Source: Octopus vulgaris (taxonomy: Eukaryota). From it: a stretch of DNA of 64,000 nt. Under the pieces are notes generated by a model. That model was not told where the DNA came from and did no database searches. It was given only the letters and a program-made list of their open reading frames with translations. Where the stretch lies: the NCBI GenBank assembly GCA_951406725.2, contig OX597822.1, positions 8,618,001 through 8,682,000 on the forward strand, given 5' to 3'. This document shows positions 1-64,000 of the stretch, in pieces. How positions within the stretch are numbered: position 1 is the stretch's first letter; each line of letters starts with the position of its first letter. The translations under genes and the position numbers were made by a program.

Positions 1-545
1 TTTCTATCTAATTCTCTAAATAGAATTTTATCTAGATAAGATCTCGTCGACCCATCACTATTCATCCATGTCCACAATGGAGCGTCTAGTCTATACCTAT
101 CTGCCAGCTGAAAACGGCTAAGCAGATTTAAGAAACACTGATTACCTCTTCTACCATTAGAGCCAGCACAATCCACGCGTGCATCGAGGATTGCGTTAAC
201 GTTCCCTTACATAACAATAGAATGAGAGGAACCAAGAAATTTCTCAATGCTTCGAAAATAATCGGTTTTACCTGCACCTTTCGCAAGGGTGTAAACACCA
301 GCCAACCTGAAAGACCAGCCTGCCCTCCGGGTCGATTAAAATTGTTTTTATTTCAAAGCCCAGGTTTTTTCTGAACAGCACAGTAACACCTCCTCCACCT
401 ACAGTTGACCTTGGAGAAGTAATTTTAATGTAACCATTTAGGAGTGGGGAGAAATCCCTCTGGCTGCTTAACCTGGACTCTGTAGCCACCATGACATCCA
501 AACGTTGCGACCTGCGGTCATGTAGGAAACGGGATTGTTTCTAAG
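1..545 (-). mobile_element. Degenerate L1/Tx1-type LINE fragment, apurinic-like endonuclease (APE) domain
   Basis: Minus-strand translation across stops and frameshifts: DVMVATE..GGGGVTVLFRK..DPEGRLV, IVM*GNVNAILD (decayed GDFN motif), LADRYR..WTWMNSDGSTRSYLDKIL (W-T-W and S-x-L-D motifs of LINE APE). Runs off the window edge. Confidence 0.8.
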
Positions 546-675
546 CGAAGGATTCTCTCTTGACTATTTGTGAAATGGCAAAATCAAACCTGATGTAACT
601 TACACCTTTTACACCTGCTGCCTTCCTATTCAATACGATAGCCTCTATAAAAATGTGAATATCCTCGCAGAGAGA

Positions 676-886
676 ATCATCATCATCATTGTTCGACCGT
701 GGTCGAGACAATGGAATTTACCATGCTACGCCAGACTTCACGGTCCATCATGGCATTACGGAGGTCCTGTTACTGGATGCCTGTATCCCTGGAGATTACA
801 TTAGGGTAGGAGAGTGTGCGCCCTCTGGTATTGCGAGTAGATGGCTTCCAGTGGAGAAGAGTAGAAATTACTTCTTTTTCAGCTCT
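676..886 (-). mobile_element. 5'-truncated RTE/RTEX-type LINE 3' end with (GAT)n tail
   Basis: Minus-strand translation RAEKEVISTLLHWKPSTRNTRGRTLSYPNVISRDTGIQ*QDLRNAMMDREVWRSMV..* matches the RTE-group C-terminus (W-x-P..RGR..AM-x-DR..WR). It is followed directly by a TGATGATGAT tail. Confidence 0.75.
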
Positions 887-992
887 CCAGAAGTTTATTA
901 TTTAAATATGTGTGTGCATGCTAGATATGCAACTGTATGAATGAGAATACATACATATCCATACATCAACAACACAATCGAGGAACAGAACG

Positions 993-1023
<31 letters not shown>

Positions 1024-3656
1024 AGAGTACCCTGTTGATGTTGAAATTCCAATGAAGGTACCTTGGATCTAGGTTACACACCACTTCTTTCTCTATTGGC
1101 AAGAAATCTTGAAATAAACTAAATGATGACAAACATACATACATATATACATACACACATACATACATACATAAATACATATGAACGTAAGACAACAGAG
1201 CAATTAACATGACAAATGGACTGAATGTCAGCAACCTAAAAAAAACAGTGAAACGCAAGACGCACCGGCAGCAAACATGAACAGTTAACTGAAAGTGCAA
1301 CGTGATACTTCTCCAGTTAACACTGTACCAGCCAATGTTCGGAGTGCACTATTGCATGAGGCTATAGGACAGTTGTTGCCAAATTATACTCCCCTAAATG
1401 CAAGCATGCTCACCAATAATTTAGAATCAATTGAAGATAGGTTTGTAGATTTTTAAAAGTTGAAATTACAACCACACTGTTCTTAATGAACGGAGTACAC
1501 AAGAAAAACTCTCAGCCAGTGCAAAGACAGCAAAGCTTTGCTGCAGAAATAAATGCGATATATGAATTATCGATGTTCGAACAAGAAGGCGGAGGAAATT
1601 CAGGCCATTTCAAGTTTTCACAATGTGAATGGTTTTCGCGATGGTATATCTACTGCGCTCTCTCTTGTGACCTGATTACGATTACATAGGCGCAGAATGA
1701 CTGGTAACAATGGCGAAAACCTTTGAAAATAAATGTTGTAGTTGAGTTCCATTGGAAGAAACAAAAAGAATGTAGAAAGAAAAGCTAGAGAAATATCTAT
1801 TCGACAGAGTCGAAAAATAGCTGTTTCCCCGTACAATGCAAGGAAAGTGTACCTCATTGCTGACAAAAACTCTACAATTGCATACGTAGACACACTGTAT
1901 TCGCGCGAGGACATAGGCGCCTAATATGACTAGACAATGTGTGGTACAAGACACAAGATCAAGTGATTGACGGCTAAGTTATATGTATGTGTGTGAGTGT
2001 ATGTGAACATCTGATGAAATTATCTATATTCAATTTGATTATTGATTACTGAATCTTACGTAATAAAATATAGCGTAGCGTGCTAGAGAGACTGATATAC
2101 ATATACATATACATATATGCGTGTATGTGTGTGTGTGTGTGTGTAGTTAGATCTCGTTAGATGTTCATTCCAACGCCGGTACTAAACTGTCTATAGCTTG
2201 TTTTCTCTAATCCATCTATTGTAATGTACTTTGGGAATTAAATCTATTCAAGTTTGTATAATGTTACAGCAAATAGAGATCTATGAATATTTAGCCATGA
2301 AAGAGAACGAAAATAATTGATTTTACGCTAATTCATGCATTACTGTATTTTAAAATAAGCACAATGACTATAAAATAAGTTTCAATCAACTGAACAAGAT
2401 AGGTGTATTGAAGGACAGGAAGATGTAATGAAAATTGGAATGGCAAATAATGATATGAATGTGAAATATCTACATGTAGTAAGAAAATCAAAAACAAAGA
2501 CGAAGGTATAAGAAATAGGAAGCAGTAAGAAGAGGGGTGGGATAAAAATTTGCAGAGAGAAATAGAAAATTAATGAGAAGGCTGAGAAACAAATAGAAGA
2601 ACTTGAACATTCTGGATAATGATATGAAGACAAAAAAAAAAGAGAGCGGGCATGAATATCGTTAGTTTTCTTTAACCAGAAGCAATTCTTCGAATATACT
2701 TCTAGTTAGTTTATTCTTTACACAAAGACTGAATCCTCTAGAGGATTATCAGTTTTACTAAACATGAACGGAACGCCTCGTCTCTGTTACGTAGCTGGAA
2801 TGCAAATTAACCTGCTAAAATCGCTTAAAGTATCGCTGTGCAGAATAATCAATATTTTATTCGTTTACATTCAAAAGAGTTGTATGCTTGATATCACTAC
2901 AAATGTATCTATATTAGACAGGATCGTTAAGACAATTAAAGAAATGAATTGTAAACAAACAAATCTAATTATATCAATTTCCATATGTATATCACTGTTT
3001 CTTGTGTTATAATATTGCATATCGAGATAAATCTATTATTGTTTCAAATTTGATTAATTCTGTGCTGTATGGAAATGTTTATCTGAGCAAATCACATCTC
3101 CGCTGTTACTTCTTAGAAGCAATGTTTTACCTATCAATCGGTAAGTGAATAGCTTCCATCTCATATGCGAGAGCTCTAAAATTTTCCGTTCACCATCGTA
3201 ATTGCAAATGATTTAAAGGTTATTGCTATGATAAAACACATTATAGAATTAAATCACATTTCACATATACACATTGCTTCCCTAACATTGCATTTTTCTG
3301 CATTATGATGTCTTCTAACTAAAAGTGAGATTAACCGATTTTTCGCTTCGTTCTTTGCATTTAGTTGGGTAGGAATCATTGCACTGCAGCCTTAGAAGAA
3401 ATAAGTAGATGCATTCCATATAATCTCTACTTAGTATTTGCCGATATGAATGTTGAGTAGCTGGTTGGCTGGCTGATTCATCAAATATACATGTAAAATA
3501 ACTGCAAATTATTTGTTCCAAATTTTTCTTTTCTAAAGTGTCAGATATTTTGTTAGCATTTCCTGAGTTATCGATTTGTAAATTATTCTGTATGTAACTT
3601 TATATGTTTGTACGTATGTATGTATGTGTGCGTGTATATGTATGCATGCATGTATG

Positions 3657-3721
<65 letters not shown>

Positions 3722-3759
3722 TACATGTTGTGGTGAATAAATTCTCTAAATTACTGTCA

Positions 3760-4677
3760 GGTAGTATTCTATGCTTATGACACACCTTTGTACACTTATT
3801 TAGACAAATCTAACGATTTGTTTGATAAGTTTGAAATCACTGATAACTTTGGGAATGATCTTCGATCTATTGTTGAGTGGCGTAGGAAATGACCCGTAAC
3901 GTTCAATCCATTGAAAACTAAACTTCTTTCAATTAATCGCTTCATACATCCTTTTTTGTCGTCTTCTCCGATGTATGGTATTGATTTACCTGAGAGTCGT
4001 TCTCTTCGTCACCTAGGTGTGTCTTTCTGTAATGATTTTATTGGAGGACATACATTGACTCCATTGCCAAATCAGCTGCAATGAAGACAGGCTCATTCCT
4101 TCGTCCGAGGAGTTATCACACTCCTGAGACTATTCATTATCTTTATAAGTCCACTATTCACCCCTGCGTCGAGTACTCTTGTCACATATGGGCAGGGGCT
4201 CCGGCAGATTCTTTAACTCTATTGGACCGCATTTGACACCATGTTTGTAATACTATTGGTCCTGATCTATTTTCTAAATTGGATTCACTCTTTCATCGTC
4301 GTCGTGTGGCTTCCTTATGTCTTTTCTATAAGTATTTTCATAGACATTGTTCAGCTGAGCTCTCTTCTCTGGTTTCTCCTCTAAGAACTTATCAGCGATC
4401 AACAAGAATTGCATTCAGTTCTCATCAGTATATTGTGCAACCTCATAAGTGTCATAAAGCATTTTATAGTATTAGTTTTTTCACTTGTACCTCTGAACTT
4501 TGGAATTCACTTCCACAGTTTTATTTTCTCCTACAATATGACAATATGATCTCCAGTTTTTTAAGTTTCATTGTACATCGTCACCTATTGAATTCTGTCA
4601 AGCGTCCATTTTATTCTAGTAGTTCTTGCGCTTTCAGTGATCTGAGGGCCTTGTAGTGAGCGAATGCTTTAAAAAAG
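3760..4677 (+). mobile_element. CR1/L2-group LINE 3' fragment (RT C-terminal region)
   Basis: Decayed FYAYDT (YADD-like motif), DLRSIVEW..VTFNPLKTK, LRHLGV, LYKSTIHPCVEYSCHIWAG, and ORF 4279-4656 (LFHRRRVASLCLFYKY..SFF..TSELWNSLP). Ends in a short A-rich tail. Confidence 0.8.
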
Positions 4678-4727
4678 TACAAATTACGCAAAAATGAAAA
4701 TAATACTGACATGTCATTTTAACACAA

Positions 4728-4854
<127 letters not shown>

Positions 4855-4856
4855 TA

Positions 4857-6000
4857 CCAAAATTACATAGAAATATCGTGAAATACTAACGAGTAAATTA
4901 ATTCAATAAAAGTGCCATTGGCTTCAACTACGGCCTCCAATCGCATTCGGAATCTCGTGCAAATTTTCTGGATGGTCTCCTTGTCTAAGTTTGTGAACGC
5001 TACCATAATCCCTGCCCTCAGTTAATCTCTGGTGTTTCATCTTCTGTCTCTCGCTCAACGGCGCCCCATACATAATAATCAAGGCGATTGGTGTTTGTGG
5101 TGTTAGGTGACCAGATGGTAGGGGTGGTGTGGTCAAGGAAATTGTCTGACTGCCATGACTGTATACTCTTCCAACTGTGACATGGTGCAGAGTCTTGTTC
5201 CCAGACATAGGGTCTTCCAGCAGCCACTTTCTTGACCCAGGGCAGCACTTCCTCCTCCAGGCACTTGTTATAGGCCTCCGTGTTTAGTCTGAGACCGTGT
5301 GAGAATATGATTGGAGGCATAAGGTCGCCATCACAAGTGATCACTCCAAATTTCACGATGTTGATTGGATGTTTGATTTTAATCACTCTCGGTACATGTT
5401 TTGGGTACAAAGCAAGCGAAAGTTTGTTTTGTGTGTTCACCACCTTCTCATCACAGAAATATTTCCCGTCTGAGACAAACCAAAGCATGTTCGATTGGAG
5501 GGGATGCTTGAGTTTGTTCAAAAGTTTCGTAGCACGGTCTTTCCTCTAGTCGTTGATGACTTGGTATGAAAATTAGCCCTTTCCCGTCTTCTATGAGGAA
5601 TACCGAATGTCTTCATGCAGTACTTGCCTGATACGAAACTCCCATGTCGCTGGTGATGAGCCTGATTGACTTGGAAGGATCGTTGTCAACCATGGCCTGG
5701 ATCTCACCAACAAATTCAGTTCTTTTCTTATCAGAAGGATCACAGTGAGTTTTTCGAGATGCTGTACCTTCGAAATCACCATTAGACTCATCCAACTCTT
5801 TCCGAATGCTCTGCACTATCCTCAGATTGACACCGAAGCACTCAGAAAAGCTCCTATTGGGGCTTCCGGTGCGAATGCCAAACGGTACATCATGTCGTTT
5901 CCAAATTCCTGGCAGAGGGAATTGCCACATGGTGCTGGATGTCTCACATACAGTGCCCAGATGACCCTACTGCACTGAAAATGAAAAGCAAGCAATGGGC
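4857..6000 (-). mobile_element. Tc1/mariner superfamily, DD37D (maT/Bmmar1-like) transposase pseudogene
   Basis: ORF 5018-5521 has WFVSD, WEQDSAPCH and WSPN..NRLDYYVWG. I count 37 residues between the second and third Asp. The N-terminal DNA-binding region lies in ORF 5613-5930 and is frameshifted. Confidence 0.85.
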
Positions 6001-7519
6001 ATGCGCATGCGCGACATAAACACTTTTTTATGGCCTTTCACGTTTCTTACTATAACATATACTTAAGCTGTGCGTGTTTTGATATTTTTATTTGCAATTC
6101 CTGGCTTTTTTTAGTTTGTACTGCTTCCTCTTACTCCGTTGCGGGTGACTACTGTTTCCATGTGATGTTGCCATTGGTTTCGGTAAAAAAACAGAAACAC
6201 AGCATTTAACAAGTAATTCTTACGTCAATTGGAGGTATATTTAAATCATAACTAGCATTAAAATGATTAATTTCCATTTTGCCCTTGACTATTAAAACGT
6301 CAAGATGTACAGAAAGTTTGCATAGACTCACCAAAGCATATATTACTTCCATTCTCAACCTCGCTTATGACATGTTACGTCAATTTTTTCTCATTGTGTT
6401 TCAGAGAAATAGACACTACATCTTAGATTTAGAAGCAACATTTAGGGGTTCAGAGCACCAAGGGGTAACCATCACTCAGGTTTGCCCTCCTGCTTCAAAA
6501 TCCAGTTCCGTTTACAAATGAAATGGAATTGAAGACAGTCAAAGGACATATGATTTCTAGATTTGGAGTAGACCAGAAATCATTCATGCGAAACTAAATA
6601 AACCCCGAACTCCTTTTATAATTTACCATGATTGCATGAACGCATAATGATTGCATAATGTAAAGACTCAGAGTGATTGGGAAAGCCATAAAGCGGTGAT
6701 AAGCGCCACAGACTGAGATCGATTCTTAAATTCATTTTATAATTCTGAACAACACTTGATTACATTTTATCATAATGTCACCACAATAAATTCTAAGAGC
6801 TCTTATATTATTAACTCCGTCTATACAAATTATGTGGTTGTATTCATAATTTTGCTGTGTGTTGAATATTATCTAACATATTTAATAATGGACACGAGAA
6901 TGGCCAATTATACTAACCATTGAATGATTGATTGCGCTTAGAAGAACGTCAGACAAGATTCAAAATGAATAACTATCGTTATTAGAAAATAAAGATATCA
7001 ACTGAAAACTGAAGATAATTTCGCTGAGTTCACAATCGCACTAGAATTTCTGTGCCACTCAAATTGTTGAAAATCATTTGCAGTAATTAACTTACTTTAA
7101 CATTAATTTATAATAAACTTTGTGACTGGTAGTTTTCAAAACACTAATCATATACTTATTTGATTATATTTTCTTGCTTAACCTAAGTAACATTACAAGA
7201 AAACTAGAAATAGCAATAAAATTGTTTTATGATTTGATTTTTAACTTCAAATTATTTTAACTTCAAAATTATTGCAATGTACGCAAAACATTGCCACAAA
7301 GAAACTGAATATTCAGACTTGTAATTACCATAGTAACCATAATATAAGTGTCAGTAAGAACAATTGTATTTAAATAGTCATAATAGAAGATTAACAACAC
7401 GTTGAGACTAAATATTATATAAATATTTAGATATATTTAATATCTATCTTTCATGAAAATCTCAAGTGAATGGAGGAAATATTTCGTAAATTATGAGGGA
7501 ATAAAGGAACAATCTTCCA

Positions 7520-8335
7520 AATTGCAGCGGCCAAAAGTTAAGGGAGACTCAGAAAAAAATGAACTACTAAGCGAGATATTTGTTGTTTAGAAGACTGTTA
7601 ATGGGCTAACAGTTACGTCTTACGATCTTACATTATTGGACCATTCAACTGTCAACATGGCAGCTTGTAAGAGACGATGAGTGTACTGTGATGAAAAACA
7701 ACGGATTGTATACCTACGCTAAGGGGAAAAGTCAAATTCTGTGGTAGTAACTGCTGTAGAAATGTCTAGAAGTGCTGTGCAACGAATTGTAGCTCGTTTT
7801 ATGTCATCAGGATCAACAAATATTAAAACCCAAACCGGCAAACCTCGTAAAATTTCACAAATATATGATCGTATTATGGTTAGAATGTCACTGTGTGATA
7901 AGTTTAATGGTGCTGCTGAGATACCACGCGAGTTCCGCTCCACTTCCGATGTCAACGTACCGCGCAAAATAGTTTCTAGGAGGTTACATGTTTCTGGGTT
8001 GCTTGCACGGGTGGCAAAGAAACATTTGCTCTCAAAGAAGAATCAAAGAGCCCATCTTCGCTTTGCTCCCTAACATGGGTGTTGAACATAAGAACTGTGG
8101 TCGCAGGTTCATTTTAGCGATGAATCGAACTTTAATGTGATTGGTTCCGATGGCGGAATGTACGTCCGACGAGAAGTTGCGAAAGGTTATATTGTGCATG
8201 TGTGAAGAAGATAACGAAATATTGAAGAGGCAGTTTAATGGTATGTGGAGTGATCTCTGCTACTGGTCCTGGTCCATTTATTCGCCTAAAAGGGACTGCC
8301 AATTCTGAAATCTAAGCAGATTGTTAAACAGCATA
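7520..8335 (+). mobile_element. Degenerate Tc1-like transposon, 3'-truncated
   Basis: ORF 7741-8073 has HTH/GKPRK and VSRRL. It continues past stops as WSQVHFSDESNFNVIGSDG..YVRR..LMVCGVIS. The 5' motif GCGGCCAAAA at ~7526 resembles the terminal motif of the Tc1 element at 21070. Confidence 0.8.
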
Positions 8336-8429
8336 ATTGTCAAAATTTGTGTCCCTTTGAAACCTATAAATCGATATCACTAAAAGGCACTGTGATTTAG
8401 TTATTTATAATAAATAATAAGGATAGGAA

Positions 8430-8545
8430 TAGAGGCATCGACAAAGGATGAAAAGTAAAATCAACCTCGGTGGAATTTGGGCTCTAAACACAAAGCCGCG
8501 GAAAATATTGCCCTGCGTTTTAACATTTCTGCCAGTTCACCGTCT
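8430..8545 (-). mobile_element. Degenerate partial tRNA-derived SINE (same family as 31488-31726)
   Basis: Reverse-complement similarity to the ..aattctgccgaggtcgactttg..tttcatcctt..gtcgat core. Confidence 0.55.
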
Positions 8546-8660
8546 TTGGATCAATACAAGAAATTCATGTTCTCGATTTCTGTCGAAACGAACTAATTAC
8601 CAGACACTATGTAAAATGCTTTGGTAATAATATATATATATACATATATTATATATATAT

Positions 8661-8717
<57 letters not shown>

Positions 8718-8720
<3 letters not shown>

Positions 8721-9268
8721 ACATAGTGGATTCTCTCTCATATTTGTGTATCTCAGTCTTTTATGCGCTAGACCACTGGTGTTTAAATTGATGTTATCAA
8801 ATTAATATCCAATTTTTTCACCCTCTTTTTGACTTTAATTATAAATTGATATGTTCTCAAACCGGCGTAAACTACTGCAGTGAATTACTTATTCAGTATT
8901 TATTTCCGAAAATTTTGGCGCGCTAGAACGAGGGCATTTGAATATAACTGTGAATATAATAGGCCGAACTACTCGTGTATTTGACCTCGTGTTAATATAT
9001 AGCGTGCAGTTCGACAAATTATAATTTATGACGTACCTCACCGATGATCTGAGGATAATTATGTAAGTAACATTGTATGATTTATTAACAGTGAACCAAT
9101 TGTATGGGTTTAATCTATATATCTTTTTGTTATTTTTCATTTGTCCTGCTCGTTTACGTTCTTAGTGTGCTAAATTTTTGTTGAGAAGATTTCTTAGTGG
9201 TTGAGTCCCTTTGCGGATCTATGTCTAGCGTTAGAGCGTCCACATAGTGTATTCTCTCTCATATTTGT
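8718..9268. mobile_element. Unclassified element bounded by ~30-bp direct repeats (possibly Penelope-derived)
   Basis: tccacatagtg(g/t)attctctctcatatttgt occurs at 8718-8747 and 9239-9268. The element is embedded between (TA)n arrays. No clear protein motif. Confidence 0.4.
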
Positions 9269-9273
9269 TTGTG

Positions 9274-9304
<31 letters not shown>

Positions 9305-9339
9305 GTGGAGAAAGAGAGTGAGTTTGAGAAAGAGCTAGT

Positions 9340-9352
9340 TAGATAGATAGAT

Positions 9353-9415
<63 letters not shown>

Positions 9416-9420
9416 TAGAT
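9340..9420. repeat. (TAGA)n microsatellite
   Basis: Directly visible. Confidence 0.95.
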
Positions 9421-9574
9421 GGCGGACTAGTTCGTGCTACTAGGCTACGAAACATTAGCTAGCAGGAGACTAAGTCAAACTGAGTTACTGGGTATATGTA
9501 TATGTAGAACACGTATACGGATAAGGTATATATCAAATAGGAGTGCAAAAACACACACACGCACATATGTCACT

Positions 9575-9620
<46 letters not shown>

Positions 9621-11294
9621 TACAGAGAGAGAGAGAGAGAGAGAAAGAGAGATGAAATAATCGTTTATATATATATTTACTGTCCCACCTAAAACTTGTT
9701 ATGTCATTTTAATGAGAAGTATCCTCTTCTTCTGTCTTCATTCCGTGACTAAATTGCTTACATGTTTTCGTTCAAAGATTTTGCAATTAAAGATGACAGG
9801 CGTACAAACGATAGGGCAACGCTGAAGTTCTCTTTCTTTCTACTTATTACGCAGGAGAATGCGTAGTGTGAGCAATGAAAGTACGATGCAGTCAGGATCC
9901 AACTGGGGACAATTAACATTATTATTTCCTTGGAACTTACTAAAATATGTTATTGGAGTTGAGAAGGCAATATGAACGTGAAAGAACACATTTAAGGTAA
10001 GAAAATGCAAATACAGGCATACGCATGCGTTCATATTTATCTACACACACAAACACACACACACATATACCTATGTGTGTGTGTGTTTACTGATGCATTA
10101 CGGCATGCAATATTTTTGTAGCCGTCTTAACCGAAATTGACTCCAGGATATCAAGCAAATATAATGTCGATCTCAAAATATTGCTCTTTAGATGTAATTG
10201 CGTGATGAATCATTTTTATAAGCTAAAGAAAAAATAATAATTCTAATAGTTTCCAAGCCTTTATTATTCCCATGAAACAAGATTTAACGGTTAAATGAGG
10301 AGGGATCGTGATTCTTAAAATCTTGTGTATACACAAACGTATGTAATATATTGATCAAATTATAAAAAATCAGCAGTTAGCTCAAAGGAGACCTTAGATA
10401 ATGAAAAGTGTATTTTCATTCTTATTTTTCTTTTTATGAACGTTGCATGCTATTTATATGATTTTGTATCATTTCGTTTTCTTCCATTGGTAATTTATTC
10501 TTTAATATACTGGGTGTACCATTGTAAAGCCCTCGTGAGAGGAGTTTAAATAAAAATCTGGTTGTGTCTCATAAATTCCACACGTTGCCAATTGTTATTT
10601 TTTCTTACTGACTTTTCTCCTTCATTGGGGATGAAGATGTATATGTTTTACTAGAATTACCAGCGGAGATTTATCTTTGCTATTGATTTCCTGTTAAATC
10701 TCACTTTTTGTTACTTTCGTTTGTTTTTTTCTTGTTTGTGTCAGTAAACAAAAAGGCAAGATCTTTGAAAATATGTCACTATAACCCGAATATGAAAATT
10801 ATTCAATAAATATATCAATGGGCGTTTTAAATTTTAAATAGAAATAAGATGTGCATAATTTTATCACGGTTACAAAGAAGCACATATATTTACAGTGTCG
10901 AATTCCAAACTGTTTGTTCAGTGGTATGTAATTCGTTTAAGAGCTGAGTATTGTCTATAGACATTAGCCAATATTTGCATCTAAAACGTGACTTTCTGTA
11001 GATACCTACCAAAAGTTAAGTGTTTCTACAGAGGTGAATTCATATTATCTTAACTATTAATGAAGAAAAAAATACGCAGATTAGAATTTAAACAACAGAC
11101 GGTGCCAACCATAAAACAACGGCACCCTTAATACGTGAAGCAAAATAGGAGTTAAAACGATTATCCTCATCGTTGATGGTATCTTAGTACTTACAATCCA
11201 CTCTAAAATGCTTTGAAATGGAAATAATAGTTTACGAATTAATTCACCTGCTGATATCTCTCTCTCTCTTTCTCCTTCTCTCTCCCTCCCTTCT

Positions 11295-11339
<45 letters not shown>

Positions 11340-11403
11340 ATGTGTGTTTGTATATATATATACTGAGACACATAAACAGAGAGATAGATATGCATGTTTG
11401 TGC

Positions 11404-11437
<34 letters not shown>

Positions 11438-11492
11438 ATGTATAAATATATATGTATGTATACATGTATGCGTAAATATATACATATACATG

Positions 11493-12897
11493 TAAATGGA
11501 TGTGTGTATTTTTCCCTTCTTTACAATTTACACGGAAAAAATAGATAAACCGTTACCAGGGCAGCAAAATTCACACTAGTTATACGGACTTAACATCCTG
11601 TTTGTAAGGGTAGAAACTCCGGCTTGGTGTGAAATATTTTGTATAATATATATAAATAAATAAATGGAATGAAACGCAGGTATTATTCAAATTGTTTTGA
11701 AGGTAGAGTAAGCGATCATCACGGTATAGACCTCCATTGATACTTGAGAACTTGTCTGCAGAACTTCCTATCGTGACATCAAACCCATTGGGTGTATCTT
11801 TACGGACCCACAGCTTGATATGGTAGATTTTCTGGCGGCCGACACGATAATAATCTCTTCCCTGGTGAGACTACCTTTGTTATGAGCTAGCCAGAGTGCC
11901 TTATTAAGTACTTTTGGGTTGATGGAGGAATAGAATCTAGAAATGTCAAACTGGATAATAAACTTAGTGCTCCTATTATTACTAATGGAACTAAACCAAT
12001 CGACAACTTGGAGTGAATTGGACCATAAACTAAGTTTTAACTTTTTAATTAAGGTAGAAATATATTTATCTAGAATATTTTTATCAAGTAAACCAATGTC
12101 AGAGCTAGAAGGAGAGATAAGTCTTAAGGATGGGTTATTAAAAAATTTTTTTCGTGATCTTTTAAAATAAAACGAGGTTGCTTAGTATCTTCATCAGTAA
12201 ATTATACTTCTCCATAATTTTCTTAGCTTCAAGGTTGGTTTTCCTGAGTGCACCTTTGCCGGTAATCCTATAAATTTTTTGAATTTATTTTTTAAACAAT
12301 TCCAAGTAATAATCCCTGTTAAGTTTATACAGGTTTCCCGTTTTATCTAATTGTACTAGTTTACTATCCATGCTATGAGATTCCTTGGTGATATTGTGAA
12401 GATACCTCAGATGTTTATTCCTTAGGGGTGATCGGTGAAATTTTATATTTCTCACAATAGACCAAAGATCATCTTCAAACGGTTTCAACCTTTCGTTAGG
12501 TGGAGGATTATTTTTAGATTTACATAATTCCTTAAATTCAGAAGTTATATCATTAGTGGGCTGTTGAAGGTGCTTAATGTCAAAGAAAAAAGTGAGCCAT
12601 CTGATACGGTTAATAACGGAATTTTTCTTATTAAAGAGTTGCTTAAAGGAATAATCCTTTGGGAAAATCGGCATATCCTTAAGGGATGCGTTTAAATTAA
12701 ATAACTCCGTATGCGGTAACTATTTTATTAGCAGGTTATATGGAAACCTGTTTGAAGTATATATAAATGGATGTGGGAATTTTTCCCTTGTTTACAGTAA
12801 ACACGGAAAAATAGATGAACAGTTACCATGGCAGCAGTCTTCGAAATATGTCGGAAGTAAAAGGATTTGAATAACACCTGCGTTTAACTCTATTTAT
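11493..12897 (-). mobile_element. Penelope-like retroelement fragment (probably Naiad-type), N-terminus and part of RT
   Basis: ORF 12285-12674 (SLKDMPI..RIRWLTFFF..LKPFEDDL..DKTGNLYKL). Further minus-strand translation gives LKDHEKNF.NNPSLRLISP..ILDK..VDWF..FIIQFDISRFYSSI..WVRK..FDVTIGS. Direct repeats lie at 11493-11566 and 12764-12836, and an inverted repeat at 11660-11692 and 12865-12897. Confidence 0.8.
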
Positions 12898-12934
12898 ATG
12901 TATATACATATTTATATAAGTGTGTGTATGTATG

Positions 12935-13032
<98 letters not shown>

Positions 13033-13034
13033 TG

Positions 13035-13065
<31 letters not shown>

Positions 13066-14308
13066 TTGCCAGTCATCTTACGACGTTGGACCCGTTGAAA
13101 TCTGCACCTGTTTTCTCTCTCCCTTTTCTGTCGTCGAACGTAGGCTGGAGACGATACGTAGAATTGCAGTTAGAACAGAAAAAATGGTGAGTAAATCGCC
13201 CTTTTTCCGGTTTGTAAAAGTAATATACACAGTATTTCTGCTGTTCTATCTGCAATTCAGCGCAGATAGAACGTATCGAAGCTGTAGAGTGTCGATTTAA
13301 TTAATGGTAGTATGTAACTTTTACCATATTTTGTTACTGTACTCTGAAAAGGAAATGCAAATCCAGAAAGTGTTTGATATCAAGCGTAAAAAAAGACTCA
13401 CGTTTTTCTTGCTCATTTAGATTTAAAATATGCGCTTGATAAAATATGTACCGGTAATTTATCAAATGTTCGATTCAGCTCATTAAATTGTATAACTTAT
13501 ATGAAAGGAGAAAACTTCATTTCCCTTTGATTTTTAGTAACTGGTTACTGTTCTGTAAATATTCACAACCACTTGTATTACGTTAGATTTGCATGATATA
13601 CACAAAACTCTTACAAAAATTATCTAGCCTAGCTGTCACCAAACTTCATATGTTTGAGATAATCATCAATGAAGTCCGCATTCTATAATTTTCGAAAAAT
13701 AACGGAAGTAATAAAATATACTACTTGTCCTACGATGCACATATACATCAAAAGTGTTATATTGATCTTCACCCCTCTGCATATGGCGAAATCAATTAGA
13801 GTAATATAATATAGTCAATTGCATGATCGATTACAATGTTACCAAACTTCAGCTGTTCAGAATCTGCATCCGATTCTTTATACACAGTTTATGGCTTTGC
13901 GGTTATATTTTATATCTTACTTTTAGAAATTCAGATACATGTGCCTATCATAATAGAGAAATAAATATATTAACTTCTCACCGTACAATAAACCATTTAA
14001 TGTTGTTTCATGAACTTGTAGTTATGAAGATCATTTTACAGTTATAAATTATCAAGTTCGATCCCAGTTTATATATAATTGTGGGGGTGCCATTCGCCAT
14101 GCTCTTGAGAAAATCCAAAACTTTGAAGTGAAATAGAGCTTGTTACAGTGATCGTACCACAGGACTTTGTTGGGAATACAAGTGCCTCCGAATATTTAAC
14201 TATTTACAGTTGTTAGGCATTTGAGAGAGTGGAAAGAAAGAAATAATTAACAGGACGGAGAAGCAATTTACTCACACATATATGTATATACATAGACACA
14301 CACGAACA

Positions 14309-14362
<54 letters not shown>

Positions 14363-14363
<1 letters not shown>

Positions 14364-17280
14364 CTTATGTATAAATGGCAATTTTGCCTGTCTGTCTTTC
14401 TCTCCGTCTGTCTGTTACAATCTTGCTCCCTGGACCAGGGAACCAATCATCACCACACTTTGTAAACGTGTTGAACTAATATCCAACTCACTTAGACTAA
14501 TTGGATTTCAATAAAAATCGATAATGGATCGACTACGAGGGTTAGGCTATTACATGATAAAATGAGAGGGGGGCAAAAGTGTTAGGTTCGGGGAAGTTGA
14601 CATAATGAGAGTGGTTGATATCAGGGAAGGGGAGGAGACAGGAGGAGATAGACTCACAGGTAATGCGAGAGACAAGGAGAGAGAACGAAAGACTGGGACA
14701 CTAACCATATATGTAACAGACAATTTGTGTGTGTCTCTGTGTGTGTGTGTCTGTGCGCGTGTATGTGTGTGTTCGAAAATCGACGTATGGTTATTCAAAA
14801 GATTCAGTAATCTTAGGACTATTATAGAAACTTTATTTTCATTTACGTATTTGCATTAACACACCTTAGCTTATAGTCTTTTCTATAAATCCACTATCAT
14901 AAACATTTTATACCACGAGCTCAACGACGATGACGTCACATTTTCTATATGAGTGTGTACCTTAAAAGACATCTATTTCTCTATAAGTTATAGTGAAATA
15001 CAGTCATTCACTCTCTCTCTCTCTCTCTCTCTCTCACACATGCACATGCACACGCACACATATATACAAAATATGATTATGCATGTGTATTTACGTATGT
15101 GTATATGAAAGATGTGTGTGTGACAGTACAAGTACATGAAAATACACACCTACCCTCACTAACTCTCCCCCTCCTTCTCTCTCTCTCACGCACACACAAA
15201 CACGTGCGCACACGCACGCACACATACAGACACACGTCCATTTCATATACACGTACAGACATCTTTTACTTTTTCCTCTCTTTCACTTTCAGCTCTCAGT
15301 TCAAAGCAAATGCCACGGTTTCACGTTGTCTTCTCTTTCAAATTCTGCACTCTTCAAAGCATATAGAAATAAAACATTTTTACGGAAATTAAGGAATACA
15401 TTCGAAAACTGAGTTGCTGATTTTTATGCATGGGGTATCAAATGATTCACTAATCTTTCGGCTTATAAATGAACTTTATATTCATTTACATATTTGCATT
15501 ACAAACATTTAACATGTTAATCTTTCTATAATTCAACTATCCTAAACGACATTTTATACGACGACGACGACATTATGTTTCCTATATGAGTGTGTACCTT
15601 AAGAAACAACCATATATCTATATCTTATGGGGAAATACAGTCACCCACTTTCCCTCTCACATGCAGACGCACACATACATACAAAAATGTATGCATAATT
15701 ATGTTCGTGTATATAAAAGATAATGTGTATGTGTGTGTGAAAGAGAAAGAGAGAGTGAGAACTACTTATACGTACATGCAAAAATATACATTCAACAACA
15801 CACAGTTTCACTCACTCTCTATCTCTCTCTCATATACACACACACACGTCCAATTCATATACACGTACAGAAATCGTTCACTTTCTTCTCGCTTTCACTT
15901 TCTGCTCTCACTTCGAAGCAAATATCTTATTTTTACTTTCTCCTCTCTTTCAATGCATGCCCTCCTCAAAGCACAGAGAAATTATAAATTTTTAGGGAAA
16001 TTAACAAACAATCATACGATCCCATATGATCGACCATATGATTTTGTTGACAATTTCCTGTTCCAAACGAAAGAATGCTATAAAATAACTTCCTTTGGCA
16101 CAGACACATGCACACGCACGCACGCACACACACACATACACACACACACACATGCACACCTACTCTCTAGCTAAATCTTTTGTATGAATTATATTATTTG
16201 TTGCTTTGTGCACGCGCAAAATTATAGCTCAAATCCAATTGAAATCACCTTTTCTATTCCGTAAATCGAGTTTGTGATGAGTGTATCTAAAAACATGACC
16301 TTTGATATAGATTTAAAGGAAGCTCTCCTAGAAATCCTGTCATTTACATGTTGATTCTAATATCCGACATGATACTTGCGCTCCCTCCCACCATAATTTT
16401 TTTCCTAAATTTCTTCCGATTCCTATGTTTTAAACAGAGGAGTTTAAGATTTCACCAAAAAAAACACGTTCTCAATATTTTAATTTTCTCCCTCCCCATT
16501 CCAATTCCTTCAATTTTCACTTTTTTCGAAATTTTCTCCTCTTTATCCACGGAGAAAAAAACAGAGTTTATCAATTTTTAAGAATTTTCTTCTTTCTTCT
16601 TAAAGAAATACTACAATCAGCTTCCCAAACATCCACCCATTACCTTACCATTTTCAAAAAGCTACGAACTCCCTATGTTTTACTTTTAGCTTTTTAGATA
16701 TAATAATATCGTTTACCTGTGGTTTGTAGCATGTCGTGTTTTCTGGTTGTGGCCTAATATTTTTTCGTCCGCTCGCTCACTACAATGCTACGCATGCGTG
16801 AAACATCAGACGAAACCGAAACGTTGCGTGCTTTTGGCTTTTTCAAAGCGGGTAGGTGATGGGTGGGTGAGGTTGGGGAATTAAACTTAAAAGAAAAATA
16901 ATATTTCCCAGATTCGTAATTTCTGTATTTTTCAACATGCATAAAAAAAATCCGTAAACATGTTTCAAATTATAAAAAATTGCTGTGGAGATGGGCGGAA
17001 ACCTAAATTTTGAAATTAGGACTTCTGTGAAAAATCGTATTAACCTCCCTTTGATACGATGAAACAATACATAGTGTGTTATCCTTCTTGAGAATAGAAA
17101 GCACTTTCATGCAAACCTATGCAAATTGTACCCCAACTTCACTTTTAAACAAATACTTCCATTATGCCACTAATCCAGTTCACTATATATCAGCTGCGCT
17201 GATTCTGCCCATGTGAAAGGAATAAATATAGAATAGAATATGGCCATAGGACATAATACCCGGGCAACGCCAGGATGCAT
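14363..17280 (+). mobile_element. Putative long non-autonomous Helitron-like element (5' and 3' ends may belong to one element)
   Basis: The 5' a|TCTTATGTATAAATGGC..(GTCT)n start resembles the start of the 52702 element. The 3' hairpin cccgggcaacgccagg at 17259-17274 resembles the other Helitron-like copies. The terminal CTAG is not preserved. Confidence 0.4.
14860..16020 (+). repeat. Diverged tandem duplication, unit ~640 bp
   Basis: Shared blocks in the same order, e.g. ctatatgagtgtgtaccttaa (~14945 and ~15582), gaaatacagtca, acacgtcca(t/a)ttcatatacacgtacaga, tcaaagca(t/c)a(t/g)agaaat. Confidence 0.8.
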
Positions 17281-17290
17281 ATTTACATGC

Positions 17291-17354
<64 letters not shown>

Positions 17355-17410
17355 CGGAGATGTACTCGCATAGCAAGTAATTTGATCTGAGATCGTGTGC
17401 TGAAATGAAG

Positions 17411-17613
17411 ACAATTGCAGCGTGGAAGGTGTTTATAAGCCATTTAAGAAACACACAAAATGCAGAGATGCAGCACGGATTTTTGTCAGCGAACAGGTCG
17501 CGGATTTTAGCGACGAAAATATTTTGACAAATTAAACTTAGTTGTTGAAGTGAACCGAACAGCTTTTGTGTGTTTCTTAAATGGCTTATAAACACCTTCT
17601 ACGCTGCAATTGT
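17411..17613. mobile_element. Small element with 50-bp terminal inverted repeats; an extra inverted copy lies at ~18050-18130
   Basis: acaattgcagcgtggaaggtgtttataagccatttaagaaacacacaaaa (17411-17460) is inverted at 17564-17613 with one mismatch. 18050-18130 is the reverse complement of ~17525-17605. Confidence 0.75.
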
Positions 17614-18000
17614 ATATAAATATATATATATATATTAGTCGTAAGACACTTGCTGTTTTTACCATTATTGCTTTTGTATTTCACGTTTTTGTATTTCATT
17701 ATTGTTTTTTGTCTTTTATATTCGTGTGGCACCGTCCGTTTTGCTGTCCCTGTGTTCGTATGCATTCGATCCTTCTTCCAGGAAATCTACGCTCCTAGCT
17801 TAGTTTTTCTAATGCTCGTTGCTTAGTTTTTCCTGGAGAGCTGGCCGGTTCTAGTAATCTCAAGATTAATCAGCCGAAATTACTACGTTGATCCGGTTCT
17901 TGACTGAAGACTAAGGGCTTCGAATGTCCTGTCTGTGTTTGTTGTATCGTCTTCTAAGTTTTTATGCGTTCTTGTCTCAGTTTGTATTTTTCTACATATC

Positions 18001-18051
<51 letters not shown>

Positions 18052-18127
18052 CGTGGATGGTGTTTATAAGCCATTTAAGAAACACACAAAAGCTGTTCGA
18101 TTCACTTCAACATCTAAGTTTAATTTG

Positions 18128-18194
<67 letters not shown>

Positions 18195-18387
18195 CAATCA
18201 TCCACTGAAAGCACATGAGTTGCACTAATCACAAATACGTAAAATATTTCCAATATTCATTTACCACAGAAAACGTACAAATCTCGTCATCTTAATTAAT
18301 GGGAATCACATCCTAGATATAGTGAGCACAAAATTCTGAAAATGGACTTTGAGATAACCTCCTCTTAGCTTATACATACACACACAC

Positions 18388-18452
<65 letters not shown>

Positions 18453-19446
18453 CACACATGCACACACAAAGATAGATAAAGAGAGAAATATTCAAGTTAT
18501 ATAAATCAAATAGATTTTGATAGACACATGAACATTTCTATTGATTGACCTCCCGTGAATCCAAGTGACATATATTAAATAAATATAGAGTTTCTATGAA
18601 AATATTATTGATTGGGTTATATTGATATGCTTTAAGGTAGCGGAGAAAAAGAAGGATGAACAAATTTGCTTACGATATTTTATTTGAATATTCTTTAGCA
18701 TCTTAAGAAGTTTTTAGTGTTGTACACGTATTTTTATAAGGACGCCTGCCTTGCAGAGAATTTTATAAATGTTATTGCGTGGTCTTCGCAGTGAGAGCTA
18801 TTTAATCTTTCACATAAGAAGGATAAGATGCTATACGAAATATAAAGAAAATATGAAGAAAGAAATAATGAAAACTGATCCGTAAAGTAATCTATTAAAG
18901 CTTAATCGATATATTCAAGTTACATTTTAAACGACAGAGAATGCATTACGATGATAACATTAATATCTGTCAAAATAAACAGTATTGGTTTTTCGTGATT
19001 TGTGCATTGTGTTACTCCCTGGATTACAAGTAATATCTATCAATGTTTTCACGTGAGATATGTCGAACATTTTAGGTGATTAGAATGAAGTACTAAACTA
19101 AAAACATAGAAGCATGACAGATAAAGTATGTATAAAAAAAAAGATACGAATAGATTATGTCCCAGATGAGATATATATTATATATGCGAACATGCCTCGT
19201 GCTCTCTTCTAGCTTTCTTCATTGCTTTGTTTTATTCTTCCGCTTCGCCTATACTGCAGAATTCGGTTGACACAGAGATACCTAAACGATATAAGAAGCT
19301 GTTTGCATGAAGCGTAGCTACAAAAATACGATAGCTACCCTAAAGTGCATATAATCGACACAAAACCGCCCACATACAAACACACAACCATGCATATATA
19401 TGTGTGTGTTTGTGTTTCTGTGTGCATATATATGAGCATGTCTATA

Positions 19447-19843
19447 TCTTTATATATGAAAGTCAAGTTGTGTGTCTGTCTCCTACGATTTAGATTCCTA
19501 ACTACTCCCACATTTTGCGGTGCAGTTTAACCAAAACCGGGTATCTTATAGTCGTGATTCATATCGAGCCCTTCTGCGTATTATCGCGTCTACGATGAGT
19601 CTACGATTTAAAAAAAAAAAATTACCATCATTTTTTCCATTTTAATGCATTTTTTTCGCTATTATATAAGGGAAGTAACTCTCTAAAAATGTCTACGATG
19701 AGTCAACGATTTAAAAAAAATATTATCATAATTTTTTTACCATATTTAATGCATTTTCTGCTATTTTTTTGCTATAACTCTCTAAAAATGCTTATATAGT
19801 TATTTCCCTTACAAACCCGAGCAACGCCGGGTGATACTGCTAG
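19447..19843 (+). mobile_element. Non-autonomous Helitron-like element, family A
   Basis: Starts a|TC. Has a subterminal hairpin cccgagcaacgccggg and ends CTAG|t, with no TSD. A near-identical copy lies at 43732-44128. Confidence 0.75.
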
Positions 19844-20434
19844 TTTATGTATATATGTAAACAGCCAACATGGAGCAGGTATGTAAACATGTCATTATTC
19901 TGTATCAATGCACTTCACTTCGACTGACAAATTCATTTTAAAGTACAGGCTTCCTATCTGCTAAGTATTTAGAAAATCTAACTAGTCTTGAGTCTTGTAT
20001 ACGATTTAATTTTCCTTTATTTCTATCTACCTGGTGTCTCTGTAGATTATTCTTAATATTATCCTAATTTATACACTCAAAGAGGATATCTCTCCGCCAA
20101 TGCAACGCACGCACACTGTTTCCATCCCTCATCCTCTTTCTTAACATCTTATCAATTATCCATCCTACGTGAATTTTACTTCCTTCTCTTAGACCCCGGT
20201 ACCTACTCCATTACGTGTCTACCACGTAATCGCTTCAGACAGACCACTAACGTGTGGTCGTCGCTTTATTTACCAGCTTTCACTTTTTTACTATTATGCC
20301 TGCGACAGGTAGGTACAGATTGATAAATTGTGTTGACACGACGTACTTCACGAGACTAACAAAACGCTCACTTTGATTACTACCGACCTCTACTCTTCAG
20401 CGAGTCCAGAGGTGTCAGTGACGCTCACCACTAC

Positions 20435-20488
20435 AGATAGATAGATACATAGATAGGTAGATAGCTAGATAGGTAGATAGCTAGATGA

Positions 20489-20549
<61 letters not shown>

Positions 20550-20680
20550 CAGATAGACAGACAGACAGATAGATACATACATAGGTAGGTAGATAGATAG
20601 ATAGATAGATAGAAAGATAGAGACAGACAGACAGACAGACAGATAGATAGATAGATAGATAGTTAGATAGACAGACAGGC

Positions 20681-20750
<70 letters not shown>
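20435..20750. repeat. Compound (TAGA)n/(CAGA)n microsatellite
   Basis: Directly visible; it generates the spurious ORFs at 20431-20793 and 20481-20756. Confidence 0.95.
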
Positions 20751-21069
20751 ACACATTTATTAGACATACATATACACAAACGCGTGCACGCAAATAATAT
20801 TTAAGCTTACCTATTTGCGTATATGTTTGGGGATGTTTAATAACATTCGTTTTGAAAATGCATGCTTAAAGGAAGTGCATGACATGTGTATCTCGAGGGA
20901 AGGTTTACGTAATCAAGAAAGCAGCTTTTAGATTTTCTTTAAATTGAGTATTACATATATTTCTGCATGTACTTTCTGTGGCTTCTAATGTTATGATTAT
21001 ATGCTCGTGAGAAGATCTCTCAATCTTAATAGTTTTGAGATATATTCTTACTATTAAATGTAATACGTA

Positions 21070-22460
21070 AAGTTGCGGCCAAAATGTTCAGAACGGCATT
21101 GTTTTCGTCAGAAAAGTAAGTATGAGTTTTTATCAAAGTGGTTTTATATTCTATAATTTTTACAGACACTAAATACAATATTAATTGTTATTGTCTGAGA
21201 TTTTGGTGTAATTTGAGATGATAATACAAAAGTTATGAATGATTTAGTGATTTACTGCAAAACCCATGGCGGCCAAAATAATCAGAACGGTTGACAAAAT
21301 AACAAAATAATCAAAAATGACAGAGAATACTAGAATTATTTAATATTTAGTGTGAAGCCCTTTAGCTTCAATCACACTCTGACATCTTTGACCGCATGAG
21401 GAAATTAAATTTTCAATTTCTTGCTGGGGGAACTTATTCCATTCTCCCTGAAGGGCATTCCATAATTGCTCAGTTGTTTTAGGATTTCTGGCTTTCGAAC
21501 GTTCTCCTAGAATATTCCATACATTTTCAATAGGATTGAGATCTGGGCTTTCAGCAGGCCAATTCATAACAATAACCTTTTCAGCCTTAAAGAAGTTCAT
21601 GACCACCTTAGCCTTGTGACATGGGGCATTGTCCTGCATGAGTATGGGTGGTCGCTTAGTTGAATTTCTTAGCACAGGCAAGACATGATCTTTTACAAGT
21701 TGTTTATAAACTCCTGCATTTACCTTTCCATGTAATCGCACCAAAGGGCCCACACCATCTCCAGATATCATCCCCAAACCATGACACTTCCTCCACCGAA
21801 TTTAACACTAGTCTTAAGGCATTTAGGCGACAATTTTTCACCTACTTTTCTACGAACGTACCTTTTCCCACCTGAGCCAAATAACATAAACTTAGATTCT
21901 TCACTGAAATGCACCGTTTGCCATTTTTCTAGAGACCACAACACATGTTTGGTTGCAAAGTTAAGACGACACTTTTTTATTCTTGGAGCTGATCAGTGGC
22001 TTAACTGTAGGTGCTCTTGCTTGTAGGTCATGTTTCAACTAAACGACGAGACACAGTTTTTCGAGATAAAGTTTTCTTCAATACAATGCTCATTTTCCGA
22101 GAAACAGCAGCAGCAGTTTTAAATCTGTCCTTTTTAACCAACTTTCCCATAGCACGATCTTCTCTCTTGGTTGTTTTTCTTGGCCTACCTGTAAACTTTC
22201 TAGCTTCACACGAACAACAATCATCGTAGACCTTAAGAATACCGTGTACAACACTTTTTGACTTGTTAACAATCTTTGCAATAGATCCAATACTTAAATT
22301 ATCCTTCCTTCGAAGCTTAATAATCTGCTGACGAATTGGTAACGGAGTAAGTGGCATTATATTAACAAAGTACACTGCAAATATTCTTACTAATGTTTAG
22401 TAAACGAACCGTCACGTAAACAAATTCAAAACATCAGGATCACGTGACCTAGTGATTTGA
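21070..22460 (-). mobile_element. Tc1-like DD34E transposon with frameshifted transposase
   Basis: ORF 22028-22375 (HTH, TGRPRKTT). A frameshifted linker reads KWQTVHFSEESKF..GGGSVMVWG, with the first D mutated to E. ORF 21340-21777 has QDNAPCH-(34 aa spacing)-WPAESPDLNPIENVW..KGLHTKY. The 3' terminal region carries two 22-bp direct repeats. Confidence 0.9.
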
Positions 22461-22674
22461 GCGTTCTGGGTGCTCAAATAGGTGTGCCGCCAAACTTCCA
22501 GTTTGAACAGCGGTTCAAGATGTGGTTGTGTCATTGCGTTGTTCAAAAAATGGCTAATGGTGACTTCCCTTTGAGTCAGAATTTATAGTTGAAAATAGTT
22601 ACTTAACGTTTGGCAAAAGTAGTACAAAGCAGTTTGTACAATTTACCTGTACACGTGTGTATGTGAGTGTGTGT

Positions 22675-22705
22675 AGCAGCAGCAGCAGCAGCAGCAGCAG
22701 TAGTT

Positions 22706-22762
<57 letters not shown>

Positions 22763-22920
22763 TTTGTTGTTGTTGTTGTTTTTGTTGTTGTTGTTGTTGT
22801 TGTTGTAGTAGTAGTAGTAGTCGTAGAAGGAGGAGGAGGAAGAGGAGGAGGAAGAAGAAGAGCAAGAAGAAGAAGAAGAAGAAGAAGAAGAAGAAGAAGA
22901 AGAAGAAGAAGAAGAAGAAA
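22675..22920. repeat. Compound trinucleotide microsatellite (AGC)(AGT)(TTG)(AGT)(AGG)(AAG)
   Basis: Directly visible; it explains the five overlapping homopolymer ORFs. Confidence 0.95.
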
Positions 22921-23019
22921 CAAACAAACAACGGATACGGAAGATAGACTATACTGGAAATTTTATTCATTACGACGATCGAAATTTCATGTTCAGTGCA
23001 GTGCATGGATTTATATAAA

Positions 23020-23960
23020 ACCATTAAAATGTGGCATATTTATTGCATCTTATACTACTTTCGGATAAATCTATTTGATATTCGATTTGAAAAAATATCG
23101 ATTATGATTTTCTTTTAAATGTGACAATAAAATTCAAAATGATTGGTGATATAAATTCATTCTACGATGTGTTTTTGCTTCTTAAACTGTGAGAGAAAAA
23201 AAATATTAATGAAAATAGCTTGTTCATACGTCCTCAGTAATTCATATTTCATAAGCAGTATCAAATCGGTAGTTGATCCGAACTATCGACTGACTATTGT
23301 TAGAAATGGCACAGAAAAGTTAAATACTTATTTAAACATGTGTTAATATGCCGTTCTTAATAGCTTCGTCATTCTGCTTCATATTGCTTTAAATACCTGT
23401 AAATAGTTATTTGCTTTACTTACTTTTTCTTTTCTTTTTTTTCTCTTGTTTCTTATTTCAGTATACAATTTCTATTAGACACTGTAATAGGCCATTTTAA
23501 ATTCAAATAGAAGTTCTTAAACGTGCAGCTCATAATGCTTTCTCATAAAAATATCATTATAACTTTTGAAATTACATTTTTAGGTTTGAAGAAAGATTGC
23601 ATAGTTCAGATGAAATATTACTATTTTCAGAAAGTACATTATATTCTAGCATTGTGCACAGAAATTAATATCGCTATCGAATTATTTTATAATTTTTACT
23701 CCATATTGCTTTTGGCTTAAATCTATGTAATGCATCGAAGTTCACGGAATGTTGAATGCACAATTTTATAGTTGGAATCATTAACTTCATTCGCGTGGGA
23801 AGAGGAGATAGACTTTTATGGGAATCTTTGCTGTTGTTTAAATCGGCGAATCATCTTGCAGTAGTCCTAATTGGAAGATCTTTTTTCATAGATGAATGTG
23901 AACTGAGAAATCTGGCATTTAGCAATTTTCTATACGCGTTAGCACCAACTGCAGGAAAAT
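23020..23960 (+). repeat. Diverged paralogous copy of 32535-33490
   Basis: Collinear shared blocks: tattcgat..tatcgatt, gattggt, gtgttttt..gtga.agaaaaa, agtatcaa, atttaaacat, tttctattaga.actgtaatagg, ttcttaaacgtgcagctc, atatcattataacttttg, gaaagattgcatagtt, gaaattaatatc...atcgaattatt. Confidence 0.8.
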
Positions 23961-24599
23961 AATTGACGCCACCCATAACTGCATTTCACATTCTGAACTT
24001 ACCCCCCACCACTTATGTTGCACACTTTGTCTACCGAGAAGGTGACATTTTCGCCTTATCTTTTCTCCCATTTTATTGGCTCCAATGTATACAATATGCG
24101 GGTAATAATTACTGATTCCTCTCATTTCTTCCCTATCCTTAAACACCCTCCTCTGAATTAAGAATTGCTTCTAGAAGCTCTGTAGTTCTATCATCCATGC
24201 ATATAAGCTAAACAGTAACTTCCTACATTTTATAATCACCCTAAAGTGCCCTACATCACACTCACTATTTCATATGTACGTTTGAGGTCACTAGTTACAA
24301 TTCAAAATATTTGACGAGTGGCAAATAGGTTTAAGAGACATTTTAAACGCCGACGAAACAATATTGACTAATGAGGGGAGCATCTTCAAATGTGTGAAAC
24401 CTATTTTATATTACGCCTGTCGTTTGTTTTATTATTAGCATTCCCTTTCTTTGTGTTTTGTACCCTAAGAACGAAATCATAAATCCAACACATGTTCTGA
24501 TCAACTACTCCAGTTATATGGAAGCATATCCACACTCGCATACCATACATAGATAAATGACGTACCATATTACCAGATACTACATACATGCGACAACAT

Positions 24600-24980
24600 T
24601 AAGGAACGCCTTCAAACGAGTATAAAAATGTTCTGGAATTACCTCACAAATTCCCAGCGTAACTCACTCCGACGTCTAGCTAATAAAGGTTCGAGTGTTA
24701 TTAAAATCGCGGATAAAGGAGACGCTTTCGTAATTCTGCACAAAACTGAGTATATTTTGGCTTGTAAAGAAGTTTTAAGTGACAAAACTTCATATGAAGA
24801 ATTACCTGTCAATCCAAACCCCAATTACAAAGATGAACTTTGGAAATGGAGGAAGACAATGTCATTAATAAGGCTGAATCTAGGATTTTAAGGTCAGAAA
24901 TAACACCTATAGTTTATGGTCTCCCTGAAATACACAAAAAATTCGACAGACTTCCTCCAATGCACCCAATTTGCAGCGGA
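24600..24980 (+). mobile_element. Penelope-like element fragment (start of RT)
   Basis: ORF 24628-24891 has VIKIADKGDAFVIL..Y..LSDKTSYEELPVNP, followed by ITPIVYGLPEIHKKFDRLPPMHPICSG (PLE 'YGLPKIHK..P.RPI.S' motif). Confidence 0.85.
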
Positions 24981-25560
24981 TAGTGAGAAGGATGCAACTG
25001 ATTTTGAGGAAGAATTTTGTTAAAACGCAGCTCAAAATTAGATAAACAAATGCGTAACTCCTCATCTACTATTTGTAATCGTTCCTGTTTTTCTTTACTT
25101 CATTTTCATAAGTGCACCCTTACCTAATTCGCAAAGATACAATGATCCAAATGACAACAAAGATTAAACGGTTGAAATAGCCAATTGAAATTATTGGTTC
25201 CAAAGCGAAATCCAAAATTCTCACGATTCTAGCACAGAAAATAGGGTTTTGTGCATAGGATCGTTTTTTAATCTATTAAATTTCCTTCTTTTGTTAATGT
25301 TAATAACAGATGTGTACTGTCGTGTCTTGCGAAAGGATTTATGACCCACTTGTACATTTGATAATCAAGGGATTGAAAATGCTTAGAAATATGATACACA
25401 CAGGTTTTCTGCACTTCTGACGTTGTAAATATATTTGGAAAAGCCTCTAGGCCTGCTACAATATTCACATGTTGGCTGTTTGCCAGTGTTTGTAAAAGCA
25501 CCTATATGCTTTTTATAAAATCTAGATGCTAATCAATATTTCAATTATAATTATAATTTT
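24981..25560 (-). mobile_element. hAT (Buster/Charlie-like) transposase C-terminal fragment
   Basis: ORF 25268-25501 (KWVINPF..EGNLID) continues as EFWISL..LLSFGSLYLCELG..RLQIVDEELRICLS..QLHPSH, matching the hAT dimerisation domain of Buster-type elements. Confidence 0.8.
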
Positions 25561-27014
25561 AAAGAATTGTTTTTTTTTCAATAAATCACATAATTTAGAA
25601 AATATTAGAAGCAGCTCTAGTAATACCATTCTGAAGTTTAAAGTAGTCCTTCATACACTAAGAAGGATTTGACATATCCATCCGTGTTTCTAGAAAATGG
25701 TTGTTTGCTATCCACGGTTCCTGAAAGGGAAAAACAGGCAAAATGTGTATTTACGGAAATATCGATATTCTGTTGCATGTATAAATTAATTTACTTATTT
25801 TAGTTATATATTTTCTGCCAATATTGATTTATTAGTTTAAGAATAATTTCATTTCAAAATGTCCTCTGTGGAATTAATGATGTAACAGTTGCTGCTTCTG
25901 TGTACCTGATGTGCTATTTAGGTATATACAAACAACAATCATTTCTTTTCACGCATATATAAATATATTTGAAATTACAGTTGCTTTCTATTCCTTTTGT
26001 TAACGACATGTGTTGGTTTCAATTAAAACAAGAAAAGTTTTAAAAGGCAGAGAAAATATTTACGAGATGTGCCATAAGAAAAGATGCGAATATACATAAC
26101 TACATCGATTGAATAGAATTTTCGGCTTCCTTTTTGGTGTGTACGTGAGAGACTGGACAAATGTGAGCTATTACTGGTGATATTTATTGTCAAACAGGAA
26201 ACAAAGAAACATAGGTGAAAAGCAACACATCGTGGATAAGGAATAAAATATGTCTTCTATCATACTGTCGATCTAATTTCTAAAGGAAAAAGGCGAAGAT
26301 GTATTTGCAAATGAATGAAACATTCCAATTATGTAAAAATATATTTGCAAGTAAAGTTTCCTCATCAGAATAGAATTCATATTACATTTAAATGCAGTTC
26401 TCTCCAAAATCAAAAGAGTGTTTTGAAAAATCTACTTAAAACACGTAAAGCCATATCAAATATTGTTATTTATTATAAATATTGAATATCTGGAAAAGGG
26501 ATAACAAATGAATTGGATGATACAGAACTAAACAAATCCATCGGAGAGACGAAACGCACTTAGTAATCAGATCTTCAGAATTTCTTTATCAACAAGTCAC
26601 ATTTTGTGATACCATTCAATGTATTTTCACGAACATATCCCGTTGAATTATGCATCAAGCAATGATGAATGTGATAATTCCGCTGGCGATAAATAAGAAC
26701 AGAAATATTCGATACTCTCAGAAATGCTCGCTTGTCCAAGCATAGGCGCAGGATAATTTAGCCCCAAATAATTTTTATAGTTACACTTTTTACATTAAAA
26801 ATTCTATTTGCGATATTAGGACAGTGAATATAATAAGAGGGATCTTTTTAAAAATATAGTAGTATATAGCATTTTAACTCGAACCGCTTTCAGATCTCAT
26901 ATCCCTAGACACTGATACTGCTGTTGTACATACATACACACACACAGACACGCATATATACATACATACATACATACATATGTACATACATACATACATA
27001 CATACATACATACA

Positions 27015-27044
<30 letters not shown>

Positions 27045-27049
<5 letters not shown>

Positions 27050-27633
27050 GGCAAATGAAAGACGGAAGATGGAATACACGAGAATTTGTTATTAATCACG
27101 ACAATTGTTTCGTCACATCTAGCATCAATTCCTCATGGATGGGACACTCAACAACTAATTCAGGAGCATCCGGTGGTAAAGATGTATCTCGCCGGGTGGT
27201 AGATAAATACAACTCACTAAAATGACTGTTCCACAATGCAACTTTCCGTTTTGTAATAAAAAAAAACATCCAGACGGAAGAAATAACTTCATTTATGTAG
27301 ATAAAAATAAAATCACAGACGGCTAAAAGAGAAACGAACACGCAATCTAGCGAGAAAGATGATTTTATTTTTGATCTTCTATTTAAATGAAGGTATTTCC
27401 TCCGTCTGGCTGCTTTTTCTTTCTACAAAACGGTAGGTTGCATTGCAGAGCAGTCACTTTAACGAGTTGTATCTATTTATCACCCGACGAGATACATCTG
27501 CATCCCCGGATGCTCCTGAACCAGTTGTTGAGTGTCCCACCCTTGAGCTTTCGATGCTAGATGTGTCGAAACAATTGTCGTGATTAATTCTAAATTCGAG
27601 TATATTCCATCTTCCTCTTTTATTTGCCATATA
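27045..27633. mobile_element. Foldback/MITE-like element with ~270-bp inverted arms and a 46-bp spacer
   Basis: Arm 27045-27314 is the diverged reverse complement of 27361-27633, with TA at both ends. The two arms give similar translations in ORFs 26980-27225(+) and 27454-27645(-). Confidence 0.85.
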
Positions 27634-28106
27634 CCTTACGATCACTGTGAAAGCGACTGTGATTTACTAGTAAGATACCAGGTGTAAACCATTCATTTTA
27701 TTAACCATTATATACATACATATATATACACATACACGCACATATGTGTGTGTGTGTGAAGGTAAGATCCAAGGAGGTGTAGGTAGTTAGTGAGCTTCAA
27801 GCAATTCGTAGACGATATAAAAATCAATTTTCAGGAACAATAGTAGTTTATTGGATCAGAAATTTGTGAATTTTTCCAGTATTGAAGTACGATAGGCTGA
27901 AAAGAAAGTTAATTTCATGTTCACGGCCAGAAACAGGGTTTGTTCTGAATGCGATTACATATCCAGAAATTAGTAGATAAAATCCAGGCTACATGTATTT
28001 CATTGTTAGAAGAACCTCGGAAGTAGTAAGTTATCCGAAAGAGGAGTAGACGGCAAAGTATTCGTCAAGCCTATTCTTTTTTTTGTGAATACATACATAT
28101 ATACAA

Positions 28107-28147
<41 letters not shown>

Positions 28148-28193
28148 CAAGCATATATATCTATATACATGCATACATGCATATATATATATG

Positions 28194-28245
<52 letters not shown>

Positions 28246-28378
28246 ATATTATATTATAGTGCATTGTATTATAGATAGATAAATAGGTAGAGTGAAAGAC
28301 AGACAGACAAGTAAAAAGTGTTTATAGATGTGTACATCTGTGTATGCCCCGTAAAGGTATACGCAGTTATACACGCAC

Positions 28379-28451
<73 letters not shown>

Positions 28452-28989
28452 GAGCTTGGTTTATTATAGTTTTATATATTTCTCTACAAATAAAGGAGAA
28501 GTGCATGTTAATTTGACTATTAATTCGATGTGCTTTCTGAGTGATTGGTGTACATGTTCAAATGACTAATTTGTTGGTATGCGTGCATCTCTATACATAC
28601 GTAACCCGAATGTAAATGTTCACTATGCAGCTTTGTTCATAAACGCAAGTGAAGAAATTCATATATTCACACATTCGGCAGCGGAACATTAGGAACTCTA
28701 AAAATACAGAGGGGAACTTTTCAAGAATCCTAATTTTTTGTAATACTTTACTCCATGGTGTCAACCCGTTTTGTCAAAATATTCTGAGAAAATTCATACC
28801 TTCCATTTGTCTTACTACTCTCTGGTTCTAAGAAAAAACAATCTGGCGTGTGTGTGCGTGAGTGTGTGTGTGTGTGTGTGTGTTTGTGATATTGTGTGTA
28901 TTTACATGTGTGTCTATGTGTGTGCAACTTTAACCTCTTCCCTAATAATGTAAAACAGGTGGATTTTCCTGTGAAAAGAAAAAAGAATA

Positions 28990-29890
28990 TCTAGCAAGAA
29001 TATAGTTATGCAGTTTTGATAAAGAAAAAGGGAAACATTAAAATGATCGTATAGTAAAATCAATTACACCAGAAGAGGATACGATTAGAGAATGAAGTAA
29101 TAAGGTGTATGTTTGCCTAGAGATGAATGATATATGCTCCTAGAAATGAAGAGCATATGCTACTAGTATTGCTGCATCATGATAAGATAATGGACAAAGT
29201 AGTGCGATTGTATCCAAAGATGCCTAGAATATCAGGAAAGTGCTCTAAACCAAACTATTAAAAGGTAGTGTCCCAAACTGTGTTCCATGTCAATAATATC
29301 TACTTCCTGTCAAACCTGAGACAATGTGCTACTCTCGTGTAGAAAAAAGCTACAAAGATTGGACAGAAGAAAGTTGCTCAAAATGCATAAACTACATCAC
29401 TCTAAAATTATTCTCGATATGGTTTACTTACTTAGAAGCAAAAGGTCCGATATTGTGTTTGAAAAACTATGTTGGATTGGAAAAACTATGAAGTGCATAG
29501 TAAAGTAAGAATACTGTCTGCTGCCAGACATATCAAATAATCAGCCAAACAGTAAGAGAATCCAACAACAGAAGGTAGAATTGGATAAATATTTGAAAAA
29601 AGAATCGTGAGGTTAATTCATGCAACAAACTGATCATGTTGAAAATGACTGACCATTGGAAATGCTAATTATAGTCGCTCGGAATCAAACTATGAGAATA
29701 TACTTGAATTCAATGAAATGGGTGATGACACACAGAGAACAAACACAAGATCCGTGAGCTGGTAGACGTAAAAATGAGCCACCACATAAGTGAATGTGGT
29801 TATGATGAATCAAGATTTTATGAGACATTTCCAAATTTGCGGCTATATTATCGAAAGGACATGATCGCAGGAGACCGAAAAAACAAGATC
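28990..29890 (+). mobile_element. Highly decayed Dong/R4-clade LINE fragment
   Basis: LDRRKLLKMHKLHHSKIILDMVYLLR aligns with IRKLLTIHRIHHPKADIERLYLPR of the 45-46 kb element. Traces of the IAAQDQ and RRPD regions are visible. Confidence 0.6.
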
Positions 29891-29990
29891 AAGTACTCTA
29901 TATTATAGTACATCGGATAACAAAGAAATCAAGAGACAGAGGACCATCAAGTGTTAGCCTGAGTGATAAAAATATTCTGAAGGAGAGATG

Positions 29991-30366
29991 AGGAATGGAA
30001 GCACTCCGTCGGTTACGACGGTGAGGGTTCCGGTTGATTCGAATCAACGGAACAGCCTGCTCGTGAAATTAACGTGTAAGTGGCTGAGCACTCCACAGAC
30101 ACGTGCACCCTTAACATAGTTCTCGGGGATATTCAGCGTGACACAGAGAGTGAAAAGGCCGGCCCTTTGAAATAAAGGTACAACAGAAACAGGATGTAAG
30201 AGTGAGAGAAAGTTGTGGTGAAAGAGTACAGCAGGGATCACCACCATCCCCTGCCGGAACCTCGTGGAACTTTAGGTGTTTTCGCTCAATAAGCATTCAC
30301 AACGCCCGGTCTGGGAATCGAAACCGCGAGTCCGCTGCCCTAACCACTGGGCCAGTGCGCCTCCAC
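29991..30366 (-). mobile_element. tRNA-derived SINE (head A + tail X) flanked by a 97-bp direct repeat
   Basis: Minus-strand head ggaggcgcactggcccagtggttagggcagcggactcgcggtttcgattccc (A and B boxes). The body is shared with 53924-54218 and the tail with 39721-40049. Flanking repeats lie at 29894-29990 and 30367-30463. Confidence 0.85.
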
Positions 30367-30933
30367 TACTCTATATTGTAGTACATCGGATACCAAAGAA
30401 ATCGAGAGACAGAGGACCATCAAGTGTTAGCATGAGTGATGAAAAGATTCTGAAGGAGAGATGTAACGATTGTTTCTCTAGTAATCAGAAAACAGCTAGA
30501 TACCCAAGCTGTTTTCTGCGAGGCTGAAGACTAAGAGCTGAGAAACATATTTGTCGTTTAGCCAGTGGTTTACCCATTTTCAACGGTCTGTCTTTTCGTC
30601 CTACTTCTATGAAGACAAACATTTGATGCTTTATTCCTTTAATGAGTTTTCATTCAAAACTCGCTACGTTTACAGGCGATTCTTTTTCGAGAAATTGGTA
30701 CTCTATGTTTGACTCCTTCTATGAAAGTAAAATCATTTCATATTTCTGCTGCAGCTTCTCTGAAACGATCCATTGAGAAAGCAGAGAGACTCTCAATCAT
30801 ACGGTTGGTTATGCTAATCTTAGTCATTTTCAAGTCTTGTCTGTACTTGAACATATTTACGCAAGGACACTTAGAAAATAATTTTTCAGATGTCCATAGC
30901 CTTATATAAAATGTTGATGCAGGAGATATAGAG

Positions 30934-31346
30934 AATACCAAACGAGTTCCCTATGGATACCGTATTTATTACGACGAGTGGTTTGTAAACGTATCTAACG
31001 AGCGAAAGCGAGTTAGATACGTTTACAAGCCACGAGTTGTAATAAATACGGTATCCATAGGGAATGAGTTTGGTATTTTATTTATTACACACGAATAAAC
31101 GACCATATTTTATTAACCCAATAACTAAATTCTTCACGTTTAGTTGTAACTTATGAATGACAAAAGTAGTGCCGTCACCGTGACCTCAAGTCATCACCAT
31201 GGATTGACCAATCAGAAGCAGCGCTGTCACCGTGACCTCGGGTCATCACCATGGATTGACCAATCAGAAGCAGCCCTCGTATTATCTGACATATGTTAGA
31301 TACTAAAAATATCTCAAAGTGTTCTCACTCACATGTGTGTAATAAA
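30934..31346 (+). mobile_element. Non-autonomous palindromic element: 144-nt G.A-mismatch hairpin, 12-bp IR and 52-bp tandem repeat (possibly Crypton-like, unverified)
   Basis: Hairpin 30934-31077 is centred on GCGAAAGC (31002-31009). IR tttattacacac (31081-31092) pairs with gtgtgtaataaa (31335-31346). Tandem units lie at 31171-31222 and 31223-31274. Confidence 0.7.
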
Positions 31347-31487
31347 ATATTGTTAACGAACCTACATTCTATATTTCGTTTTCCATGACATTTGTGTCAG
31401 AGTGTAATAGTCGAGACTATTTTTTCTTGCTATTTATGGTGATTGAGTTCCTGAAACAATTTTCCTTTAAATATATTAATGAGCCAT

Positions 31488-31726
31488 AAAACGTCGGTGA
31501 GCTGGCAGAATCGTTAGCACGCCGGGCGAAATGCGTAGCCGTATTTCGTCTGCCGTTACGTGTTCTGAGTTCAAATTCTGCCGAGGTCGACTTTGTCTTT
31601 CATCCTTTCGGGGTCGATAAATTAAGTACAAGTTACGCACTGAGGTCGATGTAATCGACTTAATCCCTTTGTGTCTGTCCTTGTCTGTCCCCTCTACGTT
31701 TAGCTCCTTGTGGGTAGTTAAGAAAT
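31488..31726 (+). mobile_element. tRNA-derived SINE with Nin-like central domain and 17-bp TSD
   Basis: Head gagctggcagaatcgttagcacgccggg..gagttcaaattc; core gaggtcgactttg..tttcatcctttcggggtcgataaa. TSD atatattaatgagccat lies at 31471-31487 and 31727-31743. Confidence 0.9.
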
Positions 31727-32357
31727 ATATATTAATGAGCCATTGACAATACTCTTACACGTATGTTCGCCAGAAAACAGAATGTTGAGTACAGAAACGG
31801 AGGCGTTATCTATCCAATATACTAAATTCGATTGCTGACGCACTAGGTGATACTCAAAGATGCTGCCACGGGGAATTCCAAGTTTTGCAGTTGGAAACTT
31901 TTCAAATGAGGGCTTCGCTGTAACCCAACCCACTTTTTGTGCTCTCAGATTGCATATCCGAGAATGTTCAACATTGTCTTGATCCCTTTGTGGTCGATAA
32001 AACACGTTACAGAAAACTGGGACTAATCGGAATATTACTGCTTAGTGAGACATGAGTTTTTTAATGTTATGTGTACCGGTTCATGAGTTGGCAGGCAGCA
32101 ATGGGCGTGATGACATTGGTGCTAAATTGTAAAAGTGGCCGCCTTTTACATACAGTGACGAAGATGAAAGAAAAACTTGCTTCTGTGGGTAACTGGCAGA
32201 TCTTCTCTAAATCTACGCAATCCAGCGTATAGAGATGACATACATTCTTCAAGCGCAGGAATGGAGATGATACACATACATATGTATACGTATATACACA
32301 CATACACACAAGCACGACACATATTTCGTTATTTATGTGTGTTTGAGTGTGTGTGTG

Positions 32358-32417
<60 letters not shown>

Positions 32418-32554
32418 ATATTTCAGCATATGCGACCTTCATATATTTTCAAATTATATACCTTCATATATATGTAGACGAACAATTAAAGGAATAAAAT
32501 TTCTCTTTAAATAGGAATATGCATTAATGAACCCATTCAAATATGGAATATTTT

Positions 32555-32809
32555 CCTATTTTACGTCACTTTCCAATAAATTGATTGGTATTCGATCTTT
32601 TAAACGTTATCGATTGTAATTCTCTTCTAAATGCAGTACCGCCATCTAAAGTGATTGGTATTAATCCATTCAGCTTTGTTGTGTTTTTACTTTTTAACGT
32701 GATAGAAAAAGAAATGGAATTCATACTTTAACGCTTTTGTTGAAAATACCTTGTTGTTTCTGAATGTATATTACATTTCACGCCTATAGTATCAAGTGTG
32801 CAGGTGAGT
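32555..32809 (+). promoter_or_regulatory. Candidate promoter and non-coding first exon ending at a consensus splice donor
   Basis: CRE-like TACGTCA (~32562), CCAAT/ATTGG boxes (~32573, ~32584, ~32654), and a perfect CAG|GTGAGT donor at 32801-32809. Motif-level evidence only. Confidence 0.3.
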
Positions 32810-33860
32810 CGATCGTTATATTGACTGATTACCTTCGAGACTTGAATGCAGAAAGTAAATTCATATTTAAACATAAATGCTCATATGCCTTTCTTTGTAG
32901 AAATTTTAGTTTTCCATTTCACACTGCTTTCAAATTCATATAAATGCCTTTCATTTTTTTCTTATATTTCAATATAGAATTTCTATTAGATACTGTAATA
33001 GGCTATTTTGTTAAATTTTAATAGAAATTCTTAAACGTGCAGCTCCTGATACCTTCTAATAACGATATCATTATAACTTTTGGAATTAATTTTTTTCAGT
33101 TATAGAGAAAGATTGCATAGTTTCTATGAAATATTCTCCAATATGTTTCAGAAAATATATTTATTGCAGCACTACACAGAGAAATTAATATCCCCATCGA
33201 ATTATTATTGTCCGATTTTGCAACATTCTCTCAACCTAACACAGCTTAAGGAATCGAAGTTCAAGGAATATAGGCCACACAATTTTAAATTTGTAATCAT
33301 TAATTCCTTTCGAGTGTTCGGAAGGTTAATCTATGTATGGAGGAGTTTGCTGATGATTGAATCAATGAAGCTTTATTGCTTTCAAAGGAAATAATAGTTT
33401 GAATAATAGCCCTTTATTTCATATGAATGGAAATGGGAAATCTAGCTCTGATGCCATTTTCTAAACGTATTATTAACACAACTGAACCGAAATACTAGCC
33501 TAAGTTTGAATGTTGTAAATGTTTCATTCTACGGTACTATCAAAGTTTGTTTTGTACATGATGGATTGAAAAGAAGAATCTATATATAGAAATATATAGT
33601 GATATTGCATTTTGGACATATATGTTCCGTGTTCATAGCCAACCGGAGTCCTCTTAGAATGGCATGTACCAAGGAGACGCTGTCAATTATCAACTTTGCA
33701 TTTCACATTACTATTTATCTTCAGAGGAAATGAAAGATATATGCCTCCGGTGATCAAATTCCCTTATATTTCTTTTTCTCTTATAGGTTGAAACTCTTAT
33801 ATTTCACATATTCAGTTCATACAATTAAAGAAGTCGACAAATCGTTACACTATCTTTGAG

Positions 33861-34895
33861 ATGGCAACTGATTTCAAGTCTGTAGTAAGTCAGTATATTA
33901 TACCATGCATCGCTGGTGAATAGTATTTACTCCAAGAAACCATTATCTGTTCTCCGTATGCAAAGCAAATTATAGCTGTGTCTTCTTATCTATGGTAAAC
34001 TTTGCACAGTAGAACTAAATGTACTAATCACAAACAAGCATAATTTGAGTAATTTGAAAGGAGATGCTTCCACATGGCCTCTTGTTTAAGTTATGTTAGT
34101 GTAAATTGAACATCAATAAAGTCTTAAAAAAAAAAATAACATTCAAATGTCCTTCCTCCTTTAAATATGATATATATATATAATCAAATATTAAACTAAT
34201 ATTAGACCAATCACATCTGCCTACAATTAATATATCTTTTGATATTATTCACAATTTATTGAAATATTGTATTTCTAGAATTGAAAATATTAAAAAATCA
34301 TATGAATTTTGAAGAAATTCAAATAGAGATAAGTGTTATTAGGCTTAATCATTTTAATGGTTTGTCTGTAAATCAAGGAACATAAAATGCATGTTTGTGT
34401 TTTCATTTTTAGTTGATGTTGTAAGATGTAAAATCTTAAAGAAGTGGGCATATATAAATTTTAGTTAATTAAGTAACTTGATTTGCTTTGCAAGAATAAA
34501 TAGCGGATGAGCAATAGAAATAAACTAAAAGTTGATGAAAGGTTCTCAACTTAATTAATTAACTAATTAATCAAATTATTTAAAAATACTTGTCAACCTG
34601 AATTGCCAAGAATTAATTAACAACATGCGGTGAATCATTAATAAATGCAGATCCGATATTGCAGATGGACATAGTGTTCTCCAATTATAAAAATTACATT
34701 ATCATCGAGATTGTATGTTTTATCTGTTCTTTTCCTTGTTCCTTTTAGATACTTTGTTCATTAATGGAATGTCGGAATACTGAAGCTGAAGGATCTTTTA
34801 ATAAGGATTCAACAACATCGGAAACAGAAATAAATATTGATATATGTTGTCAATATTTAATTTATACCAACACGTGTTCAGTGTTAAAAAATTGA
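33861..34895 (+). CDS. Candidate spliced small ORF (56 aa, no recognisable homology): coding parts 33861-33884 and 34749-34895
   Basis: Pyrimidine-rich acceptor ..tttctttttctcttatag (ends 33786); Kozak-like gagATGG; donor GTA|GTAAGT (33885); strong acceptor ..ttcttttccttgttccttttag (ends 34748). Phase-0 join reads MATDFKSV|ILCSLMECRNTEAEGSFNKDSTTSETEINIDICCQYLIYTNTCSVLKN*. Confidence 0.3.
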
Positions 34896-34954
34896 AGAAA
34901 TGTTTTTAATTGTCAAACTTCGCTGAAATTGAATATTGGTTTTAAAATATTCGC

Positions 34955-35142
34955 ACAAGGCCACCAATTTTAGTGGAGGTTTGAAGTCGATTCGATCGAC
35001 CCCATTACTCAATTGGTACTTGATTTACTGATCCTGAAATGTTAAGTCAGCCTTAGTGGAATTTGAACTCAGAAGGTAGAGATGGACCAAATACCACTAG
35101 GCATTTTCCGGGCGTGTTAATGATTCAGCTTGCACGCCGGCT
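34955..35142 (-). mobile_element. Degenerate SINE (family of 31488-31726)
   Basis: Reverse-complement similarity: gaatttgaactcagaa..gcattttccgggcgtgttaatgattc. Confidence 0.65.
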
Positions 35143-36429
35143 TATGTGTATTGAATATTGAAATTTTGTTCTATTGAGTTAAATTTTCACCAAGGAAAAT
35201 ATACATATGTGAGCGTATGTATGTGCGTGTGTATGCAAATATAATAAAATTTTAACGAGCGTTTCCAAAACACCAAATCCTTTATAACATAGAGAAGTGA
35301 GATCAAAGACACATATAAATATATCTGGGAACCGAGAAAATCCGGGGAGCAAAACTTCATAATATTTCAATGTAGTCGGATAAAAGTTCACGAAAAGCAT
35401 ACAGTAACGTCGGTGGTGAGATATATAAGACTTAGAGTGGACATTCATGCTGATTCGAACAGCATAAATAATAACGGATCATCAGCGTAAACCACATAAG
35501 TTTTGTATAGGAAAGTGGAGATGTGTATTCCGAAAAGATGGTTCAAACACAAACTATTCGTTTCCTTAATTATGTAAGCGAATACTTTGTGATTGAACCT
35601 CCTCTTCAGAATACAAATCTCCACTTTCTCATAATCTACACGTTCTCAAATTGTTTTTGAAGTTGTCACTCCATTTATAATAACTTTTACAGTAGCTACA
35701 TAGTGAAGTGTGTCAGACTTTTGCTCAACATAATGCTATTATCTTTAACTATATTCATCTTACTAGTTGCATGCTATTCTTCGAAGCACAACAGTTCGGA
35801 TATTAGATCCGAACAAAGGCACTAACGGCATTTCGGTCCTTAGTATCTTCATTCCGAAAGATGTTCTCATTAGCTAATGCAGTTTCCACAACAGGCAAAC
35901 TATCGCAATTAATCCTTATACGTGGAGTACAATTACGAAGTGGATTAAAGGGAAAGAATATTGAAAATATGGGGTTTGTTGTGTGAACAATGTGTAAACC
36001 TGATCTTGCACGTAAACATTATTGAATTGGGTACGTAATCAGATTTAATGTGAATGCAGTTTTCCATGAAGCCAGAAATTATTTTTGTGCAAAGCAGTGC
36101 ATACAATGTGTTATATGTGGTTGGGAATTAAAATGTCATTGAATGATTTATTTAACGATAATAAACACATTACATTTTGCTTATCGTTCACAAACTTAGA
36201 AGAAATCCATCACTGAAACGTTGTGAAATAAATCAAACATACTGAAATTAAACACACCAGTATCGCAAAAAGAATAACGCAAGTCATTTAATTTGCCGAC
36301 GTATTCTTCGCTCAATGAATGAAATCAATGTCAGTACCAACATTTCAAAAAGAAAACTGAAACAGAAAGATACAGATAGGGTCATTCTAATTCATATTAT
36401 AATGCCAGTTCACTCTTCGCAAGATTATT

Positions 36430-37450
36430 CCGTGATATTTGCGAATATCAGGCTATTTTCCGATGATGGTACATTAATGGACGAGACTTATCGAGTGATC
36501 AAAAATTGACGTGGTTCTACTCAAGCAAAAAACCAATCTACAACAGCCCGTATCCTTTTAAATCGTACACATATTTCTAAGATGGTAATTAGTGAACTTG
36601 AGCATAATATCTACATCAGTAATACATGTCAATTTATGTGCAAACGAAAATATCATATAGGGAAAAGATTTATTCATTTCAATGAATGACCTGCAAGAAA
36701 GGCTAAAACTAATTTTCTATTATATTCCTTTTCTTGATCAAAATCTTAAAGTTGTTACTAGCGATGTGCTACGTTTGGTCGCATGCTGCAATAGGCATTA
36801 TACAGGATGGTATATATTTCTGGTCTTCAAATAACGACTAAAAGATTTACTCAAAATATAGGCTATATATAGTGTTGTGCATATTAAATTTTAATTTCAC
36901 GAGAATCGGCTGGATCTAATTTTTAAATAGTGGTGGTATCTGAGGCTCCAGAAACTCTATATTCAATTGGCGTGTGATAATTTTACCACAGCTTTCGGAA
37001 CTGAAAAAACAACTTAGTTACATTAGAGTTTTAAATTGTTTCCAAATACTGTTTGTAAAATAATAGACAGAAAACACCAATGGAAAATACAAAAATTAAA
37101 AGAGGCAGCACATATGCTAGGACACAATAAATACCTAAGCAGAACTAGTGCATATTTTAATGTAATATCAGAACCGGTATTACGACAAGGTAAAATATTA
37201 AGTTTATAAGCCCCAAAATTCACTCTATAAATACCTACGGCATATCGCATAATGCATAAGAGCGCGGGTTACTAACCCTCGGATTCTTATTCGATCCCAG
37301 GGAATAATATCCACACACAAAAAAGAATACCTTAGGAATGAGAACCCAGGTTCAAAATTTCCCCAAGACACCTGATGAAGGTATAACAATCAAAACGTTG
37401 TGTTAACAACAAGTAAGTTGAGGACAAATATCCTTCAAATGTAAGTAATA
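36430..37450 (+). mobile_element. Decayed Penelope-like element: RT traces, endonuclease C-terminus and terminal repeat region
   Basis: RLFSDDG and IPFLD traces. 37040-37208 reads KIIDRKHQWKIQKLKEAAHMLGHNKYLSRTSAYFNVISEPVL. The downstream region has a tRNA-like fragment (~37260-37300) and a CTGATGA..CAAAAC hammerhead-like remnant at 37372. Confidence 0.6.
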
Positions 37451-38066
37451 TAAAGAATTTTAAAAATGAATAAAATGCAACCTCGTTGACACAAAATTTT
37501 ACAGGAAATTCTCAGAAATTAGAAATTCATTGACTTCTACAATTTCTGAAGTAAAGTGCTGAACAAATTTGTCAGTATATTTACAGAAAAGTAGTTTAAT
37601 TGTTTTAATGGATTTTCAATTGCTTCAGTGTTGTAGAAATCGTATGAAAAGAGACGAAATTAACATGAAAAAGTATTTCAAAGATACATACTGAAAACAA
37701 AGCGCTAAAGGTGACTTAAAAATATATTAATATAAAATGTATTCAGCACGGAAAGTGTAAATGACAGATTTCAAGACGAGGTCTCAGAGAATGCAACAAT
37801 GTCTGTATGGATATTTAAGCATTTAGCCAATTTTAGATGATTCTTAATTAGGGAACTTAGGTTCTGGTAGCAATTTATTTGAATATTTAAAAACGTAACT
37901 CGAAAGAGTCATAGATCAAAAGAATAGTGTCGTTGCAGTTAATTTAAACAAATTAGAAATTTTAACCGGCACACCGACTGATTTCATTCAGTAGAGCTTA
38001 AGTCATACAAGATCTTTATAATTCGAAGTCATTGAGAAAGTGATAAAATGTATTAGTAGCACCCAT

Positions 38067-38246
38067 GCGCAGGACTGGCTGTGTGGTAAGTAGCTTGCTT
38101 ACCAACCACTTGGTTCCGGGTTCAGTCCCAGTGAGTGCCACCTTGGGCAAGTGTCTTCTACTATAGCCTCGGGCCAACCAAAATCTTCTGAGTGTATTTG
38201 GTGGATGGAAACTGAAAGAAGCCCGTCGTATCTATGTCTATATATA

Positions 38247-38279
<33 letters not shown>

Positions 38280-38475
38280 TTATGTTTCTGTGTTTGTCCC
38301 CCAACATCGCTTAACAACTGATGCTGGTGTGTTTACTTCCCAGTAACTTAGCGGTTCGGTAAAAGAGTCCGACAGAATAAGTACTATGCTTATAAATCCT
38401 AGGGTCGATTTGCTCGACTAAAGGCGGTGCTCCAACATGACCGCAGTCAAATGACTGGAACAAGTAAAAGAGTAA
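38067..38475 (+). mobile_element. tRNA-derived SINE, second family, with internal (TA)/(TG) microsatellite
   Basis: Head ggctgtgtggtaagtagcttgcttaccaaccac..gggttcagtccc; tail ..gcagtcaaatgactggaacaagtaaaagagtaa. Homologous to 49987-50390 and 59232-59290. Confidence 0.85.
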
Positions 38476-39720
38476 CGATTACGTGTCGAATAGATCAATA
38501 TTCATTGATCTATAAAATTAAACTATTCGTCGATCTATCAAAATAAACTATCAAATTATGTAACGCATTTTTCTAAACTTACCGATATCAGCTGCGTAGC
38601 GGAAAGTTTCTTTAGCTGTTCAAACACATCTCATTGTGCGCTTGTTCTAAAATAGACGATAGTTGATTTTTGACTCAGTGAACTCCTTTGAATAATATTC
38701 GGTGTTTGGAGTAGATTACAATACAGTAAGAGTTATAATGCAACAATGAAACATAGAGGTAGGAGATGCTGTAATTTTTCATATTTCTTAATTTTGTTTA
38801 TTTGAAGCTTTGATTACTTACTGTAAAACCTAATTATATCGTGGTTGGTTTTTAAAAATACAATATGACAAAATGTACGAAATGACACTATATTCATTTT
38901 ATTTATTCCTCCCGAATTTCAAATTATAACACAAGGAATATATGATTTTCATACAAGGGCATTGTTCTTTTGATGCATTTTTTAAAAATAATATAAAGAT
39001 GATAAATAAAGAGAATAAAGGAGAATGGGGACAATCAGGTAGAAGAAAAGACTCTCCTTACCATTTCCTCAATGTGCTGCTTATAAATAATTTAATAGAT
39101 TGTTTATTTGTTTGTCCGTGATGGTGAAACACAGTATCGTAGAATTAGTTGTATACAATCTGACAGAATAGAAATATCAAATATCAAATAAATTCAATTA
39201 TGTAAACATAATGTTCACGTGTTTTACTTCGTTATACGAAAATGGATCTATCCAATCACACAATGTGTGTGTGTAGCCTGTCTATCTTTCTGTCTGTGTA
39301 TGTGAATGTGTAAGTTGATGTGCAAATTATCAGATAGAATTTATTGATTAATAAAATGTTTCTATTACAAATGTAAACATGTAATTTAGTTAGAAATCGC
39401 TCTTTCAAAATTGCTACGCAATTTTTGTGACAATGAAATAACATATAACTAAATTTCAGATGTAGCAAGACAATATAAAATGTATTTTTTCACATACGTA
39501 CCAGAATTCACTTTGTTCACAAGTATTTGAAAAAATAGCATTCATGTTAGATTTTGGTACATTTCAGTATACTTTCCATAAGACTTACATGTTGAAAAAC
39601 GTATTAAGTAATGCTATTCGGCTTTTGAAATGATGTAACAGCACATGCGCAACGAGCTGAAAATACTATCATAATTTTGCATAAATTACACACTGGCTTT
39701 TTTTAAAATGATAGGTTATA

Positions 39721-40049
39721 AACTGGCACGGCGTCGCTGACAACGACGAGGGTTCCAGTTGATCCGGTCAACGGAACGGCTTGCTTGCCAAATTAACGAG
39801 CATGTGGCTGAGCAGGTCCACTGGCACGTGTGCCATTAACGTATTTCTCACGAAGATTCAGCATGACACAGAGTGTACCAAGTCTGGCCCTTTGAAACAC
39901 AGGTACTTCTCATTTTTGCCAGCTTAGTTGCCTGGAGCAAAGTGAAATAAAGTGTCTTGCTCAAGGACACAATACGTCTCCAGGAATTGATAATCATAGT
40001 CTTACGATCGTAAGCCGAGTACCTTAATCACTAAGCCACGCACCTTCAT
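39721..40049 (-). mobile_element. tRNA-derived SINE (head B + tail X), 14-bp TSD
   Basis: Minus-strand head gaaggtgcgtggcttagtgattaaggtac.. with ttgtgtccttgagcaagacactt. The 3' half is homologous to the 29991 SINE tail. TSD aatga(t/a)aggttata lies at 39707-39720 and 40050-40063. Confidence 0.8.
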
Positions 40050-42539
40050 AATGAAAGGTTATACATGGCATATATAACGAGGTAATCAAAATAAAGGGAT
40101 GTGAAACTATGGATTATCGGTTTAATATTATCTGGGCACTTTTAAAACTAACACACTATTCGGAAACCCCAAGAATTTAAGTTAGAGTCCTTACATATTA
40201 TATGCTGCTTTTTATAGAAATCACATGGTATTCTAAGATTTTGTTTTCTCGCGACGTCCACGTGAATAATTAAACATTATTCTTCGTCCAGCCAATGAAT
40301 TAGCCTCTACACGGACGACTGATCTGCTTTTAACATGTGAATAATCTATCTTACTATACACGTCAAAATTTAAAAGCAAGAGACGCGCATAAAAATATCA
40401 AGTCCAATGTCCAAGGACATAAAATATGAAGATTATATTTCTCATGTGTCTCCTCGAATGTCTGCCCTGATGATGAACAACTATGCCTTAAACCAGTGGA
40501 ACAATACCGTTTTAGATTCACTCTGAGATACATAAATGAATTGTTTTCAATATGCTTTAAGGTGAATGCTTAAAATAAAAATTGATTTTAATTGTATGAA
40601 TTAGTTCATTTGTTTTAAAATTTGGCAATAAAGACATTTATCAACCTCTTGGAACATGTTAACCGCAACGAATTCGGATCATGTAATATCTGTATATATA
40701 TTACCAAATAGTGATCTTAATTAAAAACTAATGAGAACATGTTTTCAAATAGTGATTCGTAATTTCGTTAAATATCTGCTTTGCTCTGTTCATAGTTTGT
40801 ACAGATAACTTTTTGATATCTGTATCTAATTTCAGCTAGGTATTTGCAACATAAATGTGTGGGGAACTTAGTAGGGCATGATTTGCATATGAAGAATAAT
40901 AATTTATTATAGTGATCAACCTCATGCTATACACATTCATTTGCTTATTAGAATTTTCTATAGAAATCATTATTTCATACCTGGTGCCTCAATTAATATA
41001 TTTGCGAATTATTTCAATGAAATTCATCAATTGAAAAATAATGAAAGGATAAGAGTTTCATATTTTTTAAAATATAGAATCAGTGTTTCTGTTTAGAGGA
41101 GTGATTGAAATAAATCCATTTATATTTCTATAAACAGACTCTTTACTACTGAATGTTTCGTAAAAAAAACAACGACAAAGAACGAAAACTGGTTCAGAAA
41201 ACTATTGATACCCGGATGAATATATGAATTAATGTTATAATTTTACTTCTATAATTTCATTCAACGTCATTTACAAATTTAAAAAAAAGTATCTGTTGAA
41301 AAGATTAACTGTCTTTGAATTAATGTAATAATAACTTAACCTCTGCTTTTAATATTCAACGAAAATATGATATTAAACTATATGCAAATGTATGTTTGTT
41401 TTCACGAATACATCTGAAATTACAACTCCAATTATTTTCTCGAATTTATTTGAAATTAGTTATTTTCTGTGTTGTTTCTCATCAACATATTCTGATTTTA
41501 TTTAAAAAATAAACATTACAAAACAAACTGAAATAAGATATGTTCATGAGATAAGCCATAAGACAAGCTGTCAAAACGGAGAAATAGAGTTTTATTTCTT
41601 TACTATTTTAATTGTCACAGAGGTGGAAGAGTGTGAACTAGAAATCTTTGAATATACGAGAATTGAATACAGTAGAAACAAAGCGGAATGAAAAATAAAG
41701 AATTAGATGCAAATAAAGAGCAAATACGTCAGTAGCTGGAATGATAGTTGATATGGTGATTTTCATCCTGACTTGCGTATTTTTTTAGAAATTGTGTACG
41801 TTTCCTGTATGAGAACGAAATATATATTTATTGTGGCAAGAAATACATTGAAACGCAAAATATCTTTCTAAAATTGATATGCTTTCCTTGATTGTCCTCG
41901 ACAAAAATTAAGTATAAGATAATTGAATTGGTAAACAGTACAAAAAAATATAGATTTTAATCATATGTATACTGTTTAGAAATTGGAATCTAGATGCTAT
42001 AAAAGACATAAAAATCACGATAAAACTCCGATATATTTAACAAACTTTGCCTGAAATTATCAACCAATCTCATATCAACGCTCAACGTATTTTTACGAAC
42101 GAATCTGTACATTCAGCTATTTAATACATAGTCAATAAACAACGGCTAGTGTTGTAATTCCGATGAAGAAGACTAATAAGACGTTCGAACAACGTTGTCT
42201 TTCTTCTTTGTTTATTCGATTACATTTATTATGCGTTTTTGATATCGAAAATTTTAGAAACATTGAAACGCATCTCATTTGGTAGTCAATTCTGTTTTTC
42301 ATAAGTTGTGAGCAAACGATCAAAAGTGTATGGCAACCGGTATTTCTCTTAAATGCATTTCGTGCATTCTAAGTGTTATCTGACTTAATTTAGGTGTAAA
42401 ATTTGAAGACGAACCTTTTCAGGAAGAACATCCCTACAGATATATACCCTCATGCATGCATTCATAAATAGATTCTTACAAATCTGGGGTGCGCAATTGA
42501 AGAAGCATCAAATTTAAGCAGTCATATGTGTATCATATT

Positions 42540-43400
42540 TAATATATACACTGTTGACAGACATGGTCTTGTGATTCCTGCTCGAGATATAAGAAAAGTC
42601 TTATAGACACGGTGTGTTAAGAACAGATCCACAGTTTCTCTATCGAAGACTATTCTCCTGAAATAATTCACTAGTATAAGCAATCTCGATGTCAGAATTA
42701 TCATGAACACCAGAAAGACGATCCTGATTCACAACCATTTCTTATGAGTAAAAGTAAGGTGATCCACAAAACTAAGAAGGTGATCCACTATTCGACGTTT
42801 CTATCGTGAGATACCACGGAGCTGAGATCACCGGTCTCGTTTCTCTTCGATACCATCAACAAACGTACGCACCCAAATATCCATTGTCCTTGTAAAGAAC
42901 GAGGACATGGACATTTCAAGCTATGCCATGTACAACTTTAGGAAATACCTGATAAGAATATTCAAAGGATTTGACCATTCCAAAATAGTTATTATTAACT
43001 TCAGGAAGGTCGACTTACCAGACGTGACCCTAGAACAGAAAGCGCAAAACGGAACCTGTGCGGAGCCTCAGAAATAACTCCACTCGCACACGGTAATTAG
43101 AAACCGAGTTTTAGTCGTTAGAAGATAAATATCTAAGCTTTTCGACGATAGGGAGGTTTTCAATAAGAATGGATTTACCAGGAAGTTAGCATACATGGAG
43201 AACGCCCAATCTTCATTTCTACATCTGAAGAAGACCAGAAAGAGAAAGATGACAGTGCAACCCCCCATGTAACGGAACGTTTCCCCAGCTTACCTAGGAG
43301 TTTGCTGTCATTGATTGAGAAGTATTTCTCCAAGGGTTGCAAGTATATATAATTTCTTCAAACTTGTGCATGTTTGGTAATGCCCTACATTCGCCTCTGT
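42540..43400 (+). mobile_element. Heavily decayed Penelope-like RT fragment (same broad type as 11493-12897)
   Basis: DPLFDVSIVRYHGAEITGL (compare FDVTMGSYDGAE), KVDLPDVTL (compare VDFLDVTL), ISKL..DREVFNK, LLSLIEKYF. Confidence 0.6.
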
Positions 43401-43707
43401 AAACGTGGCATGTGTCCACTAATACATACACAAAAACACACTTACATACAGACAACTATGTATATATATATTTCTCCAATATTCGCTTTCCCCCTCTCCC
43501 AAACCCCACTCTGATGTCTCTGATTTCCTGACCCTAACGGCAGCACTGCTGAACTACTCTTTTATACATCTACAGCACTCGCACTTATAAATACCAAAAG
43601 CATGGATATATACTTACACACAATCCTCGCAAAAACACACCCATATATGTTCTTCCAAACAGCAAGCACAAAAAACAGTCATGCATTTATACTCAAACAA
43701 AAGAGCA

Positions 43708-43731
<24 letters not shown>

Positions 43732-43741
<10 letters not shown>

Positions 43742-44128
43742 AAAGTAAGGTTGTGTGCTGTCTGTCTCCTACGATTTAGATTCCTAACTACTCCCACATT
43801 TTGCGGTGCAGTTTAACCAAAACCGGGTATCTTATAGTCGTGATTCATATCGAGCCCTTCTGGGTATTAGCGCGCGTCTACGATGAGTCTACGATTTTAA
43901 AAATAATTTACCATCAGTTTTTCCATTTTAATGCATTTTGTCGCTATTATATAAGGGACGTAACTCTCTAAAAATGTCTACGATGAGTCAACAATTTAAA
44001 AAAAACTTTACCATCAATTTTTTCCCATTTTTAATGCATTTTTTTGCTATTTTTTGGCTATAACTCTCTAAAAATGCTTTATAGTTATTTCCCTTACAAA
44101 CCCGAGCAACGCCGGGCGATACTGTTAG
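43732..44128 (+). mobile_element. Non-autonomous Helitron-like element, family A (second copy)
   Basis: High identity to 19447-19843. It has the hairpin cccgagcaacgccggg and ends TTAG|t, inserted within (TA)n. Confidence 0.8.
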
Positions 44129-44745
44129 TATATATATATATATATATATATATATCAGTTCGGAGCAAATAATTAACGAAAAAGGAATTTGCAAAGATAT
44201 CATTGACTCTAATATTATCGAGAGTAACAATTTAAAAATGATAACAGAATCAAAAATATAGGCGATTGCAGCACCCCCACCAAAAAAAAACAAACACACA
44301 CACACTCATACATACATCCATAACACGTTCGCGCACGATCGGCCCTGCAGCAGGCATTGACGCACAAGTATTCGCACGTCCTAACACACACATAAATATA
44401 TATATACACATTCACTCATACAACCAATAACACGCCCACATCCACGTACTCATGCATCTGGTATATATGCACACACTTGCCGGCTTCACTTCTGTCGGTT
44501 TCCAAGTACATTGAAAGGCTTGCAGGACATCGACATTTCCCTTTCAGTCAAATGCTGATCTTACTTCTAACAACAGCATATGAACCGCCTTGGACCTCCA
44601 GAATTTGAAAGAGCTAAGATACTGTAAGGGAACATGCAAAATCTCAAGTCGCATGGCGCTGAATGATACTGCTCTACATAGTCATCATAAAATCCTCCCC
44701 CTCCTCCTCATCATCATCATTATAAAAAGTCTATTTTTTTTATTA

Positions 44746-44962
44746 TGGTGGAGGACTCGCAGAATCCTTAGCATGCTGGACGAAATGCTTAGTGGTATTT
44801 CGCCTCTCGCTATGTCCTGACTTCAAAATCCATCGAGCTCGACTTTGCCATTCATACTTTTGGGGTTGATAAATTTAAGTGCCAGTGAAACACTGGGTTG
44901 CTGTGATTGATTAGTCCCCTCCCTCAAAACTTGAGGCCTTCTGTCTTTAGTAGTAAGGAATA

Positions 44963-44965
<3 letters not shown>
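44746..44965 (+). mobile_element. Degenerate SINE (family of 31488-31726)
   Basis: gcagaatccttagcatgctggacgaaatgcttag..ctcgactttgccattcatacttttggggttgataaa. Confidence 0.75.
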
Positions 44966-45368
<403 letters not shown>

Positions 45369-46760
45369 AGTTTGACATTTGCTTTATATTTGTACAAGTT
45401 GGCTCCAAGTCTCACCCAGAGACCTCAAGAGACAACAGGTTGGAAGTTCGTGATGTTGCTATGCTTAGTGTGCCATATATTTGGTTTTGTATTTAGTGTT
45501 GTACTAGTGAATGTCTAAAAAAAACAAACGAAAATTATGTTTGCTTTAAAACTTGAGATTACATAGAATGTATTTTGCGTAGGATATGAGCGGTTCCCAT
45601 GAGCACTATCTTTTGAATTTCTGCTATTTTGGGGTTTCCTGGTATCTGAGTTTGGTAGCGATCAGCCTATTTGCATCTATCTTTCTGTCAGTTTGAATGG
45701 AGAAGTTCCAGAGGAGTGAGATGTGTCATTTTCAAGCACTGGAGTTGGTTTATGTTCCCAGCAGATTTTTTCATGGGGCAAATCCAGGTTTTTGCAGATT
45801 ACCCAGTGAATATATTGTTCAGCTCTATCATGCATGTTGAGATACTCTGTAGGCGCTAGAAGACTGCACTTGGAGACAACATGATCAATGGTTTCATTAT
45901 GTTGTTGACATACGCGACATGTTAGGCTACTGCCGTTCTTTAATATGTTGGCCTGGTAGTTCCTTGTTGGTAGGCATTGATCTTGAGCTGCTATGATAAA
46001 CCCTTCTGTTTCAGATTTTAAGCCAGAGGCCATTAGCCATTGATGGGTCAGGGCTTTGTCAACATTTGCATTATTCGCTCTCTCTTTGGGTATTTGCCAT
46101 AGAGAGGTTTTTCTTGCCATTTATCATTCAGAATATCTAAGGCAGCAGTTTTAGCACGGGTTTTCATGCGCTTAGCTTTTTCTGTGTTTGTTTCTTCTAT
46201 GTCTAATTCCGAAATTTGTTGTATTCGGAATTCACTTAGATATTCCTTTGCCTGTTTTGTTACTGAGTATGATGCTTTCTTGTTTTCATGTTTTGAGACA
46301 AATTTTAACATCCAGTCCTCAGTGTTTTTCAGGTAGGTGTCTAGGCCAATTGCAGCAATCTTCATCGTTAATGCCAGTTGTAAAAGTCCACGGCCTCCCT
46401 CTTTTCTTGGCAGATAAAGTCGTTCTATATCTGCCTTAGGGTGGTGTATTCTATGGATTGTCAACAGTTTTCGTATTTGTCTGTGAAAATTACAAATTTC
46501 AGTAATTGACCAGTTACCGACATTGAAACTGTAAGTCACGACTGGTATGGCTAAAGTATTGATCGCTTCGATCCTGTTTCTCGCATTCAGCTCTGTCTTG
46601 AGTATTGCTCTTACTCTGCGATAACATTCTCTCCTGATCCTTTCCTTCATCACTGAATGCCTTATTCCGTCCCCTTCAATTACCCCTAGGTACTTGTAGC
46701 TCTCCGCTGGGTTTAATTATTTTATGACATTCTGCTGGTCAAGGTTAACGTTAGATGTTT
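45369..46760 (-). mobile_element. Dong/R4-clade LINE, 5'-truncated, with an internal deletion of the RLE core
   Basis: YKYLG; ORF 46048-46653 (HHPKADIERLYLPRKEGGRGL); ORF 45677-46120 (ETEGFIIAAQDQ, CCHC finger CRVC..ETIDHVVSKC). LWNFSIQTDRKIDANR then jumps to IPGNPKIAEIQKIVLMGTAHILRK. The 3' end abuts (TAA)n. Confidence 0.9.
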
Positions 46761-46763
46761 CTG

Positions 46764-46985
46764 TCTTCTTCTTCTTCTTCTTCTTCTTATTATTATTATT
46801 ATTATTATTATTATTCTTATTATTCTTATTATTATTATTATTATTATTATTGTTATTATTATTATTATTATTATTGTTATTATTATTATTATTATTGTTA
46901 TTATTATTATTGTTGTTGTTCTTTTTGCGGTTGTCGTTGTTGTTGTCATTGTTTTTTATTGTTGTTGCAGTTGTCGTTGTTCTTG
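46764..46985. repeat. Compound (TTC)(TTA)(TTG) microsatellite
   Basis: Directly visible. Confidence 0.95.
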
Positions 46986-46988
46986 TTA

Positions 46989-47210
46989 GGGCGGCGAGCC
47001 GACAGAATCGTTAGCACGCCGGGCAGAAGGCTTAGCGGCATTTCGTCCGTCTTTACGTTTTGAGTTCAAATTCTGCCGTGGTCGACTTTGCCTTTCATTC
47101 ATTTGGAGTCGATAAAATACGAAAAAAGTTGAATACTGAGATCGATGTAATTGACATAGACCCTCCCCCAACGAATGTCAGACCTTGTGCCTATAGCTGA
47201 AAGGATTTTT
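46989..47210 (+). mobile_element. tRNA-derived SINE (family of 31488-31726)
   Basis: ggcggcgagccgacagaatcgttagcacgccggg..gagttcaaattctgccgtggtcgactttgcctttcatt. Confidence 0.85.
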
Positions 47211-47254
47211 ATTATTATATAACTGTTCAATATTTGGTAGACTGAGGCAAATTT

Positions 47255-47630
47255 CTACTGCATCACCTGCACGCTTCTCTGTTGTTGAGGCGTGTGCAGC
47301 ATTGCGTGTTCTTTTCTGCTATTCGGAGTATGCAAACTCTTCCTGGTACTGTATTGTGTTAGCTTTTGTTTTTCTTTGAGGTGTGGTGTAGTCTTTTGTT
47401 GTGTTACTGCTTGAATTGTGTGTTGAGTATGTAAAGGTTGGGTTTTTCTCACTTGCTGCTGGGAGTTTATTTCACTGGGTAAACGCTGCTTAGAATGTAT
47501 TTTTGTTTTGGTTGTATTATTTGATTGGCAGTGCCTTACGTAGGATGTGGGCTGTTTCTAGTGGAGCTATATTTTGCACAGTGTGTAGTTTTGAGGATCC
47601 AGGTATAGCTTCTACATTTTTGTTCATATG
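47255..47630 (-). mobile_element. 3' end of another Dong/R4-like LINE subfamily
   Basis: Minus strand reads PGSSKLHTVQNIAPLETAHILRKALPIK*, followed by a distinct 3' UTR. Confidence 0.65.
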
Positions 47631-48735
47631 AAGCTAGAAATAATAAATAGAAATAAATTAAACAAATACTATTAAAGTAATGTATTAGCGGCACAGTAAA
47701 GCAGAAATAGAACCTCTAACACTCATTTAAACATTTTGATGGCATGGTAATATAGAATTCCGTACATAAATGTGCAACAATACTTAACTTCCGTCTTCTT
47801 CGTAGCAATATTTGTAACGAACGAAGTATAACAAACAATTTGAAATGTTGCAAATCAGCATTAATTTCCTTTTGAATCTGATCAGCCTGGAAACATCCAA
47901 AATATTGTATTTACATTGTTGACAAGATATTATTTTTGTTATCCTTTACAGCTTCGATAAGTATATTAAGTCCGTTCCATGCATTATCCATGAGTTCCAA
48001 CATCTTGCGCTGGTAACTTTTTAGAACGTTATTACAGTTATCGGATTAGGATCAGAAATATTAAATCATTTGAATGCCAACATTTTCGAATTCTTTGATC
48101 ATTTCCACCCCAAGAAAATTATACGTTTATGAATATTGTCAATATATATTAATATTAATATCTTCTGAGGGTTAAATATTTGAAAGATCGGCGGAAACTG
48201 TCAGTGCAAATAGTAGGAAATGAATGCAGAAAAACATCGAGAATATTTGTTAATAAATATCACGCTGCAAGCCTTCCTAAATTTCATAAAGATTTCAAAT
48301 CTTATGTAATAGAAACACGAAATATTACGTAATCAACCGAGAGAGAGAGAGGACATTTTCTTAAAGCGATAATGACAATAGTATTAATAAAGAAAAACAA
48401 TAACTTGAATAGAAATGATGTAGTGTCAAACACAAGCATACAATACATTAACCAAAGAGAAATTTAATAAAATTTCTCCTTAACGAAAGAGTATGGAAGT
48501 TAACAGATTAAGTAAGGTATCTGCGCATGATGAAAACAAACGACGCTTAATGAAGACTATAGATTTTGTCAAACGTTTTAGAAGATGGATGTTAAGCAAT
48601 AAATTAATTGGTACTATTTCTAATATATAAAAGAGAACGAATAACATGGCTTCCTACACGTCATATATGCTACAGCCACAAATATTACTTGAGTACATTT
48701 GGCAAGACTTATGTTTATGACCATAGATAGATAGT

Positions 48736-48772
<37 letters not shown>

Positions 48773-49986
48773 AGACACAAAGGTACATATCTATACAAAA
48801 AGCTTCCACCTCCTGCGTTCAGTAACGTATGGCGTGGTCAGTATATCGATATTGACAGGACAGACCATGAGTCTATAACAAGCATTGGCGTATAATATGG
48901 CGATGGATTAAGCATATCTCATGACTATGATGCTCAAATTCCCGGTAAATTTAGGAAAAATCTCATATGCACTTAGTAATCTCATACATCTCTAAATTCG
49001 ACTTATTAGATTCTTACCAGGGCATAAGATTGTGTGTTTACGAGCTTCACCATGTACATAAGTGTTGTTTGTTATGGCGTTATGATATCAATAACTGAGA
49101 TCAATCAAATATTTCACCCACGACGAGAACACATGCAAATTGTTTCGTTGCAGCGGATTTCAAGATAGAATTTGGAATTCTGATATCTTTTACAAAGAAC
49201 TAAGAAAATATATATATAGACAGAGAGAGAGATACAAATATATGATATTAAGTATAATTTTGATATTTCCTGATGTTCATTTATACACGGGAATGAAATC
49301 TCATGTACGATACGGCAAAAGAAGCGGCAAAATAGTGAATGGTTGACTGTCTCAGACTTTACGTTGTGCAGAAATGTTAAACTCTAACCTGTTCTGTGTA
49401 TGATGTTGAAGACGCAACAAATGATACGTACTAAATCTCAATCTCGAAACATCTTGAAAATATTTCGTCGAAGAAGATATTTTTGACAACACAATGATAT
49501 TTGAGTATGTCAGGGAGAATAGATTTTAACGCTATTGGTCTCATCTGAATGTATCAGAACTGGGAAGACATTTACAATAGAATGTGGTGCAGGGAAATCT
49601 CTGTACCATGAATCATTGAATACATTTCATAGGAAGGGAGAAACTATTCATGAAATCAAAGCACACCTGTTGTTTCGTATATTCTGTAAAAGTAAGTTTA
49701 GATTTTCGTTGTTGTAATTTTACCCATTCATTAAAGGCAAAATATATTGTTCTTTTTTGTAGATCCATTGTTGTGTAACTGAATCGAGACGATACTTCTT
49801 CGTGCTGGATATATTTAGATCATATTGATAAACCTATGCATGATTATGGTTTTCAATTAAAAGTTATAACTAGATTTCTGTAGTTTATATTATATATAAT
49901 TATATCAATGATAATGATATTCCCTTTAACTCAAAATACAACACGATAAATCAACTATATATCACGGATGTTACAAGACTAGAATT

Positions 49987-50390
49987 AGGTGTGGTTGTGT
50001 GGTAAGAAGCTTGCTTCCCAACCACATGGTTTCAAGTTCAGTTCCACTTCGTTGTACATTGGGAAAGTGTCTTTTACTGTAAGCTAGGACTGATCAAAAC
50101 TTCATGGGTAGAGGGGAACTGAAAGAATCCCGTCATGTATATATATGTATATATATTTATTAGTATGTGTCTGTGTCTATGTTTGATCCCACACCATCGT
50201 TTAACAACCGATATTGGTACGTTTAAGTCTCCGCAACTTAGCGGTTCGGTAAAGAGAACGATAAAAAAGTACTAGACTTACAAAGAATAAGTCCTGGGGT
50301 CGATTTCGACTAAAGCCTCTTAAGGTGGTGTTTCAGCATGGCCGCAGACAAATGAATGAAACGTGTAAAAGAATTAAAGAATAAAAGAAT
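49987..50390 (+). mobile_element. tRNA-derived SINE (family of 38067-38475)
   Basis: gtggttgtgtggtaagaagcttgcttcccaaccacatgg..aacttagcggttcggtaaa..ggggtcgatt..gactaaa..aaaagaat tail. Confidence 0.85.
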
Positions 50391-52661
50391 TACGTCTGAT
50401 CTCTATAAGTATCCAAACAAGTTTCTGCCTTAATTGTTGTAAGCAAACGACGAGGAATTTTGAAACAAGCAAGATTCTGGAAAATGTTTACTCGACAAAT
50501 GATGAGTGACCTGAAATTACTCAATGATTTTCATAATGAGAATTTAATTTTCTTTTTGTGTGCGTTTATGTGTTTGTGTATGAGTGCGTTTGCATATCCA
50601 TCTACTCTGTCCACTCTTTCCTTTGTATGCAGAAATTAGTGTTATCCACTGCTAAATACCTCGATCTTGTTTTTAATATTCTAGCCTTCTCCCTGCCTCT
50701 CATCGAAATATTTGTGGTCTCCAGTTTTCTTCTGTCTTTCTGTCGCATCTTATTGTTTTCATCTGCCTTCCATTGTATTCCCTTCCATATCTTTAGACTA
50801 ACACTATGCATACGCCTTTCATCTCCCTGCTTCGTTTTCAATTTTTCTCCTGCTGCTTTTAATTTCTCCTCTTCTCCATCTGTATGCTAATCTTATCGGT
50901 ATCTCTTACTCTCACACTCGCTCTCTCATAGTATCATATCATCTATTTCCCCATGTCTGTTTCCTTTCCATTTTCCACAGTTTGGTGCGCCTCTTTTAAA
51001 GTAACTTTAATTAAATTCAGCATGAAATCACCATGTACTGAGAGCGTGTTCAAATCAAGTCACGACCAAATATAATATTCCTTTCAATGGCGATCTGAAG
51101 GTTAAGAAAAACACAATTATAAAAGCTAATAGAAAGTAGGTGATTTTTGATATAAAACAAATTCCTTAGTACGGAAAAGTCACAAGTGATCTTGCAAATA
51201 TAACCTCTCAGCACATAATTCGAGTGCAAGCGGATATGAAAATGTTAGCAACAAGAAAAGAGCGGAGGTAAATAGATACTTACGCAATCGTAAAATAGAA
51301 AGTGTGAGGAAACTCTAAAGACATGATGCGTCCTAAGGTCTGCATTCTTCAAAATCTGTTTCATACCTAGTACTTTATGCTAATCATTTCATAGTTAATA
51401 GAAATTACTTTACTTACCTGCATCGAAATCAAATACCTTTCTTCGACTTCTTAGTCTGAAAGTTCGTGCAACATGCGAAAGTCCGTGTAACATGAGATGT
51501 ACGTATTTAACAGATGAAATTAATAAAGCTTTAACTGAAAGAATGTGGGACCAGCATTGGCATCAATCATCATGGTAGCCATCTATAAATGTCTGAATGA
51601 TTACAATATGCGATGGTATAACTTCTGACGACTCGGTTAATTCGGTTGTCCAGAAATATTCACATCTTCTACGTGCTACTAAAAAACGGTTCAACATCAC
51701 AATGAAATCCTTTCACAGCCAGGGTCCTCTACTTCAGCCGAAGAAACGTGATGGGTTTTAATACTAATTGACAAATATTTGGGCTGGTCACAACATGAAT
51801 ATCATTGAATAGTAAAAACTGGATTGCCATAAACATTCATTCTATTTCTATCGGCGGAGTTTTATAACTTTAGAAACATATAATTCACTCTTTAATATTC
51901 ATAAAACCCAGTTGTTTATTAGTAGCAATGTTGTCATAAGGAATTCAGTTTACATCGAAAAGAAACGCATGAAAGGGTTTTCAAGTTGTTCTGTCAAGGA
52001 TACGCAGCCATTAAGTTGATCCTACCCGAGCATGTAAAATGATCTGAGAAAACATTCGAGACACGTGACAGAATATTCCTGCACTTGCGTGAAAACAGAT
52101 TTGAAATAGGATTTCTTAGCTGGTGACGTTTATCTTACGTTGTCCTTCATTCCAAAACGAACAAAACCCGAAGACAATTAGGTGTATTTCGAAATATAGA
52201 TTTATATCTATGTTATAATGCGAGGTTCACATCTTCAAGCCGTCAGTCTTATTCCATATAATTGTCGACCTATTTTGGAAAACATTGTTAAGATTTTGAG
52301 AGGAAATATTTCGTTCCGAAAGTTGTGGGACCACTAACCCAACCGTTAAAACAGTATCTGAAATGACAGGACTGGTAGTCTACCTGCGAACATCAGTACA
52401 TAATACACAAGTAATTGAGAAAGAATTAGACATCGCTCGAACATGTTATAGTCAATGACAAATAAAAACGAACACGATTGCGCTTAATTAATATAGTGGT
52501 GTGAACAATTTTGTAACGTTAAATTATAGATTAGGGAAGATAGTCTAGTAAAACATTTAAGTGTAATTCGGCAAGAGATTGGGTGGTACAGAAACGATTG
52601 TAAATAATAATAAAGTTGTTCTGTATGCCTATATGTCTTATTTAAAAGAGTTATATTATAC

Positions 52662-52701
<40 letters not shown>

Positions 52702-52704
<3 letters not shown>

Positions 52705-53078
52705 ATATATAAACGGCAGTTTGTCTGTGCGTTTTCTGTGTGTCTGTTTTCTCGTACCCTCACCCTGACCACGGCTTTCAACCAATTCTGATGAAACTTG
52801 ACACACACATAGCCCAATGTCATAATTCAAAACTAACGCAGCGAAAATTTTGAAAAGTTCCCCCAGTTCTGAAAAAAATCGATAAATTCAACATGGGGTC
52901 GAGAATCAGAGACCCAAACCACAGACCGTCTAGGGGACGCAACTCCACCTTTTTTAACTCTCAAAAAAATTTACCATCATTTTTTTTCCATTTTTTGCTA
53001 TTTTTTGGCTATAACTCTCTAAAAATGCTTTATAGTTATTTCCTTACAAACCTGAGCAACGCCGGGCGATACTGCTAG
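52702..53078 (+). mobile_element. Non-autonomous Helitron-like element, family B (3' module shared with family A)
   Basis: a|TCTATATATAAAC start. The last ~115 bp are nearly identical to the ends of the 19447 and 43732 elements, including the hairpin and CTAG|t. Confidence 0.75.
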
Positions 53079-53163
53079 TATATATATACATATATATATA
53101 TACATCACACACACACACATATATATTTTTATATATGTATATGTTTGTATATGTATATATATG

Positions 53164-53216
<53 letters not shown>

Positions 53217-53923
53217 GAGAATTTCATTACATGATTTACTCCAAGGTAAAGCTTAACTCTCTCTATTTACGAAGACGTTTCTGTTAATATGACAACCATT
53301 GTGAACTTGTTCCATGGAAGATAATATATTTCCCGAAGGACGACTACTATGTTGTTGCATGGTTGCAGTAATTTAGAAAATGGTATTAATGAATGAATAT
53401 TTTCTATGCATGCAAAGCAAACATTATTTAGGGTACCTTCGGCAGAGGCATTTCCTAATATATCGGAGTTTCTATACGCTGAACATATCTAGATTTTTAA
53501 CATTATCCAAAGGATTTGATTTTTTTTTTTTTCCAGTTGGAATAGATGATGGTGGTAAAATCTTGTATCAAGAGTAGCAAAGAAAAAGTATCGGAACGTA
53601 GGAAATTTATTGTATTATTATTAGCGTTCATTACCTATACGTCTTTTAAATAAGTTGTGGCACCTTTTTTAACAGATACGGATATTTTTTTATAAGTTCT
53701 AACATGTAAAAACGAAATCAGCGATACAAATTCACTGTCACCGAGAATCTAAGCGCTGCATACTGGAGAGAAATGTAGAAAAATATAAAATAATACAGAA
53801 GTGGATTGCAATATCTATAAAGATTTTGAATAAAGTAAAACTTTTGATGGTGATTTGCGTAGACAAAACATAGGAGAAAATTGCACATTAGATAATGAAT
53901 AATTGGAGGTACAAATTGCATAA

Positions 53924-54218
53924 TGGCCCAGTGGTTAGTGCAGCGGACTCGCGGTCGGAGGATCGCGGTTTCGATTCCCAGACCGGGCGTTTGTGTTGAT
54001 TGGGCGAAAACACCTAAAAGCTCCACGAGGCTCCGGTAGGAGGTGGTGGCGACCCCTGTTTCGTTACAACTTTCTCTCACTCTCTCTTCCTGTTTCTTTA
54101 GTAACGCTGCGATGGACTGGCGTCCTGTCAAGCTGGTGGGGTGGGGTCACATACGCCGTAGAAACCATGAAACCGGGCCCATGAGCCTGGCTAGGTTTGA
54201 AAAGGGCGACGTTATCGT
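53924..54218 (+). mobile_element. tRNA-derived SINE (head A + tail Y), 14-bp TSD
   Basis: tggcccagtggttagtgcagcggactcgcgg..ggtttcgattccc. TSD tacaaattgcataa lies at 53910-53923 and 54219-54232. Confidence 0.85.
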
Positions 54219-56152
54219 TACAAATTGCATAAGAAAAAAATAAGGTGATGAGAAAAGACGGCAAAGCAAAAGTAAGAAACACTTGCCTGTTGAGTTTTTA
54301 AATCAATATGCAATGACCTTTCTCTGTAATTTCAAGATTTTCAAGTACTAGTATAGATAAAATCATTATTTAGACGGTACATTTGTATTTTTTCCATTGA
54401 ACGAATATCATTCTCTGCTACTTTGAATGAAAGAAATATTTTATTATGAAACTCACTGATATGAAAGCGTAAATATATTATAAAGGTCAGAACTGTTAAA
54501 ATGTAAGTCAATATTACTGATTTACAGTTTGAAGTAAATGAGAAAATAAATTATGAATTTCATGTCAGCCTGTATTAAAGTAAATGTGGTTCATTTAGGT
54601 TCATCAGGTGGAGTTTTAGAATGACAGACGTGTTGAAACATAAACCAAATTAGATGTAATACGATGCTTAGATTGTATTAAATATATTATCACGGAATAT
54701 TTAACTAAAAATAACAATATACTGCTTTTTACGAAAGCAATTTCATTTACTTAATAAATATATTTTCGTTTACTTTGCAGCCTAAATATCAATTCACTAG
54801 CTTTTGAGCAAATGGAACGACCTTGACATGCCCTATATTTCAAATGTTAGCAACACTATTTCATTAAAAAATCACAAACTACCGTTTATGCATACATGAT
54901 AGAAGTACTTTTTACACATTGTTTGGAAAATATGAAACTTGAATGCGCGCACAGTTCAGTAACAAATATTCACTGAGATTATACAAGTGTCATTGGAGAT
55001 TTTTGGATATCTCCAATAAGATATTTCTACATTATCATTAATGCAAAATGGAGCTAATTCATTGATTCAGTTAAAGATTTGAAAATTATCCTCATTTAGA
55101 GTATACGGGCGGTCTACAGTGAGAAATATAAAGCACAAACCTCACGAATTATCTAACATTTAATTTGTCTGTGTTAATTAGTTTCGATAATGGTTGACTT
55201 TATAAGTGTACGAAACAGATTAGATCAGATTAGATCAGAGTATCTATTATCTGCTTTCAAAACAACAGATAATTAAATTAAAATATTTTTCTTTTAGAAT
55301 ATATCATCATTTAAAATTAATTAAGTATATTTATATCACTTTACAATTTCATGTTATAAAATTTAAGTAACAAAATATTCCTAGGTATAGATAAGTACTT
55401 TAATGAACTTTTCAGCAAGAGTGAAGCTCGATTTATCAGAAAGTTTACGATTATGCGTTGGCATTGAACGGTCTCTATACTGTTTTATTTTTCAGCTCAA
55501 AATGTAAAATGCTTCCATCAGTGAAACTTGACGCGTCATATTTGAAACGATTATTAAGTCTCATGTTTCTTCTCGTGTGTTAGTGTAGGCATTCAGATAT
55601 CTTATCTGCTACTCTGTGACTGTTGATAGTGCTATACAGGAAAGTACACAATTACCCCTTCCCCTTTAAGTAGCCACTATAGTCATAGAAAGTTACCTTA
55701 TTTAGAACTGTGTTATCTTGTGAGGACATACAACAGAGCTTAGGTAGACGATGTTCATGTTTGCAGGTTTATATAATGCATACTAACTGATTAGTGTTTT
55801 TCTTAATGGATTCATTTGACTGTTGCGAATCCACGAAGAAGAAAACCCAGTTTTTTGTTTATAGCTTCTTATTATCGTTTCCTTAGAAGCAATCTTTCAT
55901 TTAACCAATCACGTTAATCCAACTTCTTGCATTAATTAAATACGAAAGTGTACTAACATTTATCCATTATCACTTACGATTTTAATTCATATTGTGTGCT
56001 ATATACTTAAAGGGGAGCAGGAAAACGATAGAGCCAGTCGGTTCACGTCTAGCGTACAGGAACTAAAATATTTTGACTGTTCGAAAAAGATTGGCAGAAA
56101 TTTTAGTATATAGCATATAATGCTTATAGTGAATGAATATATATAATATAGG

Positions 56153-57045
56153 TATGAAAAGGTACCCAAAAGTAACCGCAAGTCTTCTCTGTGGGACAAG
56201 CCCCTGTAGGTCAGACTTCCGCCGCTAGAAGCTGCTTGATGTGACCCACGCATCAGTTTACGGAATGGCGTCGTCGTGTGACGTCGCACTGCCACGTGGT
56301 GCGTCTTTGTTTTAGAATGCTTCTTCCCTGTTCGTCGATTTTTTTCGATGACTGAAACGAAGGAGCAGCGTGCTTCCTTAGAATTCTATTTTCTACTGGG
56401 GAAAACGGAGGCCGAAACAGTTGTCATACTTCAAGCAGCTTACACTGACTTTGTGCCAAGGGCAAATCACAGTATTACGAGTGGGTTCCACGCTTTAGGA
56501 ATGGTCACTTTTCTCTTGAAGGCCAACCTCTTTCAGGACGACCGTCGATTTCCCCAAACGAATGAAAACATCATGAAAATTTATGAACTGATCCTGGAGG
56601 ACCGTCAACGTATAATTAACGAACTTGCTGATATGACTGGTGTATCCTGGAGCTCCTGCAAACGAATGTTAAGCGAGGAATTGCGAATGAAAAGAGTTGC
56701 CACAAAATTTGTACTTGACTTGCTTACGGAAGATCGAAAGCAGTCACGATTGAAATCGTGTTGTGAACTGAAAGTTGAATGTTGACTCGGACCTATTTTC
56801 GAAGATCATCAGTGGTGCAAAAACGCTGGTACTACGGAATATGCGTATGTGGAAGAGGTGAAGAAAACACGTCGGAGGCGTTGAAAGACATCACTTCGCA
56901 AGAGTTCCAGGACTGCTTCGAACAATGGATAACGTCATGCACTGCTCCAAATTGAGAATACTTTGAGGACGACAAAAAGTATAAACATGTAAAACTGAGG
57001 GAAATTCCAGTGTCTTTGGGGTACCCCCCACCCCACCCCCGTATA
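56153..57045 (+). mobile_element. mariner-like transposon, internally deleted
   Basis: ORF 56348-56785 (EQRASLEF..LGKT.AET..; EDRQ..ELADMTGVSWSSC..LSEELRMKRVATKFV..LLTEDRKQSRL). The C-terminal EFQDCFEQW..YFE follows after loss of most of the catalytic domain. Imperfect TIRs are ggtacccaaaag (~56161) and ctttggggtacc (~57014). Confidence 0.85.
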
Positions 57046-57377
57046 TACTATACGTTTTCCAAGCTCACGTTAAAAGTTACAACGAGAAACCTGTCCAAAA
57101 AGACATTTCGTGAGATCATACACAGGAACTCAAAGCTGCAAATCTATCTTCTTACAACCTAACCTTGCCTGCAACAAATACTTACACACACTTACACATA
57201 GAGACATTACATACGCGTGTATCACAATAATCACGTTTCCAAACGATGACGATTTCAACTTATTTCAAACCTACGTTTCGAGTACTCACATTAAGTAGAC
57301 GTTATGAAATAACACCACTGCTAGTCAAAATATGAGTACGTGTTGATATACATACATACACATATACATGCATACGT

Positions 57378-57442
<65 letters not shown>

Positions 57443-58129
57443 TGAATAGATAATAAATAATATATAAGGGTAGAAAAAATTCTATTAAAAATCTTTCTCT
57501 CACCAGCGGTCTAGTGAGAAAGAAAAAATAGTCAAATACTATATAATATACATTCAACAATATAAGGAATGGCCATATAGGACATTCGACTCACTAGAAA
57601 GAGCAGCCAAAACTCATACCGCTAAATAGTTGTAATTCTGAAATAGAAAGAGAAATAAAAACGTTTACCCCTTTCATCTCTGGACTATGCATAGTTTCGG
57701 CAAAACTTTGGCAAATGAATTAATTAAATTAAATTAAATTCATTTACATCTTGCGTGCCTCGTCAGCAGAGAGCCTAGGACGAGTATATGTCCACGAGGC
57801 TATGGTAAAGAAGCCTCCAGGCACATATGCCCTAAATTTTCAAATCTAACCGCAATCGCGCGGTCTACTCAGCAGCAAATATATACCCATGCATTCCGGC
57901 GTGCAGTTTTGACGATCCACTAAAATTAACCAAAAAATCATTAATTAATAAATATAAGGTATTTACATAAGGCTGTAGTAACTCTTAACCCATCTGTGTT
58001 CTTTCTTTACACATGCACACAAGTACACACACACACGTGTGTGAGTGCGTGTGTGTATTGTTCTGACTAGTAATCTTTTCAGGACTACTAGGCCGATGGT
58101 TATATTCGTTTGAGAGCCAAGGGCATTCT

Positions 58130-59000
58130 TTGATGTAACGCAACTCAACGCAAAGTCGACAACTTTCCAGACTCTTATTCCTCAGCTCGTTTGTGCTGAC
58201 AAAGAAATAACGCAGGCTATCATAGGTCTCTTCACTATTACATATGGACTTTTGTAGTTTCCCTCAGGTTGACAAAGAGAAAATCATGTTCCATCTGTCT
58301 CCGTGCTACAATTATGTCGAACGTAATAAATTTGCCAATGGCGCACGATAGAGTTGGTTGACTATTTCGTCTAACTTGTCAACGATCCCTGCTATTTCGT
58401 TGATTCTGAACTAAAACCGACGAACGAAATTTCAATTAATCATGTAGTAGACTTGAAGATCGGGTATAGTCTGACAAAGCCATCGCCATCAAAACCGCGC
58501 TCACTTCTATGAATGATGCGTCTTAACTCTCTTTTCATACTCTTCTGCGATTAGGACGAAAGCCTTGGGAATATTCTATCAAGCGTGCTTTAGTGGGATC
58601 CTAAGCATCAAATGGTAGTCCGTAACACAAGGCATTGTCGTTCTCCAGCAAGCCAACACATGCTGTATTAATATGCTCATATTACATAATGAAATGCGTT
58701 GGATTGGGACCCTTACAAGGGTAGATAATGACAAATTGCCTAAGCAGTTGATTCACGAGGAATAGCAGCGTGGTAAATGACTGGAACCTGAGATATTATT
58801 TGGAAATGTCGTGAGAAGTGACCTTAAAACTGTTAACGTGGATATCAGAGACTTGGAATAGAAGACGGAAAAATTCAAACGGTTTAGAGAGTAACCTGCG
58901 GTAGTTACAAATTACTGCAACACAAAGCATCGAACACTCCATCTTGAAACGAACTCCTTAAGCAGCATTCGACCTCGATCCCAGTTACTTTCCGGCCAGT
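58130..59000 (+). mobile_element. Decayed RTE (BovB-like) LINE 3' region
   Basis: MRWIGTLTRVDNDKLPKQLIHEE*QRGK..LKTVNVDIRDLE resembles the RTE motif LRW.GH..R..D.RLPKQ..YGEL..G.R. Confidence 0.65.
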
Positions 59001-59085
59001 ACCTTTTGCTGTAGGTCCATCGGCCGCCCTTACTACTTATATGAGATCTCATGGCAGCATTTCGTAATTAAAGAAATGGTAATCA

Positions 59086-59148
<63 letters not shown>

Positions 59149-59231
59149 ACAGACAGACAGAGTCTGTGTGACTTTTAGCAAAATCGTTAAATATATGATA
59201 ACTGATATGGACTGTAATAATTAAACTTAAA

Positions 59232-59290
59232 ATGCTCCAGCATGGCCACAGTCACATGACTGAAACAAGTAAAAGAGTAAAGAGTAAAAT
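59232..59290 (+). mobile_element. 3' tail fragment of the 38067-type SINE
   Basis: tgctccagcatggccacagtcacatgactgaaacaagtaaaagagtaaagagtaa. Confidence 0.75.
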
Positions 59291-59617
59291 AGAATCATCT
59301 CTGTATTTATTATCTTGCCCGTTTCCTGTTCGTTCGTGCTTGTGCCAGGCTTCGTAAAAATATATTTGTATGCATAGGTTGGTTAATATTGCAGTAGGTG
59401 TGCTTGTGTGTGCATCTCTCGGTGCAGAGCGTCTCGTCAGGTGATTGTACAAAGAGTATCTCGTTATACAAACCCTGTTTTGCTCGGTGTTGATACAGCG
59501 TGTTGCCAGTGACCGTAGGTCGAAGCTGTTGGGCAGGTATCGTGAGGGATAGATTCCATAGCAATGTGTTTAGCAAATTTTTGTGAGCAATAAAATTTTC
59601 TTGTATATTCCATTTTA

Positions 59618-59671
<54 letters not shown>

Positions 59672-60469
59672 CGTATGGATACCATTATCATTTTTCATAC
59701 ATATGTATGCGTGTGGGTGTATATGTATGTATATTCGCGTGTATGTACATCACATTCGTAATTATTATAATCGACCAATAGAAAGACTTCACTATATATA
59801 TATATATAATTGACGTTTAGCTCCATCCATTTCAAAATTCATCCTGAACTTCAACAGTCAAAACTTCATGTGTGTATGATTTAGAACAAGATAGTTTGTG
59901 AAGTTTTAAATTAGATTAGACTTTTATGTATAGAAAAGGTTAATTGAGATGCCGCTGAAACACATGATAAATTTTCCGCTCGGACATTCATTGGCCACTG
60001 AGTAAATAAATGGTTTTATGCTTCGATGATTCTCTACAGAGTGATGCCTAGATCGATGTTTAGTTAAAGAGGAAAATAATGAACTTTGTCATGAGAAATG
60101 GTGCTTCAAGATATAAAGAGAGATGTGGTGTGGGTTAGATGGTATGTATTTGTTTATGTGTTGGCGATTGTTTGAGACAGAGTGCAAAATTGGGTGGTTG
60201 GTAGACATGGACAAACTATTTGGGTGGAGGATAAGAAATATTAATATGGTTTTATTTCGACAATGGGAAAAAGCTAAAGAAAGAAAAACGTTAGTACGGA
60301 TTGAAAGGAATCGAGTAATGAATGTCATAGGAGAGAGAGAGAGAGAGAGAGAGATAGAGAGAGCGAGAGAGCGAGAGAGACAAAGGAGCGGTGAAGAATG
60401 AAGCAATTAGTGAGAACTTCTAGAATGAAATGAATAAAGGATTATAATAGAGTCACATGTTCAGAAGCG

Positions 60470-60487
60470 CGTACACATACATACACA

Positions 60488-60586
<99 letters not shown>

Positions 60587-60593
60587 CATTATA

Positions 60594-60625
<32 letters not shown>

Positions 60626-60630
60626 CATAC

Positions 60631-60706
<76 letters not shown>

Positions 60707-60720
60707 TATATACGCACATG
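60470..60720. repeat. Long (CA)n/(TA)n microsatellite complex (representative of many similar arrays, e.g. 3660-3720, 4745-4856, 8630-8717, 17295-17352, 18000-18190, 28380-28447, 57380-57440)
   Basis: Directly visible; these arrays produce the [12 protein letters not shown] pseudo-ORFs. Confidence 0.95.
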
Positions 60721-61578
60721 CGTGTGTGCGTATGAACATATGTATATATACATGTGTGCAAGAAACACACACGCTCTATCGATCACACACATATGTATAC
60801 GTATGTATATCTGCGGGTCATATGATATACGTGAATGTGTGTGTATGTGTGTGTGTATAGTTATGTATATATATAAAGACAAAGACAGATTGATTAATCG
60901 ATCGATCGATAGAGAGATAAATAGATAGACTGATGGATAGATTAATTGGTTGGTGGGCGCAAAAGCTAAGGGTGATAGAGAAATTTACATGAAAGAAAAG
61001 AGGCGGGAACGTTAAGTTTTTAGCTTAAAGTATGCATTAATTTAAAAGAGTGTAAGAATGACTGAGGGGCGGAGTGAAGATATATGTTAATGCATTGAAA
61101 TGTGAACTGATTTATACGATGGGCGGTAAAATAATTTATTGATTCATTAAATTATGTGAGTAAAGTGTTCGGTATTAGGTAAAAATGTATGTCTTTAGAA
61201 ACGGTGTATGTGAGTGATTGAGAGAGAGAGAGAGCGGGGTAGCGAGATTTGGAAAGAGATGCAAGAGGAAAGACAAGGTCATTTTAAATTTTAACGCCTT
61301 CTTGCATACCAGTAGCGAACATTTATAAAATAGTCATACAAACTGAAATTTCTTCGTGTATATTCATACATAGGTGTAAGTATATGCGAATGTAAATGTG
61401 CTTGGGTCTATATGCGCTTCCACACATACCTGCACAATTCTGTATGCACGTGACTTTGCGTATACATATATATATATAGATATAAACACTTGCAGAGGCA
61501 CAATAATTTCGCTTTCCTTCTCTCCCTCCCTCTCTCTTTCTCTATCTAGCCATCTATCCCTATCCAGCTACCTACCAA

Positions 61579-61642
<64 letters not shown>

Positions 61643-64000
61643 ATTAACTCGTGAGTATCATGACACAACATGGACGAAAATTTCTTCTTAAGAAAATACA
61701 TTATCAAATAAGTAAACCATAATATCATGAATAGCAAAAGCGAAACCGGTCGATATATTAAAACTATGTAAATATTGTGTATTTTTTTTTTTAACTTCTT
61801 ATATATAATACAACTCACCACGTGGGGGTGCCCGAAATTCCTCCTTTTCTGTTACTACTATATATATATATATACACATACACACATCTGTGTGAGAGTG
61901 CACGCATTTGTATGTGTCTGTGTTTGTGTGCGTCTTGCATGTGTATGTGTGAGTGTGTGGGGGGTTGTGTATGATATGCATTTGCAAACACGTTTCATAA
62001 ATCGTCAGAAACATGACATTCCCTATCATCATAATGAATATTTTACTAAACATTGTCACACACATTAAGAGATACAAAGTCAAAACGCTGCGCAGTTCTT
62101 CAAACAAATGTCGGTCAACTATAAGGATTTGAAGCATAGGTATTATATTGCCATTTAAATCATGTGTCATAGCGTGCTGTTTCCTACTGTCATAGGGTGC
62201 AGTTTTATCATTGTAATAATTACAGTTATCATTATAATTATTACAATAATCTTTTATCTTCAATAATTATGGCATTTTATTTTTATGTTTTATAAAAATA
62301 AGAAGCATCTTTTAGTGACAATAGATTAGATTACAAGCATTTGTTTTCGGCTTGTATCTATAAAGAGAATGTTTACTATAATCCTCTTAAAACAGCCAAC
62401 AACCGTTTAGTAACAATGGCAGCACATTTAATTAAAGAAATGGCTCTAATGTCAAAAACGTAATCTAGATGCGTATATAGTTAATGGAAATGACGAAACA
62501 AAAATAAGAAGTGTGTCATAGATTTCCTTCTTTGATTTTGCTCAGGTTATAATGTTATTGATTAGCTCCAAGTAATATTTAGTTCAAATGCGTGCTTTGT
62601 CCGTCAATATACTCTATGGTTTTCAAACACGATATATTTAGACCAATATTATTCGGTGCAGTATTTCATTTAATGGATGTGTCTTGATTGTACTTTTGTA
62701 GCTATTAAAAACTATTTATAAACTATTTATAAACACCATTGGAATGGTGTTTTCCGAATGATGGAGACTCATCAGTGGATGATTAGACACAATGATTCGA
62801 GTTCAATGAATTTCAACTTAACAGAGAGGGACAAACAAATGGATTGGTTATAAAAATGTAGATAATCCCATTTAAATCAAAAGACCGCTATAAAGTCACC
62901 CCAAAGATTCGTTGCTTATATCATCAGGATGCGGCTCGCATTTTTTATTCTGTAACAACTGAATTATGCTTATTTCATATACGTTTGTATTTTTGTTAAT
63001 CTCTAAGGCACTGTTTTAAATGTCAGCTTCGAATGACCAAATCTTCAATGTCAGGTGGGCTTTCAATACTTGTTGACGTAACAATCACCGAATTTCACTG
63101 TTGTCATCTCACAGTTCATATGTAATTTGACAGACGTTTCGTGAATCATATACATCTGTAAATATATATTTCTTTGACTTTACTATTAATAGTTAAATAT
63201 AATGTCCATAAAGTCCATACTGAAAACATATATAAACAACATATTTTAGAGTATCTTAATATTATGAAATTTTCGGAACAAATGAAAAAAACATTTTGAA
63301 TGTTTCAGTAATATAACAAAGTTGTTTTTAACATTGATCACAATATTTCAAACAGCGAAAAAATACAGAAAGTTAGTTTCAACTTCTTTAAAAGCATTCT
63401 AGTTCCAGTTGTGTATGCGCGCGCGCCTGTGTGTGCATAATTTTTTTCTCTTATTTTGTCGTTCCGAACTGCTTTTACATTTTAAGAATCCATAAGTTGT
63501 TCAACACTTGGCTTTAAGAAAGCATTTTCTTGACATTTCAGACATAGTTTTTGTGATAGAAAACGTTAACAAAAAAAAAAACAAAAAAAACAAACGTATG
63601 TATTATATGAATATATTGTATTAGCATTCGTACACAAGCTTAAATTTATTGATATTTTAAAGTTCTAGATTTCGAGATAACCTCACAAAATATAGTATCT
63701 TGTCACTTGCAGTATTTGATTTATTACTGTTAACTTATTTTTATATTTAAAAGTAATTTTAATAGCACATATACATACTAACAATGTTTTATTAGTTAAA
63801 CGCACACAAACTTTTATGACCTGCACTTACAATTTTGAACAGCATTTTGTACTGACTAATATATATACACAGTAGCTCTAAATAATTTGCTAGCAGCATT
63901 ATCACAATACGTCTATGTTAAATGACGGCCACTGTTTTCCTAATTCAACAATTGCAGCTTTCAAAACCAGCTGCAGTCCAATAGCCCCATAGCCTTAGCC

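Follow-up and report, generated by a model that had tools for sequence, protein, structure and literature searches.

CryptonA transposons, as described, encode one DUF3504 tyrosine recombinase with R-H-R-Y residues, have many non-autonomous derivatives, do not duplicate their target and possess no repeats at their outer termini (PMC3212892); the lack of terminal repeats was stated for animal Cryptons by Kojima and Jurka (2011; PMC3212892). Their mechanism of mobility is considered undemonstrated in a 2026 review, and a duplex circle is assumed (PMC13565253). Single-stranded intermediates have been shown for DIRS (PMC7192593). The octopus element analyzed here shares the listed CryptonA properties, but its end hairpin, GA tandems, internal complement, target dyad and strand bias are not mentioned in the consulted passages of PMC3212892.

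The terms 'hairpin' and 'palindrom' are not applied to these ends in the available parts of PMC13465315 and PMC5753468. In a literature search covering titles and the first parts of abstracts, we found no description of these Crypton ends; Repbase and Dfam, which lay outside this search, may note the palindrome. Repbase calls some Eulor repeats self-complementary. The Crypton family is known already; the pairing with the far end, the target geometry and the strand bias are added here.

The hairpin and its predicted fold

The window is a stretch of 64,000 nt from Octopus vulgaris (contig OX597822.1, positions 8,618,001 to 8,682,000). An earlier note on its sequence had described a symmetric pairing over 70 positions with three GA/AG tandems, three G·T wobbles and a mini-hairpin cap, and we could confirm this description: the arm at 30934-31003 (i+j=62011) contains 61 Watson-Crick pairs, three G·T pairs (30946, 30973, and 30982) and three GA/AG tandems among its 70 positions. 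The parts of the hairpin are the following.

30934..31003, plus strand: hairpin arm 1, with GA at 30944-45, 30976-77 and 31000-01 (fold and pairing count)
31008..31077, plus strand: hairpin arm 2, with GA at 31010-11, 31034-35 and 31066-67 (fold and pairing count)
31002..31009, plus strand: GCGAAAGC mini-hairpin cap (sequence; melting data in PMC13037366)

The fold has a z-score of -19.9, and none of 200 shuffled sequences folded equally well. The three tandems are found family-wide; GA loops restricted to the window copy, which the earlier note had named as an outcome adverse to its reading, were thus not what was observed. The wobbles fared differently. Most copies have A at position 30973 (74 of 77) and C at position 30982 (78 of 83); these two wobbles are decay of the window copy, and only the wobble at 30946 is a property of the family. 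Since two of the three wobbles are copy-specific decay, the wobble bias was dropped as a line of evidence.

It had also been claimed that the plus strand should fold much better than the minus strand. The folding model did not bear this out: values of -60.4 kcal/mol for the GA strand and -54.7 kcal/mol for the other strand were obtained with the window copy, a gap that is mostly due to the two decayed wobbles, and the corresponding values for an undecayed copy are -68.0 and -66.1 kcal/mol. The modelled gap amounts to 1-6 kcal/mol, and the other strand or neither strand is favored in two of 14 families. Since the folding model separates the strands so little, the preference for the GA strand rests on published oligonucleotide data: GCGAAAGC melts at a Tm of 76.5 °C as compared to 33 °C for GCTTTTGC (PMC13037366), and tandem G·A pairs are sheared in a pyrimidine-GA-purine context (PMC10085684).

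A non-autonomous CryptonA element and its full-length parent

A CryptonA transposon of the non-autonomous kind has the hairpin as one of its ends. The earlier note had proposed a recognition site or origin for a Crypton-like tyrosine recombinase or for an HUH/rolling-circle mobiliser; the Crypton guess holds, and the role of the hairpin as an element end and the stem across the joined ends were absent from the note. The features of the element and of the host DNA next to it are listed below.

30928..31345, plus strand being the GA strand and the parent's recombinase gene lying on the minus strand: non-autonomous CryptonA element of 418 bp (109 insertions, empty paralogous sites, and parent copies)
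30928..30933, plus strand: fixed 6-nt overlap ATAGAG at the hairpin end (at most one mismatch to ATAGAG or AGAGAG in 92/92 recognizable left ends)
31076..31092, plus strand: internal complementary region, a 7-nt spacer followed by the far-end complement (tandem-junction fold, family-specific match)
31137..31138, no strand: internal deletion junction, with about 2.05 kb including the recombinase gene missing (parent comparison; 2048-nt skip)
31174..31274, minus strand: two 52-bp repeats with a CCAAT-like box (our own label), upstream of the parent's gene (sequence)
31335..31345, plus strand: far terminus GTGTGTAATAA (complement of 31082-31092)
30921..30927, plus strand: host DNA, left half of the target dyad and first spacer base (insertion consensus)
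31346..31358, plus strand: host DNA, remaining target spacer and right half of the dyad (insertion consensus)

Judged by their sequence, the two 52-bp repeats are likely the promoter of the parent's gene. The Crypton family to which the hairpin belongs is young and has hundreds of copies in the octopus genome. This stretch of the window is repetitive (362 candidate copies; the 40 that were scored are 97-100% identical), and motifs near the two ends have 274 and 275 exact matches genome-wide. Non-autonomous copies greatly outnumber full-length ones, with about 275 matches per end versus seven full-length copies.

Longer copies contain pieces of one gene on the strand opposite to the GA strand, and seven copies of 2.3-2.5 kb carry this recombinase gene whole or nearly so. 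The parent protein (518-522 aa) matches DUF3504 and phage integrase. Two full-length loci each possess one reading frame of at least 150 aa, for which Pfam returned DUF3504, phage integrase and QRICH1 only; neither a reverse transcriptase, a DDE domain, a C-terminal GCR1_C domain nor an HUH nuclease was found among the frames and Pfam matches of the full-length copies. The HUH/rolling-circle alternative of the earlier note is not supported, because a single tyrosine recombinase frame is all that the full-length copies contain. The catalytic residues R266, K299, H394, R397, H420, and Y429 are kept in 47-50 of 50 homologues. The predicted fold is Cre-like (Z 16.2, rmsd 5.9, 273 aligned) and can also be superimposed, as a model, on IntI (2a3v; Z 12.4, rmsd 6.3, 247 aligned). 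The closest database match to the recombinase (97%) carries the label Octopus sinensis. Part of the hairpin center is missing from three of the full-length copies that have no stop in the domain, a point against a role of the hairpin as folded substrate.

Further observations concern the recombinase and its relatives. Residues 10-56 of the protein (P0001) form a confidently predicted beta-rich N-terminal domain in the full model that is present in only some relatives; a single-sequence model of this domain reached a pLDDT of 52, and no Atlas match was found. No hairpin of this kind lies within 1.5 kb of the other DUF3504 matches in the genome, which seem to be domesticated (L041, L043, L045, L047-L050, L037, L042, and L044); L037, L042, and L044 resemble exons belonging to a single gene, and a short Crypton copy is located close to them. 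None of 19 candidate recombinase relatives in viral contigs was confirmed. Near-perfect long palindromes lie within the recombinase genes of L110, L143, and L144, inside the gene match.

In the window, the element is flanked by two other dispersed repeats (29951-30400 and 31451-31750), the first of which lies between two copies of a host stretch of about 100 nt. A long inverted repeat with 238-nt arms that are 83% complementary (27064-27615) is MITE-like, and an inverted-repeat element at 17525-18130 has 111-nt arms that are 91% complementary and 384 nt apart. Fragments that, read by eye, resemble Tc1/mariner transposases and genes of non-LTR retrotransposons are located at 5018-5545, 21340-22396, 56282-56785, 45677-46716, and 11768-12719.

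Target site and the inherited strand

Comparison with empty paralogous sites showed no target duplication: among the seven listed, four were exact, two agreed within one base and one (L031) had four extra bases. There are no terminal inverted repeats at the outer termini. The target consensus of 109 insertions (with the number of insertions in brackets) reads A (85), T (89), A (109), a variable base, the cut, and A (74), followed by T (85) and A (62) at positions +8 and +9. It is a dyad whose symmetry is strongest when the spacer is taken as 8 nt (r 0.89, versus -0.24 to 0.56 for the remaining spacings), with the cut placed one base inside. A dyad with an 8-nt spacer that is cut one base inside is the geometry of Cre-type sites.

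Target and element share no spacer. We selected 100 copies through a motif that lies outside the hairpin; all 92 recognizable left ends among them carry the element's own spacer, and the right side is fully equal to it in one of 88 copies, which is the tandem described below. With no spacer homology, a two-strand exchange should leave either spacer at either junction; only one type is present. The left and right counts together therefore indicate that only the exchange of the GA strand is inherited. A target-derived base at spacer position 2 was not significant (p = 0.067). In assembled contigs of four runs, empty-site joints were present and an end-to-start joint was not among the 15 joints listed, contigs being unable to show absence.

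A one-strand bias as such does not demand a single-stranded substrate. The recombinase could act with strand bias on double-stranded DNA (copy-out, copy-in, as bacterial SEs and Tn554 do), in which case the far end, the internal region and the arms would be protein-binding repeats or a transient cruciform, and the GA steps would be sequence motifs. SEs indeed show a one-strand bias with nicked duplex circles (PMC10214605), and the prevailing model for Cryptons is that of a duplex circle (PMC13565253). SEs, however, move a flank-derived spacer, whereas the Crypton spacer is fixed. Taking this together with the points raised in the following sections, we consider action on duplex DNA unlikely.

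Complementarity of the hairpin flank and the far end

The sequence directly beyond the hairpin is complementary to the element's far end, and this holds family by family; a circular single strand would consequently fold across its own junction. The sole head-to-tail tandem found in the genome (L181/L182; L182:1329-1351) displays the predicted circle junction, and in its fold the stem continues for 14 bp over the junction with a 2-nt bulge. In 10 families, the far end matched the internal region of its own family at 18.1 of 22 positions versus 12.6 in other families (0 of 100,000 permutations were as high), and the own-family match was the strict maximum in seven of the 10, with anchors picked by the best own match, which favors the diagonal. 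Automated windows at 19 loci, some of them misplaced, gave 15.9 versus 13.9 of 20 positions (p = 0.004). At the single-copy locus L143, the internal region located the far end blind (19/20).

In the folded junction, 9 nt stand opposite 7 nt. This asymmetry of the spacer was recovered in nine of 24 loci, with one false match and 14 loci unparsed. Inverted arms that bind protein would likewise covary by family, as a recombinase working on duplex DNA would have it. In duplex form, however, the spacer at the junction is 9 bp long and its two halves are unlike, as opposed to the 8-bp target.

GA tandems across Crypton families

Relatives were fetched by protein similarity alone (82 loci), and the 52 loci with at least 450 nt downstream were surveyed for a hairpin. 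A segment folding below -30 kcal/mol is present in 29 of them; the other 23 are without a strong downstream hairpin, some because the sequence ends early and some having the hairpin at the opposite end. Among the 63 two-by-two loops in the 29 hairpin loci, 40 are GA/GA and three are TC/TC, the latter (L114, L138) sitting in apparent separate inserted elements. GA exceeds TC in 12 of 13 families, and the reverse is found in none. In a set of 14 families with one copy per family, there are 60 GA arms, and every one of them is CGAG, TGAG or CGAA, i.e., pyrimidine-GA-purine. The stems differ between families, and GA/GA recurs down to 33% protein identity. This supports the earlier note's idea of selection on the structure, with GA/GA loops kept while the stems change. 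Since the families are kin, this pattern reflects the persistence of one design rather than repeated invention. Recognition of duplex DNA leaves unexplained why GA is mirrored in both arms, why the sheared-pair context is found in 60/60 arms and why the cap is one known for its stability in single strands.

For most families, the gene is encoded on the opposite strand, so that the GA strand is antisense. One clade (L119, L116, L093, and L094) differs in having its hairpin upstream of the gene, and there the GA strand is sense. The GA polarity accordingly follows the element ends, being that of the strand starting with the hairpin, and not the direction of the gene, with the reversed gene known from a single clade among families that share one origin. 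This finding bears on whether the hairpin acts as RNA, for instance in transcript control or as a precursor of small RNAs. Tandem G·A pairs and GNRA-like loops are stable in RNA too. However, the gene is reversed in one clade while the GA strand stays with the ends, no Rfam family was found near the hairpin at its gathering score, and the structure closes only across the end-to-end junction. A role as RNA is highly improbable. Of the two options in the earlier note, single-stranded DNA or RNA, the polarity speaks against RNA.

Several related structures were observed. In L134 (1881-2080), a hairpin begins like that of the octopus and is an almost perfect palindrome, either a converted copy or an assembly artefact. 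Other short, GA-studded hairpin elements lie near or in Crypton loci in either orientation (L066:~100-140, L076:~1460-1570, L114:1715-1914, and L138:1476-1675). The apex motif common to several Crypton families is also present in 31 viral contig stretches (L243-L273); in L254 it stands just before a TnpB gene, several other stretches share the L254 flanks, and four adjoin phage tail-tip genes. It may be a general stabiliser of single-strand hairpins. A search of the octopus genome for a second hairpin family with a GNA cap gave 12 matches, none of which was inside a long stem.

Arm-to-arm conversion within the hairpin

For the analysis of changes within the hairpin, eight of the 100 copies were set aside (four rearranged or decayed, four too little aligned), which left 83 independent insertions and nine passenger copies. 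In the 83 copies, 58 of 315 outer and middle GA sites are converted to the complement of the other arm, as compared to point changes at 102 of 8743 stem sites. The apex is flipped in 18 of 62 cases and deleted in 21 of 83 copies, and all six GA steps together with the loop are intact in only 14 of 83. The loss of GA pairs in so many copies is a point in favor of a duplex substrate.

The conversions suggest an origin during or soon after a jump. They fall with divergence (rho -0.32, p = 0.0035), they are absent from the nine passenger copies of one insertion (0/36, with shared ancestry), all conversion states occur within one deletion subfamily, and there is no clear sign of inheritance: in 52 short copies, the middle sites and the flips showed no clustering (p = 0.44, 0.43, and 0.13) and the outer sites were borderline (p = 0.056), both at low power. 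A model in which conversion takes place at every jump does not explain the seven full-length copies, two of which are also among the 83 and which have 0/26 conversions (p = 0.012).

Homogenised arms and inverted spacers are recognized signs of template switching (PMC8604942), which can lead to covarying stems even in the absence of selection (PMC8794818). Stems are built and repaired by this process, which is frequent in these copies, and the palindrome could be a neutral by-product of it, with the mismatches representing decay. At least one arm conversion or apex flip is present in 43 of 83 copies. Perfect palindromes or random mismatches in other copies had been named in the earlier note as a finding against its reading, and this is in part what the copies show; the changes are, however, block copies of the opposite arm and not random mismatches, which argues for pairing of the arms rather than for a neutral palindrome. 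Moreover, switching erases mismatches, yet GA/GA survives across families down to 33% protein identity, which points to selection on the copies that found lineages. The counts of GA/GA against TC/TC loops and the survey of arms in 14 families largely refute a neutral origin, which we regard as barely credible.

The same changes bear on another explanation, in which the GA hairpin does fold in single-stranded DNA, but its task is to prime or start the synthesis of a second strand or of a fold-back copy, after which the recombinase integrates a duplex circle, as proposed for DIRS. Mini-hairpins occur at single-strand priming sites (PMC13037366), and the internal region of DIRS is thought to rebuild the ends before conversion to duplex (PMC7192593). 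Conversions, flips and the fold-back copy in L239 (1259-1784), in which the sequence jumps to the other strand after the apex and the far terminus is found on both sides, show synthesis switching at the hairpin. On the other hand, integration of a duplex circle into a target lacking spacer homology should leave both junction types, of which we saw one, and the far-end pairing sits exactly at the crossover. We judge priming to be quite unlikely as the sole role; it can coexist with a role as folded substrate.

One insertion, multiplied as a passenger within another repeat, was observed in L011, L024, L027, L145-L147, L159, L163, L170, L172, L204, and L229; most of these copies share one apex deletion.

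Proposed mechanism

Our analysis leads us to propose that the hairpin is probably the folded single-stranded substrate of the element's tyrosine recombinase, as at integron attC. The GA strand, when single-stranded, would be folded by the cap and the sheared G·A pairs, with the other strand having weaker TC/TC loops. The region past the hairpin would pair with both ends, possibly as a splint like that of DIRS, and cutting and rejoining on the GA strand would yield a single-stranded circle and leave the donor to be restored. The folded junction, with its 9 nt opposite 7 nt, would mimic a duplex site and pair with the 8-bp target dyad. After one strand exchange, replication would resolve the junction, and template switching between the arms would be a by-product.

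From the anatomy of the element one can read exactly where it ends, the consensus of its target, where the cut falls, which strand is involved and which substrate is predicted, and the mechanism of Crypton mobility thereby becomes testable with oligonucleotides and one protein. If the proposal is true, tyrosine recombinases act on single strands in animal nuclei as well as in integrons and CTX. Genome engineering would have an interest in a compact enzyme able to insert DNA at a short dyad with neither a double-strand break nor a duplicated target.

Comparison with known systems

There is about an even chance, in our estimation, that animal CryptonA elements correspond, among eukaryotes, to integron cassettes and CTX phage: the tyrosine recombinase that they encode would excise and integrate a circular single strand that is a site only when folded, sheared G·A tandems and the cap would choose the strand, and ZMYM, QRICH1, and KCTD1 would derive from a domain whose original function was of this design. 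With integron attC/IntI, the Crypton likely shares a folded single strand with unpaired features, exchange of one strand and replicative resolution (PMC4792948); as in integrons, the exchange product of one strand alone is inherited (92/92 left ends, 109 insertions). In contrast to integrons, Cryptons are eukaryotic, each element has its own ends and gene, and the target is a loose genomic dyad. There is neither an attI nor a cassette array (the insertions are dispersed, with one tandem), and the fold closes only across the joined ends. In the CTX attP(+)/XerCD system, a circular single strand likewise folds into a mimic of a duplex site, but CTX relies on enzymes of its host and on a dif site that is fixed, whereas the Crypton encodes its own recombinase (PMC4792948).

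DIRS elements resemble the Crypton in having an internal stretch complementary to both ends and a eukaryotic tyrosine recombinase; the Crypton, however, lacks reverse transcriptase, gag and long terminal repeats, and DIRS are proposed to integrate as duplex (PMC7192593). In SEs (strand-biased circularizing elements) and Tn554, the exchange product of one strand also dominates, and tyrosine recombinases are the only recombinases involved. These elements differ by their four genes and nicked duplex circles, and by a flank-derived 6-bp spacer that passes from side to side, whereas the left spacer of the Crypton is fixed and the right one is equal in 1/88 (PMC10214605). Strand-specific hairpin ends, a lack of target duplication and, as proposed for the Crypton, single-stranded circles are likenesses to IS200/IS605 and Helitron elements, which depend on HUH enzymes of a type that the Crypton does not encode (PMC13565253).
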